Source of the DNA: a virus
IMG/VR virus record: IMGVR_UViG_3300003322_000872
Location: 612-64,611 of that record
Length of the DNA stretch: 64,000 nt
Direction: 5' to 3' (one strand)
Shown: piece by piece, positions 1-64,000 of the stretch
How positions within the stretch are numbered: the first letter of the stretch is position 1
Layout: every line of letters starts with the position of its first letter
The notes under the pieces: generated by a model
Database searches by the model: none
What the model was told of the DNA's origin: nothing
The model's input: the letters and a program-made list of their open reading frames with translations, nothing else
Made by a program: the position numbers and the translations under genes

Positions 1-3000
1 GCGTAGTAAGTCAGATTGTTGTTGCGTGACCAATAGTCCCAGAAGGCTTTCCCAGCAAAAGCCAGAGGCAACAGATTGTCGGAGCCACACATAATACCGC
101 AGGGCTTGTTGACCTCAATAACATCTCCAACCGACGCAGAGAAGCTACCAGATGTTGCAGTTGCAGCCGATACCTGAACAACGCCATTCTTGGTGATAAC
201 GGTATCGATTTCAGTAGTGGCGTAGTAGACAGTGGCAGCATTCGTATTCCAGACCACCATTGGACCAAGAATAGCATTTGATAACTTATCTATCAGCCTA
301 TCACTAACACCCAGCGGTTTTGTAGCATCGTCAGTTAGCTTAGCAGCCGAGGTTACCGGCCCAGCAACAGAAGTGAAATTCCCGGAAGCATCTTGATGGG
401 CAATCCAGTAGTAATAGACAGTGCCCGCCGTAAGGTTATCATCGATGTAATAACCAGCTGTAACCTTCTTGAATGGAGTCGTCGTGCCCGGCACTGGCGT
501 AGTGTTAACAGTGTTGCGGTAGACGGCGGTGGCCGCATAGTCCGGATATGTCAGGTTATCGACATCGGTCCAATCCACCTTATTGCGCTTAGTATTGGCA
601 GCGATCGACAGACCCGACGGCGTCGGGATAGTATTGCCCTTCTTGGATCGGGTATACGCTACGGCTGAGGTATAAGAACCAACCTTGTAAAAGGTATTTA
701 TTGCAGCTACTTGATAATTATACGACTGTCCAGTCTTTACCTCCACAGAAATAGAAGTTCCATCGGCAGGAAACTCCCGAACTTTACCATTTGAGACTTG
801 GGTAACCTTCAGGATGTAGCCTTTAACAGGTACTCCGGCAGCTGGCGCAGTCCAAGAAACATCTGTGTGTGCCTGAACAGTGCCATCGGTAAGGACCTCG
901 ATGATGCCTGCGCCGACTGTTAAACCAGTTGGTGTATTCGGGGGTGTCGGGTCCGTCTTGCCGTCAACAATACCACCATCCTTAACCAGCTTCGACGCCT
1001 CAGGACGGCAGAACATATGGGACCAAAATACAGTTCCGGCCGTCTGGGTATAGATGTAGGGCTCCAACCTTCCCCAAACAATCGTCGAGGTAGATGGAAC
1101 GACTAGAGTGTCACCGTATTCGACCCAAGACGTTGTCAACGAACTATAGAAGTTTAGATCAACAGTCGTGATTTCTGTAAGACTTGCATCACAGAAGCTA
1201 AGACGATAACCCGCAGCGGCTGCAGCCAACGAGCTATCCTTCTTCATCATACCGCCAATATAGTATTCTTCACCAGCACGAACTGGGAATAACAATGTAT
1301 TGCGATTTGTATAGGACGACCCCCCGGTGCCGGCGCGCTTCATAACATAAGTGCCACGGTAAGCGTTCACAGCGTCGCTAACAATGGTCGAAGGGTCAGA
1401 AAAGCCAACATTAGGACCAAGGCTGAGGTCGCTATTTGCGGCCATGGCCGAAGGATCATTTATATCTTGATCACTAAGGCTGACATACTTGGCATACCCA
1501 CTAACCGGTCCAGCTATAGCTGTGAAATTACCAGAAGCATCCTTATGCGCAACCCAGTAATAATACGTTGTCAATGGAACCAGGTTCTCATCCAAGAACC
1601 GGCCAGACTTTGTCTTTTTATAGGGAGCGGTCACTCCGGGTGTGGGAGTCGTATTGACTGTGTTACGATAGACGAACGTGGTGTCGTAGTCCGGATAAGT
1701 ATCCGAATCAACATCGACCCAATCGATAAGATTAGTCTTCATCCCAGTCGAGATCGTAAGTCCCGATGGGGTGGGAATCGTGGTAGAAGCCTTCTTTACC
1801 AGAGTTAGCTGGACCGATGCTGATGCCGCGCTAAGTTGCTTCGAGAACGATGATGCCTGACAAGTTACGGTGTATTGTACACCAACCTCTCCTGGTATTT
1901 GGAACTTACCGTTCAACGAATGCTTGGTTACAGCTGGATTACTAGCATTGTCTGTGATGGTGAAGATGAAATCAGTCTTGGCCGAATACCCAGCTACCGA
2001 AATCGATCCTTTAAGATAGGTTTTTACCGGGCCGTCCCGATCGGTTTTTTGATACTGGCTAAGCGTGATCGTACCAGGAGTCGCGGGCGGTGTAGCATCG
2101 GTCGCCGCTTCCGTAACGGAGCCTGTTCCAAGGTCGCTTGAGCCGATAAGGGCTCCAGCACTGGATACAGGACCAGCGACAGCTGTGAAATTACCAGAAC
2201 TATCCTTATGAGCAACCCAATAGAAATAGGTCGTTGTCCCTGTATTCTGATCGACGAGCTTACCGGACTTGGTCTTTTTATAAGGTGTCGTTGAACCTGG
2301 CGTCGGTGTCGTATTAACCGTATTGCGATAGACAAAGGTCGTTTCGTAATCTGGATAAGTATCCGAGTCAACGTCTGTCCAATCCACCACATTATTTTTG
2401 ATACCAGACGTGATCGCCAATCCAGCCGGGGTGGGAATATCTGTGGACGCCTTCTTAACCGGAGTAAGCGGCGTGCTTGCGGACGCAGCGCTAAAGACAC
2501 CAGCAAAAGAGATCGCCTGTGCTGTTACTGTATAGGTCGTACCAACTTCGGCTGGGAACTGGAACTTACCGTTGGTGCTATGGATTGGGTAGGTGGCATT
2601 ACCCGCGTTATCAGCAACCAAGAACACATACCGCGTACGCGCCGAATACCCGCTCGTAGAGATCGAGCCCTTGATATAGGTGTGGATACCACCATGTTTA
2701 TCGCGTTTTTGATATTGCGCAAGTGTAATAGAGCCAGGAGTAGCGGGGGGATTGGTATCTGTGTCGTCCTCGACAATGCGGATCGTTGTACCCACGATCC
2801 CCCCGGTATTCGATGCCGGATACTTGGCCGACTCATTCCCTGACCGATCGACAAATGTGATCCAGTAATACCGCGTTGTGCCATTGCCCAGATTAGCATG
2901 CTCCATCCGCGTGCCAGTGATATCGTCTAGCAGCGTTGCGGTGGTAAAATCATTCGTCGCTGATGAATAGACATTGGTCTTTTTGTAATCGCTATCCGGG

Positions 3001-5927
3001 CTGGCCCCCCAGCGGATTACATTCTTGTCATGCCGTCCAACGACCGTGAGCGACGTCGGAGCTGTCGGTGTCGTTGCCTTCTTATTGGCAAGCAACGTTG
3101 CATTGGAGGTATAGTTACCAACTGTGCCGAGCGACGATACCGCTGCCACCGAAATAGAATAGTTTGTGCCGGATATGATACCCCGGATACGTTTGCGATG
3201 GGTTGTGGCCGTACCGTTACCAATGTCCTTGACCGTGTAATAATCAAAATCTACCCCGTCGTCCACACGGACAACGTAACTGACCTTCTTGTTCGCGAGG
3301 CCGGTAAATGTGACAACGTATTCCAACTCTACCTTGCCATCACCATTCAGGTAGGTGCGTTGGGCAAGGGTCGGAACTCCAGGAACTCCTGGTGCAGTGC
3401 CATCGGTATCTGCCTCGGTGATCGATTGTGTCGTGACGCTCAACCCAGCAGTATTTGATGCCGGATACTTCGCTGACTCATTCCCTGATCGATCGACAAA
3501 TGTAATCCAGTAGAAGTAAGTCGTCAGATTTGATTTATTACCGTCGCTCCAACCAGTACCATGCTTTTCATGGACTTGGGTAGCTGATGTAAAATCGTTC
3601 ACGGTCGCCCGGTAATACCGGGTCGTGAAATAGTCCTTATCCGGGGACTTATCATGGTCTAGGACAACGACCTTAAATCCACCGGACCCGGTTAGGGATG
3701 TCGGCGCGGTCGGAGCTATGGACTTTTTCGACACAGTGAGCGACGCCGAGGGCGACCAATCGCCTGCCTCGTTATCTCCATGCAAAGCCCGAACATAGAC
3801 TGTATAGGTTTTACCAGATGATACGTCGAATTTGTAGGTGTTATCAGGGCTGTGGCGATAGAACGTGTCGGTGCCATCATCGATCTTCAGCTGATATTCG
3901 ACCTTGCCAACAACATCGGTCCATGTAGCTTTCATGCGGAAATCGAGTGTGCCGTCATCCGCCAAATAGGAAGATGCCGACAGTGTTGGTGCGGCAGGCA
4001 CATCGACCACGAACATCGTAACCGTCTTCCATCCGGTCCAGTTCGCCTTACGGGAGGAGATTATTGGATCAGCAATAAAACGGATTTCATACGATTTATT
4101 AAATCGCAGGGCCGAGTGCGTTATTTTACGAGTGTTATCCTCGACGTTATGGAATACTCCGTGTGCGAATACGTCGGTCTTACCGGCGCGGCGCATTTCC
4201 CAACGGATTTGCTTAACATCGATATCGAACGCACCCCATGTCCAACTAACCGAGATTGCAGGCTTGTCACGACCATCACCACCGCCTTTGATGGTTGTAT
4301 CGACTTGGCTCGGCGTAACTGTGAAGTCACGATTATAGGGGCTGACAACTTGGTCGTCAAGTGGGCCGACCGATTGTTCCAACTCCATGGTTGTGTCCCA
4401 ATTGTAATCATCGGGATCAATCTCACGGAATGTAATAAACTGGTTACAATTGGGCAAATCTTCCTTCTGGATAATAACAAACTTCTTATTCACATACCCG
4501 TTGCGGTCCGAGTTCCAATTTATGACGTCGTAGACTTCGAGGATCGCAGTTTCGGGCGGAAATGTGGCTTGATGGATGCGCTGTTTGCGACTATCGCGGA
4601 CCGCCGCGCGCATAAGACGTTGGACTTGGTTACGCTCAGATACCATAGGGAATTCGAGAGGCACCGAATACTCATTGCCATCATCCTCGTCTATGTAGTC
4701 CTGTGCCCGATACACAGCAGCATCTTTGCTCTCCCAGCAGGCATTCGGTTCGGGATAAGTAGCATTGGCAGTATTGTAGGTGTCCTGAATAGATTTGAAC
4801 AGGTCATCGTTCTGTTCTTCCGATATCAGAATATCTTCATCAGTGAAGCTATAGACCGACGCACCTGGCCCGCCGACATACATCTTCCAGAAGCCACCAA
4901 ATTCGATTGTATAGCCAGAGCAAGAGTTATCGAATTCTTTGAGCGTATCCAGTGGCGGAATGTCCACAGACACTTCCGCACCAGCAGTATAACGTTTTAC
5001 AAAGCCTCCCGCGTTCAATGTTACATGCTCATCACACGTATTCATCGCCGCCATCCAAATATCAGATGGCATGGCTTCGGCCGGGGTGTCCTGGCCACCG
5101 TACATGTGTTTGTTGCCGTATTTAATCCCCATGACAACATTATACGCCATTACAGCCACGTTATCGGAGAACTCATAAGTGGATTGGTCACCACGACGAT
5201 GTGATCCCGAACCACCCGACACAGTGCTGTCTTTACGGATATCATATAGTGGGATACCTTCAACAACCCACTTAAACGTTGGGATACCAGACCAAACACC
5301 ATGAGTAGACGACCGCGCCCTTACGATAACATAGGCACAGCCCCGTCCAATCATGTCGGACGACCAAGGCTTTACAGGATCAGCACCAAAAGTGTCAATA
5401 AGCCACTGATCGGCTACTGTCTGGGTGCCATCATAGAATTTCGTCCAGAGATAATCCTGGTCATTCTGGTAGTATTGATCCGTTACAAAGAAACCATCAG
5501 CATCCGGACCATCACCAAACAAGTAATCGATGATCTTCCCGTTGACAACCTGCTTAGATGAATAGGCTGTGATTGGTAATTCCGATATCTCGATAACCAT
5601 AACGAGATATCGATTGTCCTCACCATAGGCATTCACATAATTTAACTTGCCGGAGGTCGCATATTTGCCTATCACGAATGACAACGGGTTATCGCCGCCG
5701 GTATCCATGCGTTGTTTGACACCCTGCGGCTTTGGCTCATCTGGCGCGAACAATTTTTGAAGCAGATAATTCGCACCGATGGATAGCGCTGTCCCCAAGA
5801 CGGCAGTGCCAAGCGTACCCAGCCCACCAACAAGACCCCCGATAAGAGGCGCAATCATCGGCATGGCCGCAGCCGGACCAGCCCACGAAAGGAACATTGC
5901 GGTAGTAGCGAATAGGATTTTCTTCAC
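1..5927 (-). CDS. Giant tail-tip/central-fibre (host-specificity J-like) protein with tandem FN3-like repeats and a CBM-like insert; 3' end lies outside the window
   Basis: GTG start at 5927 overlaps the TGA of the upstream ORF (GTGA). I translated the N-terminus (MKKILFATTAMFLSWAGPAAAMPMIAPLIGGLVGG...) and spot-checked the same frame as open at ~1560, ~1460 and 3-60, giving >=1975 codons. Absent from the ORF track, probably because it has no stop in the window. Position after TMP/Dit/hub genes fits a tail-tip protein. Confidence 0.85.
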   Translation of the reverse strand, partial: MKKILFATTAMFLSWAGPAAAMPMIAPLIGGLVGGLGTLGTAVLGTALSIGANYLLQKLFAPDEPKPQGVKQRMDTGGDNPLSFVIGKYATSGKLNYVNAYGEDNRYLVMVIEISELPITAYSSKQVVNGKIIDYLFGDGPDADGFFVTDQYYQNDQDYLWTKFYDGTQTVADQWLIDTFGADPVKPWSSDMIGRGCAYVIVRARSSTHGVWSGIPTFKWVVEGIPLYDIRKDSTVSGGSGSHRRGDQSTYEFSDNVAVMAYNVVMGIKYGNKHMYGGQDTPAEAMPSDIWMAAMNTCDEHVTLNAGGFVKRYTAGAEVSVDIPPLDTLKEFDNSCSGYTIEFGGFWKMYVGGPGASVYSFTDEDILISEEQNDDLFKSIQDTYNTANATYPEPNACWESKDAAVYRAQDYIDEDDGNEYSVPLEFPMVSERNQVQRLMRAAVRDSRKQRIHQATFPPETAILEVYDVINWNSDRNGYVNKKFVIIQKEDLPNCNQFITFREIDPDDYNWDTTMELEQSVGPLDDQVVSPYNRDFTVTPSQVDTTIKGGGDGRDKPAISVSWTWGAFDIDVKQIRWEMRRAGKTDVFAHGVFHNVEDNTRKITHSALRFNKSYEIRFIADPIISSRKANWTGWKTVTMFVVDVPAAPTLSASSYLADDGTLDFRMKATWTDVVGKVEYQLKIDDGTDTFYRHSPDNTYKFDVSSGKTYTVYVRALHGDNEAGDWSPSASLTVSKKSIAPTAPTSLTGSGGFKVVVLDHDKSPDKDYFTTRYYRATVNDFTSATQVHEKHGTGWSDGNKSNLTTYFYWITFVDRSGNESAKYPASNTAGLSVTTQSITEADTDGTAPGVPGVPTLAQRTYLNGDGKVELEYVVTFTGLANKKVSYVVRVDDGVDFDYYTVKDIGNGTATTHRKRIRGIISGTNYSISVAAVSSLGTVGNYTSNATLLANKKATTPTAPTSLTVVGRHDKNVIRWGASPDSDYKKTNVYSSATNDFTTATLLDDITGTRMEHANLGNGTTRYYWITFVDRSGNESAKYPASNTGGIVGTTIRIVEDDTDTNPPATPGSITLAQYQKRDKHGGIHTYIKGSISTSGYSARTRYVFLVADNAGNATYPIHSTNGKFQFPAEVGTTYTVTAQAISFAGVFSAASASTPLTPVKKASTDIPTPAGLAITSGIKNNVVDWTDVDSDTYPDYETTFVYRNTVNTTPTPGSTTPYKKTKSGKLVDQNTGTTTYFYWVAHKDSSGNFTAVAGPVSSAGALIGSSDLGTGSVTEAATDATPPATPGTITLSQYQKTDRDGPVKTYLKGSISVAGYSAKTDFIFTITDNASNPAVTKHSLNGKFQIPGEVGVQYTVTCQASSFSKQLSAASASVQLTLVKKASTTIPTPSGLTISTGMKTNLIDWVDVDSDTYPDYDTTFVYRNTVNTTPTPGVTAPYKKTKSGRFLDENLVPLTTYYYWVAHKDASGNFTAIAGPVSGYAKYVSLSDQDINDPSAMAANSDLSLGPNVGFSDPSTIVSDAVNAYRGTYVMKRAGTGGSSYTNRNTLLFPVRAGEEYYIGGMMKKDSSLAAAAAGYRLSFCDASLTEITTVDLNFYSSLTTSWVEYGDTLVVPSTSTIVWGRLEPYIYTQTAGTVFWSHMFCRPEASKLVKDGGIVDGKTDPTPPNTPTGLTVGAGIIEVLTDGTVQAHTDVSWTAPAAGVPVKGYILKVTQVSNGKVREFPADGTSISVEVKTGQSYNYQVAAINTFYKVGSYTSAVAYTRSKKGNTIPTPSGLSIAANTKRNKVDWTDVDNLTYPDYAATAVYRNTVNTTPVPGTTTPFKKVTAGYYIDDNLTAGTVYYYWIAHQDASGNFTSVAGPVTSAAKLTDDATKPLGVSDRLIDKLSNAILGPMVVWNTNAATVYYATTEIDTVITKNGVVQVSAATATSGSFSASVGDVIEVNKPCGIMCGSDNLLPLAFAGKAFWDYWSRNNNLTYY

Positions 5928-6361
5928 GGTGTACCGACCTTGAATATTGTGTGGGCCTTAGACAGGTTTACACTCCCCATTCCGCGAGTACCGGGGGAGG
6001 GCGAAAAAATCCTGTTCTTATAAATCACGCCGACGATATCCTCGTCACCGTATCTAAACGCTCCGAGATCACCAGAAAATCCTTTGCCCCACTCTGAGAC
6101 AGATGGAAACAGCGAGGAAATATAGTGCAGGGTATTCTCAAAGCCGTATTCATGAAGGATGGCCTTGGCCCCTTCTTCATCGGAGTAATGGCCTCGAAAT
6201 TGCGCTGCGAAATCGATGTGCGTAAAAGCCAATACAGCATCTGCACAATTAAGAGCGCAGTCGAACTTGCCCCACTCGCCGACTCGATCGGTTGCGGCGT
6301 TCATGTAATGGCTTAGCAGTATCTGCCAATTGGGATCACGAATTACTTTGGACGATACCAT
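5924..6361 (-). CDS. Tail-tip assembly protein, NlpC/P60-like (DUF6950-type)
   Basis: 145 aa; WGxFDCA...GDLG...GV motif; sits between the hub-like gene and the J-like gene. Confidence 0.65.
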   Translation of the reverse strand: MVSSKVIRDPNWQILLSHYMNAATDRVGEWGKFDCALNCADAVLAFTHIDFAAQFRGHYSDEEGAKAILHEYGFENTLHYISSLFPSVSEWGKGFSGDLGAFRYGDEDIVGVIYKNRIFSPSPGTRGMGSVNLSKAHTIFKVGTP

Positions 6362-7008
6362 TTCTCTGGCTTCTTTAGATGTTCATCGGCTGACTTTTCT
6401 TCTTCGCCCCAGAATATGCGCCAGATGCCCGAAACATCCAAGTAACGGCCAAATCGATCACCACTCCTGGTCTTAAGGAACTCGTCTGAATACTTTGCTC
6501 CGCCTATCTTGGTCATAAGGCGGGAATAGGAGGAGCATTCCAGCTCTACTGTACCTTCACCACCCGATTTTGGAACCTTGATTGGGGCTTTGTTGACAAA
6601 CCCAGCGAACAGGCAATAGGCCGGAGCTACAATATTGCCTGAGGCGGGATCGAACAATGCCCTGTGTATCTGCACATCCCCCCGTTTTGGATCATAGGTG
6701 CGGATGGCATTCACTACTGGGGCCGGAAGGCGCGAGAAGATAAGGCGGATGGATCGCGCTTCCAACTCGAGCTTTTGTGGGATGGAGGGAACCTTTAACG
6801 AGGGGACTGATTGATATGTCCTGGTCTTTACAGTAAAATCCTTTGGGTCCAAGAGCGGAATACCCTCAGTAAGATCGCCATTCCAGATATTTACTGCTTG
6901 TGTGGAGCCGTCGCCACGATCCTTCCCCTCAATGCGAAGCATATACCGAACCTCAAGCCGCCGCTGTTGTAGCGCAGCATAAGTATCAGTATCCACTGAC
7001 ATAACCAT
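6343..7008 (-). CDS. Tail-tip/hub protein
   Basis: ATG at 7008 overlaps the upstream TAA; RALFDP...LFAGFVNKAP...LECSS pattern typical of siphovirus tail-tip proteins; synteny. Confidence 0.6.
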   Translation of the reverse strand: MVMSVDTDTYAALQQRRLEVRYMLRIEGKDRGDGSTQAVNIWNGDLTEGIPLLDPKDFTVKTRTYQSVPSLKVPSIPQKLELEARSIRLIFSRLPAPVVNAIRTYDPKRGDVQIHRALFDPASGNIVAPAYCLFAGFVNKAPIKVPKSGGEGTVELECSSYSRLMTKIGGAKYSDEFLKTRSGDRFGRYLDVSGIWRIFWGEEEKSADEHLKKPEKWYRPK

Positions 7009-7676
7009 TAGATTACCTGCCGCCAATCAAAGCCAATGCCGGTTACAACCATACCTTGGCCAACGCCTTCGCGATAGCTCCCAGGTATAATTTTTACCTC
7101 TACACAGGGGTTGGCAAAGGTCAACACGTCATTTACAGCGGCACCGTTACGAATACGCGGCCGGACTTCGATCCAGTCTGTAACACCAAACCCATCAGCT
7201 ACTTCTTGATTAGACACTATTTGATGATAGGCCCGATGTACAGGATCAGTCCCGAAATCGAAATGGAAGAACACCCCACGTTGGAATTTAAATCCAACAG
7301 GAGCATTCTTAATTTGTATCCGGAGATTATCCGAAGAGATGTCATTGATCTTGATTGTTCCACCCATTCCATTCAGAATAGTCCCATCGGGATCATAGAA
7401 TGGGTAAGGCGCGCGGGGATCGCCAAGATAGAAAGAATTCTGACTTTCATCTAGCGAATTGATAAGAGCCTCCACTTCGGCGGCTTGCTGGAAAGTCATC
7501 ACTGTGGACTCTACCGAACCAGTCCAGGCACGTGGAGCGATATCGGCGACGATGATGTCGCCCGCCCCGGACGTGCTGATGTCTTGAAATCCAGTAAGCC
7601 GACGACGGTTACTTTCGATCATCAAACGATCAGATAGCTGGCTTTTATCCAGTGGGAAATTAAGAAGTCCTGCCAT
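7008..7676 (-). CDS. Distal tail protein (Dit)-like
   Basis: 222 aa directly downstream of the tape measure gene; IEVRPRIR motif. Confidence 0.6.
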   Translation of the reverse strand: MAGLLNFPLDKSQLSDRLMIESNRRRLTGFQDISTSGAGDIIVADIAPRAWTGSVESTVMTFQQAAEVEALINSLDESQNSFYLGDPRAPYPFYDPDGTILNGMGGTIKINDISSDNLRIQIKNAPVGFKFQRGVFFHFDFGTDPVHRAYHQIVSNQEVADGFGVTDWIEVRPRIRNGAAVNDVLTFANPCVEVKIIPGSYREGVGQGMVVTGIGFDWRQVI

Positions 7677-10600
7677 TTATCCTCTAGCCCATTTGTCATT
7701 CTTTATATCTCTCATCCGCTCTGGGAGAACTTCACGAGAGAAATGTCCCATACCTTGCTCTATCTGTTCATTGGTGTTCTTATGGATTTGTTCCAACAGT
7801 TCCTTATCGCGGACACCGTCCACACGAACATGGCTCTCGTAGGTGATATGGATATTGGTATTGCTCGGCGGACGATTGTCGTTGCCGTACGCCGAAATTC
7901 CAAGCCGCCCATTGCGACCTCGCATAAGTGGCATGATCGCTTCCGGCCCACGCTCACCCATAAGACCAATGCCGGATGCCATGGGGAACAAGGTCGGCCG
8001 GTCTACAACACCGCCAGTAGCGAAAGCCGTTACCTGACCATTGCTAAAGGCTGCACCGTTTGCGAACAATCCACCAAAGAGCGATCCAAAGATATTGCCA
8101 ATCCCAGAGCCGATGCTCTTGAACAAATTGCCAAGCGAAGATGTGAGTGTTCCGAGTAGACCTTGGGTTTGCTGTGGGACCTGTGCAGTCGTGGACGCGA
8201 GCGAGGTTGCCGAGCTAGCCACCGAACTCGTCGATGTTGTCAGTGCCTTACTCGTGTCCGTAGCGCTACTGGCAAGTTGACCAATATTGGTGTCGGTCTT
8301 CGCCGAGGTTGTAGACAACTTAGACAAGCTTTGATTAGCAGTCTGTGCTGCCGGAAGAAGATTGGTCTGTTGTCCAGCTGTCTGCGATCCCTGCAAATAC
8401 TGATTGGAATAATTAAGCCGGTTTGTGTACTGGCTCGCCCCCATCGGATTAGTCGCACTGTAGCCGGATGGACGCTCATATCCGAGCATTGCGTTATTGG
8501 CTTCGGTAACGTTCGTTGAGGACCGCAGCCGTGCCCATGACGCACTTTCCGAGGTGGCAAACTCATGATCCATAAAGGCGAGTTGGCCTTGCGGATTGGT
8601 CCGCCAATCTGCACCAACGAACCGTTGCATCGCAGGACCACGATCATTCCATTGAGCTAGACCCAACGCATTACCATTGTCTCCAACAATCCCAGGATTG
8701 AAGCTAGACTCAGCTTTGATATTCCCCATGATCGCGGAGATTTGATAGTTCGGGAGCCCCTGTGCCGCAAAATGCTGCCACACCAATTGCTCATTAGCCG
8801 ACAATCCGGCGGGCATGCCCGCAACAGTCGTTGTAGACAATTGGGAAGCTGTTCCATTTACAAGTTGTCCGGCTACATACTCCGGCCGTACTCCATTAAC
8901 AGCCGCAGCCGCCACTGGGTTATTTACAATTCCATTGTTCGTCAGGGTCGGCCGCACACCATTCGTAACAGCATTAGCCGCCGCCCCCGGCGCGGTCGGG
9001 AACATACCTGGCAATCCCCCGAGTCCTGGTACGGCACCATTAACGAACACAGTACCGGCAGTAACATTCATCGAAGCCGTAGTTTGTGCGCCAGCCAAAG
9101 CCGATAATGGCTTGCCACTAAACAAATCACTTATGGTCGGCAAGTTGGTGCCGAACAAGGCGTTCTTAATTGGATTGGCAATAGCGAGCTGGTTAAAGAA
9201 CTGGAGGAATTGCATCCCCATATTCTTGAGAGTATCCTTCCAGGACGATCCGACTGTTGTCATACCATTAACCAGCGTATCAACCATCGACGAGCCGGTT
9301 TGTTGCCACGACTGCCATGCCGCCTGCATCCGCTCATTCTCGAGCTTTGCCTGTGCAAGGGCTGCTGCATTATTCTTGATCGTTTGTGCATACTGTGAAT
9401 TCAGATCGATGCCCTTTTCGGTCATCGCCTGTTCAGCCTGCAAGATAGCCAAACCACGCGCGCGCTCTTCAGCCGAGGCATGGATAAGTTCACGCTCCCG
9501 AATCAACGTGTCCATCTGTTTGGACTGATCCTGAATCATCGTCTCGGCGGCTGTTATAGACTTAAGCCGCGCCATTTCCTCGCCCAATGCTTTAAGAGCA
9601 GCGGCCTGTTGCGGCGTTAGCGAAATATTCTGCGCCGCCGCCTGGTTAATAAGCTTCATCTGCTCTGCATAGACTGAGGCCTCATAACCAGTCATTTTTA
9701 ACTGCGTAGCAAGTGTCTGCTGTTCACGGATGTTATCCTGGGCCGACTTCACCAACGCTGTCAAAGCATCTGACATCTTTTGGGTATCGTCGGCGGCACC
9801 GGGGGTAGTCCCCGGTATGGTTGTGGTCGGCGTTGCTCCCGGTTTGGAAAGATCGCCTTTGTGGCCGAACATATCACCCAATGGGTCCGACGACATGATG
9901 TCCTTGATCCGCTTTTCGCGCTCATCCATCATGGTCTTGAGCTGTTCGAAATAAGGATTTTCCAAAGGTGGAAGTATATTCTCATCCAGATTTAGACGTT
10001 GTAAATTAACTCCTGGAATGTAGTTTGCAACAGCAATCATCTTGTCGATTGCAAAGCGGAATGCATTGATGAGGCTATTGAGGTTCTCGATGATAATATT
10101 CACCATCCCGATCATGGCTGCACCAATGATCGTGGGGAAATTTTGAACAACAGTCTTTACATCATCGAAAGCCGCTCGGAATGAATTGATGATCGTATTA
10201 CCAACTGTCTTGAGAATATCACCAACGTCGACCCCGATCGCTTTCTTGATCTCGTCCCGGAAATAATAGATCGCGGTAACAGCGAGGACAATACCCTCCA
10301 AGATCGCTGTGAAAGGATTTGACAACGTAAAGGTGATCATCGCGCTTGTGGCAGCGCCGATCGCCGACACGAATCCTTCGCCCATTAGGGTAACTATAGT
10401 CCCTAGCGACGTCGCCATCGCCGGACCGAAAGCGACAAGAAGCGCGGCACCAGCGGCGGTAGCGTATGGCGCGATCTTTTCCAAATTTTCGTTTATTAAC
10501 GAAATCACATTTACGACCTGTGTCGCTATGTCCACCACATTCTGTAACGCGGTAACAAACCCAGTACCGACAATCGTGACGAAACTTTGGAAAGCCGGAT

Positions 10601-11531
10601 TATTGAGCGCTGTGATCAGGCTTTCGATCGACGTGCGCAGGCCTTCGGTTGCACCCTTCCCGAGCTCGAAGAGATTGCCCCATGTGTTGCCGAGCGCATC
10701 CAAAGCCCCGCCGAGCTCTTGGCGCGCGGCTATAGCCGACCCACCAAATTCCCGTTGCAATTCATCAAGGATGACCGCCTGTGCTCGCGCCAATTGGTTG
10801 GAGTTGACAAAGCCGGTGATCATCTGCTTTTGAGTATCGGTGAATTGGATACCAACACGGCTCAGAGCCGAGATGCCTTGGATAGGATCATTGAGTGCCT
10901 TGCCAACCTGTATGGTAGCACCCTGTAGATCACCCCCCATCGCGGTAGCTAGATCAAGGATCGATTTCTGGGCGCGTTCGAACGTTGTCCCTTTAATCGA
11001 GGTGAACGTGAGCAATAGCGCTTGGGACTTTCCGATTGCATCATCCTCAAATGATGTAACAGCCTGCAGAGCAGCTGACATATTGTTCAGCGACTCTAAT
11101 GTTTGCCCCGCCGCCGCGCCTGTGCTTCGGATGACCGCAGCTAATTGGGCCTGGACCTTATTGGCTTCGATCGTATTGGTAACAAATTGCTTCATTGCGA
11201 TAATGGAGCCTAGGAAGGCCCCAAGCGCCGCGATCACCCCGCCCATGATGGCGATGAATCGACCAAATCCAGCTGTCACAATTGACAGATTACTCGCCAT
11301 GGCGTTGAAGCCATTAGACGTTCCATTGATCGAATTGCCAAGGTTCTTGAGATTGTCATTTGCTGCCCTACCAGCATCCCCAGCCTGACCCAGCGCACGC
11401 TTGGCTCGATCAACTTTCTGCTCGGTAGCGACAGCTGCATCACCAATCTCACCGAGAGTCCTTTTAACAACTGCCCCACCGGTCTGAGCTCCGGTGGGGT
11501 CAATACCAATCGCGATACTGCGGTCAACCAT
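7677..11531 (-). CDS. Tape measure protein with an embedded phage-tail lysozyme domain
   Basis: 1284 aa, Ala/Gly-rich helical; GATIQVGKALNDPIQG TMP motif; ISAIMGNIKAESSFNP...GLAQWND lysozyme motif; C-terminal FATGGVV...GERGPEAIMPL. Confidence 0.93.
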   Translation of the reverse strand: MVDRSIAIGIDPTGAQTGGAVVKRTLGEIGDAAVATEQKVDRAKRALGQAGDAGRAANDNLKNLGNSINGTSNGFNAMASNLSIVTAGFGRFIAIMGGVIAALGAFLGSIIAMKQFVTNTIEANKVQAQLAAVIRSTGAAAGQTLESLNNMSAALQAVTSFEDDAIGKSQALLLTFTSIKGTTFERAQKSILDLATAMGGDLQGATIQVGKALNDPIQGISALSRVGIQFTDTQKQMITGFVNSNQLARAQAVILDELQREFGGSAIAARQELGGALDALGNTWGNLFELGKGATEGLRTSIESLITALNNPAFQSFVTIVGTGFVTALQNVVDIATQVVNVISLINENLEKIAPYATAAGAALLVAFGPAMATSLGTIVTLMGEGFVSAIGAATSAMITFTLSNPFTAILEGIVLAVTAIYYFRDEIKKAIGVDVGDILKTVGNTIINSFRAAFDDVKTVVQNFPTIIGAAMIGMVNIIIENLNSLINAFRFAIDKMIAVANYIPGVNLQRLNLDENILPPLENPYFEQLKTMMDEREKRIKDIMSSDPLGDMFGHKGDLSKPGATPTTTIPGTTPGAADDTQKMSDALTALVKSAQDNIREQQTLATQLKMTGYEASVYAEQMKLINQAAAQNISLTPQQAAALKALGEEMARLKSITAAETMIQDQSKQMDTLIRERELIHASAEERARGLAILQAEQAMTEKGIDLNSQYAQTIKNNAAALAQAKLENERMQAAWQSWQQTGSSMVDTLVNGMTTVGSSWKDTLKNMGMQFLQFFNQLAIANPIKNALFGTNLPTISDLFSGKPLSALAGAQTTASMNVTAGTVFVNGAVPGLGGLPGMFPTAPGAAANAVTNGVRPTLTNNGIVNNPVAAAAVNGVRPEYVAGQLVNGTASQLSTTTVAGMPAGLSANEQLVWQHFAAQGLPNYQISAIMGNIKAESSFNPGIVGDNGNALGLAQWNDRGPAMQRFVGADWRTNPQGQLAFMDHEFATSESASWARLRSSTNVTEANNAMLGYERPSGYSATNPMGASQYTNRLNYSNQYLQGSQTAGQQTNLLPAAQTANQSLSKLSTTSAKTDTNIGQLASSATDTSKALTTSTSSVASSATSLASTTAQVPQQTQGLLGTLTSSLGNLFKSIGSGIGNIFGSLFGGLFANGAAFSNGQVTAFATGGVVDRPTLFPMASGIGLMGERGPEAIMPLMRGRNGRLGISAYGNDNRPPSNTNIHITYESHVRVDGVRDKELLEQIHKNTNEQIEQGMGHFSREVLPERMRDIKNDKWARG

Positions 11532-11852
11532 TTTCTTTCCTTGGTGCGCTTTTGATATTGTGGTCGTCTAAGCGTTTTATGATGTGGAGAAATTCGATCC
11601 TTTCATCAAGATCGTAAATCTGGTGGAAATCACAAAATGCTGCTATCTCCGATATTGTTATCCCCGAGGGGCCGGCAAAGCCCTGGCTTCGACCAGAGGC
11701 CAAGATGGTATACGACTCCAGGAACCATGTAAGATATTCTGGTAGAACCGGTCGCCGTAACCATGCTTTGGTCTCTATCCCTTTTGCTGCGAGGTTGGCA
11801 AACCAGTCGATATGATTGCCAAACTCACGATACCAGTCCAGGGCTGGTATCA
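11524..11852 (-). CDS. Tail assembly chaperone extension (GT-like), made by -1 frameshift
   Basis: Frame continues ...VGK-LIPALDWYREF... after slippage at GGGAAAC; overlaps the TMP start. Confidence 0.8.
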
Positions 11853-12272
11853 GTTTCCCACGACGTCCTCGATGACCGACTTGCGGAACAGAGATGCATC
11901 CTGTGCGGCCACCCGGATATCCTGCATGAGTACCGGAAGATCGAGTAGCAGCTGTTTCGCATTGTCGACCGTGAACTCCAACAGCTGGCCGTCCCGCCCA
12001 CGTATCTCCTCCCAACGGAGAAGGATTGTGCGGGCGAAGATGTCAGCTTCCAGATTGCGCGCCACCTCGTTGTCCAGAGTATTATTCTGGATTTGCCGAG
12101 TGTACGGCTTCATCTGGGCATTGTAATAGTTGATGAACTTCTGGTTCGCTCCCCCGGCGCGGGCGATCCAAATCTTGCCGACTGGACCATAGTCCAAGCA
12201 GATACCCTCATCTGCTTCAGCCTTGGGGGAGGTTTCGAACGCCTTGTAGATACTTGGTACTTCGTTAGACAC
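11850..12272 (-). CDS. Tail assembly chaperone (G-like)
   Basis: 140 aa; IARAGGANQKF...LLRWEEI motif; lies between tail tube and TMP. Confidence 0.85.
   Translation of the reverse strand: MSNEVPSIYKAFETSPKAEADEGICLDYGPVGKIWIARAGGANQKFINYYNAQMKPYTRQIQNNTLDNEVARNLEADIFARTILLRWEEIRGRDGQLLEFTVDNAKQLLLDLPVLMQDIRVAAQDASLFRKSVIEDVVGN
11853..11859 (-). other. Programmed -1 frameshift slippery site G GGA AAC
   Basis: X XXY YYZ heptamer immediately before the TGA of the chaperone gene; the -1 frame is open for ~110 codons (lambda G/GT arrangement). Confidence 0.85.
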
Positions 12273-12339
12273 TTCTTATTCCTTTCGCTGGTTGGTGGGC
12301 GGGGACACCAGCGATTGCCCCCGCCCGATGGCAGAGGGA

Positions 12340-12540
12340 TTACTCCTCGGAGGAGGTGGGTTCGCTCGCCGCTGGGCGAGCCCTCGAGGAAGAGCGTACC
12401 CGCTCAGCCAATCCTTTGGCTTCCCAATTGTCGGCGTCTTCCACCGACACCGACACTGTTGTATCGGGTTCAAAGAACTCTTCTTTCCCGGTCTCATCGT
12501 CCCTGGAAAAAGCTTGGAGAATTTTGACTTCTACACTCAT
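12340..12540 (-). CDS. Small hypothetical protein
   Basis: 66 aa, start overlaps the tail-tube stop. Confidence 0.55.
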   Translation of the reverse strand: MSVEVKILQAFSRDDETGKEEFFEPDTTVSVSVEDADNWEAKGLAERVRSSSRARPAASEPTSSEE

Positions 12541-13493
12541 GCGACGGCCCTATCGATCTGGAGGGAGGTGGCCTTGGACGTCAGGCGATCATAGATCGCG
12601 GTGAAGTTCATTTTGGCCATGACATCCTGGTCATTGCCGGCGGTTTCAATGCCGGGATCACCGGTAAGCTTGATCGTCGGAAGCCAGAAATGATATTTCT
12701 TGAGAGTCGTGCTCCCAAGGATGAAATCGAGTGCCACATCGCTGTGATTGAGATAGGCGTCCAGCAGATTGCCGGAATCGAAATAGGCCGTGAGCGAACC
12801 GGTAATTTCACACCGCCCCGGCGCGATGCCGATGTTGTCGAGGACACCGAGCTGACGCTGACCGCGCAAAGAGTTCTTGACCGATATGGAAAGCTCGGTC
12901 AAACGGGGGGCGGGGCTTCCCATGCCTGTTGCCGACAGCGTGCCGAACTCGGTGACAGCGGCCATGACCGGTTCACTTGATACGGCGGCATAGGTCGCGC
13001 CGGTGATCGCCGTGGTGGACCGACCGCCGAACTTGCCCATGAAATTCATGTTGCCTTTGATGATATCGTCGGCGGTGATATTCAAGGACAGCTCATCGAC
13101 CACAGCGCCGGTAAAGCGCTGGTAGTCCGGTGTGCCGGTGTTGATCTTGCGCTCAATGGTGAAGGACTGGCCCGCCCCCGCGCCGACCTTGATCGTATTG
13201 GACGACCATGAAGAAAACAGCAGGGACTCGATAAAGGAATCCAGCAGCCCGTAGGAGAGCTCGAACGAAAGCTGTCCATTGGTGTTGCGGCCGACCTGCA
13301 GCTCGTCCATCACATTGCGATTGGAATTGATTTCATCCGATCGCTTGGTGGTCTTTGCCGGCTTGAGATTTTCGCTTGTCAGCCGCATGGTATTGAACGC
13401 AGGCGTGGCAGGCGTTGTGCCCCATGCCGTCTCGATAATATGCGCGACACGGCTTTCGCTTGCACTCGCGCCAGCACGAATTCCTGTGGTCAT
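12537..13493 (-). CDS. Major tail tube protein
   Basis: 318 aa; E..WGTTPATP...RLTSENLK and GRCEITGSLTAYF motifs; highly expressed codon style; synteny. Confidence 0.88.
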   Translation of the reverse strand: MTTGIRAGASASESRVAHIIETAWGTTPATPAFNTMRLTSENLKPAKTTKRSDEINSNRNVMDELQVGRNTNGQLSFELSYGLLDSFIESLLFSSWSSNTIKVGAGAGQSFTIERKINTGTPDYQRFTGAVVDELSLNITADDIIKGNMNFMGKFGGRSTTAITGATYAAVSSEPVMAAVTEFGTLSATGMGSPAPRLTELSISVKNSLRGQRQLGVLDNIGIAPGRCEITGSLTAYFDSGNLLDAYLNHSDVALDFILGSTTLKKYHFWLPTIKLTGDPGIETAGNDQDVMAKMNFTAIYDRLTSKATSLQIDRAVA

Positions 13494-13505
13494 TGCTCGT
13501 ATCCT

Positions 13506-13913
13506 TTACCCGTTAAACTCGTCGCGCGTGAAGGGACACATCATCGTGCGAGATGTGAATGCACCCATCTCCTGCGGCGCACCACTAACGTAAGGCACCA
13601 GGAAACGGACGTTCTCGATGGTCCGGTTACGGAACGCAGCCTCGATCGCTTCGGCATACGTTGTGAACCCAACCTGCCCTGCCCCGGTTGGGACATGGAC
13701 CTGTATAGCCACGACACCCACGTGGCGAATGACATTGCTACCCGGTGCACCAACCGAACGGTTCTGGGCTTCTCCGTTAAGGATCGATACCCTGCACCAA
13801 ACTTGATCTTCTGGCGCGGTAAAATCCTCATCATCATATTGCACCGGAGTCAAGCTACCCCATGCGTTGACAAAAGCCGTTTGAACAATAACTCGCTCAG
13901 TTTCATAGCTCAT
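13506..13913 (-). CDS. Tail terminator protein (DUF4128-like)
   Basis: 135 aa; GVVAIQVHVPTGAG motif; directly upstream of the tube gene. Confidence 0.75.
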   Translation of the reverse strand: MSYETERVIVQTAFVNAWGSLTPVQYDDEDFTAPEDQVWCRVSILNGEAQNRSVGAPGSNVIRHVGVVAIQVHVPTGAGQVGFTTYAEAIEAAFRNRTIENVRFLVPYVSGAPQEMGAFTSRTMMCPFTRDEFNG

Positions 13914-14329
13914 TTGCTACCCTCCCTGGCTGGAGGGATAAGCATGGCCTGGAGTTCGGCATAGGTAACTGCCACTACCCCGGCGGGAGCCTGCTGGGAA
14001 TGTCCATTCTCCAACGCCGAAGCATAGGGCAGATGGTTGGACAGCCAAACGATTTGTTTTGCATCGGCCTTATCGATAACTGCGGAACCACGCGCGATTG
14101 TGGTGTCTCCAGTCTTGTCCGTGGTGTCTTCCCCGGCGATGGGGGACCCAAAGGATACCGACCAATTTCCGCGGAAGCGTCCGGTGTCTACAGGGGATTT
14201 CATGACAACCCGCTTAAGGGCCTCGAGCGCGAACTTGCGCACGACTATGTTGAGATACGGCTGTATCTCTTCATCGAAGGCGCTCAAAAGATCAAGTTTG
14301 AAGTCCCGGGCTGTATTGCTCGTGCTCAT
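13910..14329 (-). CDS. HK97 gp10-like neck protein
   Basis: SPVDTGRFRGNW and NHLPYASALENGHSQQAPAG motifs. Confidence 0.88.
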   Translation of the reverse strand: MSTSNTARDFKLDLLSAFDEEIQPYLNIVVRKFALEALKRVVMKSPVDTGRFRGNWSVSFGSPIAGEDTTDKTGDTTIARGSAVIDKADAKQIVWLSNHLPYASALENGHSQQAPAGVVAVTYAELQAMLIPPAREGSK

Positions 14330-14694
14330 ATCAACACCGCCCTGTAACCTTTGCCAGCGGCCAGGAGGTCTAACACCGCCCCTATCTTACGAGTCGTGAG
14401 TCCCTCCACAGCGACTGTGTCGCCCTCCTGTGGTGCCCATTGCAAACCTTCCAAGAGGACGAGGCGTTCGGTGCCGGTGACCACATAAGCAGGGAATACA
14501 TTGCGAATGGCCTGTTCATTTTCCACAACGGCACGGCCCGTTTGGGTGGTAGTCGATGCCGGAGTACGGACGCCTGTGGTCGGGTTGAAAGACCCAACAG
14601 TTGTGCGTGTGATGGTAACAGGCTTGATAACGCCTTCCAGCTTGGCGCTAACCCCGTCGTATGCCTTCTTGAGGATATCACCAACGTTCATCAC
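14326..14694 (-). CDS. Head-closure protein
   Basis: 122 aa; VTITR...G.FNP.TG motif; synteny. Confidence 0.7.
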   Translation of the reverse strand: MMNVGDILKKAYDGVSAKLEGVIKPVTITRTTVGSFNPTTGVRTPASTTTQTGRAVVENEQAIRNVFPAYVVTGTERLVLLEGLQWAPQEGDTVAVEGLTTRKIGAVLDLLAAGKGYRAVLI

Positions 14695-15185
14695 ACCCTC
14701 AACACATCGAGCTCGGCGACACCGAAGGCTTCTTCGAACAGTACCGAAATAAGATCGTTGATCTTGCGATAGGTCGTACCCGTCGACGCGCTATCCGCAT
14801 ATTCGGTTTCGACCTCAGCCGGACCAGCCTTAACCCGTTCGCGCTTTACCGCACCACCACGATCCAGGTTTGGACGGAGATCGATGCCTTGCACAAGGAG
14901 GAGCGCAGCCTCGTAGGTCGCAGCTTCAATCTCCCGAGGAACGATCGTATCGTCCAATTCCTCACCATCTAAATAGACACCAGTTGCGGGCCAATAGCGA
15001 ATTTGCGTTCGCCCCCCGGTCGGCTTGCCAGCAAACTGCTTGGCAAAAGAATCGATATACTCAGAGGCATTGATCAAGGCCTGTGTACGGATCGTGTCGT
15101 TGGCCGCCGCCCCCCAAGCAGCGTTACCGCGCTCAGTATGGTATGCAGCCGCATCGACCAATGTTCCGTAAAAAGGCGTTGTCAT
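14691..15185 (-). CDS. Head-tail adaptor (DnaT-like family)
   Basis: YGTLVDAAAYHTERG...ALINASEYID...WP...VPREIEAATYEAAL...KRERVKAGPAEVETEY. Confidence 0.8.
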   Translation of the reverse strand: MTTPFYGTLVDAAAYHTERGNAAWGAAANDTIRTQALINASEYIDSFAKQFAGKPTGGRTQIRYWPATGVYLDGEELDDTIVPREIEAATYEAALLLVQGIDLRPNLDRGGAVKRERVKAGPAEVETEYADSASTGTTYRKINDLISVLFEEAFGVAELDVLRV

Positions 15186-15628
15186 TTATTCAGCCTCTCC
15201 ACCTGTATTTCCCCACCACAGTTAACATCCATGATGATCGCTGCCTTTACAGCAGCTTCTGCGGATGCTCCGACTGCCATGGCACCAAGCGCGTACTCCG
15301 AGCCTGACCCAATCGCAAAGAAATCGGCCGCAACATCATAGTAGCCACTGCTATCAACAACACGGATACGACCAGAGGGAAATACCCAAAGACACTGACC
15401 ATCGGAATCACCTTCCTCTGTTTTATCTGGTTTGGGCATATCTTCTTCTGAGCCACCGCCCACGAACCATGCCATCCACCTTTGGGTAAAACTGGTCAAG
15501 CCAGCTGCTCCACCCAAAGAACCGTCAGTTCGCTTACCAATCTTTTTGCAAGTGCCATAGCGAGTAAAATCCGCAGTAATCTGCGAGTCCGACGCCATGG
15601 CACCATCCCGGTAAGCAATAACAGTCAT
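15182..15628 (-). CDS. Proteasome-beta/HslV-like Ntn-hydrolase
   Basis: Met-Thr start (TVIAY), DSQ, KK and FAIGSGS..ALGAM...D..CGG: the motif set of Thr-nucleophile proteases. Confidence 0.75.
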   Translation of the reverse strand: MTVIAYRDGAMASDSQITADFTRYGTCKKIGKRTDGSLGGAAGLTSFTQRWMAWFVGGGSEEDMPKPDKTEEGDSDGQCLWVFPSGRIRVVDSSGYYDVAADFFAIGSGSEYALGAMAVGASAEAAVKAAIIMDVNCGGEIQVERLNK

Positions 15629-16374
15629 TCGCCGCCCTTCTGACGTTCTTCGGCAGCTTCGTCGATCAGCTTCTGGAGATGCTCAACCGACCAGCGCTTG
15701 TTGGCGGGTTGGCCAGTTGCCATCTTATATTCTTCCCGCTTCTGGTCGATGTTGATCTCCGGCGCTTCGGCATCGCCGACGCGTTCGGCTTCCTGGGGCT
15801 TGTGGCCTTCGGGCTGGTCCAGGTTCTCATCGCCTTCGGAATCGACGAGATAACCGCCCTCGATTTCCTTGAGGCCCTTGGCCTTGCCTTCGGGATCGCG
15901 GCCCATCTGCACCGCCTGAACATTGCGGGACTCTTCCGGCGGCACACCACCATCGCCGGTTTCACCATGAAGCTGCAGGGCCTCATCGACACGATGACCG
16001 GGGGGCTGGCGGAGATGGTCCTGGACGTCCGGCCGGATTTTCACCAGATCGGGGTCTTCGCCCTTGCCGGGTTCGCCGGGTTCCTCGCCGTCATGACGCA
16101 CCGGAATGGGATTGTTGATCGGCGACGTCTGCTCGTCGAGGCGCGCGACTTCTGGCGCGAGTATCTCGACCTTGCGGTTGATAACCTCGGCGCGGGCCGC
16201 ACGGATTTCGTCGTAGGACATCGGTGCCGCCGTACCCGACGCATATCGTGCTGCGCGCTGAGCCAGCAGCTCGTTGCGCTGCTTTACCCGCTCGGCCGTT
16301 TCCTGCTCATTGCGGAAGTTGGCCTGTGCCTCGGTTTCCTCGACGACCGCCTGCTTCTTTGAATTCTCAGCCAT
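15625..16374 (-). CDS. Hypothetical virion-associated protein with a C-terminal HeH/LEM-like motif
   Basis: 249 aa, acidic/low complexity; ends YKMATGQPANKRWSVEHLQKLIDE; follows the capsid gene. Confidence 0.55.
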   Translation of the reverse strand: MAENSKKQAVVEETEAQANFRNEQETAERVKQRNELLAQRAARYASGTAAPMSYDEIRAARAEVINRKVEILAPEVARLDEQTSPINNPIPVRHDGEEPGEPGKGEDPDLVKIRPDVQDHLRQPPGHRVDEALQLHGETGDGGVPPEESRNVQAVQMGRDPEGKAKGLKEIEGGYLVDSEGDENLDQPEGHKPQEAERVGDAEAPEINIDQKREEYKMATGQPANKRWSVEHLQKLIDEAAEERQKGGE

Positions 16375-16433
16375 TGGCTTTCTCCATTATTCGCTAGAGA
16401 TCAGAGGGCCCTTCGGCCCCCTGATAATGGATA

Positions 16434-17408
16434 TTAGGCCAGCTTGTGCTTGAAGGCGACCATGCGGATTTGCTTGGCCTCGTACACGCGCGACCAGTTG
16501 CCGGCGGTTGCGAGCTCTGCATTGGTCGGCGTATCTGCGGCCGCCGTTCCGATCCACTTGATACCACGCGGATGCAGCGTGAAGTGCCGGCGCGAGATCA
16601 GATATTCTTCACCACCGCCGACGAGGCCGTTACGCTCGGTTTCGGTCGGCACCTTGGGAGTACCTTCGCCGAAGCCGATCGCGCCGGGGCCGAAGAAATA
16701 GGTGGTATAGACGCCAGAGGAAACCGGCATGCCGTCGTCGATGATCACACGCTTGCCCATGTACATGGCAACCGGCTTGTTGTCGGAATCCAGCACGTAG
16801 TCGATCAGGTTGAGCTTGCGGAACAGGCGCTCCGTGTTGGAGTGCATGGCGACGGCGGTGAGCACACCTTCAGCGTCGCCGAGCATGCCCATCGCGTCGA
16901 TGACTGCTTCCCCGTCGGCGACTGCCGCCGCGCCGGACAGACCCGAGATATCGTAGATGTTCACGTCCGGGGACTCGGCCGCGAGCGCGCCGAAGGCACC
17001 GGCCAGAACGGAGATCAGTGCGGCCTGCATCCGGCGGGACCATTTGGCAGCATAGAGGTCGCCGATAGCAGTCATCGGATCGGAACCAGCCAGCGGACCG
17101 ACGAGGTCCTTGGCGCCATAGACCAGCGCACGGGCATTCAGAACGGCGACGTCCTTGGCCGAGGTGATGTTGCCGACGGTCAGGTTGGTGTTGGTCGAGA
17201 GGATTTGATCATTGCCGGCCAGGTCGTTCCAGAAGGGCATCTGGATTTTGTTGCCGCCCTGCTGGGAATTGACATCACCCATGTCCAGCTCGGGAACCGG
17301 GGCAACGATGCCGGAGGTCCAGAGAGCGGAAAGCTCGGCGGTACGATTGATCACATAAGGGGTGAACACATCCGGAACGATTGCGTCCGAGAGAACTGTG
17401 GAAGCCAT
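16434..17408 (-). CDS. Major capsid protein
   Basis: 324 aa; LSDAIVPDVFTPYV...MPFWNDL...SRRHFTLHPRG motifs; strong codon bias; follows scaffold. Confidence 0.92.
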   Translation of the reverse strand: MASTVLSDAIVPDVFTPYVINRTAELSALWTSGIVAPVPELDMGDVNSQQGGNKIQMPFWNDLAGNDQILSTNTNLTVGNITSAKDVAVLNARALVYGAKDLVGPLAGSDPMTAIGDLYAAKWSRRMQAALISVLAGAFGALAAESPDVNIYDISGLSGAAAVADGEAVIDAMGMLGDAEGVLTAVAMHSNTERLFRKLNLIDYVLDSDNKPVAMYMGKRVIIDDGMPVSSGVYTTYFFGPGAIGFGEGTPKVPTETERNGLVGGGEEYLISRRHFTLHPRGIKWIGTAAADTPTNAELATAGNWSRVYEAKQIRMVAFKHKLA

Positions 17409-17462
17409 GGTGAAGCTACTCCTGTCGCATGACTTGGTTTCGATTTGGGGAAATTGTTACCA

Positions 17463-17598
17463 GATCAGGCACAGCGCTAATCAGGGCGAGGGCACAGCGC
17501 CTCAGGAGTTTTTCCCTTCCCGGCACAGCGCGGGCAGGGAGCTAGGGCCGACAGGCCCTAGTAGTCTACGACATCGGATAAGGCACAGCGCTTATCCG
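17463..17598 (-). promoter_or_regulatory. Four hairpins sharing the sequence GCGCUGUGCC in the scaffold-capsid intergenic leader
   Basis: GGCACAGCGC at 17468, 17491, 17522 and 17582 (plus strand), each closed by a different stem. Confidence 0.75.
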
Positions 17599-18455
17599 AG
17601 CGCATGCGTAGCAGCAAGGGCCGTAGCGCCATCCTTGAAACCAGCGGCCTGAGCCAGCCGGTTAAGCTTGACGGCATCCGAACGAAGCCTTGCCTGCTCC
17701 GTCTTGTTCCAATGCTCCTTGCTGAATGGGTTCGTGCCGCCGCCAGTATTCTGGTTGTTGCGCTTCCCACTCGGGTCGGGGCCGGTTGGCAGCGAGACAT
17801 AAATCTTGCCGTCGTCCGAATTGGACCAAGTGGAAATATAGTCCATAACCGACGCTTCGCCTAGATCGGTTTTAAAGAAAGTCCGAATATTTTTTTCATC
17901 ATCCATGTCGAACTGGATTTTGGCGCTGTGAAGCGCACGGACGGCGGGCCGGAACTTGGGGTCGATATTGGCCTTGTCCATCGCGGAATCCAGATCGATC
18001 TCGGCCTTGTCACGACCACGCGCCTTGTTGAGCTCGTCGATGGTGGCGTCCTTGGCGGCAATGTCCGTCGAATATTTGACCTTCAGATTGGCGATCTGGG
18101 TTTCATAGTTGGACTTGAGTGCGGCAAGTCGTTCGTTCTCCTTGTCATGCTTTTTCTTCTTGCCCTCGGGGTCGTTCGGGTCGATCTCGTCCTCCAGGGC
18201 CTTCAGCCGCAGCCATTCGTCCATGGACCAATCAGTGGGCAGATCGCCCCCGATCTTCTCCTTCAGAGCCGCGAGCTCCTGCTTGGCTGTATTGCGCTCG
18301 GCTTCCTTGCGGTCCATGGCAGTCTTCATCTGGACCACCTGCGGATGGTTGGCGACACCATCCAACTTGAGATAGAATTTGCCGTCCTTCTCCTCGTACA
18401 GGCCGCGATAGGCCTCCTCAACCTCATCGAGATTTGTAACCAGTACCTTAAGCAT
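17592..18455 (-). CDS. Capsid scaffolding protein
   Basis: 287 aa coiled-coil; YEEKDGKFYLKLDG start; C-terminal NPFSKEHWNKTEQARL; directly upstream of the capsid gene. Confidence 0.85.
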   Translation of the reverse strand: MLKVLVTNLDEVEEAYRGLYEEKDGKFYLKLDGVANHPQVVQMKTAMDRKEAERNTAKQELAALKEKIGGDLPTDWSMDEWLRLKALEDEIDPNDPEGKKKKHDKENERLAALKSNYETQIANLKVKYSTDIAAKDATIDELNKARGRDKAEIDLDSAMDKANIDPKFRPAVRALHSAKIQFDMDDEKNIRTFFKTDLGEASVMDYISTWSNSDDGKIYVSLPTGPDPSGKRNNQNTGGGTNPFSKEHWNKTEQARLRSDAVKLNRLAQAAGFKDGATALAATHALG

Positions 18456-19032
18456 GCTGTCCTTCCTTTAACCACGCCTCATCGGGCTGTCCAAAATATT
18501 CCTGAGTCCAACCCGACATCGATCGTACACGAGGAATTAGTTCATCGCGAGCCTTAATCCAGGCACCTCGATAATTATCTGCAAATTCCCAGGGCTTATC
18601 ACTAAAGAAGTGTGCCTCCTCAGCCAGTAGCGGTATTCCACATAACACAACGTTATCTCGCCATAGCTGTAAGGCAACCAAGGTAGCGAATAGCCCGGAA
18701 GAGCCCCCGCGCTCCATCCCTGCAGCCACGAGGCACCGGGGGTGATCGATACATCTGCGCTCATGGCTATTGAGGTCCCGGTGGAAATACATGCGATCGG
18801 GGTCTGGACGATCGTGCGCGCGGCGCTCGGCAAGCCAATTTATCAGTTTTTCGGGATGGAGCGATACCCAAACTGCAATCGGACCATTGTACACAACGCC
18901 TACATCATTGATGGCGACAACATTAGTTACAGAGCCGATCTGCTCCCATGCAAGAAAGTCGTCCCAGACGCATCGTGCGCCGCCAAGTATCACTGTTGCC
19001 ATGGGTTCGCTGGTCCATGTATCGATTTGCAT
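18448..19032 (-). CDS. MptE/Maf-like (DUF115-type) transferase-fold protein
   Basis: VILGGARCV...VVAIND...SLHPEKL...GGSSGLFA..VAL...VVLCGIP motif pattern. Confidence 0.55.
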   Translation of the reverse strand: MQIDTWTSEPMATVILGGARCVWDDFLAWEQIGSVTNVVAINDVGVVYNGPIAVWVSLHPEKLINWLAERRAHDRPDPDRMYFHRDLNSHERRCIDHPRCLVAAGMERGGSSGLFATLVALQLWRDNVVLCGIPLLAEEAHFFSDKPWEFADNYRGAWIKARDELIPRVRSMSGWTQEYFGQPDEAWLKEGQHA

Positions 19033-19067
19033 TCAACAATATACGTAATTCGAGTGGAAGTAAAGCA

Positions 19068-19301
19068 CTATGAAAGAACAGTGACCTTCCCGCGCATCAC
19101 ACAGTGTAGACAGACCAATACACAGGTCCCCCCGGTGATCTTGTTATCCTTTCTCATCGGAGACTGTATAGCCTTTACAGCTAATGAGGTGCCAAGTCCA
19201 ATATCTTCCTGACATACACGGCACTCTATCTGCTGATCTTTGCCACGTTTGTGATGGGACTTTGGCTTATTGCCGCCCTCGATGACTTCGAAGCGTTTCA
19301 T
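19068..19301 (-). CDS. Small putative zinc-binding protein
   Basis: 77 aa with CRVC and CLHC pairs. Confidence 0.55.
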   Translation of the reverse strand: MKRFEVIEGGNKPKSHHKRGKDQQIECRVCQEDIGLGTSLAVKAIQSPMRKDNKITGGTCVLVCLHCVMRGKVTVLS

Positions 19302-19492
19302 GCCAACCTAGCCATAACAGCTTTGCAAGCCAATTCTACAACTCTTGGAATGTAGACGGTCGACTGATTATCGAGCCGATAGCCACGTTCATAATTCTCT
19401 ATGCTCCCTTTGGACAAGCCAAGCGCTTCAGCTGCATCGGCTTGGGAATAACCGAGCTCCTTCCGCCATTTCTTGAACTCTTCGTTTGTCAC
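19298..19492 (-). CDS. XRE-family helix-turn-helix protein
   Basis: FKKWRKELGYSQADAAEALGLSKGSIENYERG. Confidence 0.85.
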   Translation of the reverse strand: MTNEEFKKWRKELGYSQADAAEALGLSKGSIENYERGYRLDNQSTVYIPRVVELACKAVMARLA

Positions 19493-20556
19493 AACCCCGC
19501 CTTTGCAAACGCCTCGGACTCACGCTTACGGAGTTCATCCAGCGTGTACTCCGCCCCATTGCGATCGATGAACTTGTCTAGGGTTAGCCCGCCATCCCGA
19601 AAGAGCTTGGCTTTCTCGACTCCCAGAACATCTTCTTGAAATGCTTGATCTTTGCCGCGTAGAAACTTCTCGTATGTTGTTGATGCAGCAACTTGCCCAT
19701 CCATGCTGGCGCGGGTGCCTTCCGGTGCCTCACTAAGATTGATCCCCAATTCTTTCCATGACTTCAACACAGGCGTTGTCGTTGATCGGCAATTAATATG
19801 AGCCGGTGGGCGTGGGCCGCTATCGACTGGGAACGTTTTACCATCGAGGCTAGCGCACAGGATCGTGGTCCGACTATCGAGGGTCGATACCCACTGTATC
19901 TCTTTTACGAGATCACTATTCGCGCCATACAGCTCGTTGCGTGCACTGTTAGCTGTGTGATTGACAGCCGTACGCACAAGCGCTTCCGCCCCCCGGCGCG
20001 ATACCTCCATCACCCCATCCTTGTACTGTAGCGCTTGGGTGCCAGTAATCCGGCGGACCATTTGGTCTATGGTCTGTCCCTCGACCACGCCGGAGCGAAT
20101 AACCGATCGGATGCGATCTTGGGCCGCACCTTCTAGCCCGGTGTACCATTCGGACAATATGCGACCCTGGAAGGGGCGGCTATCTACCGCCGCTTTAAGC
20201 TGGCTCGGAGTCGGTGTGACAATATCAAATTTGATGGGAATATTAGCGTTGAACAAATCAGTCTGGTATGTAACCTCATAATCGGCGAGTGCATAGAGAT
20301 CGGGGGAGAGCTCGTTCCGGACGCGATCGTATGCCTCAGCGTTGATGTCGCGCAAGGCCTGTAGCAATTTGTTAAGCCGCTTGGCTGTCCATGATCCGGC
20401 GTCATAGGTCGGCTTCTTCATCTCCTCGACAAGATCGAGTTCACATCTATTGATGAGGGCGATGATCTTGTTCACTGTGGCTGTGGACAGTCGCTGGATA
20501 CCGATCTGGTGCGATATCTGGGCATCAAGAATAGACTCGTTAACTGTTGCAGCCAT
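19489..20556 (-). CDS. Head morphogenesis protein (SPP1 gp7-like minor capsid)
   Basis: LVRTAVNH...WVSTLDSRTTILCASLDG...PPAHINCRS. Confidence 0.92.
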   Translation of the reverse strand: MAATVNESILDAQISHQIGIQRLSTATVNKIIALINRCELDLVEEMKKPTYDAGSWTAKRLNKLLQALRDINAEAYDRVRNELSPDLYALADYEVTYQTDLFNANIPIKFDIVTPTPSQLKAAVDSRPFQGRILSEWYTGLEGAAQDRIRSVIRSGVVEGQTIDQMVRRITGTQALQYKDGVMEVSRRGAEALVRTAVNHTANSARNELYGANSDLVKEIQWVSTLDSRTTILCASLDGKTFPVDSGPRPPAHINCRSTTTPVLKSWKELGINLSEAPEGTRASMDGQVAASTTYEKFLRGKDQAFQEDVLGVEKAKLFRDGGLTLDKFIDRNGAEYTLDELRKRESEAFAKAGL

Positions 20557-20744
20557 TAATGTACCAACGAGCCTTCATCATAATCGGCGAAGAAACAGTA
20601 GCTCCATTTGCCATCGGGCAGCATAAACACTGTGTAGACGGCATCCTCGATATCTGATACCTCGTCACCATCACTATCACACAGCGATACCATTGGCACC
20701 ACTGTGTCATCGTCCAAGAGCAACAGCCGCTTCGATTTGTTCAA
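20556..20744 (-). CDS. Small acidic hypothetical protein (start uncertain)
   Basis: Fills the gap between portal and gp7-like genes; TTG start assumed. Confidence 0.35.
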   Translation of the reverse strand: MNKSKRLLLLDDDTVVPMVSLCDSDGDEVSDIEDAVYTVFMLPDGKWSYCFFADYDEGSLVH

Positions 20745-20766
20745 AGCGACAACATTAACCAGACCA

Positions 20767-22242
20767 TCACTGCTGGTTTCCGTTCGGATTATTCGGGTCT
20801 GCATTTGGATCAGCCTGTTGCTGTTGCTTATTACCCGGTTGGCCCGGAGTCTGCTTTGGTGCCGGCGGAACTGCACTCAGCGGCGGAGTTTCTTCGCTGA
20901 TCAGGTCCTCTTCCTCCTCGAACGTACGCTCATTTGGGATCATCCCGGCACGCTGGATATTTTCGAACAGGGTCTTCTTCGAGTAAGCACCAGACTGCCA
21001 GCCACTAACCAAGGCGGTGAGCTCCTGGGCCGATAGGCTGTAATCGATAAAGTCCTGTGAGGGCCTTACGTTTATGGTGTCCGGGTTGATCCCTGACCAT
21101 ACTGCTATCTGTCGCAGAGCCTTTTCGATCCCGGCGCATGTATTCTTCGAGATTGTCTTGAGGATCGATTGCTGTGAGCGAAGCCGGAGCTTGCGGCTTT
21201 CGCCGCTTTCCGCCGCTCGGTTTTCTTCCGAGAGGATTTGCGCTCCAAAGAGGACAGCTCGCTCCAGCGAAGACCCGATCGCTTTAGCTTGCGCCTCAAT
21301 ACCGGGTCCAGTAAACTCGAGAAAACCCGCCTGACCGCCCTTCGGCAGTATCCAGATTTTCGAGGCTCCGATTGACCGGGGGACAATGCCATCTTGCACA
21401 GCCTTCGCAACGTTGTCATATCCTGCCACCCATGGTGTTGGCTCCGAGGTCATATGGAGCGAGTGCGTGTAATCGGCATCCATGCGATAGATGCGAGTGG
21501 ATATCTTGGCCAGTCCATATAGTGGCACGTCATCTGGATCAGCCCCAAGATCACCCACGTTGATGAACACGAACGGGATTTCCTTCAAGGCTTGGCGAGA
21601 TGGCGTCCGGGCCTCAGTGGCCTCGGTTACTGGCTGTCCTTCCTCATATCGCTTGGCTGTGTAGATGCCGTCGGCGAGGCTAAGCTCCAAATGGCGCTTC
21701 TTCTCGGACCAGAGATTAGATGATGGATCACGTACCTTACGGCTTTCGTCCAGCACCACATAATTCGTGATCCCATCGTCTGTGTCCCAGTTGATGATTG
21801 CCTCGGCACTGTATCCGGCCATATAGAAGGTGCCGTCAGTCAGGACACCTGGAAGGATACCAAACCGGCCTGTGGTCAGTATCTCTGTAGTAACCTCTTC
21901 ATGGAAGGATTCGAGTGTGCGACCATCCTTGGTGGCCCGCTCAAGGATATAGGACAGCTTGTCTGGTATCTCATAGGTAGCTGGCATAGAATGCACTAGC
22001 CCCCGCGATCCAGTGATGGTCGGTGCGACAAGCTCGGGGAATTCGGCCCGAAGTTGATAAGCTGCATATGCCGCAGCTCGCAGCTCTAGATCATCGATCA
22101 CCATCATACCCGATTTCATGGGCAAGTAGGTCAAGCCACGATCTTTGATCGTTTCCTCCCCAGCAACACAGTCTCGGAGCAAATGCCATGAGTCGACGAA
22201 GCTGTCGTACACTGGATTGTGGCTGTCGATATTGAACGCCAT
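20767..22242 (-). CDS. Portal protein (DUF4055-type)
   Basis: 491 aa; TYLPM...AYQLRAEF...IPFVFIN...AAESGESRKLR; directly after terminase. Confidence 0.9.
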   Translation of the reverse strand: MAFNIDSHNPVYDSFVDSWHLLRDCVAGEETIKDRGLTYLPMKSGMMVIDDLELRAAAYAAYQLRAEFPELVAPTITGSRGLVHSMPATYEIPDKLSYILERATKDGRTLESFHEEVTTEILTTGRFGILPGVLTDGTFYMAGYSAEAIINWDTDDGITNYVVLDESRKVRDPSSNLWSEKKRHLELSLADGIYTAKRYEEGQPVTEATEARTPSRQALKEIPFVFINVGDLGADPDDVPLYGLAKISTRIYRMDADYTHSLHMTSEPTPWVAGYDNVAKAVQDGIVPRSIGASKIWILPKGGQAGFLEFTGPGIEAQAKAIGSSLERAVLFGAQILSEENRAAESGESRKLRLRSQQSILKTISKNTCAGIEKALRQIAVWSGINPDTINVRPSQDFIDYSLSAQELTALVSGWQSGAYSKKTLFENIQRAGMIPNERTFEEEEDLISEETPPLSAVPPAPKQTPGQPGNKQQQQADPNADPNNPNGNQQ

Positions 22243-23621
22243 CAGTAGAGCCCTCTTACTTCGGCCGATGTAGCCACAGCCTCGATATCACCAACCAACA
22301 TGTCTGTGATTGCCCAGACCATGGCATCCAGCCGGTCTGGTGATCCTAGACCCTGATACCCAGCGCGGGTAAGAAGGGTCATCTGATCTTCTAGCTCGGA
22401 AAACGTTCCAAGGTGATGGATACGTCCCTGCTCGTACAAGGCCGACACCGGCTCAGCTCGGATAAACTTTCCTCTAGAGGCGTGAACAACTCGTACCGGC
22501 ACGTTGCTGTTAATCGTTCGGATCGTGTGCTCGACCATAGCGCCACCGAAATTGACCTCTGCGATGATTGCATCTGCTCCCCAGCGGTGATAGGCATCGA
22601 CACACCGCTTCGCCCATTCAGCAGGCCCTTCGCGACAAGTGAGGTCTTCGAGAATATACCCATGATCTCCTGCCTTCCCGGCCACGATTATACCGATGCT
22701 GTCGCCCTCGTCGTCGTCATCCGAAATGCCCGACGGATCGAGCGACACGACAATCTGCTCCATTGGCGGACACTTGTCTATCGTCAGGTACGCCTTCTCG
22801 AGCATCGCCCGAGTCCAAAGCGCTCCTGGCATATCATCAAGGATTTCCGCCTCAAGCTCCTGCCGACCAAGGCGTGTGCCCTCGTATCTCTTGATGATCT
22901 TATTAAGGAAGGTCTTCGCCAGATTGGCCGCATTGTCCATTGTGCGGCCTTTGGTGATATGAACATTCTCGTCTTTTACCAACTCACGAATGAGCGGGAT
23001 GGGGCGGGGGGTTGTCGTTACAACCTGCCTCGGGTACTCTCCCAGGCGCAAGCCGAACTGGAGCATGTCCCAGGTCTCCTGGGCATAGCGCCACTTAGCC
23101 GCTTCATCACACCACGCGAAGTCGTGTTGTGGACCACGTAGCTGGTCCGGCTCTGTCGCATTGTAGGTGTGAGCTACCGCCCCATTCGGGAACGTTACTT
23201 TCCTCTTGGAGGGCTCGTATGTGGGTTTAAAGTCCCTCGGCGCATTAGCAAGGATACCACTGTCCCCCTCGATGAGGACGTCACGCGCGTCGGCGGCGGT
23301 TTCCGCCACAAGAGCGATACGACCCGATCGGCCCGCCCGCGCCTCGGCTAGAATGGTCTCTGCCCCAACGCGGGTTTTGCCAAAACCACGGCCTGCAAGG
23401 ATGAGCCATGTGTGACAAGAGCCTCCGGGCATAACCTCTGGAGGCATCAATTGGTTTGGGCGAGCATTAAAAGCCCAGCTCTCGATTAGGGCAACCTGTT
23501 CCTCGATCGGTGCACGCGACAGCTCCCTGTAGAAGTAATCGCGGTCCTGCCTACTCCGCCGGAGGATTGTCTGCCGTAAGGAGAGATTTGAACCGCTCAA
23601 GGGCTGCACTCTCGTATCCAT
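22242..23621 (-). CDS. terL: Terminase large subunit
   Basis: Walker A LAGRGFGKT; LRGPQHDFAWCDE; TTTP; RuvC-like VSLDPS...D..DAMVWA. Confidence 0.95.
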   Translation of the reverse strand: MDTRVQPLSGSNLSLRQTILRRSRQDRDYFYRELSRAPIEEQVALIESWAFNARPNQLMPPEVMPGGSCHTWLILAGRGFGKTRVGAETILAEARAGRSGRIALVAETAADARDVLIEGDSGILANAPRDFKPTYEPSKRKVTFPNGAVAHTYNATEPDQLRGPQHDFAWCDEAAKWRYAQETWDMLQFGLRLGEYPRQVVTTTPRPIPLIRELVKDENVHITKGRTMDNAANLAKTFLNKIIKRYEGTRLGRQELEAEILDDMPGALWTRAMLEKAYLTIDKCPPMEQIVVSLDPSGISDDDDEGDSIGIIVAGKAGDHGYILEDLTCREGPAEWAKRCVDAYHRWGADAIIAEVNFGGAMVEHTIRTINSNVPVRVVHASRGKFIRAEPVSALYEQGRIHHLGTFSELEDQMTLLTRAGYQGLGSPDRLDAMVWAITDMLVGDIEAVATSAEVRGLY

Positions 23622-24102
23622 GATTTACTTCAGCCTGCACCTTGTCGCCATAGATTTCTCGCTTGTTGCCCTTGAGGAGGAACTCCATGAGCCGATCGCT
23701 GTACACACGGACCTGTAGCGGCTTGGTCGCGTCCCGTGGGTCCATGACAACCCGCCCGTTGGAAACAACCGGCTCCATCACGCCATCGCGGGCTCTGCGG
23801 ATGGCTTCACGCTCGAGCGACTCGATCACGTTCGAACGGGCCTGTTGCCATGCCTTGTTGAATTCGGGATCGTCGTTGAGCCATTCGTTGATATAGACCG
23901 TAGAGATACCCATGGCACCAGCGATCATGATGATGTCGAAGTTGAGCTCGCGCATCTGTACGGCATACGCCTTGTATAGCTCTTTCTTGACATCATCGCG
24001 CAGCTTACCGATGTTGGCTGCCCCCGCTTCATCCTTGTACTGCCGTACAAAGTCATCGAACGGGATCATCTCATCAGTATGCTTTAGTGGAATTTTACCC
24101 AT
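23551..24102 (-). CDS. terS: Terminase small subunit (the ORF extends upstream to 24261; ATG 24102 preferred)
   Basis: LEREAIRRARDG...YSDRLMEFLLKG motif; immediately upstream of terL. Confidence 0.8.
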   Translation of the reverse strand: MGKIPLKHTDEMIPFDDFVRQYKDEAGAANIGKLRDDVKKELYKAYAVQMRELNFDIIMIAGAMGISTVYINEWLNDDPEFNKAWQQARSNVIESLEREAIRRARDGVMEPVVSNGRVVMDPRDATKPLQVRVYSDRLMEFLLKGNKREIYGDKVQAEVNHGYESAALERFKSLLTADNPPAE

Positions 24103-24261
24103 TGCAAGAATCGCGCCGCATTGATCGAATGCATAGAAGATAAATCTCCTGTACCACAAAGTAAAGCTCTTTCTTCTATCACCGGGGGATAGTCTATCCA
24201 CAGAAGTGTCTTTCCAATACGTACGTACGTGCGTAGTAATACTTCGCGTACGTTGAGTCAC

Positions 24262-24600
24262 TCGCCCTCACCCAGTAGTTAACAGAAATATCTACTATTT
24301 ACGGTTTAATATGACTTCTAATACATTGATTGTTTAATGTTATCAATGACTTTATTAGAATATTAGAACTATTACTACTTTTTCCATTTTCAAAAATTGA
24401 ATTGTCTTACGCACGTTACGTATAGGGCGCGCGTACGCGTGAAGACCATCAGTTCTTTGCTAACCCCCGGTGTATACAGGAAAATCAATATATTACTAGG
24501 GGGTATCGCAACTACACACGAAAACAGAAAAATGGCTATTTGGACAAAAATGGAGTGTAAGGAAAAACTTACATAAGACTTGCTTTATGCGATTTTTGTC
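24262..24600. other. AT-rich divergent intergenic region with ACGT/CGCG-rich palindromes (candidate promoter, pac or origin region)
   Basis: AT-rich run ~24285-24405; TACGTACGTACG, GCGCGCGTACGCGT and the TGTAAG-N6-CTTACA inverted repeat. Confidence 0.4.
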
Positions 24601-24777
24601 GATCTGCTCGCGCAAATCAGCTACCGGCAGGTAGTATCAGTGTCTGTGGGATGGTGTCCTCTTGCCAAGGAAATAGTCGCGAGGAAAGTGGTTCTTGGGC
24701 CGAGAATAGGTGGTTTACGAATAGCTTATACAGGCGTAAGGTGTGTGGTTAGCGTCCCCCACACCGAGGCCAAAGCC

Positions 24778-25269
24778 ATGCAGCCAGAGTTTACCCCCTC
24801 CCCGTTCCAACAAGCCATGTCCGCAACCCTAGAGCAACTGCCGGCGCTCGCCCGCCCGATCATACTCCAACAGATGATCCTTCAATACCGGGCTGATCCC
24901 AAATCATACGAGAAAGACCTCCATTGGTCCGACCGCCCTCAGGCCGCAAAATACTTCGAAGAGGCCGAACTGATGGTTGTCGAAATGTGCAAGCTGGCCT
25001 TTGTAATCATCCTTAAATCAGATTTCACACAAATTACCAGAATTTCAAACACTGCACATACAATTACCGAGAGACGAGAATCAATGAAATCACTCGTAGG
25101 ACCAGACTTCACTGACAAGCAACTCGACATGCTTTTCGCCTTTGTCCTTGAATGGTCGAAAGACCCAGAAGGATCGCCGTACACGGCCCGTTACTACCAG
25201 CTCATCAAGGATGGAACTCTTATCATTCTCGATGAGTCCCCCGATATCCCCACAGGAATGGTGCAGTAA
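24778..25269 (+). CDS. Hypothetical protein (ORF track extends it to 24580)
   Basis: Open frame; ATG 24778 (MQPEFTP) preferred. Confidence 0.55.
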   Translation: MQPEFTPSPFQQAMSATLEQLPALARPIILQQMILQYRADPKSYEKDLHWSDRPQAAKYFEEAELMVVEMCKLAFVIILKSDFTQITRISNTAHTITERRESMKSLVGPDFTDKQLDMLFAFVLEWSKDPEGSPYTARYYQLIKDGTLIILDESPDIPTGMVQ

Positions 25270-25315
25270 TAGTCTTTGAATAGGTGCAGTAATAGTCTTT
25301 GAATAGGTGCAGTAA
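25260..25315 (+). repeat. 23-bp direct tandem repeat (2.4 copies)
   Basis: GGTGCAGTAATAGTCTTTGAATA twice plus GGTGCAGTAA, ending at the next ATG. Confidence 0.9.
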
Positions 25316-25696
25316 ATGATCTACAAATACCAGTATGCGTTCCAGATAGACGAGAACGCAGAGCCAATTGCATGGGCAGATGCGACCTCGTATACAGAGC
25401 CCAAGCCTTCTCGCTACATACGCAACATGCGCGTTTTCGACGAGGAAACGACAGAGGCCGTCTACAATCGCAATGTTGAGATCGACAATCTGGGTAAACA
25501 ACTCGACGAAAATGACAAAACGATCAAAGCTCTAGACGAAGAGATTAATCGACTACGAGCCAAGATCATCGATCTCGAGACTATCAACAAACGCCAGCGT
25601 GATCTGCTCGAAGATGTTGATGCCATCTTTAATTGGTCCGCCTTGCGTACTAGGATCATTGAACTAGTAAGGCAGCAGCAGCAGCCAGGAGAATAG
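25316..25696 (+). CDS. Coiled-coil hypothetical protein
   Basis: 126 aa, heptad-rich C-terminal half. Confidence 0.6.
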   Translation: MIYKYQYAFQIDENAEPIAWADATSYTEPKPSRYIRNMRVFDEETTEAVYNRNVEIDNLGKQLDENDKTIKALDEEINRLRAKIIDLETINKRQRDLLEDVDAIFNWSALRTRIIELVRQQQQPGE

Positions 25697-25703
25697 CGTT
25701 ACT

Positions 25704-26351
25704 ATGCACCAGCGTCACCAAGCAGTCTATGATACCCTTACACAGCCAGAATTCGAATACTTAGCCCAGAACCTCGTAAACAAGCGCCTCCTCCCCGGTC
25801 TACCGACCTCGCGCAAGGAGCTAATCGGCTGGCTGTCGCAGTACTCACATGCCGAGGTAGTGTTAAGTCTTGCCAATGATCCTTCCGAAATTGGCATCGA
25901 CATTGTCGAAAAACTCATAGCCAAGCCGATCTATATGTGTGCTCGCGGGGAAACATCGGAGCAGCTTACCGATATCCAGGGCAATCCAATCTTAACCCCG
26001 TTGGGCCACCGCCGGCACGAGCCACCCTATACGTCCGAGGGCCTAACGATCAAGATCAAGAACCATATCAAGGGAGTGCAGCGGCGGATCGATACCCGTA
26101 TCGTGACTAAGGTCATCCCCAATCCCAAAAGGCCGGGTAGCGCAGCATACGCGCGCTTTAACGAGTATGTGGTGGGCAAATCGGTGGCATGGCACTTGGG
26201 CAACACCAATCTTATCCGCCCAGATATCAACTGGGACTCTAAGCATGACTTCATAACGCTGGAGTCGGCCGTGCATATGTCACAGGATCGCCGCGACGCT
26301 TTTGGGCTGGTCGATCACACTGGTCGATATGGGCCGCACAATGGCAATTGA
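25704..26351 (+). CDS. Hypothetical protein with the 'PKRxGS...DxxWD' domain (paralogue 1)
   Basis: NPKRPGSAAYARFNEY...DINWDSKHDFITL. Confidence 0.7.
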   Translation: MHQRHQAVYDTLTQPEFEYLAQNLVNKRLLPGLPTSRKELIGWLSQYSHAEVVLSLANDPSEIGIDIVEKLIAKPIYMCARGETSEQLTDIQGNPILTPLGHRRHEPPYTSEGLTIKIKNHIKGVQRRIDTRIVTKVIPNPKRPGSAAYARFNEYVVGKSVAWHLGNTNLIRPDINWDSKHDFITLESAVHMSQDRRDAFGLVDHTGRYGPHNGN

Positions 26352-26509
26352 CGATCTGTCTCTATAAGACAGATTGCCAATCACCAGTGCTTTCGCCATT
26401 GTGTAAGTACAGCAGCAAGGATAGCCACCGACTCCGTTCTATGCTATCTTCAATCAACTAAAAGAGGATACGAGTATTGGTTATCCTCTTTCAAGAAAGA
26501 GAATAACTG

Positions 26510-26917
26510 ATGTTCGACAATCAAACCGAAACAGAACTTACCGAAATCGGATGGTCGCTGGCCAACGTCGGCTACACAGGCCGCACATGCGATGAGATCA
26601 TGGCGGCGATACGCTTCCGCCTCGATCATGAGCTCGCAGCCAATCCCGATCTCGACATCACAAATACTGCCCGCGCCTTTATGCTTGGCACACTAGCAAC
26701 TCTAGCGAATGATCCCTTACTAGGGCCGACGCGCGCGGTCGCATCCTTGACAAACGTGGACACACCGCTAAGCGTCCCAACCGGTAAGCTTCCCCCCGTT
26801 CCAGTTATAAATCGCCATCGACGCACAATGACAGAAGCTGATCGAGCGCGGATGCTAGCGGCAGAAGTCAAACGAGCACGCAAGGCCGCCAAATGGCGGG
26901 AACGGGGGGCTCTGTGA
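26510..26917 (+). CDS. Hypothetical protein
   Basis: 135 aa, SD-like GAGAA upstream. Confidence 0.6.
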   Translation: MFDNQTETELTEIGWSLANVGYTGRTCDEIMAAIRFRLDHELAANPDLDITNTARAFMLGTLATLANDPLLGPTRAVASLTNVDTPLSVPTGKLPPVPVINRHRRTMTEADRARMLAAEVKRARKAAKWRERGAL

Positions 26918-27063
26918 GGCAATCCACCCTCTCTTCCGTTGCGATATCGTTCATCATAATTGCCGTTCTCCACCTCATGCATTGGGTGGGGTTTGTAGCT
27001 GATGTTGATCGAAGCATCATGGTCGCCATCCTGTTCTTTGCTGTATTGGGAGCCAACAGATGA
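26914..27063 (+). CDS. Small two-TM membrane protein
   Basis: 49 aa, GTGA/ATGA overlaps with both neighbours; two hydrophobic stretches. Confidence 0.55.
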   Translation: MRQSTLSSVAISFIIIAVLHLMHWVGFVADVDRSIMVAILFFAVLGANR

Positions 27064-27248
27064 CAAAGTTCAAAGACCTGGATAAGGACCAACGTGAGCG
27101 TTTAACATGCCACAATTGTATCTATAGGTCTGATGACGCCTACGCTGCAGTGTGCCGTCGGTTCCCTCCCATCTGGACTAATGTCGGAGCACGCTATCCA
27201 ACATTAGAGAGGAACGTTTGCGGCGAATATGAGGATGAGCAATCATGA
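27060..27248 (+). CDS. Small Cys-rich protein
   Basis: CHNCIY...CRRFPP...CGEY. Confidence 0.65.
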   Translation: MTKFKDLDKDQRERLTCHNCIYRSDDAYAAVCRRFPPIWTNVGARYPTLERNVCGEYEDEQS

Positions 27249-27637
27249 CCGTCTATGTTGACAATGCCATGATCCCCTTCGGCCGGATGCTGATGTGTCA
27301 TATGTGGGCGGACTCAGACGTCGAACTTCTGGCTATGGCTCAGAAGATAGGCGTCGCGTCAAAATGGATACAGGGCCACCCCACCCTATCCATTGGCAAG
27401 CACCGCAAAGCCTCTTGGGTGCACTTCGATGTGTGCAAGGATAAGCAGAAAAAGGCGATCCACTACGGGGCCAAGTTGACGGACGTGTTTGGACCAGTCG
27501 AGCACACCGCTAAGTTGATGCTGGCCAAAGGAAAGATCGAGGGTAACCAGCTCTTGATTGACAATGCGAAAGAGCAGTTGAGGCGAGTAACAGATGCTCG
27601 TGCTCGAAGACAAACACAAGGAGAATTACAGCTATGA
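27245..27637 (+). CDS. DUF4031-family protein
   Basis: TVYVD...GRMLMCHMWADS..EL...KIG...WIQ...HFDV. Confidence 0.85.
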   Translation: MTVYVDNAMIPFGRMLMCHMWADSDVELLAMAQKIGVASKWIQGHPTLSIGKHRKASWVHFDVCKDKQKKAIHYGAKLTDVFGPVEHTAKLMLAKGKIEGNQLLIDNAKEQLRRVTDARARRQTQGELQL

Positions 27638-28080
27638 AATCGTATCGGCAACTCGACATCAACGACGGCTCCCAGCCGGATAAAGCCTCCTGGTCTATCG
27701 CTTATCTGATCGACGCACCGTGGGCGCACCCGATCTGGAGCCAATATATTCTTCTCGGCTATCCATTGGATGCGCCGAAGGTTATCCGCTATCGGGACGA
27801 CGTCAACCACGAGGTCATGCTATTCGCCCTCGATCCGGAGTATCCGGTAAAGCCGGAACAGCTTCGCGATCAAAAGATCAGCCTCCTGCAACCGGCCAAC
27901 TGCGGGTATCAGCTCAATATTCAAAAGGATGATTTCATCATTCTTTTGGATAGGATTATAGAAGACATCGACGCACGGCGGCTATCTCCCGATACTGACT
28001 TCCGATTCATGTGGAATGACATCTTTGTCAGGGAGCATGGTGGCGTGTCATTGCTGAAGAGTGCCTTCGATGCAAAATGA
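27634..28080 (+). CDS. Hypothetical protein
   Basis: 148 aa, translationally coupled; HPIWSQY and LSPDTDFR motifs. Confidence 0.6.
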   Translation: MKSYRQLDINDGSQPDKASWSIAYLIDAPWAHPIWSQYILLGYPLDAPKVIRYRDDVNHEVMLFALDPEYPVKPEQLRDQKISLLQPANCGYQLNIQKDDFIILLDRIIEDIDARRLSPDTDFRFMWNDIFVREHGGVSLLKSAFDAK

Positions 28081-28279
28081 AATCGCACGATTCCACGCCC
28101 TTGAGCGCACCTCGCCCAAAGGCGAGCGCTTCATCGGCACATGCTGGCAGTGTGGCCGATCAGGTCTTACGCTGGATGACACATTCAGCCGTTGCGAAAA
28201 CATCGCACAACTGACAGAGGGGGAGTCCCTCATCATGGCGATCAAGGGACCAGACAAGGAGAACGACAATGAAAAATAA
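28061..28279 (+). CDS. Hypothetical protein (Cys pairs)
   Basis: LERTSPKGERFIGTCWQCG. Confidence 0.55.
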   Translation: MPSMQNEIARFHALERTSPKGERFIGTCWQCGRSGLTLDDTFSRCENIAQLTEGESLIMAIKGPDKENDNEK

Positions 28280-28445
28280 CCAACCCGAAGTAGTCATGGT
28301 CGCTCGCGATTCTACCGTACAACAGCTCGTGGACGACTACGCCTCCGGCAAATTAAGCTATAGCCAACTCGAGGCTGAGTTCTTAAAGCGCGGCTGGTCT
28401 ACATTATCGTTGTACGAGAACGTGAGGCATCTGCGCCATGACTGA
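28269..28445 (+). CDS. Small hypothetical protein
   Basis: 58-aa open frame filling the gap and overlapping both neighbours. Confidence 0.45.
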   Translation: MKNNQPEVVMVARDSTVQQLVDDYASGKLSYSQLEAEFLKRGWSTLSLYENVRHLRHD

Positions 28446-28746
28446 CCATTTCAACGGCCTCACACCCAAGGACGCCGAGCTATTAGCCATGCTCTCTGAA
28501 GAAGCGGCCGAGATCATACAGATCAAGGAAAAGATCATGCGGCATGGTTTTGATAGTCATCATCCAGCAAAGAGATACGGTCCAAATAACCGAATAGAGC
28601 TATCAAGGGAAATTGGTGATCTCCTCGGAGTATATGATCGGCTTGTAATGTTGGGGATTATTGATCCGCATGAAGTCGACATATATCGAGCCTCTAAGAT
28701 GGATCGCGCCAAGCCCTATCTACACCATCAAGACGATCCGGGGTAG
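28438..28746 (+). CDS. MazG-like nucleotide pyrophosphohydrolase-fold protein
   Basis: EEAAEIIQ..EK..RHG...REIGDLL acidic helical motif. Confidence 0.65.
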   Translation: MTDHFNGLTPKDAELLAMLSEEAAEIIQIKEKIMRHGFDSHHPAKRYGPNNRIELSREIGDLLGVYDRLVMLGIIDPHEVDIYRASKMDRAKPYLHHQDDPG

Positions 28747-28826
28747 TAGCTCAATGGTAGAGCACTTGCGTGTAGTGGCCACCCTGGACGCAAGGGTTGG
28801 AGGTTCGATTCCTCCCTATTCCACCA
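28740..28826 (+). tRNA. Atypical tRNA-like gene with a 20-nt anticodon loop; G3:U70 and A73 (Ala-type acceptor)
   Basis: Acceptor GGGGTAG/CTATTCC+ACCA; D arm GCTC-AATGGTA-GAGC; stem CTTGC/GCAAG; T arm GGAGG-TTCGATT-CCTCC. Confidence 0.8.
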
Positions 28827-28928
28827 ATAAAGGATCAACTAAATGCGCACCGCCACGCGTCACCTCATGGGCTGGGCAATTGTTATCACAGTTGTCGTAG
28901 CTCTCATCTTTCTATTCGGAGTCTAACC

Positions 28929-29520
28929 ATGCGTCTTACCAACGAACTTCGTACCAAGATCATCCGCTCGCTCATCGTCGATACGATGCAGGCCGAGTAC
29001 AACCGGATATGCAACGACAGCGCCAAATTTGCCGAGGAAGTGTACAATCTCGAAATCCCGGAATTTATCCGCGATTGTAGGGAGCAGGGCTGGTTCCCCA
29101 TAGCCAACAAGATGTACGTCTACAGCCGCGTCGAGCACGACTACCTGCATATGAATGGGGAGTTCATCATCTATCACACGGAGCCAACGCTTAACCGCGA
29201 GCGGATACAATGGCTCAAAGACCCACCGAACGTATCGCGGCAAGTGCCACACAAGCATTACAGCGACTTCCGAGTGTCTTTTAGCGGTGAACTTGCCGAC
29301 CGTTATGAGATTATCCGCGATCGGCGAAGAGTCGAGCAAGGTCAACGAGGCTATCCTCAAGGCCAAAACGATCGTCGAGAACTGCACCACGACCGAGCGA
29401 CTGTTGGATGCATGGCCTGAGATCGAGGCATATATCCCCATCCCCCCGGTCAAATCCCTCCCGATGCTGCCAATCAAGGAAGCGAACGCAATCTTCGGCC
29501 TTCCAAAAGTCGAGGCATGA
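28929..29520 (+). pseudogene. Nmad5-like (nucleotide-modification-associated domain 5) gene interrupted by a +1 frameshift near 29322
   Basis: N-terminal MRLTNELRTKII is in one frame; the family-typical C-terminus (CTTTERLLDAWPEIEAYIP...LP) is in the +1 frame. Confidence 0.65.
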
Positions 29521-29523
29521 CAC

Positions 29524-29553
29524 TTTACTGCGATAGCAGAATCGATGTATCCT
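29524..29553 (+). promoter_or_regulatory. Phage early promoter cassette (variant)
   Basis: TTTACT-N18-TATCCT-GAG with CAGAA in the spacer. Confidence 0.5.
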
Positions 29554-29583
29554 GAGTCTACTTAAAGTCGGAAAGGTAGACTC

Positions 29584-29877
29584 ATGCCCTTCAAGCGTTA
29601 TAATATTGATCCCGATAGTCAGCACGGCCAAGCCGTGTCCCATGGGTTGCGCACCGGTATGCGGGCGATAGAACGGGGGGAGGGGCATGAATTCGCTGTG
29701 GTAGAGGCGATACTCGCCTATGCCGCGATCATGGTTGTGCAAGCTGGTAATATCCAAGAGCAATGGATACAGCTGGCGCGCCGCAATGCTTATTGGCTGA
29801 TAGCATCGGTCATTCTCAATGTGGCTTTCGCAACCACAATCTTTATCTTGTTACTCTGGAGGTATATGGGTGTCTGA
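29584..29877 (+). CDS. Hypothetical protein with a C-terminal TM helix
   Basis: 97 aa; hydrophobic C-terminus. Confidence 0.5.
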   Translation: MPFKRYNIDPDSQHGQAVSHGLRTGMRAIERGEGHEFAVVEAILAYAAIMVVQAGNIQEQWIQLARRNAYWLIASVILNVAFATTIFILLLWRYMGV

Positions 29878-30058
29878 TGCTAAAACTTAGGACGTTAGAG
29901 CGGACAACGATGGTGGAGTTGCTTGATGCTGTATACAGATATCATGGTTGGAAACGCAACTTTGGAGAGAGCCGAGTTCAACGAGTAAAAGAGAAATACA
30001 AATTGAGCGTTGACTATTCCAAAAATAGATTTATCGCAACACCCAAGAAAGATGTCCA

Positions 30059-31045
30059 ATGAGCGAAGAATTCACACCGGAACAGTTGAAGGCCCTCGAC
30101 AAGATCGAGAAGCTTATGCGGCTTGCGGCCAAGAACACATCGGCCGAGGAAGCTGCTTCCGCCATGGCGCGCGCCCAAGAACTACTTGCGGCTTATAACT
30201 TATCCGAGGAGTCGGTGGGTAAGACTGGCGCAACCGCCGACCAAGCGCGGGAACAGAAGGTTATCAAGGGCGGTTTTTATCAGTTTCAGCGCGATCTATG
30301 GCGCGCGATTGCCGAGCTCAACTTTTGCATGTATTGGACGATAGAACATAAGTTCCCGCGCATGCGGCGTCGCCGGCAAAGCGACGGTTCGCTCCGCGAG
30401 GTATGGTCCAATGGCAAAGAACATCGGCATACAGTCGTCGGTAAGCGGATCAACGTCAAAGCCACCATGTTCATGGCCGAGTACCTCCAGAGCACGATCG
30501 AGCGCCTCGTAAAGGACCGCTATCCGCTTAGTAGCCAGCGCTTTATGAGCGAGGCAATCGCCTTCCGAGAGGGAATCGCAGACGAAGTTGCATCTCGATT
30601 GCGGACCAAGCGGCGCGATAAAATCAAGGAAGAAGAGCGTCGTCGCGAGGAAGAACTTAAGCGGAACGGGGTCTCAACGAGCCAAGCGTTAACGCTTGGA
30701 TCACTGGCACAGCAGGAAGCCGATGCCAACGCCGATTTCGTTATGGGCGAAGAGGGCTATAGCGCGCGTAAGCGGGCGGAGCGCGCCGAACAGGCACGGC
30801 GACAGAAGGAAGCCGAAGAGGCCTATACCCGTTGGGCTGCTGCCAACCCGGAGGAGGCGGCTAAGCTCGAGAAAGAGCAGGCCAAGGCACGTAAAGGGCG
30901 TAGCCGCAGTTATGGTAGCTATCGCCAGACCGGATCGGACCGTCGCTATAATATGTCCACCTATTGGCAGGGCCGAGATGAGGGCAAGAACATCGGCCTT
31001 GATCCGCAGACCAAGGAGGCGGCTAAGCCGTTGGCGATTAAATGA
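30059..31045 (+). CDS. DUF2786-family protein
   Basis: LDKIEKLMRLA...EEAASAMARAQELLAAYNLS. Confidence 0.85.
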   Translation: MSEEFTPEQLKALDKIEKLMRLAAKNTSAEEAASAMARAQELLAAYNLSEESVGKTGATADQAREQKVIKGGFYQFQRDLWRAIAELNFCMYWTIEHKFPRMRRRRQSDGSLREVWSNGKEHRHTVVGKRINVKATMFMAEYLQSTIERLVKDRYPLSSQRFMSEAIAFREGIADEVASRLRTKRRDKIKEEERRREEELKRNGVSTSQALTLGSLAQQEADANADFVMGEEGYSARKRAERAEQARRQKEAEEAYTRWAAANPEEAAKLEKEQAKARKGRSRSYGSYRQTGSDRRYNMSTYWQGRDEGKNIGLDPQTKEAAKPLAIK

Positions 31046-31227
31046 CACTCCAAGAGCACATCGAGAAGATCATCATCCCAACCATCATTAAAGGCAAGAC
31101 GGATCACTCTGTAGCGATCCTTACCGCCATGATTGTTGGTGCCTACAAGGCTGGGTATGGTGCACCACACAACCCTAAGCTAGACGATCGGGTTAGACGG
31201 TATCTGGAAGAGGACTGGTGCAAATGA
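31042..31227 (+). CDS. Small hypothetical protein
   Basis: ATGA-coupled 61-aa ORF. Confidence 0.5.
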   Translation: MTLQEHIEKIIIPTIIKGKTDHSVAILTAMIVGAYKAGYGAPHNPKLDDRVRRYLEEDWCK

Positions 31228-31445
31228 GCAACCTCCTTCTCATCCTATTCTTTTGGTATCTGTGCGGCCTGGCTGGATCGATGCTGTTTTATACAGCGCT
31301 AAATCGCTGGTGGTATATTAGCACTGGCGAACGACGTCCGTTTTGGTGGATGGACATACCCTTTGCCCTATGGGCGGCATGCAGTGGGCCGATCGGATTG
31401 CTTTTTTGCCTTATCGTCCTATCCAACACCAGACTAGAGCGCTAG
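31218..31445 (+). CDS. Small membrane protein
   Basis: Two hydrophobic segments. Confidence 0.5.
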   Translation: MQMSNLLLILFFWYLCGLAGSMLFYTALNRWWYISTGERRPFWWMDIPFALWAACSGPIGLLFCLIVLSNTRLER

Positions 31446-31490
31446 TCGGCGGCCACTAGCCGACTTATAATGTGATCAGAGGAACCGGAT

Positions 31491-32390
31491 ATGGTTGACA
31501 AAGGCACCTACCGCGCATATGGACCCGAGAAGCGACTGGGTAAAGATACTCTCGCTATCATCGATCGATGCAACACAATCATCGAGGAGTTCGAGTCTCA
31601 GGGTTACTCGGTCACTGTCCGACAAATTTATTACCAGATGGTAGCGCGCGGCTATACCGGGGGAGAAAACTCCTTGCGCATGTACAGCCGTATCCAGTCG
31701 GCCCTTAACGAGGGCCGGATGCAAGGTATTGTGTCGTGGACAGCGTTAGAGGACCGGGGCCGTAACTTACGCGGCCTAAATACCTATGAGACAGTGGCGG
31801 ACCTCCTAGCATCCGCAAAGGCCGACTATCGCATCGATCTATGGAAAGACCAAGCATGGCGACCCGAGGTTTGGGTGGAGAAGGAAGCGCTGGTTGGGGT
31901 GATCTCGGGCATTTGTAACCGGCTGCGCGTAAACTTCTTCGCGTCGAAAGGCTACAACAGTCAATCCGAGCAATGGCGCGCGGGCCGACGCTTCGCCTCC
32001 TATATCCAGCGGGGGCAGAGGCCTATCGTATTTCATCTGGGCGACCACGACCCTTCCGGCATCGATATGACGCGCGATAATCAGGAGCGTCTGAGTCTTT
32101 TTGCGGGCACACCGGTTATCGTACAGCGGCTGGCCCTTAACATGGATCAAATCGAGGAGTTCAATCCTCCACCCAATCCGGCTAAATTAACTGACAGTCG
32201 GGCCGCAGGCTACACCGCCATGTTCGGCGACGAGTCCTGGGAATTGGACGCGTTATCCCCCCGCTACATCGAGTCGATAATCGAGAGCGCTATCCTCAAG
32301 ATACGCGATCCCGATATCTGGCAACAATCATTAGAAGAAGAGAATGCCGATCTTGAGCGATTAGACCTCATCCTGGAGGATTTGAAATGA
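31491..32390 (+). CDS. Topoisomerase VI-A/Spo11/JetD-like TOPRIM protein
   Basis: Winged-helix VRQIYYQMV (candidate catalytic Tyr); TOPRIM VWVEKEA, SKGYNS and GDHDPSG; ELDAL. Confidence 0.8.
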   Translation: MVDKGTYRAYGPEKRLGKDTLAIIDRCNTIIEEFESQGYSVTVRQIYYQMVARGYTGGENSLRMYSRIQSALNEGRMQGIVSWTALEDRGRNLRGLNTYETVADLLASAKADYRIDLWKDQAWRPEVWVEKEALVGVISGICNRLRVNFFASKGYNSQSEQWRAGRRFASYIQRGQRPIVFHLGDHDPSGIDMTRDNQERLSLFAGTPVIVQRLALNMDQIEEFNPPPNPAKLTDSRAAGYTAMFGDESWELDALSPRYIESIIESAILKIRDPDIWQQSLEEENADLERLDLILEDLK

Positions 32391-32486
32391 GCTGGGTAGA
32401 TGATCTGGCTCTTGGGTGTATATTTATCTTGCCAGGGGCTCTCGGTATTGTAGCGTTGATTTTGGCAACAAGGAGAATCCGAAACA

Positions 32487-32801
32487 ATGGGCGAGAAAAT
32501 GATTAAACAATTTCTCACCTGTGAAGGCCGATGGTGTGACTTTCGAGGTTGGAACTGGAATGCTGTGCCAAACGATGAACGGAGATATCGAAGGATGACT
32601 AGCAATGACAGACCCTATTACATGTGCGACCTCGCTCGAGGAACAATACGTACAACAGCTTGGATTGATGCCTCCGGCGCTCGCATCGGTGCCACTGTCC
32701 GCATGGAAGACGGTGATCTTTGGATGGTTGTACAAGTCAGCGATATAGCGCGGCCGAAATCCGAGATCGATAGCCGCAGTTCTTTCGGATCACTAGCATG
32801 A
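32487..32801 (+). CDS. Hypothetical protein
   Basis: SD GGAG; TTGCCA-N16-TAGCGT promoter-like sequence at 32429-32456. Confidence 0.55.
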   Translation: MGEKMIKQFLTCEGRWCDFRGWNWNAVPNDERRYRRMTSNDRPYYMCDLARGTIRTTAWIDASGARIGATVRMEDGDLWMVVQVSDIARPKSEIDSRSSFGSLA

Positions 32802-33121
32802 CACAGTTCCAATTCTGGCTATTCGTAGCGGCTGTATTTTTCCTTGGGTTCGTATGCGGCGTTTCCATCACACACGCCCACGACGCCCCCACTGGTTGGC
32901 ACTACGATCTACAGTGTTGCAGCGGGATCGACTGTGCTCCGATCGCGGCTAGCCGAGTAAAGGAAGGCCCCACCGGCTATACAATGCCGAACGGGGAGGT
33001 CGTCCTTTATGGTGACCGCCGCATCCATGAAAGCAAGGATGGCAGTTATCATTGGTGTACTCCCGGCGGCAACCAAGCCGGGTACACGATCTGCCTCTAT
33101 GTTCCGTTTAGGGGATACTGA
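32798..33121 (+). CDS. Exported small Cys-rich protein
   Basis: Hydrophobic signal-like N-terminus, then AHD...W.Y...CCS..DC...HWC...ICLYVP. Confidence 0.65.
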   Translation: MTQFQFWLFVAAVFFLGFVCGVSITHAHDAPTGWHYDLQCCSGIDCAPIAASRVKEGPTGYTMPNGEVVLYGDRRIHESKDGSYHWCTPGGNQAGYTICLYVPFRGY

Positions 33122-33486
33122 TGTCAATAGTCATGTGGTTTGTCAAAGACTTCGCCGATGGCTGGATAGCCTTTGATAATGAGGAAGAAGCCCGCCACGA
33201 AGTTGCCCAAACCGGAGCGATCATGCTCGTCGGATACCGACCAAAGGAGAGTACTATGATCAAGCCAGAAATCGAACAAGCATTCCTCGACATGGTCGAG
33301 TCCCATGGTGCGGATCGCGTCGGATTGGGAATGAAGCAGCTAACGACCCGACGAGCCTATGCGGAAACCACTGTCCTGGTAAAGCAGACAGAGCGTCTTT
33401 TAGAGGCGCTCATAGAAGCCGGATTCGGCGAGCTTACACTCACCGAGCTCTATAATGAAATCGCAGGTGAGGCACATAGGCGATGA
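33121..33486 (+). CDS. Hypothetical protein
   Basis: Coupled 121-aa ORF. Confidence 0.55.
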   Translation: MSIVMWFVKDFADGWIAFDNEEEARHEVAQTGAIMLVGYRPKESTMIKPEIEQAFLDMVESHGADRVGLGMKQLTTRRAYAETTVLVKQTERLLEALIEAGFGELTLTELYNEIAGEAHRR

Positions 33487-33752
33487 AGACCGTATACAAA
33501 TACCCGTTGGAGACCATCGAAAGACAGAAGATCGATATTCACAGGAACGCCATGTTTCTTAGCGCGGGCATCGATCCCAGCGGCGGTCTTTGCCTATGGG
33601 CCCTCGTCGACACTGCGGAGCCTATGGCAACAAGAACGATCTTCATTGTCGGCACCGGCTTCCCGATCGCTGATAACATTCCCATGTTCTTCCTGGATAC
33701 CGTTAAGAACGGGCCGTTCATGTGGCATGTTTTCTATATGAGTGATGAATGA
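33483..33752 (+). CDS. DUF7352-like phage protein
   Basis: KTVYKYPL...LCLWALVD...IFIVGTG...FMWHVF. Confidence 0.75.
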   Translation: MKTVYKYPLETIERQKIDIHRNAMFLSAGIDPSGGLCLWALVDTAEPMATRTIFIVGTGFPIADNIPMFFLDTVKNGPFMWHVFYMSDE

Positions 33753-34009
33753 GCAAGCGCCCAAAGCCCGAGCTGTCCGAGCGTGCCCGTAAGGGACGCC
33801 TTACCGCACAGCACTCGTTTATCAACAAGATGTTCCCTGGTTATAATGTCTGGGTAACAGATGCCAAGCTGTTCGTCTATCGCCGCAAGGCAATGACACC
33901 AATCGCCACATTCCTCCGTAAGGGTCCGGACTACGTTCACGATGGCAGCAACACAAAGGTCAAATCTGTAAAGGAGGCCGTGGAATGGGTCAAGAACAAT
34001 ATTGGGTGA
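33749..34009 (+). CDS. Hypothetical basic protein
   Basis: ATGA-coupled 86-aa ORF. Confidence 0.55.
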   Translation: MSKRPKPELSERARKGRLTAQHSFINKMFPGYNVWVTDAKLFVYRRKAMTPIATFLRKGPDYVHDGSNTKVKSVKEAVEWVKNNIG

Positions 34010-34018
34010 GCAAGGCCA

Positions 34019-34246
34019 ATGAGTGATGTCATCGACCTTGCCGACCGCCGTGCGCCGGTATGCTTCAGCATCGACTTCGAGGTCCGATGGGACGGGAGTA
34101 TGGTATTCGGAGTGAACGATGTAGCCTTCGAGCCGCGCTCCATGCGATCGGTGGCCGATGCTTTACTCCGGGCCGCGTGCTGCATAGAGCAACAAGCCGC
34201 CAAAGAGGAAGGGAATTGGCATGATCCTGACAGCAACCCCAGCTGA
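34019..34246 (+). CDS. Hypothetical protein
   Basis: 75 aa; VIDLADRR start. Confidence 0.55.
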   Translation: MSDVIDLADRRAPVCFSIDFEVRWDGSMVFGVNDVAFEPRSMRSVADALLRAACCIEQQAAKEEGNWHDPDSNPS

Positions 34247-34667
34247 CATAAAGCGCTTCATGTTGTTTGTCGAGTTCCTACCCAATGGATGTTGGTTTTG
34301 GACCGGGGGGCGTAGCCGGGGCAAGGGCAATAAGAAGTGGTACGGCTCGTTCTCATATGGAGGAAAGGTCGTTAGAGCCCATCGCTTCGCCTGCGAGCAG
34401 ATTAAAGGCATCGCGCTACCCGACGACCATCATCGCGATCACCTCTGCCGCTTCAGCCTCTGCGTAAACCCAGATCATATCGACGTTGTCCATAAGGATG
34501 TCAATCAGGCCCGCCGTCACAAACCCCATCCCCCGGTCACCCTGCATTATGCCTATGTCGAGGGCGAGCTTGTCTTGTCCCTGAAAATAATCGACCCTTC
34601 TGTTGCTTATGACTTTACATTACCGCAGAATACCTTTATCCCTGAGATCATAAACGAACCGGAGTAA
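34221..34667 (+). CDS. HNH endonuclease (HNH_3-like)
   Basis: GCWFWTG...YG.F...RAHR...DHLC...CVNPDH. Confidence 0.88.
   Translation: MILTATPADIKRFMLFVEFLPNGCWFWTGGRSRGKGNKKWYGSFSYGGKVVRAHRFACEQIKGIALPDDHHRDHLCRFSLCVNPDHIDVVHKDVNQARRHKPHPPVTLHYAYVEGELVLSLKIIDPSVAYDFTLPQNTFIPEIINEPE
34614..34664 (+). promoter_or_regulatory. Phage early promoter cassette inside the 3' end of the HNH gene
   Basis: GACTTTACAT...CAGAA...TATCCCTGAG...GAACCGGAG. Confidence 0.65.
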
Positions 34668-34957
34668 TGCAGATGCCTCGTAAGCCCCCAACCTATACCC
34701 CGCGCGAAGTTACCGCCCTTAAGGCAGCCGACCGCGTTGTTGCCCGTACCGTTATCACAGGTACAGGCCGTTGGGCCGAGCAGGAGTTCTATCCTGCCCC
34801 CGGCCAATCGATCCGCGATAAACTGGCCGAGATACAGGCCGAGATTGCCGCTAACCCGGCCCTTAAGCGGGTAGCGCTCTATGTCGGCGGTATCGTTAAT
34901 AACGAGCGCATGATCGCGAACGTACCGCATAATTTTATCCCGGAGGAGCTAGCATGA
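34667..34957 (+). CDS. Hypothetical protein
   Basis: Follows the promoter cassette and its GGAG SD. Confidence 0.65.
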   Translation: MQMPRKPPTYTPREVTALKAADRVVARTVITGTGRWAEQEFYPAPGQSIRDKLAEIQAEIAANPALKRVALYVGGIVNNERMIANVPHNFIPEELA

Positions 34958-35175
34958 CCGAAGATCGCGTCGCATTCCTGCGCCGACAGGTACAGTTGGA
35001 AGTGAATAATTTCACAGCCCAAACCGGCCTCAAATCAGTCGATGGCGATAGCATCCTCGAGCTCATGCTCGATATGTACGAGGATGATGCCGATCAACAG
35101 ATACTGCATTATCTCTGCGATGGCACGCTGTATGCGAAGCCGGTAGCGATTCTACCAGGAGATTACGACCGATGA
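34954..35175 (+). CDS. Hypothetical protein
   Basis: Coupled 73-aa ORF. Confidence 0.55.
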   Translation: MTEDRVAFLRRQVQLEVNNFTAQTGLKSVDGDSILELMLDMYEDDADQQILHYLCDGTLYAKPVAILPGDYDR

Positions 35176-35462
35176 ACAAGCGCATTCTCAAGGCGATTAT
35201 CGCCAATCTCATGGATGCTCTGGATGATGAGCCGGAATCAATCCTTACGGCTAACCAGCTAGATGTGGTTCGACAAGTCGTAAGGGATGTTGAGCAACGA
35301 GGAGATTTCCTCTTCGACGATCCCTCCGAGGAATACGAGCTCGGCGTCGTGCGCGCCTTTATCCGACGCAAATCAAAGTTGCAAGGTGGTTGGCGTCTGG
35401 ATATACCACCAGAAAAACATGAAGAATTTATCCAAGATGTTTACGAACAGCTGGTTAAATGA
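35172..35462 (+). CDS. Hypothetical protein
   Basis: Coupled 96-aa ORF. Confidence 0.55.
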   Translation: MNKRILKAIIANLMDALDDEPESILTANQLDVVRQVVRDVEQRGDFLFDDPSEEYELGVVRAFIRRKSKLQGGWRLDIPPEKHEEFIQDVYEQLVK

Positions 35463-35515
35463 TCGCTAGCCTGTCCATGGGGGACAGGTAACGATCTTGA
35501 AAGGAGAATGGTCAA

Positions 35516-36409
35516 ATGGCGAGAATTTCCATATCGAATGCCGAGCGCGGGCTGGGCATTTACCTGAATAGCGACGCTGCTTCGCACTTGGGCGGCATCA
35601 GCACGCGGGTTGTCATCCATGTAAAGCGTATCGACGACAAGGTCGATATGTTCCTGGTGACTTTGCGCGCCAACATGAACGGCCGCAATAAGATCACCAA
35701 TCAGGCCAACTCGAAGAAAACGCCTTTCAGGGTATTCTTCACCGAGGTCGATGGTTGGCTTAAGCGCTGGCCGCGAACCCCGGTCAACAAGCCGGTTGAA
35801 GTCTCATATAACAGCGAGCAAAAGGCAGCCATCCAATTCTATATCACCAAGCAGGAGCTACAGGGTTTTTCCGATATGCAGGAAAAGCCGCCGTATCCGA
35901 AATCATCACTCAGCGAGCAAGTTCGTACCGGTATGGGCAAGCCTGCAGAGCCGATCAAATCGTTCGAGGAGCTCAAGGCCGCTCTGCAACCCGAGATCGA
36001 TACAGTCGCGACCGCGATGGCGTCGGCATACGAAAAAGCTGGGCAATATGAGGATCGGTCAAGGCGCGATTTCAAAGCGCCAGAAGTCAAGATGCTATCC
36101 CAACAAGACATCGAAGATCGCATCCAAGCCCAAATCGAGGGCAAGGCCAAGGCTCCAGCTTATCCAGATCAAGCGAAAGCCGTACAGGCTGCGCGATCGG
36201 TCGCCATCTTCCAGTCTGCCACCCCGCACGATGATCTCAATACGGCGCTGAAGAGTTTGAATACGGCGCTTATCCCAGAGGTCAACGATGTCGAGCTCTT
36301 TATCGAGGAGATCGACAGTCTTGGTAATGTTACCAAGACCATTAATCTCCCGCCGCCGGGAAACATCCGCATCCGGGGCCGCATCATAAGGGAGGAAATC
36401 CTTGGATAG
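35516..36409 (+). CDS. Hypothetical protein
   Basis: 297 aa, SD AAGGAG. Confidence 0.7.
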   Translation: MARISISNAERGLGIYLNSDAASHLGGISTRVVIHVKRIDDKVDMFLVTLRANMNGRNKITNQANSKKTPFRVFFTEVDGWLKRWPRTPVNKPVEVSYNSEQKAAIQFYITKQELQGFSDMQEKPPYPKSSLSEQVRTGMGKPAEPIKSFEELKAALQPEIDTVATAMASAYEKAGQYEDRSRRDFKAPEVKMLSQQDIEDRIQAQIEGKAKAPAYPDQAKAVQAARSVAIFQSATPHDDLNTALKSLNTALIPEVNDVELFIEEIDSLGNVTKTINLPPPGNIRIRGRIIREEILG

Positions 36410-36443
36410 CGCTCTGAACATTGTTCTAAGCTGAGGATAACCC

Positions 36444-36848
36444 ATGGAAGCAGCTCCCACTATCGACGCCTTTGTCCGTGGCCCCACGCTGTTTAGGCGT
36501 GGGGTTATCTACCACGGCGAAATGCTCTACGGCGATCCTGTTCTATTGGTACGCGAACCCAATAATCCCAAGGACTCCAATGCTGTCTTAGTGACAGACC
36601 AAGACGATCGCCCCATCGGATATATTCAACGGGATAAGGCCGCTGTCCTGGCTGTCTGGATGGACAAGGGATGGGTGTATACGGGTCGGGTTATAGTACC
36701 AGCTAAGATTACACAGCAAGGGAATAAACGGTTCGTTCACCCAGATACTCTTGTTGTACGATGCACCCCAATCGCGCCGCTTAACCAGTCGGTAACTACA
36801 AAGAGAACCGAAACTTTACCAAAGGTCAAGGAAGAGATATCCTGGTAG
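36444..36848 (+). CDS. HIRAN-domain protein
   Basis: LVREPNNPKDSNAV.V......IGYI. Confidence 0.88.
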   Translation: MEAAPTIDAFVRGPTLFRRGVIYHGEMLYGDPVLLVREPNNPKDSNAVLVTDQDDRPIGYIQRDKAAVLAVWMDKGWVYTGRVIVPAKITQQGNKRFVHPDTLVVRCTPIAPLNQSVTTKRTETLPKVKEEISW

Positions 36849-36868
36849 CAGTAAACCGGAGATGAACC

Positions 36869-37051
36869 ATGATCAAAGTTATCGCCATCGCTGTCGCCTA
36901 TTATCTACTGGGTCTTGCTGCCATCCTTCCGACGGAGCAGAACCTTAAGGCGGCATGCCATCCTACGTTCACAGATCGCCAAGCGCTGGTTGCACCTATC
37001 GTTTGGCCCATCACGTACCTTTCATCATTGGAGCTCGAAAACAAATGCTGA
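36869..37051 (+). CDS. Small membrane/exported protein
   Basis: SD GGAG; hydrophobic N-terminus. Confidence 0.5.
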   Translation: MIKVIAIAVAYYLLGLAAILPTEQNLKAACHPTFTDRQALVAPIVWPITYLSSLELENKC

Positions 37052-37296
37052 CAGCTATCATCTTTCTTCTCGTCATCACCATCTATATCCTCATCGCATG
37101 TATCGCTTTCGGGATTTTAGAGGCGTATGAACTGGCACCCTATAACGATAGGCCAGTTGTAGCTGCCTTCTGGTTTCTAATCCCGATTTCCTATCTAACG
37201 ATGAAGATCACAGATGCAGCCGCGATTCCAATCGGTTGGTTGGCCAATCGTTCTTTTGAATTGGTCAGAGCTTACCGTTTAAGGGCGAATGGATGA
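37045..37296 (+). CDS. Small membrane protein
   Basis: ATG 37045 (MLTAIIFLLV...); hydrophobic. Confidence 0.5.
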   Translation: MLTAIIFLLVITIYILIACIAFGILEAYELAPYNDRPVVAAFWFLIPISYLTMKITDAAAIPIGWLANRSFELVRAYRLRANG

Positions 37297-37540
37297 CTTG
37301 GCCCCTCGTAATACTGCGTGTGCCTTTAGCCGCCTATCTTTTGATAGAAGCGGCTTTGGCCAAATCTGGCGACGAGGGATTACTCCGGATAGACAGTCCC
37401 TCTCCAGGCCATCTAAACTTGGATGGCGTGGTTTTGGAGCCAGACCCCTCGACGCTCGACATAAAAGTGTGGCCTTGCTGTGGCCACCCTATTGCCGAGG
37501 GCCACAACAGTTCCTGCACTTTCTATGGATTGGACAAATC

Positions 37541-38140
37541 ATGAGCAACACTTTCTTCATCGGATGCACCCACTTCGGCCACGAGAATATCATCCGGTTG
37601 GCCAATCGGCCTTTCGCCTCTGTCCAAGAAATGGACGAGACGATGATCGAGCGGTGGAATGCTGTCGTTAAGCCCAATGACGAGGTTTTCCATCTGGGTG
37701 ATTTTGCATGGCATCACCATCAAGAATACAGAGATCGCCTTAACGGCAAAATCGTCGTCATTATCGGTAACCATGACCCAGATTACCTTTTTGGCATCCA
37801 TGGTATCCAGGATTTTTACAACTACAATGTCATCGAGCGCAAGGATCACAAGTTCGTCCTGTTCCACTATCCGATCGAGGACTGGGACATGCGCTATCGC
37901 GGCTCGATCCATCTACACTGCCATACCCATCAGTCGGCCTTGGAACGTCCCGCACTTCCATACATCATCGGGTCGGGACTTACCCGGTCAAATGAAGGAA
38001 GCTCTCCCTTGGAGCTCCCAAGTAATTATCCAGAGGGACTCATCTGCAACCGCTTCAACGTAACCGTCGAAGCCACAAATTACACCCCCGTATCCATCGA
38101 CGAGTTGCTTGACCGGGGGTATGGGAGATGGCAGGGATGA
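37541..38140 (+). CDS. Calcineurin-like metallophosphoesterase
   Basis: ATG 37541: FFIGCTHFGH...HLGDF...GNHD...LFHYP...HLHCHTH. Confidence 0.88.
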   Translation: MSNTFFIGCTHFGHENIIRLANRPFASVQEMDETMIERWNAVVKPNDEVFHLGDFAWHHHQEYRDRLNGKIVVIIGNHDPDYLFGIHGIQDFYNYNVIERKDHKFVLFHYPIEDWDMRYRGSIHLHCHTHQSALERPALPYIIGSGLTRSNEGSSPLELPSNYPEGLICNRFNVTVEATNYTPVSIDELLDRGYGRWQG

Positions 38141-38282
38141 AGGTTCTCCAAACTCTGATATTAATCATCCCAGCATCGATCTGCCTTATCTTTGCTGGTA
38201 TGCTCGCATTACATGGTGGTATCTTTTTTCCGATCGTCTTTTTGATTGTCGGCGTTATGGCACTCAAGATTGAAGTTAGGTA

Positions 38283-38570
38283 TTGGTGATGAATGCAATC
38301 CCCATAATGACCGATCCCCTCGGCAAATATTGGAAGCAGCCCCTCGACATCCGATCGGCCCCGATGGACGGCACCCATGTGCTGTTGTCTATGCGACAGT
38401 TCAAGGAGCTCCTCGAGTATTCGGAATCATTCCCTTCGGGTGTTTACGAGGGTAAATGCTGGAGACGACAGGAACCATCTACCTGGTTTCTTTGTTGGTA
38501 TGAAAATAAATCCGAGGATCGGTGCGCCATTAAAGCACGCAAAATCCTTATCGGGAGGTTACGGCAATGA
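38283..38570 (+). CDS. Hypothetical protein
   Basis: IPIMTDPLGKYWKQP...YSESFPSGVYEGKCW. Confidence 0.6.
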   Translation: MVMNAIPIMTDPLGKYWKQPLDIRSAPMDGTHVLLSMRQFKELLEYSESFPSGVYEGKCWRRQEPSTWFLCWYENKSEDRCAIKARKILIGRLRQ

Positions 38571-38770
38571 TCAGAGTTTGGTGGTATACTGTAGATAAGA
38601 TTGATGACTTCTTACGATGGCTGGCAACTCCACGTATCTATATGCGCTGGGATACAAATGCCTATTTCGTATCCGGTTGGCTAATCGGCGAAGGTAAGCT
38701 ATGGCAAGCCATTGCGGCCTTTATCATTATCGCAGCGATCGGAGTTTTTCTGGAGAAAGTTTATGAGTGA
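38567..38770 (+). CDS. Small membrane protein
   Basis: 67 aa, hydrophobic C-terminus. Confidence 0.5.
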   Translation: MIRVWWYTVDKIDDFLRWLATPRIYMRWDTNAYFVSGWLIGEGKLWQAIAAFIIIAAIGVFLEKVYE

Positions 38771-39089
38771 ATGCCCCTTCGATACAATCCTTTACCGGAC
38801 ACCCTATCTGGTGTTGCCCAAGCTCGCAATCCAGTCCATGCCGATGGAATGGCGCAATCGTCTAGCCACGCTGCTCGATGAGGCGCGGGATGTTGGTATG
38901 GTAACACCAAGCTATTATGTCCTACGGCAGGATAAGAGCTACACCATCACCTCCAATTACGACGAGTCAGACCCCTACAGTCGTCAATATGAGTTCACCT
39001 CAATTAACGAAGACCCCTGGGCAAATTATCGCCGAGGCGATATTAACGAGCTCTGCCCGACATTTAAAAATCCCCAGCAGAAGGACTAG
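38763..39089 (+). CDS. Hypothetical protein
   Basis: MSECPFD...YLVLPKLAIQSMPMEW...DPWANYRRG. Confidence 0.6.
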   Translation: MSECPFDTILYRTPYLVLPKLAIQSMPMEWRNRLATLLDEARDVGMVTPSYYVLRQDKSYTITSNYDESDPYSRQYEFTSINEDPWANYRRGDINELCPTFKNPQQKD

Positions 39090-39623
39090 CGCGACTCTGC
39101 GATCCGGGTTATGCTGTGTTTGTTAGTAAGTCGCTAACTGCTCCAACCCCGGAAGGATTTTCTCCGATGAAAAAGGTAAAGCCCCAGCATGTACGGGCTC
39201 CTCGTAAACCGACGACCAAGATCGTCGATGTCTGTGTCCGTGTGATCACGGGCATCAAAACGTGCTTCGCGACTTCTTCCATGTGATGGAGGTCCCAATG
39301 GTCTTCCATCCTCACCCGGTCCTCCACAGAAGGATCAAGCATACAATCGAAGTCTGCCATATCGGTTACTTCGGCTCTCTGTCCATGGGCTTTCATGAGT
39401 TCTACACCATGGTCGGCGGTCTGCTTTGCATCCTTACGATCGCCACCTGTTTGATGGGGAACGACGAATGAAGTGCCACCGTATTTGGCAGATTGTTCTA
39501 ACTGCTGGATCGGTACTAGCTTATAGATACACTCTGCATGATCCCGAAATGTCGGCGTTGATTAGTTTGGGTTTAACGCTTTTTTGGGTGTGGGAGCCGC
39601 AAGATATTCCACACCTGTAACCG

Positions 39624-39667
39624 GATGGTGGGTCGGAGCTACGCGCTCCGGCCCGCCATCATTTTTC
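39624..39667 (+). terminator. Rho-independent terminator
   Basis: GATGGTGGGTCGGAGC-TACGC-GCTCCGGCCCGCCATC followed by ATTTTT. Confidence 0.75.
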
Positions 39668-39706
39668 AAGCTTGCAAGAATTTTTTCGTTCATTGTCTAA
39701 ACTCAG

Positions 39707-39768
39707 TTTACATCTCTGCGGAATGCCTTATAGTGTCATTCATGGCGAACGGCCATACGAACCGGAGA
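39707..39768 (+). promoter_or_regulatory. Phage early promoter cassette
   Basis: TTTACA-N16-TATAGT...GAACCGGAG. Confidence 0.7.
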
Positions 39769-39773
39769 TAGTC

Positions 39774-39914
39774 ATGGACCAAGCTACCAGATACCAACTG
39801 GAGACCAAACTCGGCCTAGCCGAGTTCTCCCTCTCCAACTCCAAGGACCCTGTCCTTACCCAAAAACTCATCCACATCATCAACAACCTCAAAATCGCCC
39901 TCGGGTATTACTAA
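39774..39914 (+). CDS. Small hypothetical protein
   Basis: ATG after the cassette SD (MDQATRYQLE...). Confidence 0.5.
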   Translation: MDQATRYQLETKLGLAEFSLSNSKDPVLTQKLIHIINNLKIALGYY

Positions 39915-39977
39915 TCACTAGGTATACGGCTTCAGCCGTATATCTGGCAATTAGGCCAAATCGGAAAGGATACACAA

Positions 39978-40913
39978 ATGTCTCACGCTGTAGAAACAAT
40001 GGCATTCGCCCACGAAGTCCCCTGGCATGGTCTGGGCAACAACATCGATCCCGCAGCCTCGATCGATACATGGCTGGAAGTGTCCGGCCTTAACTGGGAA
40101 GTCGAGCGTATCCCGGTCTATACCGGCGACAACAAGGACCCCATCCCGAATCACCTCGCCGTCCGCCGCGCTACCGATAAGCTGGTGTACGACATCGTCT
40201 CGCCCCGCTGGAAGCCGGTGCAGAACCGCGAAATCCTGGAATTCTTCCGCGAATGGACCGAGGCGGGCGACGCCACCCTCGAAACTGCCGGCTCGCTTCA
40301 CAACGGCAAGGAAGTCTGGGCACTCGCCAATCTGAAGACCGGCTTTACCCTCCCCGGCGGCGACGCGGTTAAGGCATACGTGTTACTGCGTGGCTCCCAC
40401 GAGTCCGGCAAGGCAACGATCGCCCGCGATACATCGATCCGCGTGGTTTGCGCCAACACCATGGCGATGGCTTTCGACGAGGCCGCCACCAAGGAGCTCC
40501 GCTGGTCACATGCCAAGGAGTTCGATCGCGAAGCTGCCAAGAAGGCGTTCGGCTTGTCCCGCGACAATGCCAAGAATTTCGAGAAGGCGACCCGCACCTT
40601 GGCCAAGATGAAACTCGATATGGACAAGACGCTCGAAACGCTTGCTCCGATCTTCATGCCGAATGTCGAGGCCGACGATATCTACGACGAAGCCAACTGG
40701 GGTCCGACGATGGACAACATCATGTGGGCGATCAACAAGGCCCCCGGCGCGGTCGGCCTTACTGGCTGGGGTGTGCTCAATGGCGTAACCTACGCCCTCG
40801 ATCACAAGGCCCCGACCAAGACTCCGGACGGTAAGTTCTATGCCGCCCAGTTCGGCCATCAGGCCAAGAATAAGGAGAAAACCTTTAAAGCCCTCATGGC
40901 GCTTGCGGATTGA
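39978..40913 (+). CDS. DUF932-family phage/plasmid protein
   Basis: MSHAVETMAF...PWHGLG...PVQN.E...ETAGSL..GK.VWALA...IRVVCANT. Confidence 0.9.
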   Translation: MSHAVETMAFAHEVPWHGLGNNIDPAASIDTWLEVSGLNWEVERIPVYTGDNKDPIPNHLAVRRATDKLVYDIVSPRWKPVQNREILEFFREWTEAGDATLETAGSLHNGKEVWALANLKTGFTLPGGDAVKAYVLLRGSHESGKATIARDTSIRVVCANTMAMAFDEAATKELRWSHAKEFDREAAKKAFGLSRDNAKNFEKATRTLAKMKLDMDKTLETLAPIFMPNVEADDIYDEANWGPTMDNIMWAINKAPGAVGLTGWGVLNGVTYALDHKAPTKTPDGKFYAAQFGHQAKNKEKTFKALMALAD

Positions 40914-41159
40914 TCCCTTTATATAGATATAGAAGTATTGCCCCCGGTCCGGCGCGACCGGGGGATAGCTCTAGAAGGAGAACCGGAATGATTAACCTCA
41001 CCCCATCCCTTCCCGATATGATGGTGTCGCTCGCCTGCATCATCGGGCTCATATTCTGCGTCCGGCAGATACCCAAGCGGTCTCCGCCCCCGAAATCTAT
41101 CCGTATGGTCGCTCGGCACAACGACCGTATTACCCGGCTATCGTGCCTCAACAAGGAGA

Positions 41160-41555
41160 ATGGCAATGCGCCATAAAAAGCACCCCCTGACCGAAAAAGA
41201 ACTCGAGCATATCAAGTCCGTCGGCAATTCGGTCGCAATCGGCACCGACGCATTCGTCCACAAGGGCGAGCTCACCGGCAACCGACCAACGCTCGACGAC
41301 GGCCAGACCCCGGATGACTCGGCCGAGCATATCCAGCTCCGCGTCTGGATCGGCAATCCGACCATCGTCCAACCAGCGCTCGTTTCTGGCAAGGACTACG
41401 GCGACCCCTACAAGTACAACGGCGAGTACGACAAGGACTTCAACAACGAGGACCTGCGTGTCGATTATCGGAACGAGAACTTGCCGGCCGACGATGACGA
41501 TGACGACGCGCCTGATGTGTCCCAGGACAGTCCCGCGCCGGAACCCGCATCCTAA
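41160..41555 (+). CDS. Acidic hypothetical protein
   Basis: SD AAGGAG; strong codon bias; Asp-rich C-terminus. Confidence 0.65.
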   Translation: MAMRHKKHPLTEKELEHIKSVGNSVAIGTDAFVHKGELTGNRPTLDDGQTPDDSAEHIQLRVWIGNPTIVQPALVSGKDYGDPYKYNGEYDKDFNNEDLRVDYRNENLPADDDDDDAPDVSQDSPAPEPAS

Positions 41556-41729
41556 TAACCCATCGGCCCCGGCGGTGTCGGGTGCCAGAATTGGAGACAC
41601 TGGCATGCTTGCTAATTTCTTTACATGCAACGTATATGGCTGGTTAGAAGTCGTTGTTCCCTTTGATCGTTTCGGGAAGAGGTACGAGAAATCATACCTT
41701 GTGCGAACGATCGGATTGGATGGTGTAAT

Positions 41730-41909
41730 GTGATTACTATCAGCAAAATCCGATCCATCCTTTACGGGTCGGCCAAGGTTCTTGGCGATGTCCAGGCGAT
41801 CGACAAGGCTGTGGAAACGCAGTCGCCCAAGCCGGTGGTCAAGCGTATCGGTCGACGGCTAGCTGGAAAATTTACGTCGCGCCTGCTCGGTCAAATGTTC
41901 CGATGGTAA
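41730..41909 (+). CDS. Small conserved basic protein
   Basis: 59 aa: ISKIRSILYGSAKVLGDVQA...KRIGRRLAGK (not in the ORF track). Confidence 0.65.
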   Translation: MITISKIRSILYGSAKVLGDVQAIDKAVETQSPKPVVKRIGRRLAGKFTSRLLGQMFRW

Positions 41910-41983
41910 GCCCAGAATAAGCCCTAGTCAGGTAGGGCTTCTTCCCCTATATTGATCTTGCATCTAACCCAAAGGAGACATGC

Positions 41984-42112
41984 ATGCTCGAAGACCCGAA
42001 CGATCCCAAGACCAATACCGATACCAATGCTGATGACCAAACCACCAACGACGATGTCGGCAACAGCGGCGACGATGCGAGCGGCGGCGACGGCAACAGC
42101 GGCGACGACTGA
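41984..42112 (+). CDS. 42-aa highly acidic peptide
   Basis: SD AAGGAG 6 nt upstream; MLEDPNDPKTNTDTNADDQTTNDDVGNSGDDASGGDGNSGDD; hairpins on both sides. Confidence 0.55.
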   Translation: MLEDPNDPKTNTDTNADDQTTNDDVGNSGDDASGGDGNSGDD

Positions 42113-42133
42113 TCGACGCGGACCTGATCGGCC

Positions 42134-42168
42134 GAGCCCTGGGGTAATTCCCAGGGCTTTTTATTTGA
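42134..42168 (+). terminator. Rho-independent terminator
   Basis: AGCCCTGGG-GTAATT-CCCAGGGCT followed by TTTTATTT. Confidence 0.8.
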
Positions 42169-42224
42169 GTCTTCCATTAGCAAATGGCGATATAACATTC
42201 GTGAGCCGACTCTCATTTTTCTGC

Positions 42225-42252
42225 TTTACATCCCTCAGAATATCTTTATACT
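42225..42252 (+). promoter_or_regulatory. Phage early promoter cassette
   Basis: TTTACA-N16-TATACT with CAGAA in the spacer. Confidence 0.7.
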
Positions 42253-42301
42253 GGTCATCGTGAGGTCGGGATGGTCCCGCCTCCTAGAACCGGAAAGTAG
42301 C

Positions 42302-42544
42302 ATGATGACAAAAGAGGAATGCTGGCAATCCGCCGTGACCCAGATGGAGGACGAAGGCTTATTAGAGCCGGAGGGCTATCTGGTCGGTGGTATTATGAAG
42401 GCCGCTATATCGGCTAAGCCAACGCATGCCTTGGCCTTTGTCCAGCTGTTGGGAATGCGCTTGTTCGATGCCGGGTATTACGACCCCATCGACCTTGGCA
42501 TGATCCCATATAGTAACGACGAGGTCATCGTCTACATGAACTAA
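42302..42544 (+). CDS. Hypothetical protein
   Basis: MMTKEECWQ... downstream of the promoter. Confidence 0.5.
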   Translation: MMTKEECWQSAVTQMEDEGLLEPEGYLVGGIMKAAISAKPTHALAFVQLLGMRLFDAGYYDPIDLGMIPYSNDEVIVYMN

Positions 42545-42616
42545 CCAGTTCATGGCGCTCCTCCCCTACGGGGGAGGGGTTGCCAAAACAACCCCTAAAC
42601 CGGAGAATACATCATC

Positions 42617-42844
42617 ATGACAGACATGCTCGAAGCCGCCCTCGCGGAAACGATTGCTACTATCAAGACTTTCGATGTCGACAGCAAGGGCTATGCCCTG
42701 ACCTCGTCCGGCTACGTTACGCTCGACGAATATGGCACCATCGGCTATACGCGCGACATTACCCATGCCGCGCCCATGCACATCGACTTGTACACCTCAT
42801 GCCGCAAGCCGAGCTGGGTTTGGGTGCCGCGCGTCGACGGCTAA
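42617..42844 (+). CDS. Hypothetical protein
   Basis: SD CCGGAG; biased codons. Confidence 0.55.
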   Translation: MTDMLEAALAETIATIKTFDVDSKGYALTSSGYVTLDEYGTIGYTRDITHAAPMHIDLYTSCRKPSWVWVPRVDG

Positions 42845-43263
42845 CTGAGTAGCAACTCGTTAACCGCACCCCAATCCCACTTGCTACTCCCCCCGGTATA
42901 GAAGAGGACCGGGGGGTTTGTCTTTAGGCCGTCCGTAGCGACCATGCGGATACGATCGGCCCGGTATATCCATAATTCGTCCGCGCTCTCCCTGCGTACT
43001 CCAGCGACACAGTGGCGTCGCACAAAAAGGAATACTTTACCACCATGTCGCGCGCGGCGCTCTGCCCATGCGATCTGTTCTGGGCGGATAAACGGTTTCC
43101 AACCATCTGTTGCCTTGAGCTCAATCCAGACGTCGTGGCCCAACTTGCAGCCATTAACATCCGGGACACCGAGGCCGGTGAGTCCAGTTTCTATACGTTG
43201 AAAATCCCATCCGACTAGATGGGATTTTACAACTGGCCACAGTCCGCCATCGATCTTTGTCAT
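42841..43263 (-). CDS. PD-(D/E)XK / VRR-NUC-like nuclease (resolvase-like)
   Basis: RIET...GVPDV...VWIELK...RPEQIAW...GG. Confidence 0.85.
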   Translation of the reverse strand: MTKIDGGLWPVVKSHLVGWDFQRIETGLTGLGVPDVNGCKLGHDVWIELKATDGWKPFIRPEQIAWAERRARHGGKVFLFVRRHCVAGVRRESADELWIYRADRIRMVATDGLKTNPPVLFYTGGSSKWDWGAVNELLLS

Positions 43264-45074
43264 TAGCTTACGGCGGGAAGACCATAGGTCGGTGCGACCG
43301 ACTTATAGGGGTGGCTCGCCCGGAGCAGCGAGGTAAGCCCCATCTGCGAGGCCAACCATCCAGATAGCCTGTCAGCAACCTTCTGGCTGATCCGGTAATT
43401 GATCCGCATGAAGTGCTGCGCCGTCCACGGGCAGTAATTGCCTACCCCGCCGGAGTTGGTGGCGTCTGCGCCGTAGACAATGCGCGTCGGCGTCGTGGTG
43501 ACACTGCACCGCCGTCTGTTGTTGGTCGTGAACCACGAGCCGTTAACGGACACTTGAACAGTCTGGTTATAGGCGGTGTCTTGTGCAGGCCCGATTGCCA
43601 CGATGACGGATGCGTCGTCGCCGCGTAAATCGGTATCGACAACCGGTTGTGTGCTGACTGGGAAATCCACGCCATTGACATTCGATCCTGACACAGAGGC
43701 AGACGTTTGTGTCCGCAAGATGCCGCCATGCACACCGATTGCGTGACGACTAACGGTCGCACCACTATCCGCTTCCGCCGTGATGTATTGAAAGCCACTC
43801 GACCCGGCGTTGAGAAAGCCCTGCAAGACTATCGTCTCTTCTTCGTTCATGTTCGGCATGAAGGAAGACATCACCGTCTGTGACAACGTGTCATTGCCGC
43901 CGTCGAAAACAGCAGAGCCTTTGCCATTGCGCGTGCCGACCGTTGGGCGTGCACCCGCACTGCCGTTGGCGGCCGCACCCGGAGACCCAGCGCCCTTGTT
44001 GGTGATCGAGGCGACTTCCCCGCCGGTATTGGTGATCGTGGCCGCATCGGTAAAATCGAGCCAGCCATACAGGTTCTGGCCAAATTCGAGCGTCGGTGTC
44101 CAGGCTACGGGCGAGCCTTTGAATGCTGGCCGGTATGCCGCCTCTGCCTGGACTTTAGAACCATCCGAAATGCGACAGGAGAAGCTCGGGGAGTTTTTGT
44201 CCCAGTAGGCAAAGAACATCACAGGGTTTTCATCGGCCCACTCATATACTCGGTTAATGAACCCTGACAGGCGATCGTCGTCAATCCCCCATTCGGAAAA
44301 GCCGATGGGTAGCGCTAGCTCCGCCCCCCATTTCGTATAGAAATTGACACCAAAAGGCGCAGTGAACATGTAGTCGATAGCTTGGGGAACGGTCCTTCCA
44401 GTACCGGTTACGACGTTGCCATATTGCATGTAGCAGTCGGGCATGATGGCGTCGACATAGCCTGTCCCAGGGAACCATGGACGCGGATCGATGTCTACAT
44501 TACCATCCCCTGTCACATTCCAATTTGGACAATGCGCCCACTTGAATCTGTTCGAGATCGCCCGAGCTCGATCCTTGACATATTGGTCCAAGGCGACATA
44601 TTGCTGCGGCGTAAGATACGCAGCGCCCCACGGATACGCGCTGTAGAAATTGTGCTCATGGCCGACCCGGACCCAGATATCACCTGTTGGAACCGCTGCT
44701 GCAAGCGCTGTAAAGATCGTGTTGATATAGCTGTCGTGCAGCCCTGCGAGCACATCAAGGCCGCTTTCGCCTGCTGTTTCTGTGCAGGGAAAAAATGTCC
44801 ACAGCACAAAGCGATTGAGCGCCGCGTAAGTCGTAATCTCCGCCAGTGCGCCGGTAATGACATTGGCCATGGTGTCAGCAGCGCCGCCGCTTCCACCAAG
44901 GAAGGCCAATAGCCCACCGGCCTGGCCGCCAAGCCACGTCTCGTAAGCGGACAGTCCGGCGGAACTGGAAGCGTTCAACCGGACAGCGGCGCGCTTGACA
45001 ACGCTCGGGATCGCCCGTGGACTGGTCATGCGGGCGATATCGTCACCGGAAAGAATGTTGTCATCTGTGCCCAT
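43263..45074 (-). CDS. GH26-like glycoside hydrolase fused to a LamG-like virion domain
   Basis: RVGHEHN (acid/base), PWFPG..YVD....DCY and IGFSEWG (nucleophile); C-terminal WLDFTD...RPT..NG..VFDG.ND and GWLASQMGL...HPYK. Confidence 0.82.
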   Translation of the reverse strand: MGTDDNILSGDDIARMTSPRAIPSVVKRAAVRLNASSSAGLSAYETWLGGQAGGLLAFLGGSGGAADTMANVITGALAEITTYAALNRFVLWTFFPCTETAGESGLDVLAGLHDSYINTIFTALAAAVPTGDIWVRVGHEHNFYSAYPWGAAYLTPQQYVALDQYVKDRARAISNRFKWAHCPNWNVTGDGNVDIDPRPWFPGTGYVDAIMPDCYMQYGNVVTGTGRTVPQAIDYMFTAPFGVNFYTKWGAELALPIGFSEWGIDDDRLSGFINRVYEWADENPVMFFAYWDKNSPSFSCRISDGSKVQAEAAYRPAFKGSPVAWTPTLEFGQNLYGWLDFTDAATITNTGGEVASITNKGAGSPGAAANGSAGARPTVGTRNGKGSAVFDGGNDTLSQTVMSSFMPNMNEEETIVLQGFLNAGSSGFQYITAEADSGATVSRHAIGVHGGILRTQTSASVSGSNVNGVDFPVSTQPVVDTDLRGDDASVIVAIGPAQDTAYNQTVQVSVNGSWFTTNNRRRCSVTTTPTRIVYGADATNSGGVGNYCPWTAQHFMRINYRISQKVADRLSGWLASQMGLTSLLRASHPYKSVAPTYGLPAVS

Positions 45075-45075
45075 G

Positions 45076-45201
45076 TTATGCCGCCTTTAGCCAGAATTTA
45101 CCGTCAGGTTTACGCCAAGGAGTGCCATCAGGCTTTCTCCAGACGTTAACGGGAACTGCCCCCTTTAATAGAGTGACAGTATGGATTGGTGCACCCCACA
45201 T
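45076..45201 (-). CDS. 41-aa peptide with a duplicated WRKPDG motif
   Basis: MWGAPIHTVTLLKGAVPVNVWRKPDGTPWRKPDGKFWLKAA; SD GGGGG; fills the gap between two genes. Confidence 0.55.
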   Translation of the reverse strand: MWGAPIHTVTLLKGAVPVNVWRKPDGTPWRKPDGKFWLKAA

Positions 45202-45212
45202 ATCCGCCCCCG

Positions 45213-45722
45213 TTAATTCTGCATAACTTCTAGGGCGAAGTTAAATTGCTCAGCCGAAACCGGTGCATAAGCCGCGCGCGCCTCGACCAGACCATAGTAG
45301 ATATCAGTTGTGAAGATGAGCTCGCTGCCTACAACAGGCAGGCCATATCCAACGACCCCATCTGAAAAGGCGCGATCGAGTGAGAAATCGATCGCACCAG
45401 CATATTTGTCGGATTGGTTACAAGCAAGCGCCACCCCGTCCCCGCTGGTAATGGTCGGCAAAGCCGCGAATAGGTGGAGCCGGAAAAGCGCATTGGTTAC
45501 GGACAACCCGGTCTTGCGCATAAACCCACGTCGGATCATACCGCCGAACCATGGCTTGCGCGCCAGATTAAACGTGATCGGCACCACGTTAGCTGCCACT
45601 GTATCGTTGGCCACGAGCTGGCCAGTAGCATATGCCGTGGTGTTCGCCGGGCGAGTAAAGCTAGCTGCGCCTTTAACGCGTGCCACGTACCCCCCGACCT
45701 GTTCCCTTACGCTATCAGCCAT
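45213..45722 (-). CDS. Putative beta-rich virion protein
   Basis: 169 aa; FTRPANTTAYATGQLV start; SD AGGAG. Confidence 0.6.
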   Translation of the reverse strand: MADSVREQVGGYVARVKGAASFTRPANTTAYATGQLVANDTVAANVVPITFNLARKPWFGGMIRRGFMRKTGLSVTNALFRLHLFAALPTITSGDGVALACNQSDKYAGAIDFSLDRAFSDGVVGYGLPVVGSELIFTTDIYYGLVEARAAYAPVSAEQFNFALEVMQN

Positions 45723-45794
45723 TTGCGCATCTCCTTATAAATCCCGGCGATCATACGCGATAAAAGGATTCTGGTAAAATCTTTTAAATCTGAC

Positions 45795-45845
45795 TTTACA
45801 TACGCCGAGAATCGACTATACTGAGCTGCATAGACGAACCGGAGA
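45795..45845 (+). promoter_or_regulatory. Phage early promoter cassette
   Basis: TGACTTTACA-N16-TATACTGAG-CTGCATAG-ACGAACCGGAG. Confidence 0.75.
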
Positions 45846-46010
45846 TACGAAAATACCAAGTTTCGCAAAGTATGAAAATACCCAGGAAAACTCCATCAAG
45901 TATGGTTGGGCCTATTTTCCTGAATATGTTTTCGGCGACAAAAGTTTGCCTTACATTATCCACAACCATATCAAAGGGATATGGACATACAGCAACTAAG
46001 GAGAACGAGT

Positions 46011-46199
46011 ATGGAAAAAAGATATATCGGCGACGGAGTTACCGCCTCGTTTGATGGCTACCAGATTTGGCTTACCACACAAGAAGGCCACCGAATCGCA
46101 CTCGATGATAGCACCTATCACGCTCTGGTCGACTACTGGACCGCGATCCAGGTCTATCGCCGAGAAATTATGGCAGGGAAGATCAGGACGAATGGCTAA
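46011..46199 (+). CDS. Conserved small phage protein
   Basis: YIGDGVTASFDGYQIWL...IALD; SD AAGGAG. Confidence 0.65.
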   Translation: MEKRYIGDGVTASFDGYQIWLTTQEGHRIALDDSTYHALVDYWTAIQVYRREIMAGKIRTNG

Positions 46200-46395
46200 G
46201 TTCTATTACATCAAGAGTAAGGACCAGGAGGGCCTCTTCCTGGTCGAGAATAACAATCAGCTCATGATTGGACAGCGACCGACCTTATTCCCGTTCGGGG
46301 GTGATGCGTTTACTGCCTATGAAAGCTGGCGTACACTGACAAAATTGGCCGGCAAAGAAACCGGCCAATGGGAAATCAAGGATGTAGAACTATAG
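46192..46395 (+). CDS. Small hypothetical protein
   Basis: MAKFYYIKSKDQEG..., coupled; stop abuts the convergent RNR stop. Confidence 0.5.
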   Translation: MAKFYYIKSKDQEGLFLVENNNQLMIGQRPTLFPFGGDAFTAYESWRTLTKLAGKETGQWEIKDVEL

Positions 46396-48177
46396 CTATT
46401 CACAGCTCTTCTGGCCAGTCGTTGGATCGAAGGTGCATGCCATACCCAACGACATTTCCAACTCACGATCCAACGACGGAAACGTTTGTACTGGCGTTTC
46501 CGTCTTGGCTTTTTTCAACAGCCCCATTCGCCGCCCTTCCGGATTGAAGGTCGTAATGCCCTTGCACCCGAGCTCATGTGCCTTGCGATAAACCCCCTTA
46601 AACTCATCCCAGGGCATCGCCGGGTTAACATTGCAGGTTTTGGATACCGCGCTGTCCACATAGCGCTGGGCCGTCGACAAGACAGCAATATGCTCGTCGA
46701 TCGTAACTTGTTCGGCAAGCTTAGGGATCGTGCCGAACTGCGAATAAGCATAATCGGGGAGTCGCGCCATGACAACACCATCAGGGGTGTTAATGGGTCG
46801 CTCAGTTTCCAGGGCGAACACCGGCTCCGCACCAGATGAGATGTTATCAGCCGCCATTGATATGGTGCCGGTTGGTGCGATCGATGTAAGGTGCGAGTTG
46901 CGAATGCCAAAGCGCTTGATAAGCTCGAAAACATCCTGATCCAAATTGCGAAGGAAGGAGCTCTTCAGATAACGGTCGTCGTAGAGCGGGAAAGCGCTCT
47001 TAGTCGCCGCCAGCATGGCAGATGCCCGGTAAGACTCGTTCATTAAGGTCGATCCGATCGCGGCCTGGAAGTCGAGGAACTTCTTGCTGCCATAAGGCAT
47101 CCCCAACGTCTCCGCCGCGTTCGCTAGACCGGTATATCCTAGCCCCATGCGACGCTTGTTCTTGGCCTCCCTCTCCTGTTCCGGCAACGGATAGATCGCA
47201 ACATCGATAACGTTATCCATCGCCTCCACCACGACCGGGATATCCTCGATAAAGGTATCCCAATCAAATTCGTATTGGCCGAGAGCATTGACCTCGATGT
47301 AACGGACCAAATTGAACGAGCCGAGCAGGCAAGCCCCAAAGGGCGGTAACGGCTGCTCGCCGCATGGATTGGTAGCGGCAAGTTTTTCACAGTACCAGAG
47401 ATTGTTCATCCGGTTGATCTGATCGATGAACAGGACTCCTGGCTCGCCCCAATCCCACGTAGAGCGCATGATCTGTTCCCATAGCATCAGAGGGTCGATC
47501 TCTCCAAAAGACCGACCCTCGAACCGTAACGTAAATGATTTGCCGCTGTCCAAATGCTCCATGAATTCATCGGTAACAGCTGTCGATATATTGAACCCTG
47601 ATAGGGTGTCCTGATCATGCTTGGCATTCACGAATTCAAGGATGTCTGGATGATCGATCCGAAGCACACCCATCTGTGCCCCTCGCCGATGCCCTGCCGA
47701 CGCTACGGCTTTGCCGACCGCATTGTAAATCTTCATAAACGCGATGACACCGGATGAGCTCGACTGGAGAGTCTTGATCATCGCCCCATTCGGCCGCAGA
47801 GTAGAGAAATCATAACCAATCCCCCCGCCCACGCGCATGGTCGCCGCCGCTTGTTCGGCACGATGCATGATCGATGAATTGTGCTCGTTGTCTCTATCAA
47901 CAAAACTGTCGGGAATGGTGCCCGACACGAAGCAGTTATACGGAGTAGTTTGGCGGGTTGCCCCGATCGCGGCCTGAATACGGCCCGCCGGGATAAACCG
48001 CATAGACAGCAAAATTTCGCGAAGATCGTGATAAGCCTCACGCGTATCAGTAAGTACAGCCGACACTCTGTTCATTGCATCCCTAAATGTTTCACCGTGC
48101 TGGCGGTATTTCATGGCGTGCAGATCGTCGCAAAATTGCAATGCTGGCCCAAACATAGTTATTCTCCTGGGAATCAA
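46396..48177 (-). CDS. nrdJ: Class II (adenosylcobalamin-dependent) ribonucleotide reductase
   Basis: FIPAGR, TPYNCFV, GHRRGAQM, TNPCGEQPL, SIAPTGTIS; C-terminal Cys pair; no ATP cone; no NrdB gene nearby. Confidence 0.92.
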   Translation of the reverse strand: MIPRRITMFGPALQFCDDLHAMKYRQHGETFRDAMNRVSAVLTDTREAYHDLREILLSMRFIPAGRIQAAIGATRQTTPYNCFVSGTIPDSFVDRDNEHNSSIMHRAEQAAATMRVGGGIGYDFSTLRPNGAMIKTLQSSSSGVIAFMKIYNAVGKAVASAGHRRGAQMGVLRIDHPDILEFVNAKHDQDTLSGFNISTAVTDEFMEHLDSGKSFTLRFEGRSFGEIDPLMLWEQIMRSTWDWGEPGVLFIDQINRMNNLWYCEKLAATNPCGEQPLPPFGACLLGSFNLVRYIEVNALGQYEFDWDTFIEDIPVVVEAMDNVIDVAIYPLPEQEREAKNKRRMGLGYTGLANAAETLGMPYGSKKFLDFQAAIGSTLMNESYRASAMLAATKSAFPLYDDRYLKSSFLRNLDQDVFELIKRFGIRNSHLTSIAPTGTISMAADNISSGAEPVFALETERPINTPDGVVMARLPDYAYSQFGTIPKLAEQVTIDEHIAVLSTAQRYVDSAVSKTCNVNPAMPWDEFKGVYRKAHELGCKGITTFNPEGRRMGLLKKAKTETPVQTFPSLDRELEMSLGMACTFDPTTGQKSCE

Positions 48178-48222
48178 TGGGTTGTGGAACCCCCTTACTT
48201 TATATCGGCAAGTAACTGCTAT

Positions 48223-48996
48223 CTATAGCTTTAATTCGCCTTGCGAACGTAGCCAATGTGCAGCAGTATGTCTTGCATCGACATCGACCTTATCTGGATT
48301 CTTTACGACCCATTCAAGATAATCCTTTGGAACTACACGCCACTCCATATCCCTATACTTCTTTAGCCGACAAATACGCTGAAGTACAGGCAAATTTGGA
48401 TCGGATAATCTTGCAAGCTCTTCGATTGGCTTGAGTTCTAGCATCTTCAACAAGATTTCAGTCGTGATGATAACGTCGAACAATGCCCGATGCGGCGCGA
48501 CAGCTTCCGCCGGTAGGTCCGGGGGGACGTAGAAGTTGCGGCCAATGCCCAGGTAATAGCGGAGCTTCTGGTTGCCATAACCGGGTGCGTCGGGATAGAG
48601 GTGGGCCGCGATCCGGTATGTGTCCAACCACCGCGCCGGGTCAGCATAGCGCGTGCCGAGTCGGCACAAGAACCCCCGGTCAAACACAGCATTGTGTGCC
48701 ACCCAATAGTCGGGATCACCGCCGAGCTCTTCATGGGCGGTTTTGATCATCTCAGCTGGTGATGGACAATCGGCTACATCCTCGTCCATGATATGATGAG
48801 TCGCCATTGCATCCACCGGGATTGGCTTGCCGGGGTTACACATCCAACTGTGATATCGCTCATGGCACCAACCGATATCTTTGTCATGGACAATATCGTG
48901 GCAGGCGTATTCAACCAGAGACTCTTGCTCGGGCTCGGTGCCGGTGGTTTCCGTATCGATAATTCTAAGTCGCATCTGCTTTCCTCTCCAGATCAT
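48223..48996 (-). CDS. DEDDh 3'-5' exonuclease (ExoX-like)
   Basis: IIDTETTG, HNAVFD, LDT and HRALFDV; C-terminal KYRD..W..VPKDYLEW. Confidence 0.9.
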   Translation of the reverse strand: MIWRGKQMRLRIIDTETTGTEPEQESLVEYACHDIVHDKDIGWCHERYHSWMCNPGKPIPVDAMATHHIMDEDVADCPSPAEMIKTAHEELGGDPDYWVAHNAVFDRGFLCRLGTRYADPARWLDTYRIAAHLYPDAPGYGNQKLRYYLGIGRNFYVPPDLPAEAVAPHRALFDVIITTEILLKMLELKPIEELARLSDPNLPVLQRICRLKKYRDMEWRVVPKDYLEWVVKNPDKVDVDARHTAAHWLRSQGELKL

Positions 48997-49133
48997 CTGC
49001 CGCGCGCCGCAGCATAGCCGCCCAGTCGCGCATTTGGTTACGGGATGCCTTGCGGCGCTCTAGAGCCAGGGACATCATTTGAACGACCCGGCATAGTATC
49101 TGAAAAATATTTTCCGCCTCTGTTGATTTTGAC

Positions 49134-49207
49134 TTTACATCCATCAGAGCTGGCCTTATGTTGAGTTCAGAAGCGAGGGCATCACCGCCTAGCTCTTAAA
49201 CCGGAGA
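49134..49207 (+). promoter_or_regulatory. Phage early promoter cassette
   Basis: GACTTTACA-N17-TATGTTGAG...AACCGGAG. Confidence 0.75.
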
Positions 49208-49213
49208 ACTAAA

Positions 49214-49783
49214 ATGACCATCGACCTTAACACCCTTTCGCCCAAGACCATCGTCGAGCTGTTTAACCTTGTTGCCGAAAAGCCGACCAAGAAGTTCGAG
49301 TCCAAGACTGTCGGCATCAAGCGCCTTACCGCCGCTCTCGCCGCCGCGAACAGCGAAGTTTTCGAGACCTCCGGCGAATACGATGTTCGGCCGATCCCCG
49401 CGCCGGAGCCGGTAAAGATCGAGGTAGACCATTCGGCATCTAACGCCCTTATCGCCAATGCGATCGCCAACAATCCGGAGCTCGCCGCCATGGTTAAGGT
49501 CGATGAGCCAAAGAAGGCCAGGAAGGCCAAGGCCACCAAGACCGAAGGCAAAAAGCGCACGGGCCGCGTAACCCACCTTACTGGCAAGAAGCTCACGATC
49601 CTGCGGGAAGCCAATCCGAAGCGTCCCGGCAGCAAGTGCAACATCCGTTACGAAGTCTACCGCGAGTCCAAGACCTCTGACGACTTCATCAGGCTCTGCA
49701 CTGAGCGCAATCTCGGCAGCCGCCGCGAAATCCTCGGCGATCTGTCCTGGGACAGCAAGATGCAGTTCATCAAGTTGTCCTAA
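49214..49783 (+). CDS. Basic protein with the 'PKRxGS...DxxWD' domain (paralogue 2)
   Basis: NPKRPGSKCNIRYEVY...DLSWDSKMQFIKLS; highly biased codons. Confidence 0.8.
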   Translation: MTIDLNTLSPKTIVELFNLVAEKPTKKFESKTVGIKRLTAALAAANSEVFETSGEYDVRPIPAPEPVKIEVDHSASNALIANAIANNPELAAMVKVDEPKKARKAKATKTEGKKRTGRVTHLTGKKLTILREANPKRPGSKCNIRYEVYRESKTSDDFIRLCTERNLGSRREILGDLSWDSKMQFIKLS

Positions 49784-49785
49784 CA

Positions 49786-51801
49786 TCATGCAGCCTTCCG
49801 CATCTCAAAAATCTCGCGGTTGCCCTTGCCTCTGTTACGCCGGACCTCTTCGAAAGATAGGGGTTCGGCTTTTTTGTATTCCTCGATCTCTTGGGATGCC
49901 TGACCCCAATTCCATCCATATTGAAGATCAACCTTCATCGGCACCTTAAGGTGCACGACATCGCGCATTATCTCGGCAAACAACGTACCTGTCTTGGCGT
50001 CCCCGATTGGTGCGCATAGCTCATCGTGCATCTGTAGAGCTGGTAGGATACCTGCGCGATAGCACGCTAGCATGGCTAGTTTTGTCTGCCGCGCGGCGGA
50101 GCCTTGGATAAGCCGGTTCATAGCCTTATGCGTAAATGCGCGCCGTAGTCGCTGCCCTGGCCATTGAACACGGGCCTGCTCTATCGGCATGGGTGGCTTG
50201 TATTCGGACTCCTCATCGCGCCATGCCAGCTCATACATATCGAACCGGCAGCGCGCACCATCCAGCAACCGGATATAGCCACGGTTATTAGCCCGCCGCG
50301 AGCAGAACTCGGCCAGCTTCTTAACGAACGGCATACGGATATGATACTGGGCAACGATCTCCTTAGCCTCATCGATCGGAATACCCAGCGACACAGCCAA
50401 CTTAAACAGGCCCATGCCGTACATCAGGCCGAGGTTGATGATCTTGGCCTTCTTACGCTCAATCCCGGTAAGCTCGGCCACCATCGTATGGAAGTCAGCA
50501 TCGGGATTGTTCATGTAGTAATCAACCGCCGCCGTAGACCCCTCCAATTCACACAGGGCGGAGAAGTGAACAGCGAGGCGTGGCTCTTGCTGGCTATAGT
50601 CGCCCGAAGCCCAAAGTGTGTCGAGCTCCGGAAGGAATATCCCCCGGACCAGCGGCGATAGAACCGGATCGCGCCCAGGCATTTGCTGCAACGGGGGATT
50701 GCTGTAGCTAAATCGGAACGATCGAGTGCCACCATCATCGTCCCTAAGCTGATGCACTTCGGCGTGAATGCGACCAAAATGCGTGGAGCCTAGCAGGTAG
50801 CCTCCAATGAACTTTTCAGACATGTTGTTGTATTCACGAGCCGATGCCACCAATCGCGGTAGCCAGTGCTCATGCTTTTCCATCCAGTCCGACTGGAAGC
50901 TACCCTTCTGGGTCTTCGGTGTCTTGGTGTACGGCACCTGCTCTTGCTGGAATGCGCGTTCGAGCGATCCGGGCGAGTTCGCATGCTCCATCGTAAACTG
51001 GCCCCATCCAAGGTTACGGGCCAGCTCATTTAATATCTCATCGCGTTTGGCACGTAGCTGCGCCATGGTGCCGTCAGCCGCGTTTTCATCGATCGGGATG
51101 CCCCGCTTACGCATAGCGAGGACCATGGGGACCAGATCGCATTCCAACCGGTATGCGGCTGTTAAATCCTGCGCATGGATTTCCCCGAGCATGTCTTCCG
51201 CCGCAAGTAGCGTGGAGACCGCGTCTTGTTCGGCATATCCACCGACATGACGAGCCGGGAGTTTGTACATTTCAGCTTTTGGATCGATGCCAAAAGCCGC
51301 CGCTGCTTCGCGAAGAGCATCCTCATCCTTACCGGGGACACCACGCCAACGGCAGATAGCATCCAAGGAATAGGACAATCGATTTTCATCGAGTAATACC
51401 GCCATTGCATGTGTGTCATCTGCCTTGTCGGATGGTATTTGGACGTCTTCGGTTGATAAGCCGCCTTCGTCGTACGAGCGATTTTGAAAGTATACCCGTT
51501 TAGCATTATCGAGGACAGACTGGAGCCAACGGAAGGCTTCGTCGGACGGAAAATTACGGGAGTCAGGATGTCGGACAGGAATGTATGTTGATTTGACTTC
51601 ATTGTTAACCTTCCATGCCAGCGAAAAACCGGCGACATAAAAGTCTTCGTCATTAAATACCCAGCCCGGACCCCTCTTCTTTAGCAGGACGTCCTTGGTT
51701 TCAGTATCCAACGCCACGGGTATCCCACGCGGGATCGTGGGATAATCCTTGGGTTCCTGCCACTTTGTTTCCGGTTCAAATAGGATAAGTTGATCAGACA
51801 A
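49786..51801 (-). CDS. polA: Family A DNA polymerase with 3'-5' exonuclease (Leu762 type)
   Basis: ALDTETK exo I; motif A SGDYSQQEPRL; motif B RKKAKIINLGLMYG; motif C QMHDEL. Confidence 0.95.
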   Translation of the reverse strand: MSDQLILFEPETKWQEPKDYPTIPRGIPVALDTETKDVLLKKRGPGWVFNDEDFYVAGFSLAWKVNNEVKSTYIPVRHPDSRNFPSDEAFRWLQSVLDNAKRVYFQNRSYDEGGLSTEDVQIPSDKADDTHAMAVLLDENRLSYSLDAICRWRGVPGKDEDALREAAAAFGIDPKAEMYKLPARHVGGYAEQDAVSTLLAAEDMLGEIHAQDLTAAYRLECDLVPMVLAMRKRGIPIDENAADGTMAQLRAKRDEILNELARNLGWGQFTMEHANSPGSLERAFQQEQVPYTKTPKTQKGSFQSDWMEKHEHWLPRLVASAREYNNMSEKFIGGYLLGSTHFGRIHAEVHQLRDDDGGTRSFRFSYSNPPLQQMPGRDPVLSPLVRGIFLPELDTLWASGDYSQQEPRLAVHFSALCELEGSTAAVDYYMNNPDADFHTMVAELTGIERKKAKIINLGLMYGMGLFKLAVSLGIPIDEAKEIVAQYHIRMPFVKKLAEFCSRRANNRGYIRLLDGARCRFDMYELAWRDEESEYKPPMPIEQARVQWPGQRLRRAFTHKAMNRLIQGSAARQTKLAMLACYRAGILPALQMHDELCAPIGDAKTGTLFAEIMRDVVHLKVPMKVDLQYGWNWGQASQEIEEYKKAEPLSFEEVRRNRGKGNREIFEMRKAA

Positions 51802-52528
51802 TTTCCATTTCCCCGGCTTCTATAGCAGCAGGAGTCCCGTAAGAATGCATAGGTGTCCAGCCACTATAGCCATCCAGCCGTTCTGGTAAAAGATTGAGCG
51901 CGCCGGAAAGATAGAACTCGCCGTTGGTATGGCGAATATCGGAGCGTATCTGTTCGGCGATGGCTTTGTGGATCGATCCTGCACGATTAAACCGCCAGAA
52001 ACCAGATTGTGCCCAGCTGCCAATACGGTTCTTCTCGGCCACCTCTAAAACTCTATTAACGTCGTCTTTATCCAGACGAACATAGCTATAGATCGGATCA
52101 CCTTGTGGGTGATGATGGACCATGGTAAGGTTGGCATTAGTCGACAAGAACTTAGCCACGGTGTTCGGATGAAACTCCACGTCGCAGTCTGTAATCGCCA
52201 CCGGCTTAGCCGCATTAAGCCCCAACAACCCTCGCAGGACAGTGTGCGATTGACCTTCAGTTTCCCCGGCGATCGATAAAATCTCAACCCGGCCGAGGTC
52301 TTCTTTGAAAATATCAGCAAACCGGTGGTAAAGTTCCTGGGGAACGATGATCCGAATTTGCCAGTCCAACGGAATAGACCATGCAATCCGCTTGATAATT
52401 GGAGCCGAGCTATCCCGCCCGCGCTCCCTTACGTTGATAAGAGCCTTATGTTCTTGATAGCCAGCAGCCTTAAACCGTTCCGACCGACCCATCGCCGGAA
52501 TGATTACCGTACCAGAATAGCTGTCCAT
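51794..52528 (-). CDS. Sugar-phosphate nucleotidyltransferase (NTP_transferase, GT-A fold)
   Basis: IIPAMGRSERF..AGY..HK.LI, GQSHT, DCD, YSYV...VAEK.RI, EFYLS, GTP. Confidence 0.85.
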   Translation of the reverse strand: MDSYSGTVIIPAMGRSERFKAAGYQEHKALINVRERGRDSSAPIIKRIAWSIPLDWQIRIIVPQELYHRFADIFKEDLGRVEILSIAGETEGQSHTVLRGLLGLNAAKPVAITDCDVEFHPNTVAKFLSTNANLTMVHHHPQGDPIYSYVRLDKDDVNRVLEVAEKNRIGSWAQSGFWRFNRAGSIHKAIAEQIRSDIRHTNGEFYLSGALNLLPERLDGYSGWTPMHSYGTPAAIEAGEMEIV

Positions 52529-52971
52529 TTTGTATCTTCCCTTACTCGCTGGATTGTTCTAAGGCTGTCATCAAAATAACAGCCTGGTTCTTCTTGGCCG
52601 TTAAGCCAGTCGATTTTATCTTGGAGTGTTTTACCCCAACGGATATCGGCCGAACCTAACACAGGAAAAGTGTCACGAACAGCATTAACAGTGGCTTCCG
52701 ACGCTGATGTTAGAATCGTCCCACCATTGTTTATCCAGAGCTGCATAACTGGTCCTGGCTTACCTAGCATGCGAATATAATGAGCTGTTATCCAACCTTT
52801 ACGCTGATGGACAGATTCATCGGTCCATTCGCTCCAATGTCGCTCATAGAAATCCTTTGGAGGCTTTACACCGAGAGACTCATAAGCCCACTCGTTAGCG
52901 GCCTTTGTATCAACGATGGTCCCATCCAAGTCCCAAACGAGCTTCATTTTCCAGCCCCAGTACCTTTCCAA
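52504..52971 (-). CDS. HAD-superfamily phosphatase
   Basis: WDLDGT motif I; ILTSAS motif II; K; YFDDS motif IV. Confidence 0.85.
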   Translation of the reverse strand: MERYWGWKMKLVWDLDGTIVDTKAANEWAYESLGVKPPKDFYERHWSEWTDESVHQRKGWITAHYIRMLGKPGPVMQLWINNGGTILTSASEATVNAVRDTFPVLGSADIRWGKTLQDKIDWLNGQEEPGCYFDDSLRTIQRVREDTKWTAILVR

Positions 52972-53656
52972 TCTCGATAGCGACTAACGACGCCCATTTA
53001 CCGAGCGCTGTTACACGGTTATTGTAAGTAGACTCCCGGTATACGATCCGAATAAAATGCATCATACACCAGAACATAGTCCGCCGCAGGGTATTCTCGT
53101 TCATCCCATGGAAGGGATTAAACTGCACATACCCATTGTACAGGAAATCCTCCTTATGTTCATTGGGCGATCCCGCCATGTAGTAGAGCGCTTGCTCCCA
53201 TCCAAGAAACGACTGCATTACCTTCCCTCGGTCCACCGAGGGGTACGGGGGGATGCCGTTTCCGGCTGGCCAAGGATCGATAAAGCGCATGAGTCGCCCA
53301 TTCCAGCGCATGTTGGCTAGTGTCGGGTCGCCGTGGGTAAGGCATGGCTCTTCGTCGATCCACTGCGGCACATTAAAGCTAAATCGTTGCAGAAACCGTT
53401 TGCGCCATTCTCGATGATCGAAAGGGTAGGGATTTGACCGCACCCAGACATGATCTTCGAGGGTCTCCATGCCACGGCACAACAGATCGTGCTCCACCCT
53501 TAAGGGCAGATACTCCATGACGATGAAGCCCTGATCCGAGTTGAATTCGCATCGACCCGTGTGGTAGACATTGGGCGCGATCGACCCCAACAGCTTATTG
53601 TGGGCAACCTCAGTCTCGATCTCCTGATATGGGCCTTCCTTGAGCATCACGGGCAT
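52910..53656 (-). CDS. APH/choline-kinase-like small-molecule phosphotransferase (ORF extends to 53884)
   Basis: IVMEYLP hinge; Brenner-type HGDPTLAN; RFIDP. Confidence 0.78.
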   Translation of the reverse strand: MPVMLKEGPYQEIETEVAHNKLLGSIAPNVYHTGRCEFNSDQGFIVMEYLPLRVEHDLLCRGMETLEDHVWVRSNPYPFDHREWRKRFLQRFSFNVPQWIDEEPCLTHGDPTLANMRWNGRLMRFIDPWPAGNGIPPYPSVDRGKVMQSFLGWEQALYYMAGSPNEHKEDFLYNGYVQFNPFHGMNENTLRRTMFWCMMHFIRIVYRESTYNNRVTALGKWASLVAIEIGKVLGLENEARLGLGWDHR

Positions 53657-54512
53657 CACGGTCGACTTTGACCGGCCGAGGATGTCCGCTGGAGATGAGT
53701 GCTTTCTGCCAGTAGACAACGACTTCTTTACGGGGATGTCCTTTATAAGCTCGATCGACGACGCGCACAAGGCCGGGATGGAGTCTTGCAAGTTTTTCTG
53801 CGTCAGCATCGCTGCTCTCCGTTGTGCGCTCGTCGCTAGCCCCGCCGGGGGCGGCATAGGATTTTTGGCCGACGGCGAAATCATTGGTAAGGACGTTCGG
53901 ATGGCCGCGCTTTAAGAGCTGGAGCGCGACATCCATATCTTCGCGGGTATCGATGCGATCGAACTCTGCGTCTGCCATCACAGTAGGAACATGATAGGCC
54001 AGCGCAAGCATCATCCGATTGCCGCCGGTAAGCCATCCGCCATGGCACTTGTCGTTGCCCTGTCGAGGGCCGAAGCCACCATGCGGAACCTCCGGAGTGA
54101 TCCGCTCCATGAGCTCGTTGATCCAGAAGTTGGTGTGATCGGGATCGGAGTCCAGAAGCCGCCAGTCACCCTTTACCTCCTTGTGCTTCCAGAACCGCGA
54201 CGTCTCCGACCAATAACGATAATAGAAGAACAAATCATCGTCGAGCATCAAGATTTTTTCGAAGCCGTTATCGACTGCGTACCGCATCATCCAAGCACGC
54301 TTGGCAGCAATCCGCATGTTGTCATCTGGTTGAGGAACAACCCAGAGATTACTGTAACCGCGATCGTTAGCCAGCCGGACAAGGTGATCAGCTTCCGATC
54401 TCGGACAAAACATGAACGTCCTGGTCCGCAGCTCCGGCGACAGCGACATAAGCGTCTGCTGGTTTAGCACTCGCCCGCGCGTTGGGATAAAAATTTTGAA
54501 GTTGTCCATCAT
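53610..54512 (-). CDS. GREB1/TAGT-like (base-J glucosyltransferase-related) GT-A glycosyltransferase
   Basis: IFIPTRGR, KRAW, LMLDDDL, REDMD..LQ.L..G, APGG, HPG.V, WQKA. Confidence 0.8.
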   Translation of the reverse strand: MMDNFKIFIPTRGRVLNQQTLMSLSPELRTRTFMFCPRSEADHLVRLANDRGYSNLWVVPQPDDNMRIAAKRAWMMRYAVDNGFEKILMLDDDLFFYYRYWSETSRFWKHKEVKGDWRLLDSDPDHTNFWINELMERITPEVPHGGFGPRQGNDKCHGGWLTGGNRMMLALAYHVPTVMADAEFDRIDTREDMDVALQLLKRGHPNVLTNDFAVGQKSYAAPGGASDERTTESSDADAEKLARLHPGLVRVVDRAYKGHPRKEVVVYWQKALISSGHPRPVKVDRDARDAQGRPISGDRD

Positions 54513-55348
54513 CAGTCCTTCGGCTTGAAGCGGGTGCCGGATGTTTCGCCCGAAGCATACCGACAATATTTGTCCCACTCACACAAGTTATGTTCGATTT
54601 CGAACATGGTCATCTGCGGGCCTAAGCGATCCCTCGCTTTGGCCAACAGATCATTAAGAGTAACCTGTAAATTCGGCGGAATTTCGATACCGACCGTTAC
54701 AGCGTTATCCCGACGTTCCTGGTTGGTCATAGGCTTGTAATTGCCCGCCATACGGGACAGTCCGCGTAGCGCGCCGGGGCCGATATAGGCCCACGACAAT
54801 TCGTCCTCGTACGGTCCCCATAGCCAACGCAGGTCTTGCATCGTTTGATAAGCGACGAATGGGCCGAGGCCTTGTTTCTTGAGAAGCAGAACCATTTCCT
54901 TGGCCGACGATCGCTTTGTTGGCTCCCAATCGATAATTCGCATTGTGAACCCGAAAAGCTTCTCAATCAAGGTCGCTACACCCGGACGATTGTAAAGTCC
55001 CCCCGGCACCATGATCCGATATGCATTAGAGAACAATGGTTTGGTATCCTCAAGGATTTTGAGAACATCCTTCTCGTTGAACCACTCTCCCTCTACAACC
55101 GCCTTTAACGAAGTGGTGCGGTTGAGTAGGCGAAAAAACAAAGCGGCATGAAGCTGTTTCAGACCATTTCCGCCAAGACCTAGAATATAATTCTTGGCCT
55201 CGACAGATGTCCTGTCATCATCGCGAATGACCGAACAGAACTTGTAGGTGTTGATCACCTGATCATCCGACCATGGCCGGGGGGAGCCTTCCTTCCGGCG
55301 GTCAGTCGCGGCCTGTCGCCGCACCATGTATTCTACAATGTCGATCAT
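54512..55348 (-). CDS. aGPT-Pplase / amino acid:DNA transferase-like protein (paralogue 2)
   Basis: PWSDDQVINTYKFCSV.RDDDRT...FRLLN...GPF.AYQ...DL...GPGALRGL...EH.LCEWDKY. Confidence 0.85.
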   Translation of the reverse strand: MIDIVEYMVRRQAATDRRKEGSPRPWSDDQVINTYKFCSVIRDDDRTSVEAKNYILGLGGNGLKQLHAALFFRLLNRTTSLKAVVEGEWFNEKDVLKILEDTKPLFSNAYRIMVPGGLYNRPGVATLIEKLFGFTMRIIDWEPTKRSSAKEMVLLLKKQGLGPFVAYQTMQDLRWLWGPYEDELSWAYIGPGALRGLSRMAGNYKPMTNQERRDNAVTVGIEIPPNLQVTLNDLLAKARDRLGPQMTMFEIEHNLCEWDKYCRYASGETSGTRFKPKD

Positions 55349-55863
55349 GCTCGATTTCCATCACCGCCAAGGATATTGGCTTCCGGCGGCTCGCTCCACT
55401 TCTTCATGAACTCTGGCATATCCGACTCCGGTGCTGGCTCTTCAAGGTTAATTGCCTCGACGATTGCTTTGTCCAAATCCTGATCCCGCTTGGACTCGGC
55501 GATCTTGGCAAACCGAACCACTGCCTCCCGCCGCGATATATTCCAGGCCACTGCCAAGGCGGCGAAGACATCCTTGGTGATGTCGAGAGGATAGACCGGC
55601 TCGGTACAACGATCGGATGCCAATGTGGCATATCCGGCGATATCGTTCCAGTGGTCGGGCTCATTCGGATTGCCGGCGAGAATACGCGACAACTTGTGGA
55701 CGATCATATAGCAGGCATGGCGCTTGGTGTCGTCCAAGATCGGCCAGTTCGATTGGCCCATCAGGATACGCATCATATCCCATGTCGCCGCCGAGTTCTC
55801 GCTGTATTCACCATGCGTACCGGCGCGCGTATTGATCAGTTCTTGTGGGGTTACAGTTCCCAT
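55345..55863 (-). CDS. DUF6378-family protein
   Basis: RAGTHGEY...HKLSRI..GNP...DHW.DIAGYA. Confidence 0.8.
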   Translation of the reverse strand: MGTVTPQELINTRAGTHGEYSENSAATWDMMRILMGQSNWPILDDTKRHACYMIVHKLSRILAGNPNEPDHWNDIAGYATLASDRCTEPVYPLDITKDVFAALAVAWNISRREAVVRFAKIAESKRDQDLDKAIVEAINLEEPAPESDMPEFMKKWSEPPEANILGGDGNRA

Positions 55864-56435
55864 AATGCGATCCTCTTCTTTACATATTGCGATGCTCGTG
55901 CGGCAATCGCTACTTTGAATTGCTCCTCATCGGTCGGGGTTATTTTGGTCCCCACTAACCAACATTGTTCAAGTCGCTCCTCTACCACCTTCCGGCAGCG
56001 GAGAGCGACAAGCCGGGCAAATACGTTGCCCAGCAATTTCTCTTCCTCGCCCCATTCCCACATCTCGATGAATTCGGCGAGCTTAACAGCCCATTTTTCG
56101 TCGGCTGTTACGTCGGGGCCAAGATGCAGGAAGCCCTGCATCCATTGCTCTTGAAGTGACTCCTCCTCCACCCGGTTCATGCCGCCCGCGATATCCGGGT
56201 TATTAGCCTTTACAGGATAGGGTGCGTCGCCGGTCTTAATCTCGCCGCAGTCGTGGCGCACAACGTATGCCATCACATGCGCCGGAACGTCCGGCCAAAT
56301 GCAGAGTAGGATGCGAAGGAGCTGCCAGCTGTGCTCGGCGACAGACTGCTCCTTGATATGTGGCCATGTGTGGTAACGAGAAACCCGTCCGGCCAAGCGG
56401 GCATCATCACGGACTTGTGGAACAATATCGGTCAT
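55851..56435 (-). CDS. HD-domain (YfbR/DatZ-like) deoxynucleotide phosphohydrolase
   Basis: RYHT...QSVAEHS...HD.GE..TGD.P.P.K. Confidence 0.85.
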   Translation of the reverse strand: MTDIVPQVRDDARLAGRVSRYHTWPHIKEQSVAEHSWQLLRILLCIWPDVPAHVMAYVVRHDCGEIKTGDAPYPVKANNPDIAGGMNRVEEESLQEQWMQGFLHLGPDVTADEKWAVKLAEFIEMWEWGEEEKLLGNVFARLVALRCRKVVEERLEQCWLVGTKITPTDEEQFKVAIAARASQYVKKRIALWEL

Positions 56436-56800
56436 TTGACCTCCTCATAGGTCGCCGCGAAAATATCAGGCTTGCACGGATAATGCTCACCCTTCATTCC
56501 GGTGATGATCCAGTCGCCGGGGCAGACAATATGTCCGCCCTCCAGCGTGTCGATCCAGCCGTGATAATGCATTCGAATCCCGCAATATTTACAGGCCCAC
56601 TCACAATCGACTGCAGGGGAGCGATAATATCGAACAATCTCGCCCTCCCAGCCAAGAACCTTGGCTTCAGCACCCGATATTGTGGTGGGTTGATCATCTT
56701 CGATGGCAGGACGATCGTTGGCATAATCGAGTGGGTGGTCGCCGTTCTTAAACCACTGGGTGGCCTCGATCTCAACAGGCTTCTTGCGATATTTGGTCAT
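56432..56800 (-). CDS. Conserved phage protein (KKPVEIEA...GDWII..GE.YPCKPDIF family)
   Basis: Family-typical N- and C-terminal motifs. Confidence 0.8.
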   Translation of the reverse strand: MTKYRKKPVEIEATQWFKNGDHPLDYANDRPAIEDDQPTTISGAEAKVLGWEGEIVRYYRSPAVDCEWACKYCGIRMHYHGWIDTLEGGHIVCPGDWIITGMKGEHYPCKPDIFAATYEEVK

Positions 56801-57930
56801 TTCATCCTCACATCGTCAAAGCGACGAAGCTCCTTGTTCATGCGGCGCGTTATCCACTGGGACGCTGCGATCTTCCAATCAGTCCATTCGCCCTCCTTCA
56901 GCATGGAGAGCGCCTTGCGGTGGTCTTCGCGCCATGCATCGTGCAAGTGTAGCATTGGCTTGGCGATATCATGGAACCAGCCTGAATAGGCCGTTTCCTT
57001 GCCCTCGATGAATTCCTCGCACTGAACGATAAAGTCTTTCGCCGCATCCCGCACTCGCTTGCGGCCGTCGACAGACTTGTAATAATAGTCAGAGTCCATA
57101 CCAAGCAGCGATCGGGGCTGTGCCATTCCATATGTGTACGGGTCCATTGTATCAACCGGCGGCCACACCTGATCGAGGACGTTGAGATAGACGTGGAAAT
57201 TGTTGGAGACTTGATAATATTTACCAAGTCGCATCCCGGCGAGCCCCGCCACTACTTCGGCCATAACCGACATGTGGACAGCATTAGCCCCGTATGTCCC
57301 CCATACTACATCATTCGACCGGCACGACACCGTAGTGTCTAGTTCCCACACAGAGTCCATAGCATTCCATCGACCCCGGAACATAACAAGGTCATTACAG
57401 GGGATATCCTTCTTCTTGGCCCCAAGGTCTATCGCCGGGTCCCACATAGCCATGACCGCTTGGCGCGACAAGGGATCGTTGAAGAGGATTTCACCGCACA
57501 ACGAAATCTGGTCGACCGGGGGGAATTCCCACATTGCGATCTCGTTGCCTTGAGAGTCAGACGTGCTTTCGCCGACACGAACAGCCTCCCCCCGGAAATG
57601 CTTCCGCCAACGATAGCCATATGCACCGTGGGCTTCACCATTGTCCTCGGCGAACCGCGAGGAGAAGTCCTTGACGAACCGATCGAGGTAGGTGGCATCG
57701 CGCCGCCCCGCCAGCATCCAGATCGACTCGAACAAATGAAAGAACGGATTGGCATCCCGATTCGGCTCGAACAATACCCGCTCGTTCGGCCGATAGTAAA
57801 CAGTTGTAACCGGCTCGGACGAAACCAATACATCCCCTGCTCTTGAGGAGCTACGCGATCCACTATGGATGAGGTGCTCCATACCTGCTTTGTATGCGTC
57901 GTTCACATTCCGAGCTTTGATTACATGCAT
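56797..57930 (-). CDS. Thymidylate-synthase homologue, probable dUMP hydroxymethyltransferase
   Basis: ANPFFHLFE..WMLAG, GAYGYRW, catalytic DIPCN, RSNDVVWGTYGAN (Asn implies dUMP specificity), NNFHVY. Confidence 0.88.
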   Translation of the reverse strand: MHVIKARNVNDAYKAGMEHLIHSGSRSSSRAGDVLVSSEPVTTVYYRPNERVLFEPNRDANPFFHLFESIWMLAGRRDATYLDRFVKDFSSRFAEDNGEAHGAYGYRWRKHFRGEAVRVGESTSDSQGNEIAMWEFPPVDQISLCGEILFNDPLSRQAVMAMWDPAIDLGAKKKDIPCNDLVMFRGRWNAMDSVWELDTTVSCRSNDVVWGTYGANAVHMSVMAEVVAGLAGMRLGKYYQVSNNFHVYLNVLDQVWPPVDTMDPYTYGMAQPRSLLGMDSDYYYKSVDGRKRVRDAAKDFIVQCEEFIEGKETAYSGWFHDIAKPMLHLHDAWREDHRKALSMLKEGEWTDWKIAASQWITRRMNKELRRFDDVRMK

Positions 57931-57948
57931 CTGCTATCTCCTTCTTTG

Positions 57949-58554
57949 CTATCGTCGGGCAGCTCTCTGCCAATACTTACGTCGTATCAGTGTTAATGGT
58001 ATCTCAATTTCGTGCCCGTCGATCAACGCAATTACACTGTCCGATTTGGTTTCTAATACTAATGCGACGAGGTCATCATGCGTAAGGTAGTCTCCTGGAT
58101 TTGGAGTAGGTCCGGGCCAGATTACTGTAATATGTGGCGTTTCCTTCCAACAAAATTGGTGATACCACTCCCAATCCTGATCAAGTAAGAACTGCCTATG
58201 TGAAGCATGTAGTTGATCCCAACCCAACCATGGTGGTGGCCTATACGGGCCAAGAACAAGCTGGGGATCGCTATATCCCATTTCTTTCGCCAACTTCTCC
58301 GTCTGTGGCACATAGTAGTTATCGAGGAATCCTCGACGTAACCATTCTGTATTAAGACACTTCATATATTTGAGTAGAGCAGGTTCATACCCGCGCCACA
58401 TCTGGGATACAATGTTATAGGAGGCTTTGGTCTCCTTCTCTGGCGATAACACCATGAGATAGTACATGCAAATCGTACGCTGCCGGGATAGCTCTGGTGA
58501 ACTAAAACAATGCGCCGACATAGCGAAGTTTGGATAAGGCAACAGAGTAATCAT
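57949..58554 (-). CDS. Pyrimidine-dimer-glycosylase-like protein (MSMEG_6728 type)
   Basis: TLLPYP.F..SA...L..QR, MWRGYE.AL..Y....EW..RG, PPWLG...HASHR..L. Confidence 0.72.
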   Translation of the reverse strand: MITLLPYPNFAMSAHCFSSPELSRQRTICMYYLMVLSPEKETKASYNIVSQMWRGYEPALLKYMKCLNTEWLRRGFLDNYYVPQTEKLAKEMGYSDPQLVLGPYRPPPWLGWDQLHASHRQFLLDQDWEWYHQFCWKETPHITVIWPGPTPNPGDYLTHDDLVALVLETKSDSVIALIDGHEIEIPLTLIRRKYWQRAARR

Positions 58555-58967
58555 TCTGTCGCCCTGTAATACAACTCCTCCATCAAAATCTCGGCTGCAG
58601 CCTGATTATATTTGTTGTCGTAGAACGACGTGTATTTACCAGGTGCGGGTATCATCCCGATCGGGCCACGCAAACACAGCTTGGGGAACGTATCCAAACC
58701 AGTCGCGCGGCGACAACCCTCCCCTACAAGAACGAGGATATCACATTCATGTAATATCTCGCCCTCGATTTCTTGCCAACGATCGACAGCCTCTACCGGC
58801 TGCCAAGCGCCATAAAATAGGCATTTGCGCTTGAACACGCGTAAATAATCCTCCTCGCTAACATCTACCCTCTCCCGCAACAGCGAAAGAAGGTCTATAT
58901 CTATCGGAGTAAGGGCCTCACCCTCCTCCGGTGCGATATCTCCGAGGATCATCACTCGTTCAACCAT
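58551..58967 (-). CDS. Hypothetical protein, possibly UDG-like fold
   Basis: VMILGDIAP...ILVLVGE...IPAPG...Y pattern loosely resembles UDG-superfamily motifs. Confidence 0.4.
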   Translation of the reverse strand: MVERVMILGDIAPEEGEALTPIDIDLLSLLRERVDVSEEDYLRVFKRKCLFYGAWQPVEAVDRWQEIEGEILHECDILVLVGEGCRRATGLDTFPKLCLRGPIGMIPAPGKYTSFYDNKYNQAAAEILMEELYYRATE

Positions 58968-59478
58968 GGCCGACGCCGCTCTTAGCGGCTACCGGGCCGC
59001 GCTCTTGATTTTGATACTTTCCAGTATCGGGATAAGCCTGTTCGGTCGGCTCGTCCAGACGATGGAAGATTACTTGAGCGATCGGGGTGCCGGCGACCAG
59101 TTTTGTCCTCGTGTACTCGGTTCCGGGCCAAAACTTTTCCCACATCTGCCGATTAACTGGGATATTGCATGATATCTCCAGTGTAAGAAATCCGGACCAC
59201 CCAGGCTCTGCCACTGTATTCTGTACTGCGATCCCGCGCCGCGCCCATGTAGACTTGTCGTGGATGATCCCAACCACATCTGTCGGCATGTGGAAGCGTT
59301 CCATCGTCGAGGCCAGTGTAAAGCCGCCCGGTTCGATGACGATATCCTGATCCAGCCGCAGATCATATCCACAGGCCGATAGGCCAAAACTGCAGCCAGA
59401 CTCCGGATGTTGCTGGCGCTCAACCATGGGATCGAGCAGCTTAAGGCGACGGATAGTTTGTGCAGAAAGAATGGTCAT
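58960..59478 (-). CDS. dcd: dCTP deaminase
   Basis: GLSACGYDLRL, DKSTWARRG, AEPGWSGFLTLE, IAQVIF, KYQNQ. Confidence 0.9.
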   Translation of the reverse strand: MTILSAQTIRRLKLLDPMVERQQHPESGCSFGLSACGYDLRLDQDIVIEPGGFTLASTMERFHMPTDVVGIIHDKSTWARRGIAVQNTVAEPGWSGFLTLEISCNIPVNRQMWEKFWPGTEYTRTKLVAGTPIAQVIFHRLDEPTEQAYPDTGKYQNQERGPVAAKSGVGHG

Positions 59479-60395
59479 TTGAACCTCTGTCTCGGGGCAC
59501 CTTCCCCGGTTTTCACCCGCATATATTTATCGAGTTCGCAAAGCGAATGCTCGATATCCCGCATTTCCAGGGACGGCCACTCAGCGGGCCAGAGCTCACG
59601 ATCTTCGGACAAGAATAACAGCTGCCGCATTTCCTCGATAAATTTGGCCTTGGGTTGCTTGAACTTAAGATCGCGGCCGAGTAGCCGGTTAAGACCACGC
59701 ATCGCGCCGGGGCCAGGATTGGCCCACGTCATGATGTCGGGAGCCTTGTTAAGCAGAGGCGTATGGCGGAGATCGGTTACGATCTCATAGGCCATGAAGT
59801 CACCGAGGTAGGGAAACTGACGGAGCCAATACCATACATCTTCAAGCTTCATATTGTCTTCAATAAGCATACGAACAGTGGCCCCCTTCCAATCATATGC
59901 TTCGCTCATGGGAAAATGCCTATAGAACGTATAAAATTGCTCAACGCACCACAGTACACCATCCAACTTAGATTTCCCATCCGGGGTCTTGATAATATAC
60001 GACCCTGTCACATACGGACCCTTACCGCAGTAACTGACAAGAGCCGATCGGATCGCGCCGGTATTCCCCCCGGACCCGACAAATTCGTCCCACGCGGTGG
60101 CACCGGGGGGAGACGTGTCCATGCGAGTTTGATCAAAGATGGCTTCTCCGGCTGCGATCCGGTTAAACCAGCGAAAGAGGACAGTGGCAAGCAATACATT
60201 ATCCACTGGCACTCTTTTGCGGACATGTTCGCGCAGCCAGATCGTGGTGCGATCTAACTCACGGAACACATTACAGAAGCGATATTCCTGGAAAATCGGA
60301 TCGTTGGTCCATTGCCCGCGCGGCAACCCGGCCTGCCGATTTAGATAAATCTGGTGGCGAGCGCGCATGTAGTCAAAGAGGGGCGAGGCGTCCAT
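59475..60395 (-). CDS. aGPT-Pplase / amino acid:DNA transferase-like protein (paralogue 1)
   Basis: ATG 60395 with SD AGGAG; RHQIY..R..G.P...WT.DPI...YRFCNVFRELDRTT...FRWFN...TG.YII...G.FMAYEIVTDL...GPGA.RGL...EH.LCE.DKY. Confidence 0.9.
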   Translation of the reverse strand: MDASPLFDYMRARHQIYLNRQAGLPRGQWTNDPIFQEYRFCNVFRELDRTTIWLREHVRKRVPVDNVLLATVLFRWFNRIAAGEAIFDQTRMDTSPPGATAWDEFVGSGGNTGAIRSALVSYCGKGPYVTGSYIIKTPDGKSKLDGVLWCVEQFYTFYRHFPMSEAYDWKGATVRMLIEDNMKLEDVWYWLRQFPYLGDFMAYEIVTDLRHTPLLNKAPDIMTWANPGPGAMRGLNRLLGRDLKFKQPKAKFIEEMRQLLFLSEDRELWPAEWPSLEMRDIEHSLCELDKYMRVKTGEGAPRQRFK

Positions 60396-60437
60396 CGGTG
60401 ATCTCCTGTTTAGATCGTTTATGCCGTATGAGGTCAT

Positions 60438-60477
60438 AAAAGAAAAGGGCCAGCACCATCTCTGGTTACTGACCCTT
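60438..60477 (-). terminator. Rho-independent terminator closing the ncRNA locus
   Basis: AAGGGTCAGTAACCA-GAGA-TGGTGCTGGCCCTT followed by TTCTTTT. Confidence 0.75.
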
Positions 60478-60542
60478 CCGGATACTTCGAGGCGCTCTGC
60501 CCGGTCATGGAGCCCGGCTGTACATTACCTCCCTCTTGTACC

Positions 60543-60630
60543 CACAGCGACGAAATCTAAGCAGATTCCTCGGATGCTTAATCCGAAGCTTTGGTTTGGA
60601 AAGCTGTAATCCGCTCAAGCATTCGCTGTA
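60543..60630 (-). ncRNA. Second Y RNA-like RNA (no tRNA module; YrlB/Yrn-like)
   Basis: UACAGCGA-AUGCU-UGAGCGGAUU ... AAUCUGCUUA-GAUUUCG-UCGCUGUG long stem; two apical hairpins (AGCUUU/AAAGCU, UCGGAU/AUCCGA); shares GCGAAUGCUUG and UCGUCGCUG with the first Y RNA. Confidence 0.75.
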
Positions 60631-60635
60631 TTCTT

Positions 60636-60712
60636 TGGTGGGGTTCGATAGTTCCAACAGGAGAGCCCAACGAGCGTCCCTCGATCTGGTACAAAACCTT
60701 TAACACCACCCC
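60636..60712 (-). ncRNA. 77-nt structured element ending in ACCA
   Basis: 5' GGGGU pairs with ACCCC followed by A-CCA; bulged long stem with two inner hairpins; no canonical T arm. Confidence 0.4.
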
Positions 60713-60785
60713 GACGATGATCAATCGCCGGTATAGAACTTTAGGAGAACCGAACGACTAAGGCTATTAGTCCGATCCTCCACAT

Positions 60786-60924
60786 ACCCATCAGCGACGA
60801 GTAGTGTATAGACGTTTACCGCGTCCTAACCACTAGACGATCACTCTTGGCAGAGCGAGTCGGACTCGAACCGACGTTTCGGGCTAGCAAAGCCTGTAGT
60901 CCATACAAGCATTCGCCAATGGGT
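60786..60924 (-). ncRNA. yrlA: YrlA-type Y RNA (circularly permuted tRNA mimic on a Ro60-binding-type stem)
   Basis: Outer stem ACCCAUUGGCGA/UCGCUGAUGGGU with GGCGAAUG (GNCGAAN0-1G); inner stem UGUAUGGAC/GUCUAUACA; T arm GUCGG-UUCGAGU-CCGAC, acceptor UCGCUCU-GCCA-AGAGUGA and D arm GUCU-AGUGGUUA-GGAC in T-AS-D order. Confidence 0.88.
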
Positions 60925-60979
60925 GACACAGGGCTTACGCCCAGTGTTTCGCTCTTGTGCGGTAGAGCTCATCAGACCC
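60921..60979 (-). ncRNA. Type I hammerhead ribozyme, predicted cleavage GUC/ between 60925 and 60924
   Basis: GGGU-CUGAUGA-GCUCU(ACCGCACA)AGAGC-GAA-ACAC(U)GGGC(GUAA)GCCC(U)GUGU-C/ACCC: intact core and three stems. Confidence 0.92.
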
Positions 60980-61270
60980 GTATTCGGTGCCCGCTACGCT
61001 CTTCGTCCTATGTTACACTCGGACTCCGGGTACGTAGCGGGCGGTCGGCGTTGTTCATTTCCCCGATATTTTTACAGCCTTAACCCTCGGGGTGAGCGGG
61101 GTATTAACTCGATTTTAGTTTTCCCCGGCTCTGCAGTCCTGAGCTTGGGGAGGGACGTATCCCAGATTTATCCTATCTCTAGAGGCCTTCTAAGCGGACT
61201 TGCAGGTTTGCGGTCGGCTAGTGCTGCGGCCTAGGTTCAAGATAAGGCAAGAGGAATCACAAGTAAAGGC

Positions 61271-61714
61271 TCATTTCTGGGCTTGTTTCATCCACTCATC
61301 GAAGCGCGCCATTCGTTCGTTGAGATTATCCTCACCATACTTACGAACGAGCTCCTTAACCCGCGTCCAATCGGGTACGGATTTAGGATTGGTTTCCACC
61401 TTGGAATAGGACAGCCCTCGAAGGAATCCGTAGGCGATTAGGGCCGATCGCGCTTCGGACCGCACTTCACCGGTGCGATGGTAACGGAGGCCCCAGAAAA
61501 TCTGGAGGTTACGATCGGAAGGCGCGATCAACTTACGGGTAAGTTTTTGGCGCTCGGTATCGGTAAGGTCGTTGGACCGGGCAAGCATGCGGCGAGCACG
61601 CACTCGGCCCCGATGCCCCACGTTATGTCGGCGCTCCTCACGATGAATCATCGTGGCTTCAGCAGCGAGGGACATGATTTTGATTTTCAGATAGGTATGC
61701 ATGATTTTCTCCAT
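61271..61714 (-). CDS. Conserved phage hypothetical protein
   Basis: YLKIKIMSLAAEA..I..EERR...HR..EVR.EAR...IAYGFLRG..Y..VE. Confidence 0.7.
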   Translation of the reverse strand: MEKIMHTYLKIKIMSLAAEATMIHREERRHNVGHRGRVRARRMLARSNDLTDTERQKLTRKLIAPSDRNLQIFWGLRYHRTGEVRSEARSALIAYGFLRGLSYSKVETNPKSVPDWTRVKELVRKYGEDNLNERMARFDEWMKQAQK

Positions 61715-61774
61715 TGTGTTATATGATGATGGGGAGGAGAAAATCTAGGTGGTGATCGGGCAGTCTACATGGAA

Positions 61775-61849
61775 TGGTATCCTATGAGGGAATCGAACCC
61801 TCCCACTGGGTTTTAGAGGCCCTGCTTCAACCACCGAAGCTCATAGGAC
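61775..61849 (-). tRNA. tRNA with CUA anticodon (amber-suppressor type)
   Basis: Acceptor GTCCTAT/ATAGGAT+ACCA; D arm GCTTC..GAAGC; loop CT-CTA-AA on a weak stem (3 G-C pairs); T arm GAGGG-TTCGATT-CCCTC. Confidence 0.8.
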
Positions 61850-61949
61850 TTAAATTTGTTCCCTCACCCAAGAGCAACTTGATCTATAACCGTCCGGCCC
61901 TTACTATCGGATACCGGCTGAGAGCACATGTTTTATAAACCGATCACGG

Positions 61950-61989
61950 TAAAAAAGAAAACCCACCTCTTCTCGAAAAAGAGATGGGT
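61950..61989 (-). terminator. Rho-independent terminator
   Basis: ACCCATCTCTTT-TTCG-AGAAGAGGTGGGT-type hairpin followed by TTTCTTTTTT on the minus strand. Confidence 0.65.
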
Positions 61990-62039
61990 CATCGATCTGC
62001 ACTTGCTTACCCAGGATCGCACCCCCTGGAGGCGACCGA

Positions 62040-62834
62040 TTACTTGATGTTGATGAAGCCCTGCTTGGTATCCCAGTTAAGGTCGGCGCGGACGATACCG
62101 GCTTCCATGGCTTCCTTCACGGTCATGCCGGATTTGTACTTGAGAAACCGGTTGCCGGCGGCGGAGCCCGCGCGCTTCGGGCTGTAGAACGTGCCGTCGG
62201 ACTGCGGGCCGTAGGTCTTGTTCTCGTTGTCCTTGCCGAACGTGATCACGCCAGTTTCCGGGAACTTAGCGGTCTTGGGTCCGGTGGTGGTGGCTTCGCC
62301 ATTTGCGGCGGCCTTCTTGGTTTTGGTGGTTGCGGCGGCTTCGTCGGCCATTTTGGTACTCTCTTCTGTTGGGTGGCGACGCTGTATAACGCCCTCCACG
62401 CGGGTTTTCTGTCGATCAAGGGCTATGAGACGCAGTACCTCTGCTGGGTCCGAAGGAGGCCGCTGGGCATGGGATACTAGAAGGTTCCACAACCGTTCCA
62501 GGTACTCCGTCACTCGCTTCTTGCCATCTAATTCGAGCGCCAACCTCTCTTCACCGAGACGATAGGCGATCCGAACCAGTTCTAAATTCGACCAGAGCTT
62601 TGGGATATCCGAGGGACCTCGGCATAGGGCATCACCATATTGGATAAGGGCATGCTCGTCCGCTTTTTCGAGGCTATCAAATAACCATAAATCGCCCAAG
62701 CCTCCTCGAGTAACTGCGATGCACTGCATTCTCATATCCTTACCTGACTGATCTATATTCGGTGAGTACAGATATAAAAAGCCCCTGTTCTCGACATTTG
62801 TAAGCCATGTATCAGATATTATAGCATAATCCAC
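62040..62834 (-). CDS. Hypothetical protein whose C-terminal 103 aa (ATG 62351) carry the 'PKRxGS...DxxWD' domain (paralogue 3)
   Basis: SPKRAGSAAGNRFLKY...DLNWDTKQGFINIK; codon style changes at MADEAAAT. Confidence 0.7.
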   Translation of the reverse strand: MDYAIISDTWLTNVENRGFLYLYSPNIDQSGKDMRMQCIAVTRGGLGDLWLFDSLEKADEHALIQYGDALCRGPSDIPKLWSNLELVRIAYRLGEERLALELDGKKRVTEYLERLWNLLVSHAQRPPSDPAEVLRLIALDRQKTRVEGVIQRRHPTEESTKMADEAAATTKTKKAAANGEATTTGPKTAKFPETGVITFGKDNENKTYGPQSDGTFYSPKRAGSAAGNRFLKYKSGMTVKEAMEAGIVRADLNWDTKQGFINIK

Positions 62835-62881
62835 AGAAATAGCTAGTCAGCTGAAAATCGGACGTTTCTGTCGATTCTGAC

Positions 62882-62947
62882 TTTACATTCGATCAGAGGC
62901 ATTATAGCCTGAGTTGCATAGGGCGATCCCGCCCGCTGAACCGGAGA
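62882..62947 (+). promoter_or_regulatory. Phage early promoter cassette
   Basis: GACTTTACA-N17-TAGCCTGAG-TTGCATAGGGCG...GAACCGGAG. Confidence 0.75.
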
Positions 62948-62953
62948 AAGACT

Positions 62954-63115
62954 ATGCGCTATCTTGTTGAACTCGCAATGCACTACAAAGGCCGCTTTGC
63001 AGGCTGGCAGGAATTTGGCCCATTCGAATCTAAGCGTGCAGCCTGGGAATTCATCCAGTCCAAAGGATACACAGCATCAGACAAAGGCGAAGAATGGATG
63101 GTTTCAGAAGTCTAA
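62954..63115 (+). CDS. Small early protein (53 aa)
   Basis: ATG directly after the cassette SD; MRYLVELAMHYKGRF... Confidence 0.6.
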   Translation: MRYLVELAMHYKGRFAGWQEFGPFESKRAAWEFIQSKGYTASDKGEEWMVSEV

Positions 63116-63187
63116 ATCTATAGTGATAACGGAGTATCGGCCTTCGGGCCGATATTCGGCAATCACGCCGACAAAGGAGAACCGGAA

Positions 63188-63469
63188 ATGCAACAGATAT
63201 CAATTCGCGAGATCGTTCGCGCGGGCCGTCTCAAGGCGCGCCAACGGCGAGTCGCCATCAAGGTCCAGGATCGAGCATTCGTCCGGCCGGATGGAACCTG
63301 GATCACCCATCACACCAAGGGTATCCTGCACCGGATGCTTTCCTCAGCAATCATCGATCTTCGCACGCAGGGCAAGGCCAGCCCGGATGATGCCCGCTCC
63401 ATCATCGATACGGCACGCCGCTACCTCGCTGGGCAGCTGCCGGAATATCGGCAAATACCGCTGCCATAA
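63188..63469 (+). CDS. Hypothetical early protein
   Basis: SD AAGGAG; biased codons. Confidence 0.65.
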   Translation: MQQISIREIVRAGRLKARQRRVAIKVQDRAFVRPDGTWITHHTKGILHRMLSSAIIDLRTQGKASPDDARSIIDTARRYLAGQLPEYRQIPLP

Positions 63470-63495
63470 AATCATCAGAGGTCTCTTTTTCTGAC

Positions 63496-63560
63496 TTTAC
63501 ATTTGATCAGAAGCGCCTTATGTTGAGATGCATAGGGCGCTTTTGCCCATGAACCGGAGA
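63496..63560 (+). promoter_or_regulatory. Phage early promoter cassette
   Basis: GACTTTACA-N17-TATGTTGAG-ATGCATAGGGCG...GAACCGGAG. Confidence 0.78.
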
Positions 63561-63567
63561 AACAAAA

Positions 63568-63846
63568 ATGGCTATCATCAATCGCGCTTCCTTCATCGCC
63601 ACCGATTCCGAAGGTAACGGTACTGTAGAAGTTACCCTCCGCAATGAAACCCGCCGCGTAAAGGCCCGTCTAAATGAGAAGTATGGTTGGATGTACGCTT
63701 ATGAGATGACCGGACGCTATCAAACCGGCGGTAAGGCTTGGCCCGCCATGGTCCGTTCATATGAAGATGGTAGTGAAACCGTTGATTTTGGTCGCGATGA
63801 TCGCAACCCGAAGTTCAACAAGATGAACGCCATCTTCTTCGCCTAA
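63568..63846 (+). CDS. Hypothetical early protein
   Basis: ATG after the cassette SD; followed by a GGCCCCC/GGGGGCC hairpin. Confidence 0.7.
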   Translation: MAIINRASFIATDSEGNGTVEVTLRNETRRVKARLNEKYGWMYAYEMTGRYQTGGKAWPAMVRSYEDGSETVDFGRDDRNPKFNKMNAIFFA

Positions 63847-64000
63847 TCGCAACCGGCCCCCGTTAGGGGGCCACCAATCTCAAGAGCTGGAGAAAGATCA
63901 TGTCTCAACCTTCTGAAACAAAATCCTATATGCTGTTTGCCAACAATGCAGTTGAATCCAAAAGTCTTAGTATTCTACTACCTCAAGACAATCCTCTAGA

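Follow-up and report, generated by a model that had tools for sequence, protein, structure and literature searches.

Thymidine hypermodification clusters have been described in the phages M6, ViI, PhiW-14, SP10 and PaMx11 (PMC8989533). They combine a dUMP hydroxymethylase and a clade-1 aGPT-Pplase with a P-loop 5-HMUDK, a clade-2 amino-acid:DNA transferase and PLP, radical-SAM and FAD tailoring enzymes. Characterised members of clade 2 need 5-phosphomethyl-dU (PMC8989533), and M6 gp55, a member of clade 1, is dispensable in the reconstituted pathway. In kinetoplastids, base J is a glycosylated 5-hydroxymethyluracil (5-hmU) made in DNA by JBP1/2 and the GT-A enzyme JGT; there, hmU originates from a dioxygenase and about 1% of T is replaced. 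A published comparison found that models of phage GT-A enzymes match the JGT of T. cruzi, with a sequence identity of about 9%. Glycosyltransferases of the TAGT family (GT-A) also occur in TET/5mYOX-associated phage pathways, where APH phosphotransferases are recurrent neighbours (Burke 2021; Pyle 2023/2024). The characterised pathways of this type act on 5hmC derived from 5mC; ThyS-associated GT-A contigs were counted in these studies and their hmU variants only surveyed. Finally, AfhE/AfhF (kinase+nucleotidyltransferase, HAD phosphatase) produce UDP-arabinose destined for phage DNA through a UDP-arabinofuranose route (RB69, DLP3, HY126; PMC13326640). We found no chemical demonstration of a sugar-bearing hydroxymethyluracil for any phage in the literature.

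We analyzed a 64-kb stretch of viral DNA (hereafter the window). Its source is an uncultured phage represented by an IMG/VR record. The initial annotation had described contiguous glycosyltransferase (GT), kinase, HAD and nucleotidyltransferase (NT) genes at 51794-54512, and we found all four at this position, on the minus strand and with overlapping junctions (Table 1). The Pplase and GT genes have the sequence TGATG in common, and the kinase/HAD, HAD/NT and NT/polA junctions overlap by 38, 25 and 8 nt, respectively. The cassette does lie between an aGPT-Pplase gene and polA, as first described; that this Pplase belongs to clade 1 (PF18723) had gone unremarked. The surrounding cluster encodes an M6/Yua-type dUMP hydroxymethylase, an HD hydrolase and a dCTP-deaminase-like protein. 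The component enzymes of the cassette all belong to known kinds. At least 16 distinct viral loci have the same gene order (23-55% identity), which is therefore not a chance arrangement.

Table 1. Position and basis of assignment of the cassette genes and their neighbours in the window.
Feature	Coordinates	Strand	Basis
Family A DNA polymerase (polA), downstream neighbour	49786..51801	-	PF00476 at 2.5e-44
Sugar-1-phosphate nucleotidylyltransferase (NDP-sugar pyrophosphorylase), 244 aa	51794..52528	-	PDB 4evw, phrog_3980
Small HAD-superfamily phosphatase (or phosphomutase), 147 aa	52504..52947	-	Conserved HAD motifs
APH/fructosamine-kinase-fold small-molecule kinase, ~299 aa	52910..53809	-	Homologues, AF2 model, Foldseek
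TAGT-family GT-A DNA glycosyltransferase, 300 aa	53610..54512	-	PF20691, phrog_842
Clade-1 aGPT-Pplase paralogue (PF18723), context	54512..55348	-	PF18723 at 9e-33
HD-domain (YfbR-like) deoxynucleotide hydrolase, context	55851..56435	-	PF12917, PF13023; phrog_7076 (dATP-triphosphohydrolase-like)
Thymidylate-synthase homologue (ThyA), dUMP hydroxymethylase type, context	56797..57930	-	phrog_5131 at 1.5e-89
dCTP deaminase/dUTPase-like enzyme, context	58960..59478	-	PF22769 at 5.9e-18, TIGR02274 at 6e-26
Clade-1 aGPT-Pplase paralogue (PF18723), conserved copy	59475..60437	-	PF18723 at 1.8e-47

The ThyA homologue bears out the initial view that the cassette sits in a hydroxymethyluracil cluster. 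Its PCN, RSND and GAN motifs are invariant, Asn and Asp are kept at the positions of E. coli N177 and D169, and it shares 44% identity with the Yuavirus enzyme and 40% with PhiJL001 gp24. Because Asn is kept at the N177 position, the enzyme is predicted to be uracil-specific. The HD hydrolase gene comes after ThyA in most of the loci that we surveyed (see below). The conserved Pplase copy shares 47% identity with PhiJL001 gp19 and 35-43% with proteins of the M6/Yua gp55 type, and the paralogue next to the cassette is missing in some close relatives (L010, L011). Judged by their sequences, both Pplases are members of the uncharacterised clade 1 (M6 gp55 type) and not of the amino-acid:DNA transferase clade. 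A search for TET/JBP matches found none. Beyond the hydroxymethylase and the clade-1 Pplase, the phage shares with the M6, ViI, PhiW-14, SP10 and PaMx11 clusters an Nmad5-like gene elsewhere in the genome and a family-A polymerase/RNR neighbourhood. In contrast, the window lacks their 5-HMUDK, clade-2 transferase and tailoring enzymes, and a glycosyltransferase with a putative donor module replaces these genes. Relative to base J, hmU would be produced before replication by a dUMP hydroxymethylase, T is probably replaced genome-wide, and the sugar donor is apparently made by the phage itself.

The GT scored 77.6 bits against the Pfam TAGT family (PF20691; cut-off 27.5; 1.6e-21) and matched phrog_842 at 8e-42, in agreement with its earlier description as TAGT-like; structural ties of this family to the base-J glucosyltransferase have been published. 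In the homologue alignment, the DDD (DXD) motif is invariant and the C-terminus is conserved as well. The protein is 32% identical to the PhiJL001 GT, and in our tree it falls in a separate clade that unites the kinase-linked TAGTs (support 98/81).

The Pfam scores of the kinase, HAD and NT are all under the curated cut-offs (16.7-17.6 bits for the kinase against APH). The kinase family has 338 homologues; its catalytic loop is intact, and the HGDPTxxN motif and a downstream Asp are invariant. The nearest folds to its AF2 model (pLDDT 93.3) in Foldseek are FN3K, APH(3') and choline kinase, small-molecule kinases for sugars or amines, and CcrZ was also matched. The best viral structural matches include RB69 ORF052c, an AfhE-type kinase (E 1.2e-4, TM 0.53), and nucleotidyltransferase-kinase fusion proteins; in an Atlas cluster, viral proteins of 688 aa join the same kinase fold to HAD and NTP_transf_3 domains. 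Fold and catalytic motifs thus agree with the APH-like kinase of the initial annotation, but the start Met that it implied is probably not the true one: the N-terminus (a helix and a Gly-rich loop) is conserved upstream of this residue, and translation most likely starts at ATG 53809, preceded by GGAG. The form proposed by the gene caller is shorter (start at 53647). With ATG 53809 as the start, the first 200 nt or so of the kinase gene would overlap, out of frame, with the conserved 3' end of the GT gene.

The HAD protein gave weak Pfam and NCBIfam matches, and its profile weakly matches beta-phosphoglucomutase and sugar-phosphate phosphatases; all four HAD motifs (DLDGT, T/S-AS, Lys and YFDDS) are kept in seven homologues. 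The NT matched PDB 4evw, an NDP-sugar pyrophosphorylase, both as a single sequence (6e-8; phmmer) and as a family profile (1.2e-18). The same profile matches RmlA, GlmU and ST0452, and its top matches are sugar-1-phosphate nucleotidylyltransferases; IspD, KdsB and LicC are not among them. We also observed a match to phrog_3980 (5e-21) and tblastn matches to cyanophage NDP-sugar pyrophosphorylase/HAD genes. This assignment, the APH/FN3K fold of the kinase and the occurrence of kinase and NT as one optional module all speak for the route to NDP-sugars first proposed for these enzymes. The cassette presumably follows the same logic as the MupP/AmgK/MurU and NahK/GlmU salvage routes, i.e., HAD phosphatase, APH-fold anomeric sugar kinase and sugar-1-phosphate uridylyltransferase. 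Those are enzymes of bacterial cell-wall recycling, and we detected no relation to them at the sequence level.

The suggested likeness to phage arabinosylation clusters was also recovered. As predicted for the cassette, the AfhE/AfhF route feeds a DNA glycosyltransferase through a nucleotidyltransferase, a HAD phosphatase and a kinase of the APH fold, and it adjoins a thymidylate-synthase homologue. However, the window has three separate genes where that route has a fused NT-kinase, it lacks an arabinose-5-phosphate isomerase, its transferase is GT-A (TAGT) rather than GT-B, and its predicted base is 5-hmU (Asn-type ThyA with Asp169 kept) rather than 5-hydroxycytosine. No match to RB69-type phages was found at the sequence level.

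We then compared 62 distinct related viral loci carrying TAGT and ThyA, a set partly seeded through the kinase, so that the proportions given here are biased. Kinase and NT are both present in 16 of the 62 loci, inserted between TAGT and ThyA, and six of these 16 also carry the HAD gene. None of the 62 loci has a kinase without an NT. Both genes are absent from 45 loci, 44 of which carry Pplase1, TAGT and ThyA. This core trio, found in many uncultured phages and in the cultured phages PhiJL001 and LuckyBarnes, forms the same gene neighbourhood as in the window, but PhiJL001 and LuckyBarnes possess no kinase, HAD or NT genes. Pplases of the PF18723 family are found in 58 of the 62 loci, irrespective of the presence of the kinase.

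Based on these results, the four genes probably constitute a DNA-glycosylation unit within a pre-replicative 5-hmU pathway, and the three enzymes beside the TAGT most likely make the activated sugar that it uses. By homology, the dCTP-deaminase-like enzyme would supply dUMP, the M6/Yua-type hydroxymethylase would convert it to hmdUMP, the HD hydrolase would deplete competing nucleotides and the phage polymerase would produce hmU-containing DNA. The HAD protein may take the non-anomeric phosphate off a host sugar phosphate, the kinase would put a phosphate on the anomeric carbon and the NT would convert the sugar-1-phosphate to an NDP-sugar. The metal-dependent TAGT would then attach the sugar, in the polymer, at the hydroxymethyl group of hmU, yielding a base-J-like 5-(glycosyloxymethyl)uracil, in line with the initial annotation. 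We infer that 5-hmU in DNA, not another DNA-borne group, serves as the acceptor and that the sugar is other than glucose.

Alternatively, the module might only raise or replace the supply of an ordinary host donor (UDP-glucose or UDP-GlcNAc), giving ordinary base J or GlcNAc-hmU as the product. Genes for an isomerase, epimerase or dehydratase are absent, and there is therefore no pointer to an exotic sugar; moreover, the NT profile is similar to nucleotidylyltransferases for Glc-1-P and GlcNAc-1-P, and loci without kinase or NT presumably rely on host donors. We regard this as rather unlikely, since the separate clade of kinase-linked TAGTs suggests an altered donor or acceptor, and a salvage route of phosphatase, anomeric kinase and NT would be needless for UDP-glucose in most hosts. 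It is improbable that the APH-fold kinase stands in, as a non-orthologous substitute, for the missing P-loop 5-hmdU DNA kinase, phosphorylating hmU for substitution by a Pplase while NT and HAD serve another step. Such a role would suit the 77-kb genome, in which no other kinase is evident (Walker A motifs are confined to the terminase and the UvrD helicase), and the two Pplase-family genes of the cluster, as characterised members of this superfamily need phosphorylated hmU. These Pplases are, however, of the same clade as the dispensable M6 gp55, and Pplase1, TAGT and ThyA occur together in nearly all kinase-less loci and in the phages PhiJL001 and LuckyBarnes. The kinase is always accompanied by an NT, other viruses have it fused to NT or HAD, its closest folds are small-molecule kinases, and the pI of its family is acidic to neutral (the kinase and NT families have a median of about 6.0, TAGT one of 7.7 and the Pplase families of 7.1-8.8).

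Another conceivable reading is that the TAGT acts on a group that the clade-1 Pplase has first placed on hmU, or that it extends another sugar. The T6 beta-glucosyl-HMC alpha-glucosyltransferase is a TAGT-family member that adds sugar to sugar, so that family membership does not fix the acceptor; in addition, a Pplase almost always adjoins the TAGT, and nine of the 16 kinase-bearing loci possess a second, divergent TAGT. We nevertheless consider this very unlikely, because neither a second TAGT nor any other glycosyltransferase was found in the 64-kb window, because there is no kinase to install a leaving group for Pplase chemistry, and because published phage GT-A enzymes of the TAGT kind glycosylate the hydroxymethyl base directly. 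Most metagenome GT-A matches fall outside base-modification clusters, which would suit an NDP-sugar and a GT serving a virion protein or a component of the host envelope. Yet, across the 62 loci, the TAGT gene lies in the replication module, between Pplase1 and ThyA or polA, and a link with DNA modification is what defines the TAGT family, making a non-DNA acceptor extremely improbable. Given the pattern across the 62 loci, the clade of kinase-linked TAGTs and the kinase-NT(-HAD) fusions found elsewhere, the kinase and NT, with or without HAD, read as one optional module that would supply the donor for glycosylation of 5-hmU in phage DNA.

The parent record of the window is 77,484 bp long and complete according to CheckV; bases 612-64611 were used. 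A single run of overlapping genes on the (-) strand spans 49.8-60.4 kb of the window. Its gene content was determined from Pfam and PHROG scans and is listed below in transcription order, together with two tRNA genes predicted elsewhere in the window. The initial annotation had described contiguous, translationally coupled genes for a GT-A glycosyltransferase (GT), an APH-like kinase, a HAD phosphatase and a nucleotidyltransferase (NT) next to an aGPT-Pplase gene. This four-gene arrangement was borne out, with corrections to the boundary of the kinase gene and to the clade of the Pplase. A megablast search of the 6.6-kb region against phages returned no match.

Features of the hydroxymethyluracil (hmU) cluster and predicted tRNAs (window coordinates)
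Feature	Position (nt)	Strand	Order and basis
PF18723 protein (aGPT-Pplase, conserved copy)	59475-60437	-	First in transcription order; Pfam
dCTP-deaminase-like protein		-	Second; Pfam/PHROG scans
Pyr_excise-like protein		-	Third; Pfam/PHROG scans
Thymidylate-synthase homologue (ThyA)	56797-57930	-	Fourth
HD/YfbR-like hydrolase		-	Fifth; Pfam/PHROG scans
DUF6378 protein	55345-55863	-	Between HD hydrolase and Pplase; phrog_474, labelled 'phosphofructokinase' in PHROGs
Second PF18723 protein (Pplase beside GT)	54512-55348	-	Pfam
Glycosyltransferase (TAGT)	53610-54512	-	Downstream of second PF18723 gene
Kinase	52910-53809	-	Next in order; likely start
HAD phosphatase	52504-52947	-	Next in order
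Nucleotidyltransferase	51794-52528	-	Next in order
polA		-	Next in order
RNase T-like exonuclease			Next in order
Ribonucleotide reductase			Next in order
tRNA with CTA anticodon	61775-61849	-	ARAGORN; amber-suppressor type, labelled tRNA-Pyl
tRNA-His	28740-28826		ARAGORN

At the N-terminus, homologues of the kinase are about 45-60 residues longer than the gene-caller prediction; the extension comprises a helix and a GxSGA loop and aligns with the open frame of the window upstream of the predicted Met. In L005, the closest related locus, this open frame is likewise present, and the Met is at the identical place. Judging from the sequence, the kinase likely starts at ATG 53809, with GGAG just upstream, which would place its first part, in a different frame, over the final 66 codons of the glycosyltransferase gene, a conserved stretch. 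About 200 nt (53610-53809, - strand) would thus encode both the C-terminus of the TAGT and the conserved helix and Gly-rich loop with which the kinase begins. This overlap is shared with L005, and the two genes abut without overlapping in the related loci L006-L009. The remaining junctions of the cassette consist of TGATG, followed by overlaps of 38 nt, 25 nt and 8 nt. The DUF6378 gene is also present in L006, L008 and L010.

We further analyzed the enzymes that could form the modified base. Aligned to solved ThyA, the ThyA homologue has the catalytic Cys, and its residues at the positions of E. coli D169 and N177 are Asp and Asn; its PCN, RSND and GAN sequences are invariant in ten relatives. 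Substitution N177D marks dCMP enzymes and D169N marks 5-hydroxy-dCMP synthase (PMC13326640). Since the equivalents of Asp169 and Asn177 are both kept, dCMP hydroxymethylase and 5-hydroxy-dCMP synthase were ruled out as the base-forming enzyme. The homologue shares 44% identity with the Yuavirus (M6-type) enzyme and 40% with PhiJL001 gp24, a protein annotated as similar to the SPO1 dUMP hydroxymethylase. The catalytic Cys, the uracil-type Asn177 and the kinship to enzymes of hmU phages fit a predicted dUMP hydroxymethylase. A TET/JBP route to hmU was rejected for lack of any match, a weak negative because the control genomes likewise gave none.

The glycosyltransferase is a clear TAGT, predicted from its sequence to transfer sugar to DNA. 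It matches TAGT PF20691 at 77.6 bits (cut-off 27.5) over profile positions 1-205, or 78.2 bits in a six-frame search, and phrog_842 at 8e-42. The DXD metal-binding motif (D91, D92, D93) is invariant among seven aligned homologues, and the C-terminus is conserved up to the stop codon.

The nucleotidyltransferase is weak in Pfam, and phmmer relates it to the solved NDP-sugar pyrophosphorylase 4evw (6e-8). A family profile built from 12 members matched 4evw (1.2e-18), ST0452, the dual sugar-1-P nucleotidylyltransferase of Sulfolobus (3e-10), GlmU (1.6e-8) and RmlA (8e-8), as well as ManC-type enzymes. The N-terminal G-x-x-R-F/L + Lys signature is conserved, with A12, G14, R18, F19 and K28 invariant. 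Based on these profile matches, the predicted protein is a sugar-1-phosphate nucleotidylyltransferase. The small HAD protein scores below the Pfam and NCBIfam cut-offs and keeps motifs I-IV (DLDGT, T/S-AS, Lys and YFDDS) across seven homologues. Its profile leans weakly toward beta-phosphoglucomutase and sugar-phosphate phosphatases, and a single-sequence phmmer search against the PDB gave chance-level matches only.

The kinase has 338 homologues in a library of 1.84 billion proteins. Its catalytic loop HGDPTxxN and the downstream Asp are conserved in a 64-row alignment, in which H108, G109, D110, N115 and D127 show little or no variation. Pfam APH PF01636 matches the kinase of the window at 16.7-17.6 bits (gathering score 23.2), and 24 of the 64 family members match it at E<=0.01. 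No match was obtained with tblastn against phages or with phmmer against the PDB, no related locus was found when searching from the single kinase protein, and a homologous-protein search returned only four proteins, none of them named. The AF2 model built with the 64-row alignment presents a bilobal kinase fold (pLDDT 93.3); the single-sequence model was unusable (pLDDT 35). Foldseek matched the model to FN3K, APH(3')-Ia and choline kinase with a probability of 1.0 and TM values of 0.4-0.57. The closest folds to this model among solved and Swiss-Prot proteins are small-molecule kinases throughout: fructosamine/ketosamine kinases, APH(3'), choline kinase, CcrZ and hydroxylysine kinase. Among viral models, RB69 ORF052c, the kinase part of an AfhE-type enzyme, was the third match, and several of the other matches are nucleotidyltransferase-kinase fusions. 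A cluster of the ESM Atlas contains viral proteins of 688 aa that combine the kinase fold with HAD and NTP_transf_3 domains.

We then surveyed related loci with two scans of IMG/VR, one with the kinase alignment and one with the TAGT alignment. These scans yielded about 100 loci, which were annotated with profiles made from the window's proteins; removing identical TAGT sequences left 62 loci with TAGT and ThyA. In all 62, the TAGT is linked to a ThyA-type hydroxymethylase and not to TET/JBP, and Pplase is present in 58. The most common form (45/62) has neither kinase nor NT, and 44 of these loci possess Pplase in the arrangement Pplase-TAGT-ThyA. This kinase-free form is also that of the cultured phages PhiJL001 and LuckyBarnes. 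Kinase and NT are inserted between TAGT and ThyA in 16 loci, six of which also encode HAD; without HAD, the kinase and NT genes overlap directly, with L039 as the sole exception. No locus has the kinase without NT (0/62), and a single one, L042 (IMGVR_UViG_3300049479_000313), has NT alone, in the order TAGT-NT-Pplase-ThyA. Kinase homologues in related assemblies present the same gene order. The contigs with P0001, P0012 and P0040 are short, and only adjacent genes are visible. A kinase-HAD pair of the window's family was also observed in a 103-kb viral contig (L027:9803-11183, + strand) with no nearby TAGT or ThyA, and its neighbours gave no Pfam match apart from a C5 DNA methylase-like ORF.

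In a maximum-likelihood tree of 78 TAGTs, one clade (98/81), to which the TAGT of the window belongs, holds all 19 kinase-adjacent TAGTs and the TAGT of the NT-only locus. A highly divergent second TAGT lies between Pplase and the kinase-linked TAGT in L015, L016, L018, L019, L022, L024-L026, L029-L031 and others, and second TAGTs form a separate long-branched group in the tree. Phage kinship may contribute to the clustering in the tree. Because a second TAGT is found in 9 of the 16 kinase-bearing loci versus more than one TAGT in only 3 of the 46 kinase-free loci, these data suggest that di-glycosyl products are made by phages with the donor module. A distant relative encodes a 222-aa ORF with a weak N-terminal match to Sulfotransfer_3 between its TAGT and kinase genes (L033:9342-10010, + strand), which hints at sulfated sugar variants.

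The APH-fold kinase might alternatively stand in for the hmU-DNA kinase that the genome lacks. No P-loop 5-hmdU DNA kinase was found, the terminase and the UvrD helicase being the sole carriers of a Walker A motif, and the other large ORFs of the genome revealed no kinase or sugar-enzyme domain. The conserved Pplase is 47% identical to PhiJL001 gp19 and 35-43% identical to the product annotated as aGPT-Pplase1 (gp55 type) in Yua-like phages, where that gene adjoins a P-loop kinase. Both window copies match PF18723 only, and among proteins of cultured phages PhiJL001 gp19 and the gp55-type aGPT-Pplase1 are their best relatives. Neither copy is assigned to the clade-2 aGPT-Pplases (amino-acid:DNA transferases), and phmmer matched neither to a solved structure in the PDB. 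The published reconstitution of the M6/ViI type needed only the clade-2 protein and the kinase (PMC8989533). This alternative is weakened by the 44 kinase-free loci that keep Pplase, by the strict linkage of the kinase to NT and by the neutral to acidic pI of the kinase family. Kinase, HAD and NT rather behave as one optional module tied to the glycosyltransferase and not to Pplase. An NT of sugar-1-P type, a kinase with a small-molecule fold and the kinase-NT(-HAD) fusions of other viruses are all consistent with such a module. The published phage UDP-arabinose route, AfhE/AfhF (PMC13326640), likewise agrees with a donor module for the glycosyltransferase.

Some further observations concern the Pplase genes. 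The copy beside the glycosyltransferase is absent from the otherwise syntenic close relatives L010 and L011; the conserved copy is that beside the dCTP deaminase gene. A weak match to Nmad5, below the cut-off (18.5 bits), lies at 28797-29420 (+ strand) of the window; in Yua-like phages, Nmad5 genes are found in the vicinity of Pplase1, and both L006 and L007 carry one at their end.

As in the AfhE/AfhF systems, kinase, HAD phosphatase and nucleotidyltransferase are encoded together beside a DNA glycosyltransferase. However, the genes of the window are separate rather than fused into an NT-kinase, and tblastn of its NT and kinase reaches no RB69-type phage, the match to RB69 ORF052c being structural only. 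In addition, no SIS (arabinose-5-phosphate) isomerase was found among the scanned ORFs, and the Asp-bearing ThyA homologue differs from the D169N 5-hydroxy-dCMP synthase of these systems. Of the enzymes of M6/ViI hypermodification (5-HMUDK + AADT), neither the P-loop 5-hmdU DNA kinase nor the clade-2 aGPT-Pplase was found in the phage. In a survey of contigs with ThyS-linked GT-A genes, Pyle et al. listed APH phosphotransferases among the neighbours, and they noted a resemblance of phage GT-A models to T. cruzi JGT; O'Toole et al. described phage T-dioxygenases linked with glycosyltransferases. No report of a chemically identified glycosyl-hmU in a phage was found in the literature collection searched. 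The system is a variant of known phage DNA-glycosylation systems and the concept was already anticipated by these surveys; therefore, what it offers is not a surprise but a cassette that is well defined and testable.

The initial annotation had proposed that the phage makes its own activated sugar and attaches it to hmU. The phage-encoded HAD, kinase and NT would then produce an NDP-sugar for glycosylating hmU in DNA. This sugar may or may not be glucose: no sugar-tailoring enzyme is encoded, but the separate TAGT clade hints at a changed specificity. Modularity, NT type, kinase fold, fusions and the AfhE/AfhF precedent favor this proposal as the best explanation, and we consider it reasonably probable. 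A broader reading is more tentative, and we hold it to be possible though somewhat doubtful. A widespread group of uncultured phages would replace thymine with glycosylated 5-hydroxymethyluracil, and a salvage-type route encoded by the phage, consisting of a phosphatase, an anomeric kinase and a nucleotidyltransferase, would provide the sugar. Base-J-like DNA would then be found outside eukaryotes for the first time. The donor module and one subclade of TAGTs would have evolved in concert, and in some relatives the sugar would be sulfated or a second TAGT would extend it. The clade-1 aGPT-Pplase, being universally linked, would have its role in glycosylation and not beside a DNA kinase.

Phages are known to resist restriction with glycosylated forms of hydroxymethylcytosine and hydroxycytosine, and the hmU hypermodifications known so far bear amines or amino acids. 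Loci with versus without the donor module provide a clean genetic setting for addressing the role of the clade-1 aGPT-Pplase. If the proposal is true, the phages would offer new pairs of DNA glycosyltransferase and donor for hmU labelling, and a sugar on hmU with a self-supplied donor would represent a new class of natural DNA base in phages.

Follow-up and report, generated by a model that had tools for sequence, protein, structure and literature searches.

All characterised amino acid:DNA transferases (M6 gp51, PaMx11 gp46, ViI gp247, and PhiW-14 gp109) belong to the Pfam family PF18724, or 'ADDT', formerly aGPT-Pplase clade 2 (PMC8989533), and their activity requires 5-phosphomethyl-dU (PMC8989533). 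The former clade 1 is now PF18723, 'HMUDK_hel'. It includes the second paralogues PhiW-14 gp72, ViI gp160, M6 gp55, and the C-terminal domain of SP10 gp186 (Table 3 of PMC5889632); in SP10 the clade-1 domain is fused to a kinase (PMC5889632). M6 gp55, which is positioned like the clade-1 protein gp50 of PaMx11, was dispensable in an in vitro reconstitution (PMC8989533), and phages RP13, EP_H11, and IME92 carry aGPT-Pplase1 without a detectable 5-HMUDK, the P-loop kinase for 5-hmdU DNA (PMC13697223).

Two PF18723 paralogues in a soil-phage operon

We analyzed a 64,000-nucleotide stretch (the window) of a 77.5-kb soil-phage genome (77,484-bp record, CheckV 100% complete). Two minus-strand ORFs, at 59475–60395 (P0001) and 54512–55348 (P0002), match PF18723 over its full length with scores of 162.5 bits (E = 1.8e-47) and 114.2 bits (E = 9.3e-33), well above the Pfam cut-off of 25 bits. 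Neither matches PF18724, even at E ≤ 10, and a clade-2 transferase of that family is absent from this phage. The same test placed the uncharacterised PaMx11 gp50 in PF18723 and the characterised PaMx11 gp46 in PF18724. P0001, an orthologue of PhiJL001 gp19 (46.7% identity) and PaMx11 gp50 (43.7%), falls in subclade A of the tree; homologues of P0002 at 40–68% identity are all PF18723, and its subclade B has 100% SH-aLRT support. Pairs of A and B recur in unrelated phages. Judging by the tree, the copies are two old subclades and not a recent duplication. The P0001 ORF is open upstream to an ATG at 60437; since the orthologue of a related phage begins at the Met corresponding to 60395, the latter is probably the true start.

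The initial annotation described two divergent aGPT-Pplase-type paralogues flanking dCTP deaminase, thymidylate synthase (TS), HD, and DUF6378 genes, and both the Pfam matches and the 25% identity between the copies bear this out. Between them, on the same strand, lie a dCTP deaminase/dUTPase-like (DCD-like) gene (58960–59478; PF22769, 5.9e-18; PF00692, 2.8e-06), a gene for a 138-aa protein with no family match in Pfam or PHROG (58551–58967), a T4 endonuclease V-like gene (pyrimidine-dimer DNA glycosylase; 57949–58554; PF03013, 4e-05), an Asn-type TS homologue (56797–57930; PF00303, 1.8e-17; phrog_5131, 1.5e-89), a 122-aa phage protein matching phrog_419 (9e-32) and no Pfam family (56432–56800), a YfbR-like HD-domain nucleotidase (55851–56435; PF12917, 1.5e-08; PF13023, 6.7e-07), and a DUF6378 protein (55345–55863; PF19905, 4.2e-08). 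P0002 is followed, again on the minus strand, by a TAGT-family (GT-A) DNA glycosyltransferase (53610–54578, with the true start probably near 54512; PF20691, 2e-21; phrog_842, 1e-41), a small-molecule kinase of APH/choline-kinase fold (52910–53884), a HAD-superfamily phosphatase or mutase (52504–52971; weak Pfam HAD matches), an NDP-sugar pyrophosphorylase-like nucleotidyltransferase (51794–52528; PDB 4evw, 6e-08 over residues 8–214; weak match to PF12804), and, as the last gene of the module, a family A DNA polymerase (49786–51801; PF00476, 2.5e-44).

The PCN, RSND, and GAN (Asn216) motifs of the TS homologue, which is 42% identical to PaMx11 gp51, are all invariant, in agreement with its earlier assignment to the Asn type; the protein would act as a dUMP hydroxymethylase making 5-hmdUMP. 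The dCTP deaminase/dUTPase-like gene, found at the equivalent position in the related IMG/VR loci L005, L009, L010, and L093, would supply dUMP precursors, and the HD nucleotidase, encoded almost invariably after the TS homologue in related loci, would clear competing dTTP/dUTP-type nucleotides. The endonuclease V-like gene is conserved within the cluster: L093 has a PF03013 counterpart at the equivalent site, where L005 and L008 carry unnamed genes of 196 and 209 aa.

Kinase distribution in this genome and across IMG/VR

No P-loop 5-hmdU DNA kinase was found anywhere in the 77,484-bp record, which confirms the reported lack of a Walker-A kinase at 51.8–60.4 kb and extends it to the whole genome. 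Six-frame searches with PF18748, PF18751, PF13671, and a custom 5-HMUDK profile built from 15 sequences gave no match at E ≤ 10, although such profiles may miss a kinase of a different fold. When all ORFs of at least 40 aa were searched with a Walker-A expression, only a helicase and a terminase matched among real genes. A Walker-like ADIRWGKT inside the HAD-like ORF was rejected as a kinase motif, its orthologues being without it. The suggestion that the kinase is encoded outside the window is thus refuted: a canonical 5-HMUDK was looked for in the rest of this complete genome and none is present.

We then compared IMG/VR loci of subclade A and clade 2, using the 80 best matches for each and not random samples. 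A TS homologue lies within 10 kb in 77 of the 80 subclade-A loci, while a GTSGSGK[ST]-type kinase is found in 16 of these loci and, if whole records are considered, in 18/80. Restricting the set to records at least 90% complete leaves 21, with the kinase present in seven and missing from 14. PF18748, PF18751, and AAA_33 detected nothing in ten complete kinase-less genomes, and three positive controls matched. Clade-2 loci are the opposite, with a kinase in 77/80. Given these figures, kinase absence is normal for PF18723: it is the majority state of the clade and not an anomaly.

Among clade-2 loci of at least 15 kb, 39 contain both the TS homologue and PF18723, two contain neither, and one contains TS alone; for the last of these, and for a similar 14-kb locus, PF18723 is encoded elsewhere in the genome. 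A contrast is provided by phages of the Tet_JBP route, represented by one complete genome and one fragment: the complete genome encodes an ADDT protein and the kinase without TS and without PF18723. PF18723 therefore tracks the TS homologue, not the kinase.

Possible routes to DNA modification

Residues E296/C300 of P0001 were aligned by hhalign, at a probability of only 3%, to E243/C247 of PaMx11 gp46, which have been named as essential or active-site residues (PMC8989533, PMC11472151). Both copies retain this Glu-x-x-x-Cys pair, catalytic in clade 2. Across 43 sequences, P0002 among them, C300, E301, K304, R307, R59, and D62 do not vary, and P0002 retains every family-invariant residue. In subclade A, 47 positions are at least 90% conserved and carry the identical residue whether or not the locus is linked to a kinase; at the active site the two groups do not differ. 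The best solved match of the AF2 model of P0001 (pLDDT 95) is PUGT/gp46 (8z2n; Z 11.1 and rmsd 4.2 over 225 aligned residues, ~7% identity), a Z of 11 being middling for an all-helical protein; helix-hairpin-helix DNA glycosylases also match (Mag1, Z 9.6; AlkA, EndoIII, OGG1, and MutY, Z 7–9).

The window, L005/L006, L008, and L093 share one gene order: glycosyltransferase, APH-like, HAD, nucleotidyltransferase. Since this block persists in L008 and L093, where copy B is absent, its most likely role, that of the APH-like kinase included, is to make a sugar donor. The HGDPTLAN and IDP motifs of this kinase are invariant, and its AF2 model (pLDDT 88.5) matches the choline/ethanolamine kinase family best (3dxq, Z 13.8), followed by APH(4) (Z 13.5) and FN3K (Z 13.2); from the model, the substrate may be of choline/ethanolamine type. 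The score against Pfam APH is 17 bits, under the 23.2 cut-off, and the N-terminus is uncertain, the gene call beginning at 53647 within the ORF. The HAD gene retains DLDGT, a conserved Ser, and YFDDS in four lineages. APH phosphotransferases have been listed among the sugar-modifying neighbours of phage DNA glycosyltransferases (Pyle et al.).

We propose that the region is a DNA-modification operon of a phage in which 5-hydroxymethyluracil (hmU) would take the place of thymine ahead of replication; hmdUTP for the phage PolA would be provided jointly by the dCTP-deaminase-like enzyme, TS homologue, and HD nucleotidase. Two branches would then act on hmU in DNA. In one, three enzymes encoded next to the TAGT glycosyltransferase (APH-fold kinase, HAD phosphatase, and NDP-sugar pyrophosphorylase) would produce the sugar donor that it uses. 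The other would rely on PF18723 A and B, base-flipping homologues of the clade-2 transferases with a helix-hairpin-helix glycosylase-like fold. Their cysteine would attack hmU at C6, and the hydroxyl, although not activated, would be driven out with the aid of an acid, giving an exocyclic-methylene intermediate to be resolved by a nucleophile or reductant; a P-loop 5-hmdU DNA kinase would therefore be unneeded. Taken together, we give this combination of a glycosyltransferase branch and a kinase-independent PF18723 branch about an even chance of being correct. As no activity of any PF18723 protein has been demonstrated in the literature searched, the chemistry is drawn from ~7–10% identity to clade 2 and one short aligned motif. 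Hydroxyl is a poor leaving group, presumably the reason why clade 2 needs phosphorylation, and the SP10 fusion argues that some clade-1 members use a phosphorylated substrate.

Other explanations keep the phosphorylation step. The APH-like protein could be a non-orthologous replacement of 5-HMUDK that phosphorylates hmU in DNA, with PF18723 displacing the phosphate as clade 2 does. It is the sole kinase in the operon, encoded two genes downstream of copy B, with intact catalytic motifs. However, its gene is always flanked by that of the glycosyltransferase on one side and the HAD and nucleotidyltransferase genes on the other, the two loci without copy B included; it is missing from 79/80 subclade-A loci, most of them also without a P-loop kinase; PhiJL001 has PF18723 and TAGT with no APH-like kinase nearby; and all its structural neighbours phosphorylate small molecules. 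Because of this linkage to sugar genes and the absence from most kinase-less PF18723 phages, we consider the substitution, an option raised in the initial annotation, improbable. Alternatively, the kinase might come from the host or be a phage protein of unrecognised fold, PF18723 acting on 5-phosphomethyl-dU like clade 2. The cluster does contain ORFs without a named function (58551–58967, 56432–56800, and DUF6378), and the SP10 fusion ties clade 1 to a kinase. We nevertheless find this hard to credit: none of the small ORFs of the genome has a P-loop motif, no host hmU-DNA kinase was found in the literature searched, clade-2 phages nearly always encode their own kinase, and the 14 kinase-less genomes among the 21 near-complete ones, coming from many environments, would each need the same hidden supplier.

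PF18723 proteins might also leave bases unmodified and, as glycosylase-like factors, maintain or shield hmU-DNA, for instance by removing stray uracil/thymine or blocking host hmU glycosylases. Such a role fits their helix-hairpin-helix glycosylase fold and their link to the TS homologue and the replication module instead of to tailoring enzymes, but the invariant Glu-x-x-x-Cys corresponds to the transferase active site rather than to the Asp that is catalytic in HhH-GPD glycosylases, and among solved structures the transferase PUGT matches best, so that we regard it as rather unlikely. The premise of the initial annotation that the transferases act on 5-phosphomethyl-U is valid for clade 2 and does not carry over to the two genes in the window, both clade 1. 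Among the options it listed, different chemistry is the best supported, and we infer a kinase-independent route.

Relation to known systems

PaMx11 gp50 and PhiJL001 gp19 are the closest described relatives of P0001: they belong to the same full-length Pfam family with 44–47% identity and the same invariant residues and, like P0001, are encoded beside TS homologue, HD, and PolA genes. A P-loop 5-HMUDK and a clade-2 transferase are both present in PaMx11 but missing from this phage, which, unlike both systems, carries a second, subclade-B copy. The clade-2 enzymes (PaMx11 gp46/PUGT, PDB 8z2m and 8z2n; M6 gp51; ViI gp247; PhiW-14 gp109; the SH-Ab 15599 diamine transferase) share the phage hmU-pathway setting, the all-helical glycosylase-like fold (Z 11.1), and the aligned Glu-x-x-x-Cys, but differ in that the two copies here have no PF18724 match at E ≤ 10, and in the ~7% identity in structural alignment, and the frequency of the kinase (77/80 loci versus 18/80 subclade-A records).

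PhiJL001-type and IMG/VR phages (L009, L010, L013, L093, and others) have, as here, a TS homologue and a DNA glycosyltransferase next to a PF18723 gene with no kinase. Only in the window, L005/L006, and L093 is PF18723 adjoined by the APH-like, HAD, and nucleotidyltransferase genes, and only in the window and L005/L006 is subclade B present as well. In Pseudomonas, UDP-MurNAc salvage involves MupP (a HAD phosphatase), AmgK (an APH-fold anomeric sugar kinase), and MurU (a MobA-like uridylyltransferase). The phage block has the same three folds, encoded adjacently here, and, likened to this pathway by fold alone, would presumably convert a sugar phosphate to an NDP-sugar.

Two PF18723 paralogues in one gene chain

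The window covers bases 612–64611 of a single 77,484-bp IMG/VR virus genome, 100% complete (CheckV), and one minus-strand gene chain spans 46.4–60.4 kb of the window. In transcription order it opens with the PF18723 protein P0001 (59475–60395, in an ORF open to 60437). This is followed by a dCTP-deaminase/dUTPase-like gene, a 138-aa protein with no name, a T4-endoV-like Pyr_excise protein (57949–58554), the thymidylate-synthase (TS) homologue (56797–57930), a 122-aa protein with no name, an HD/YfbR-like nucleotidase, a DUF6378 protein and the second PF18723 protein, P0002 (54512–55348). Next come a TAGT-family glycosyltransferase (53610–54578), an APH-like kinase (52910–53884), a 155-aa protein with HAD motifs (52504–52971) and an NTP_transf_3-like protein (51794–52528); PolA, then an RNase_T exonuclease and a ribonucleotide reductase, end the chain. 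The TS homologue has its catalytic Cys in PCN, an RSND motif and a uracil-type Asn216 in GAN. Thus, the initial annotation's description of the region was confirmed. A dUMP hydroxymethylase combines the catalytic Cys with a uracil-specifying Asn, and water, not hydride, resolves the methylene. The window protein is 42% identical to PaMx11 gp51, and its sequence fits a hydroxymethylase or a methylase alike. No match to the 10-kb cluster was found among GenBank phages by megablast.

The T4 endonuclease V-like (pyrimidine-dimer glycosylase) gene at 57949–58554 (minus strand) is a conserved member of the 5-hydroxymethyluracil (hmU) operon: its position is taken by a PF03013 gene in the compared phage locus L093 and by similar-sized genes without a name in loci L005 and L008. 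The Pfam match of PolA (49786–51801, minus strand) spans residues 248–634 only, leaving the N-terminal 247 residues without a named domain, and the RNase_T-type exonuclease is a separate gene two genes downstream (48223–48996, minus strand). The sole Nmad5 (PF18757) homologue of the genome is split over two reading frames at 28929–29505 (plus strand), with profile positions 1–90 in ORF 28797–29420 and 108–206 in ORF 29155–29520; possible causes are a frameshift, gene decay or an assembly error.

P0001 and P0002 matched PF18723 over their full length with 162.5 and 114.2 bits, respectively (gathering cut-off 25), covering positions 7–277 and 7–279 of the 281-position profile, and a profile search found exactly two PF18723 copies in the whole genome. 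No other family, including any third one, matched either protein at E ≤ 10. PF18724 was absent from both at this threshold and from the whole genome, while the positive control PaMx11 gp46 scored 97 bits. A Walker A motif was found in neither protein, phmmer comparison of both with PDB sequences gave nothing relevant, and a genome search for Tet_JBP was negative.

Pfam has given the old aGPT-Pplase clades new names. The crystallised glycine:DNA transferase PaMx11 gp46 was assigned by the same Pfam search to PF18724 ‘ADDT’ (clade 2), the kinase gp49 to AAA_33 and weakly to PF18748 ‘HMUDK_HMUD1’, and gp50, a second paralogue with no characterised activity, to PF18723 ‘HMUDK_hel’ (clade 1). SP10 gp186, where a PF18723-type domain is fused behind a kinase (PMC5889632, Table 3), is the most likely origin of the name ‘5-hmdU DNA kinase, helical domain’, which is misleading for most members of the family. 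Enzymes with demonstrated activity all belong to clade 2 (M6 gp51, PaMx11 gp46, ViI gp247, PhiW-14 gp109 and SH-Ab 15599 DADT), and M6 gp55 was omitted from reconstitution without effect (PMC8989533, PMC13458397). The premise that characterised amino acid:DNA transferases act on 5-phosphomethyl-U is therefore not applicable to P0001 and P0002, since both are clade 1 and the characterised enzymes are clade 2. The experimentally shown 5-hmdU DNA kinase PaMx11 gp49 (L001 6426–6995) is labelled ‘terminase small subunit’ in RefSeq, and the Pseudomonas phage PAKlein3 record puts the same label on a PF18723 gene; these look like propagated misannotations.

The two window proteins share 25% identity. 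A tree of 48 PF18723 sequences was divided into two groups, each with 100% SH-aLRT: subclade A, which includes P0001, PaMx11 gp50 and PhiJL001 gp19, and subclade B with P0002 and its homologues. All two-copy genomes observed carry one A and one B: the window phage, a relative on 24 contigs with the same operon (L005/L006), L089, where the A and B genes adjoin without a kinase, and L090, which adds ADDT and two kinases (the L089a and L090a sequences sit on long branches, so that their placement is less sure). Copies A and B are old and distinct. Copy B is dispensable in close relatives, since L093 and L008 have the same operon minus this gene, and we therefore regard subclade A as the core gene and B as an accessory.

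Distribution of the 5-hmdU kinase

The initial annotation had noted that no P-loop 5-hmdU kinase lies in the cluster, and this holds for the whole genome. A Walker A regular expression run over all ORFs of at least 40 aa gave no matches in real genes other than the terminase and a 506-aa helicase lying outside the window. A phmmer query with PaMx11 gp49 against all genome ORFs gave nothing, as did six-frame genome searches with PF18748, PF13671, PF18751 and A3, a profile built from 15 GTSGSGK[ST]-type kinase sequences (nothing at E ≤ 10). No gene of the genome combined an N-terminal GTSGSGK[ST]-type Walker A with a kinase-profile match. Together, these searches of a complete genome refute the proposal that the kinase is encoded outside the window. 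PF18749 and PF18750, guessed to be kinase families, are in fact SNAD3 and SNAD4 and irrelevant, and the Walker-like ADIRWGKT within the HAD ORF is not conserved and was therefore not counted as a P-loop. The ADIRW string is common to PhiJL001 gp18 (L002 8589–9044) and the HAD-like protein of the window (52504–52971), probably by chance.

An alignment-based scan of IMG/VR matched at least 599 stretches, of which at least 586 were confirmed relatives, and the best 80 loci were analysed with gene calls made by HMMs built from the window and reference phages. (A pattern scan with P0002 alone found nothing in IMG/VR, and neither did the APH-like alignment A1; alignments A2 and A7 were needed.) Among these best 80 loci, a TS homologue was found within 10 kb in 77, a 5-HMUDK (P-loop 5-hmdU DNA kinase) in 16 and a TAGT gene in 12, none of the 12 having a kinase. 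When whole records were searched, a 5-HMUDK was present on 18 of the same 80, and on 7 of 21 records at least 90% complete. Searches of ten complete kinase-less genomes with PF18748, PF18751 and AAA_33 gave nothing but one weak AAA_33 match (E 0.003, within a 514-aa frame of record G036), while the same profiles detected the kinase in 3 of 3 positive controls. In the mirror set of clade-2 (ADDT) loci, the kinase was present in 77 of 80. ADDT loci of at least 15 kb had both TS and PF18723 in 39 cases, neither in 2 and TS only in 1; in the complete genomes of that TS-only locus and of a comparable 14-kb locus, PF18723 lies at another site. These counts in both 80-locus sets indicate that ADDT goes with the kinase and PF18723 with the TS homologue.

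A kinase-less state is thus normal for the PF18723 clade and not an oddity of the window phage. The pattern is general and has been little noticed: aGPT-Pplase1 without a detectable kinase in RP13, EP_H11 and IME92 was remarked on in passing (PMC13697223). Some metagenomic phages have tandem, adjoining 5-hmdU kinase genes (L069 1230–2362, L090 6205–7331), which recall the paralogous ViI kinases gp67 and gp243.

The APH-like kinase and a probable sugar block

It had also been proposed that the APH-like kinase (52910–53884) substitutes for the missing enzyme. Its catalytic loop HGDPTLAN (H-G-D-x-x-x-x-N) is followed by a metal-binding Asp in IDP, and 39 relatives all share H140, G141, N147 and D159. 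The family is small (336 representatives at E ≤ 0.001 among 1.84 billion); the protein scores 17 bits against PF01636 (gathering 23.2), and 14 of the 39 relatives have a weak APH match. Its model (pLDDT 88.5) gave a clear fold match, with Z 13–14 to 3dxq, APH(4) and FN3K. The nearest structures, at Z 12–14, are a choline/ethanolamine-kinase family protein, APH(4), fructosamine-3-kinases, methylthioribose kinase and LicA, all of them small-molecule kinases. To judge from the model, the substrate may be of choline or ethanolamine type.

The genes for TAGT, kinase, HAD and nucleotidyltransferase lie side by side in this order in the window, L005/L006, L008 and L093, as a putative NDP-sugar supply block for the DNA glycosyltransferase would. 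The 155-aa neighbour keeps HAD motifs I, II and IV in four lineages, and the nucleotidyltransferase matches the NDP-sugar pyrophosphorylase structure 4evw (6e-08). The kinase/HAD/nucleotidyltransferase trio may resemble the MupP-AmgK-MurU salvage of MurNAc. Motif and structure checks support a reading in which the APH-like kinase would belong to the sugar branch, and APH phosphotransferases have been reported among sugar-modifying genes adjoining phage DNA glycosyltransferases (Pyle et al.). The TAGT and APH-like ORFs share up to 275 nt, read in different frames (53610–53884, minus strand). In the database gene call the kinase begins at 53647, and the glycine-rich loop would thereby be lost; the residues upstream of this point (LGRSKST) line up with the corresponding loop of relatives (LGHSGA), and in L006 the two genes abut with no overlap.

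Active site and possible reactions of PF18723

The AF2 model of P0001 (pLDDT 95) has an all-helical, HhH-glycosylase-like fold. Foldseek returned weak matches only, with nothing at E ≤ 0.001. In a second-look structural alignment (VIA), PUGT, the PaMx11 gp46 structure (8z2n), ranked first with Z 11.1, moderate for a helical protein, over 225 residues at an rmsd of 4.2, followed by a queuine-salvage glycosylase-like enzyme and HhH DNA glycosylases at Z 7–10 (Mag1, Z 9.6). Profile comparison places the clade-1 E-H-x-L-C-E motif onto E-T-x-L-C of gp46, so that E296 and C300 of P0001 correspond to Glu243 and Cys247; the Glu lies four residues upstream of the Cys, as in clade 2. In PUGT, Cys247 acts as a clamp on the flipped base and Glu243 as a ligand of the metal at O4 (PMC11472151); M6 gp51 and ViI gp247 are inactivated when the Cys or the neighbouring Glu is mutated (PMC8989533). 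Across 43 sequences from the two subclades, P0001 and P0002 included, twelve residues never vary (R59, D62, R89, Y217, D222, G242, G244, R247, C300, E301, K304 and R307).

Comparison of the 16 kinase-linked with the 64 kinase-less loci of subclade A showed 47 positions conserved to at least 90% and occupied by the same residue in both groups; none of the catalytic positions differed. Two weak non-catalytic positions (233 and 287) were considered as separating residues and discarded; P0001 has the ‘kinase-group’ residue at both, leaving no signal. We take this conservation to mean that the PF18723 enzyme would carry out the same reaction whether or not the genome encodes a kinase, which would favour a non-phosphorylated substrate. 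Against such a substrate stand the SP10 fusion of a clade-1 domain to a kinase and the hydroxyl being a poor leaving group. Of the three options raised initially (a kinase elsewhere, substitution by the APH-like kinase, different chemistry), different, kinase-independent chemistry is best supported, and the initial interpretation was partly right overall.

One specific form of kinase-independent action would be the long-sought conversion of leftover hmU in DNA back to thymine at the polymer level. For M6, PaMx11 and ViI, other enzymes have been assigned to the reconstituted route to the hypermodified base (PMC8989533). Thymine but no hmU is present in the virion DNA of M6, ViI, PhiW-14 and SP10; hmU-to-thymine conversion is thus an orphan reaction and the clade-1 protein an orphan enzyme. 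The formation of thymidine by a clade-2 enzyme given borohydride (PMC8989533) fits this reading, and copies A and B could split sites or reactions between them. It also fits that PF18723 tracks the TS route, where hmU initially takes the place of all thymine, and is missing from the sole complete Tet_JBP-route genome seen. That genome, G051 (L154, IMGVR_UViG_3300042398_000608), which is one of the two ADDT loci with neither TS nor PF18723, is a complete 40-kb phage with terminal repeats that encodes ADDT, the 5-hmdU kinase and a Tet_JBP dioxygenase, which makes its hmU; neither a TS homologue nor PF18723 was found in it. With one complete genome and one fragment, the Tet_JBP contrast is a hint only. 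We consider thymine regeneration unlikely as the specific function of PF18723.

Work on thymidine hypermodification has so far centred on the pair of kinase and clade-2 transferase. The sister clade PF18723 accompanies the hmU-making TS homologue more consistently, mostly without any kinase and with the same catalytic residues either way, and its action on hmU-DNA without phosphorylation is now a testable question. The window is one example of this pattern. Its phage group stands out by combining PF18723 A and B with a glycosyltransferase and with sugar-activation genes of its own. From the operon, DNA of mixed chemistry (glycosylated hmU together with a PF18723 product) is predicted for these soil phages, which have no cultured member. 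Compared with the characterised clade-2 transferases, the window phage lacks a PF18724 match and the partner kinase, but its PF18723 proteins have the Glu/Cys motif in common with them.

Follow-up and report, generated by a model that had tools for sequence, protein, structure and literature searches.

A probable YrlB-type Y RNA gene beside a YrlA-type RNA in a complete phage genome without a Ro60 gene

Y RNAs are the normal partners of the ring protein Ro60/Rsr. They are understood as adaptors that direct the Ro60 ring to a particular effector. Two or three Y RNAs have been described per species. YrlA (Rfam RF02553) is the family of tRNA-mimicking Y RNAs from bacteria and mycobacteriophages.

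Rsr also binds a second, non-tRNA-like kind of Y RNA, namely YrlB in S. Typhimurium and M. smegmatis and Yrn2 in D. radiodurans (Chen et al. 2014, PMC4201824). The motif GNCGAAN0-1G is common to YrlA and YrlB and was proposed as the Rsr contact (PMC4201824). The handle is the published Ro60-binding part of Y RNAs, and in bacteria and large phages it is found with Ro60/Rsr genes. Phage Y RNAs have already been published from 22 phages (PMC4201824) and from phiLo (PMC12135203), and so have pairs of a tRNA-like and a non-tRNA-like Y RNA. The Thermus phage phiLo encodes Yrl1 and Yrl2, which carry CGAA in a stem-bulge-stem and are proposed to engage the host PNPase, with phiRo60 directly downstream (PMC12135203). 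A phage Ro60-like protein, gp130 of Bas63, counters the Ppl defence (PMC11482910). The survey of 2014 sought bacterial and phage Y RNAs only beside Ro60 genes (PMC4201824). Y RNAs without a cognate Ro60 were therefore excluded by design, and no description of Y RNAs with the canonical handle in a complete phage genome devoid of Ro60 was found in the literature.

The window, the whole stretch of 64 kb that was analysed, is part of a 77,484-bp viral genome with a CheckV completeness of 100%. Judged from its sequence and predicted fold, the segment 60630-60543 (-) is very probably the gene of a YrlB-type Y RNA (RNA2), a paralogue of the YrlA-type RNA1 encoded upstream. The locus of the two RNAs occurs in one DNA run, from a plant-root metagenome, and in none of the RNA runs listed. 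All elements of the cassette are on the minus strand, and they are given here from its upstream limit downwards (R1 is the covariance model of the handle described below):

61960-61990 (-), terminator-like site of the preceding gene, the upstream limit of the cassette
61775-61849 (-), tRNA of the amber-suppressor type, anticodon CUA, at the head of the cassette (ARAGORN; Rfam tRNA, 31.3 bits)
61271-61714 (-), P0001, a basic protein of 147 aa between the tRNA and the hammerhead
about 60925-60995 (-), type I hammerhead-like ribozyme directly 5' of RNA1 (sequence; Rfam HH9, 17.6 bits, E 1.6)
60786-60924 (-), RNA1, YrlA-type candidate Y RNA with the handle and a permuted tRNA-like module (RF02553, R1)
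60631-60785 (-), structured spacer between RNA1 and RNA2, 155 nt, with three hairpins (predicted fold)
60543-60630 (-), RNA2, probable YrlB-type Y RNA of 88 nt with the handle and two apical hairpins (predicted fold; full-length R1 match)
60436-60479 (-), terminator-like hairpin and U run with the tail UUUUCUUUU, closing the cassette (Rfam, ctRNA_p42d-like hairpin)
60395-59475 (-), the next gene downstream, with an HMUDK_hel domain (the helical domain of 5-hmdU DNA kinases)

RNA2 and RNA1 (60924-60786) have GCGAAUGCUUG and UCGUCGCUG in common. In the window, the 11-mer GCGAATGCTTG has just two exact occurrences, at 60626-60616 and 60916-60906, which are the 5' ends of RNA2 and RNA1, and UCGUCGCUG is the 3' end of both. 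Both RNAs contain an internal loop of 5 nt x 7 nt, with AUGCU opposite GAUUUCG in RNA2 or CUACUCG in RNA1. The common ends and the identical loop size, which the earlier note pointed out, are thus read directly in the sequence. The inner helices are UGUAUGGAC/GUCUAUACA in RNA1 and UGAGCGGAUU/AAUCUGCUUA in RNA2. Of the five pair positions that differ, four have double changes that preserve pairing and one changes from G-C to G.U, so that the differences between the paralogues are compensatory, as the same note had it. One G.U wobble is seen at the same place in both helices.

RNA2 is predicted to fold into a closing stem of 8 bp and a helix of 10 bp, separated by the internal loop, with two hairpins at a junction beyond the helix. 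The segment 60632-60540 folds with an MFE of -32.1 kcal/mol (z = -3.7), and none of 200 shuffled sequences folds as well. The boundaries proposed before this analysis are exact, with U60630.G60543 as the closing pair. The elements of RNA2 are as follows:

60620-60626 (-), GCGAAUG, the CGAA-containing putative Ro60-contact motif, A-G-CGAA-U-G (sequence; motif from PMC4201824)
60608-60617 (-), 5' strand of helix 2, UGAGCGGAUU (predicted fold, R1, family covariation)
60607-60605 (-), ACA of the conserved UACA, directly after the 5' strand of helix 2
60587-60605 (-), apical hairpin A, stem AGCUUU/AAAGCU and loop CCAAACC (MFE fold alone)
60570-60586 (-), apical hairpin B, stem UCGGAU/AUCCGA and loop UAAGC (MFE fold alone)
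60567-60558 (-), 3' strand of helix 2, AAUCUGCUUA (sequence, predicted fold, R1)
60557-60551 (-), the 7-nt 3' side of the internal loop, GAUUUCG (sequence, predicted fold, R1)

The motif GNCGAAN0-1G is represented by AGCGAAUG in RNA2 and GGCGAAUG in RNA1. RNA2 retains CGAA, the U spacer and the last G, and its first G is replaced by A, which is paired with U. This variant is seen in seven of 42 family members, including RNAs of phages that encode Ro60. The common handle is composed of a terminal stem, the CGAA-containing 5x7 internal loop and a helix of 9-10 bp with the conserved G.U, followed by UACA. RNA2 contains this handle without a complete tRNA-like domain, about 155-160 nt from the YrlA-type RNA1, and these are the features by which YrlB-type RNAs are recognised. 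That two hairpins take the place of the tRNA module, as suggested at first sight of the locus, agrees with the predicted fold, with the published YrlB-type RNAs (PMC4201824) and with bacterial relatives of 80-88 nt. Many short Y-type RNAs, including RNA2 (60598-60593), also have, shortly beyond the conserved UACA, a single-stranded stretch rich in A and C that reads GCCAAA or CCAAA. This stretch might be a shared effector-binding site.

The hammerhead core appears complete by eye: CUGAUGA, a 5-bp stem II, GAAA, stem III with a GUAA loop, and the GUC triplet, followed by ACCC. The predicted cut gives RNA1 the 5' end ACCCAUUGGCGA, which pairs with UCGCUGAUGGGU at its 3' end. RNA2 is not preceded by a ribozyme. 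The Rfam ribozyme threshold is reached at none of 15 other phage Y-array loci scanned. The spacer 60631-60785 has no match in Rfam, and its reading as a tRNA was rejected, with nothing called by ARAGORN down to the 90% threshold and spurious intron-containing calls at 80%. In an unrelated phage contig (L159), a tRNA(CUA) at 11108-11179 (-) is placed immediately upstream of two handle RNAs (10988-11052 and 10867-10926). Elsewhere in the window, the tRNA gene at 28740-28826 (+), scored at 56.9 bits and called His by ARAGORN, has about 13 extra nt in the anticodon-loop region, where Rfam aligns 18 nt against 5 in the model. It is possibly intron-containing or otherwise unusual.

RNA2 is intergenic and is located upstream of a gene on the same strand, the HMUDK_hel-domain gene, which belongs to a DNA-hypermodification cluster. 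It could be considered as a cis-acting element of a longer transcript, that is, a processing signal, a stabiliser or a leader of this gene. This is highly improbable, given the terminator-like hairpin and U run between RNA2 and the gene, and given that RNA2 matches, over the full model length, a family placed in tRNA/Y-RNA arrays and not in leaders.

The Rfam model RF02553 matches RNA1 over its full length with 33.4 bits (E 2e-4), against a gathering score of 69, and does not match RNA2, because RNA2 is without the T-arm, acceptor and D-arm module. The score of RNA1 alone is weak evidence, because ordinary phage tRNAs reach about 30 bits. The relatives were therefore gathered directly by sequence pattern. 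The handle of RNA1 agrees with the bacterial YrlA consensus at the conserved positions, and its layout is the same as that of the phage YrlA RNAs in L085, L077 and other contigs. No phage YrlA examined reaches the gathering score of RF02553, including those adjoining phage Ro60 genes. A pattern of the 5' handle and T-arm retrieved real YrlA-type RNAs from ten viral contigs. Nearly all these contigs contain tandem arrays, in which one handle is common to short hairpin forms (55-80 nt) and to long forms that are tRNA-like. The phage arrays are embedded in groups of tRNA genes. Two of the Y-RNA arrays directly adjoin a phage-encoded tmRNA gene, and these tmRNA genes are at 1447-1766 (+) in L162 (118.7 bits) and at 1823-2219 (+) in L134 (69.1 bits), both by Rfam.

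The covariance model R1 is based on an alignment of 13 short handle RNAs from ten other phage contigs, with RNA1 and RNA2 outside the seed. With filters off and 128 kb searched, RNA2 is found at the first rank (60629-60544 (-), 34.4 bits, E 1.3e-6) and RNA1 at the second rank in the window (24.1 bits, E 6e-4). The third-best match in the window has an E of 0.5. The idea that prompted this analysis, a second Y-type RNA with a Ro60-type handle, is thus borne out by the top match, which covers the full model length. No further copy is found over the rest of the 77,484-bp genome. Weak R1 matches at 46897-47093 (+) are attributed to chance; they have no CGAA and are antisense within the ribonucleotide reductase gene.

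The two handle helices were also compared among 42 distinct phage RNAs. Here 92% of cells are paired versus 66.5% in shuffles, and double changes are seen in 14 of the 15 handle pairs. The covariation score is 0.685 versus 0.197 and is reached by none of 500 shuffles, in an alignment fitted to the model, which is a bias toward the structure. The slid controls do not exceed 0.107 and there are many pair types, and for these reasons the signal can be considered real. The handle model finds many Y RNAs, both short and tRNA-like, which the Rfam YrlA model does not report at its gathering threshold.

Direct orthologues of RNA2 were found neither in IMG/VR, nor in JGI metagenomes, nor in the fetched loci. 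A pattern scan of IMG/VR for RNA2-like ends gave 51 matches, all of them chance and about the number expected, and a stricter RNA2 pattern gave one chance match in JGI metagenomes, across a gene start. With blastn against all fetched loci, RNA2, the spacer and the hammerhead have no match, and RNA1 has two exact 18-nt matches only, in the T-arm segment (positions 50-67). By synteny through the HMUDK_hel-domain gene, a Y RNA is seen in none of 15 loci. Two "YrlA" matches obtained here, in G001, are ordinary tRNAs.

The common handle is probably the Ro60 handle, and the associative evidence for this is strong. A Ro60 orthologue of about 530 aa (vWA_Ro60 and TROVE) is encoded in seven of nine YrlA-bearing viral contigs, and in six of these seven its gene is about 0.6-2 kb from the handle RNAs. 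The phage Ro60 matches D. radiodurans Rsr (PDB 2nvo) end to end with an E of 1.5e-18. In bacteria, 52 of 80 loci contain such RNAs according to the handle pattern and R1 together, 140 in all, and these form arrays of 2-6. A Ro60 ORF within 8 kb is seen at 32 of the 52 R1-positive loci, versus none of the 28 R1-negative ones. The bacterial members of 80-88 nt that adjoin Ro60 genes are composed of the handle and two hairpins as in RNA2, some with a T-arm-like hairpin. The same handle is found beside a Ro60 ORF in the root-associated Variovorax, Pelomonas sp. Root405 and Rhizobium. As for copy number, arrays of five or six handle RNAs within a few kb are seen in Acidobacteria, Pyrinomonadaceae and Rhodobacteraceae (L221, L246, L187, L201, L242), which exceeds the two or three known for a species.

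In this phage, no Ro60/rsr gene is located within a few kb of RNA2, a criterion for Y RNAs in Chen et al. (2014). TROVE has no match in the window or in the whole 77,484-bp genome, as was already noted for the ORFs of the window, and in the same whole genome no match is found to vWA_Ro60, to DUF2828 (the other phage Ro-like family) or with a phage Ro60 protein as the query. An HMM of seven phage Ro60 proteins, run at maximum sensitivity on all six-frame ORFs of the genome, gives a best E of 0.12. All ORFs of Ro60 size are otherwise identified: ribonucleotide reductase, UvrD-type helicase, AEP primase, SNF2 helicase and tail protein. The contig ends (window 3-5927 (-) and positions 75788-77482 of the whole record, G000) join into one ORF of 2755 aa with Ig/fn3-like tail-protein domains. 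The uninterrupted frame across this junction indicates that the "linear" record is a closed, circularly permuted assembly. The earlier note had left room for a Ro60 encoded elsewhere in the phage. For the genome as assembled this is excluded, since the TROVE check of the full genome is negative, with four profiles and the custom phage-Ro60 HMM.

The Pfam TROVE profile (PF05731), used as a whole-genome probe, missed the Ro60 genes of Variovorax and Pelomonas that are found by the phage-Ro60 HMM and vWA_Ro60-type profiles. The negatives were therefore repeated with vWA_Ro60 and the custom HMM. Negatives from RF02553 alone or from TROVE alone are unreliable.

The recurrence of this arrangement was examined in viral records at least 90% complete with R1-verified handle RNAs, a small sample (n = 10) drawn by sequence pattern. 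Ro60 is present in five of them (G006, G007, G010, G013, and G112), which are mostly jumbo phages; four of the five are 173-424 kb. It is absent from the other five, this phage (G000), G011, G018, G106, and G107, which are 44-77 kb and include two proviruses (G018 and G106). These facts show that a phage with handle RNAs and no Ro60 is not a one-off. A search for the host of the G018 provirus, by blastn of its Y-RNA locus (L168) against the fetched bacterial loci, gave no match.

The cassette might be a recently captured remnant, taken over from a bacterial rsr locus or a phage with Ro60 while the protein gene stayed behind, and RNA2 would then have little or no function in this phage. The nearest relatives by the neighbouring HMUDK-domain gene are without Y RNAs, and the cassette may be a recent import that left the partner gene behind. 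The failure to find RNA2 orthologues in IMG/VR and JGI metagenomes is in line with it, and the compensatory changes could predate the transfer. As a whole this is rather improbable. In both handles every conserved position is preserved, the G.U wobble among them. The cassette comes with a ribozyme, a terminator and a tRNA context of its own, and its GC content equals that of the genome (0.521 versus 0.526). Four other near-complete phages are likewise without Ro60, which speaks for an arrangement that is maintained.

Many ORFs of the genome are without a known family, and one of their products, unrelated to Ro60, could recognise the common handle instead; another protein recognising this stem was also considered in the earlier note. 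This is very unlikely: the ORFs of Ro60 size are all accounted for, and no candidate was found among the rest. P0001, encoded within the cassette, has no match in Pfam or PHROG. Its 98 homologues, at 65% identity or less, are found in varied phage contexts without handle RNAs, e.g., between terminase and capsid genes. In the other Ro60-less handle-bearing phages it is absent but for one chance-level match. P0001 was rejected as a dedicated Y-RNA partner because it is widespread in phages without handle RNAs.

The best explanation overall combines the YrlB-type identity of RNA2, processing from a common transcript and loading onto the host Rsr, and it is on balance a probable one. RNA1 and RNA2 would be derived from one minus-strand transcript, bounded by the terminator-like sites 61990-61960 and 60479-60436, which would also carry the suppressor tRNA and the small ORF. 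The hammerhead would cut the 5' end of RNA1, and host RNases would trim RNA2 to its closing stem. The two RNAs would load onto the host's own Rsr with two effector modules, one tRNA-like and one of two hairpins. There they would compete with the host Y RNAs, and the Rsr(-PNPase) RNA-decay/repair machinery of the host would be retargeted or sequestered during infection, much as the earlier note proposed. For this last part, loading onto the host Rsr and retargeting or sequestering Rsr(-PNPase), the case is tentative, and it falls somewhat short of probable. The complete genome has no Ro60, so the host Rsr would be the most likely partner. Loading onto it is also the most economical reading, because bacterial Y RNAs have the same handle, those of root-associated genera among them, and it was a root metagenome that yielded the phage.

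The terminase, portal and DNA polymerase are nearest to those of phages of different Alphaproteobacteria, at 40-51% identity, a weak pointer to the host, and the hosts of the nearest cultured relatives are Brevundimonas, Paracoccus and Pelagibacter. The root-associated Variovorax, Pelomonas sp. Root405 and Rhizobium are plausible hosts. A sample of 81 Caulobacteraceae genomes gave no clear Ro60, and for this reason the host may be without Rsr.

Since the Caulobacteraceae are the host family of the nearest cultured relatives by terminase, this result bears on the main rival to loading onto the host Rsr, which is that the RNAs act without any Ro60. They would then bind the host PNPase or another host RNA-handling enzyme directly, by way of their loops and modules, and modulate it, with the handle mainly as a stable scaffold. 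In EMSA, Yrl1 and Yrl2 of phiLo form complexes with the host PNPase even when phiRo60 is left out, and no Ro60 is encoded by T. thermophilus HB8 itself (PMC12135203). The absence of Ro60 from half of the ten near-complete genomes with handle RNAs can also be read in this way. However, the PNPase binding in phiLo was obtained in vitro, and the handle sequence there is another one. What is conserved between the paralogues and in the family is exactly the Ro60-contact handle and not the loops, and elsewhere the handle is tightly tied to Ro60 genes. Action without Ro60 is thus unlikely, and the host Rsr is preferred as the partner.

It can be speculated, with considerable doubt, that small and temperate phages of about 44-77 kb make up a class which has only the RNA half of the Ro60/Y-RNA system and reprograms or disarms the Rsr-PNPase surveillance and repair of the host. 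If this is true, the RNAs would in effect serve as a device against the host or its defence made of RNA only, and jumbo phages, by contrast, supply a Ro60 themselves. The device of this phage would be two-headed, tRNA-like and two-hairpin, with one of the RNAs released by the hammerhead, leaving a 5'-OH end.

Comparison with the described systems places RNA2 closest to YrlB and Yrn2. As a second Y RNA it accompanies an adjoining tRNA-like YrlA-type RNA on one strand, its 5' and 3' ends form a long stem with the CGAA motif, and it has no complete tRNA-like module. The difference is that RNA2 is encoded by a phage, with no rsr nearby or in the genome, and its partnership with Rsr is a prediction here. 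With YrlA, RNA2 has in common the handle GGCGAAUGC ... CU(Y)GUCGCC, the internal loop, the second helix and CUACA. RNA1 is of this type, although it is below the gathering threshold of RF02553, and RNA2 differs from the family by having no T-arm, acceptor and D-arm module. Like phiLo, this phage encodes two Y-like RNAs with the CGAA motif in a stem-bulge-stem, but phiLo encodes its own Ro60 and this phage does not. The arrays of phages with a Ro60-like gene also resemble this cassette, as tandem small RNAs with one handle and different bodies, in or beside tRNA arrays. A gene of the TROVE or DUF2828 type accompanies those arrays, and neither type is encoded here. Judged by its sequence, RNA2 itself is ordinary for the Y RNA family, and it is the Ro60-less context that is new. 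Phage Ro60-like proteins have been tied to counter-defence (PMC11482910) and to the inhibition of host PNPase (PMC12135203), which makes timely the question raised by this complete Ro60-less phage and the four near-complete ones: can a virus seize a host ribonucleoprotein by its RNA subunit alone?
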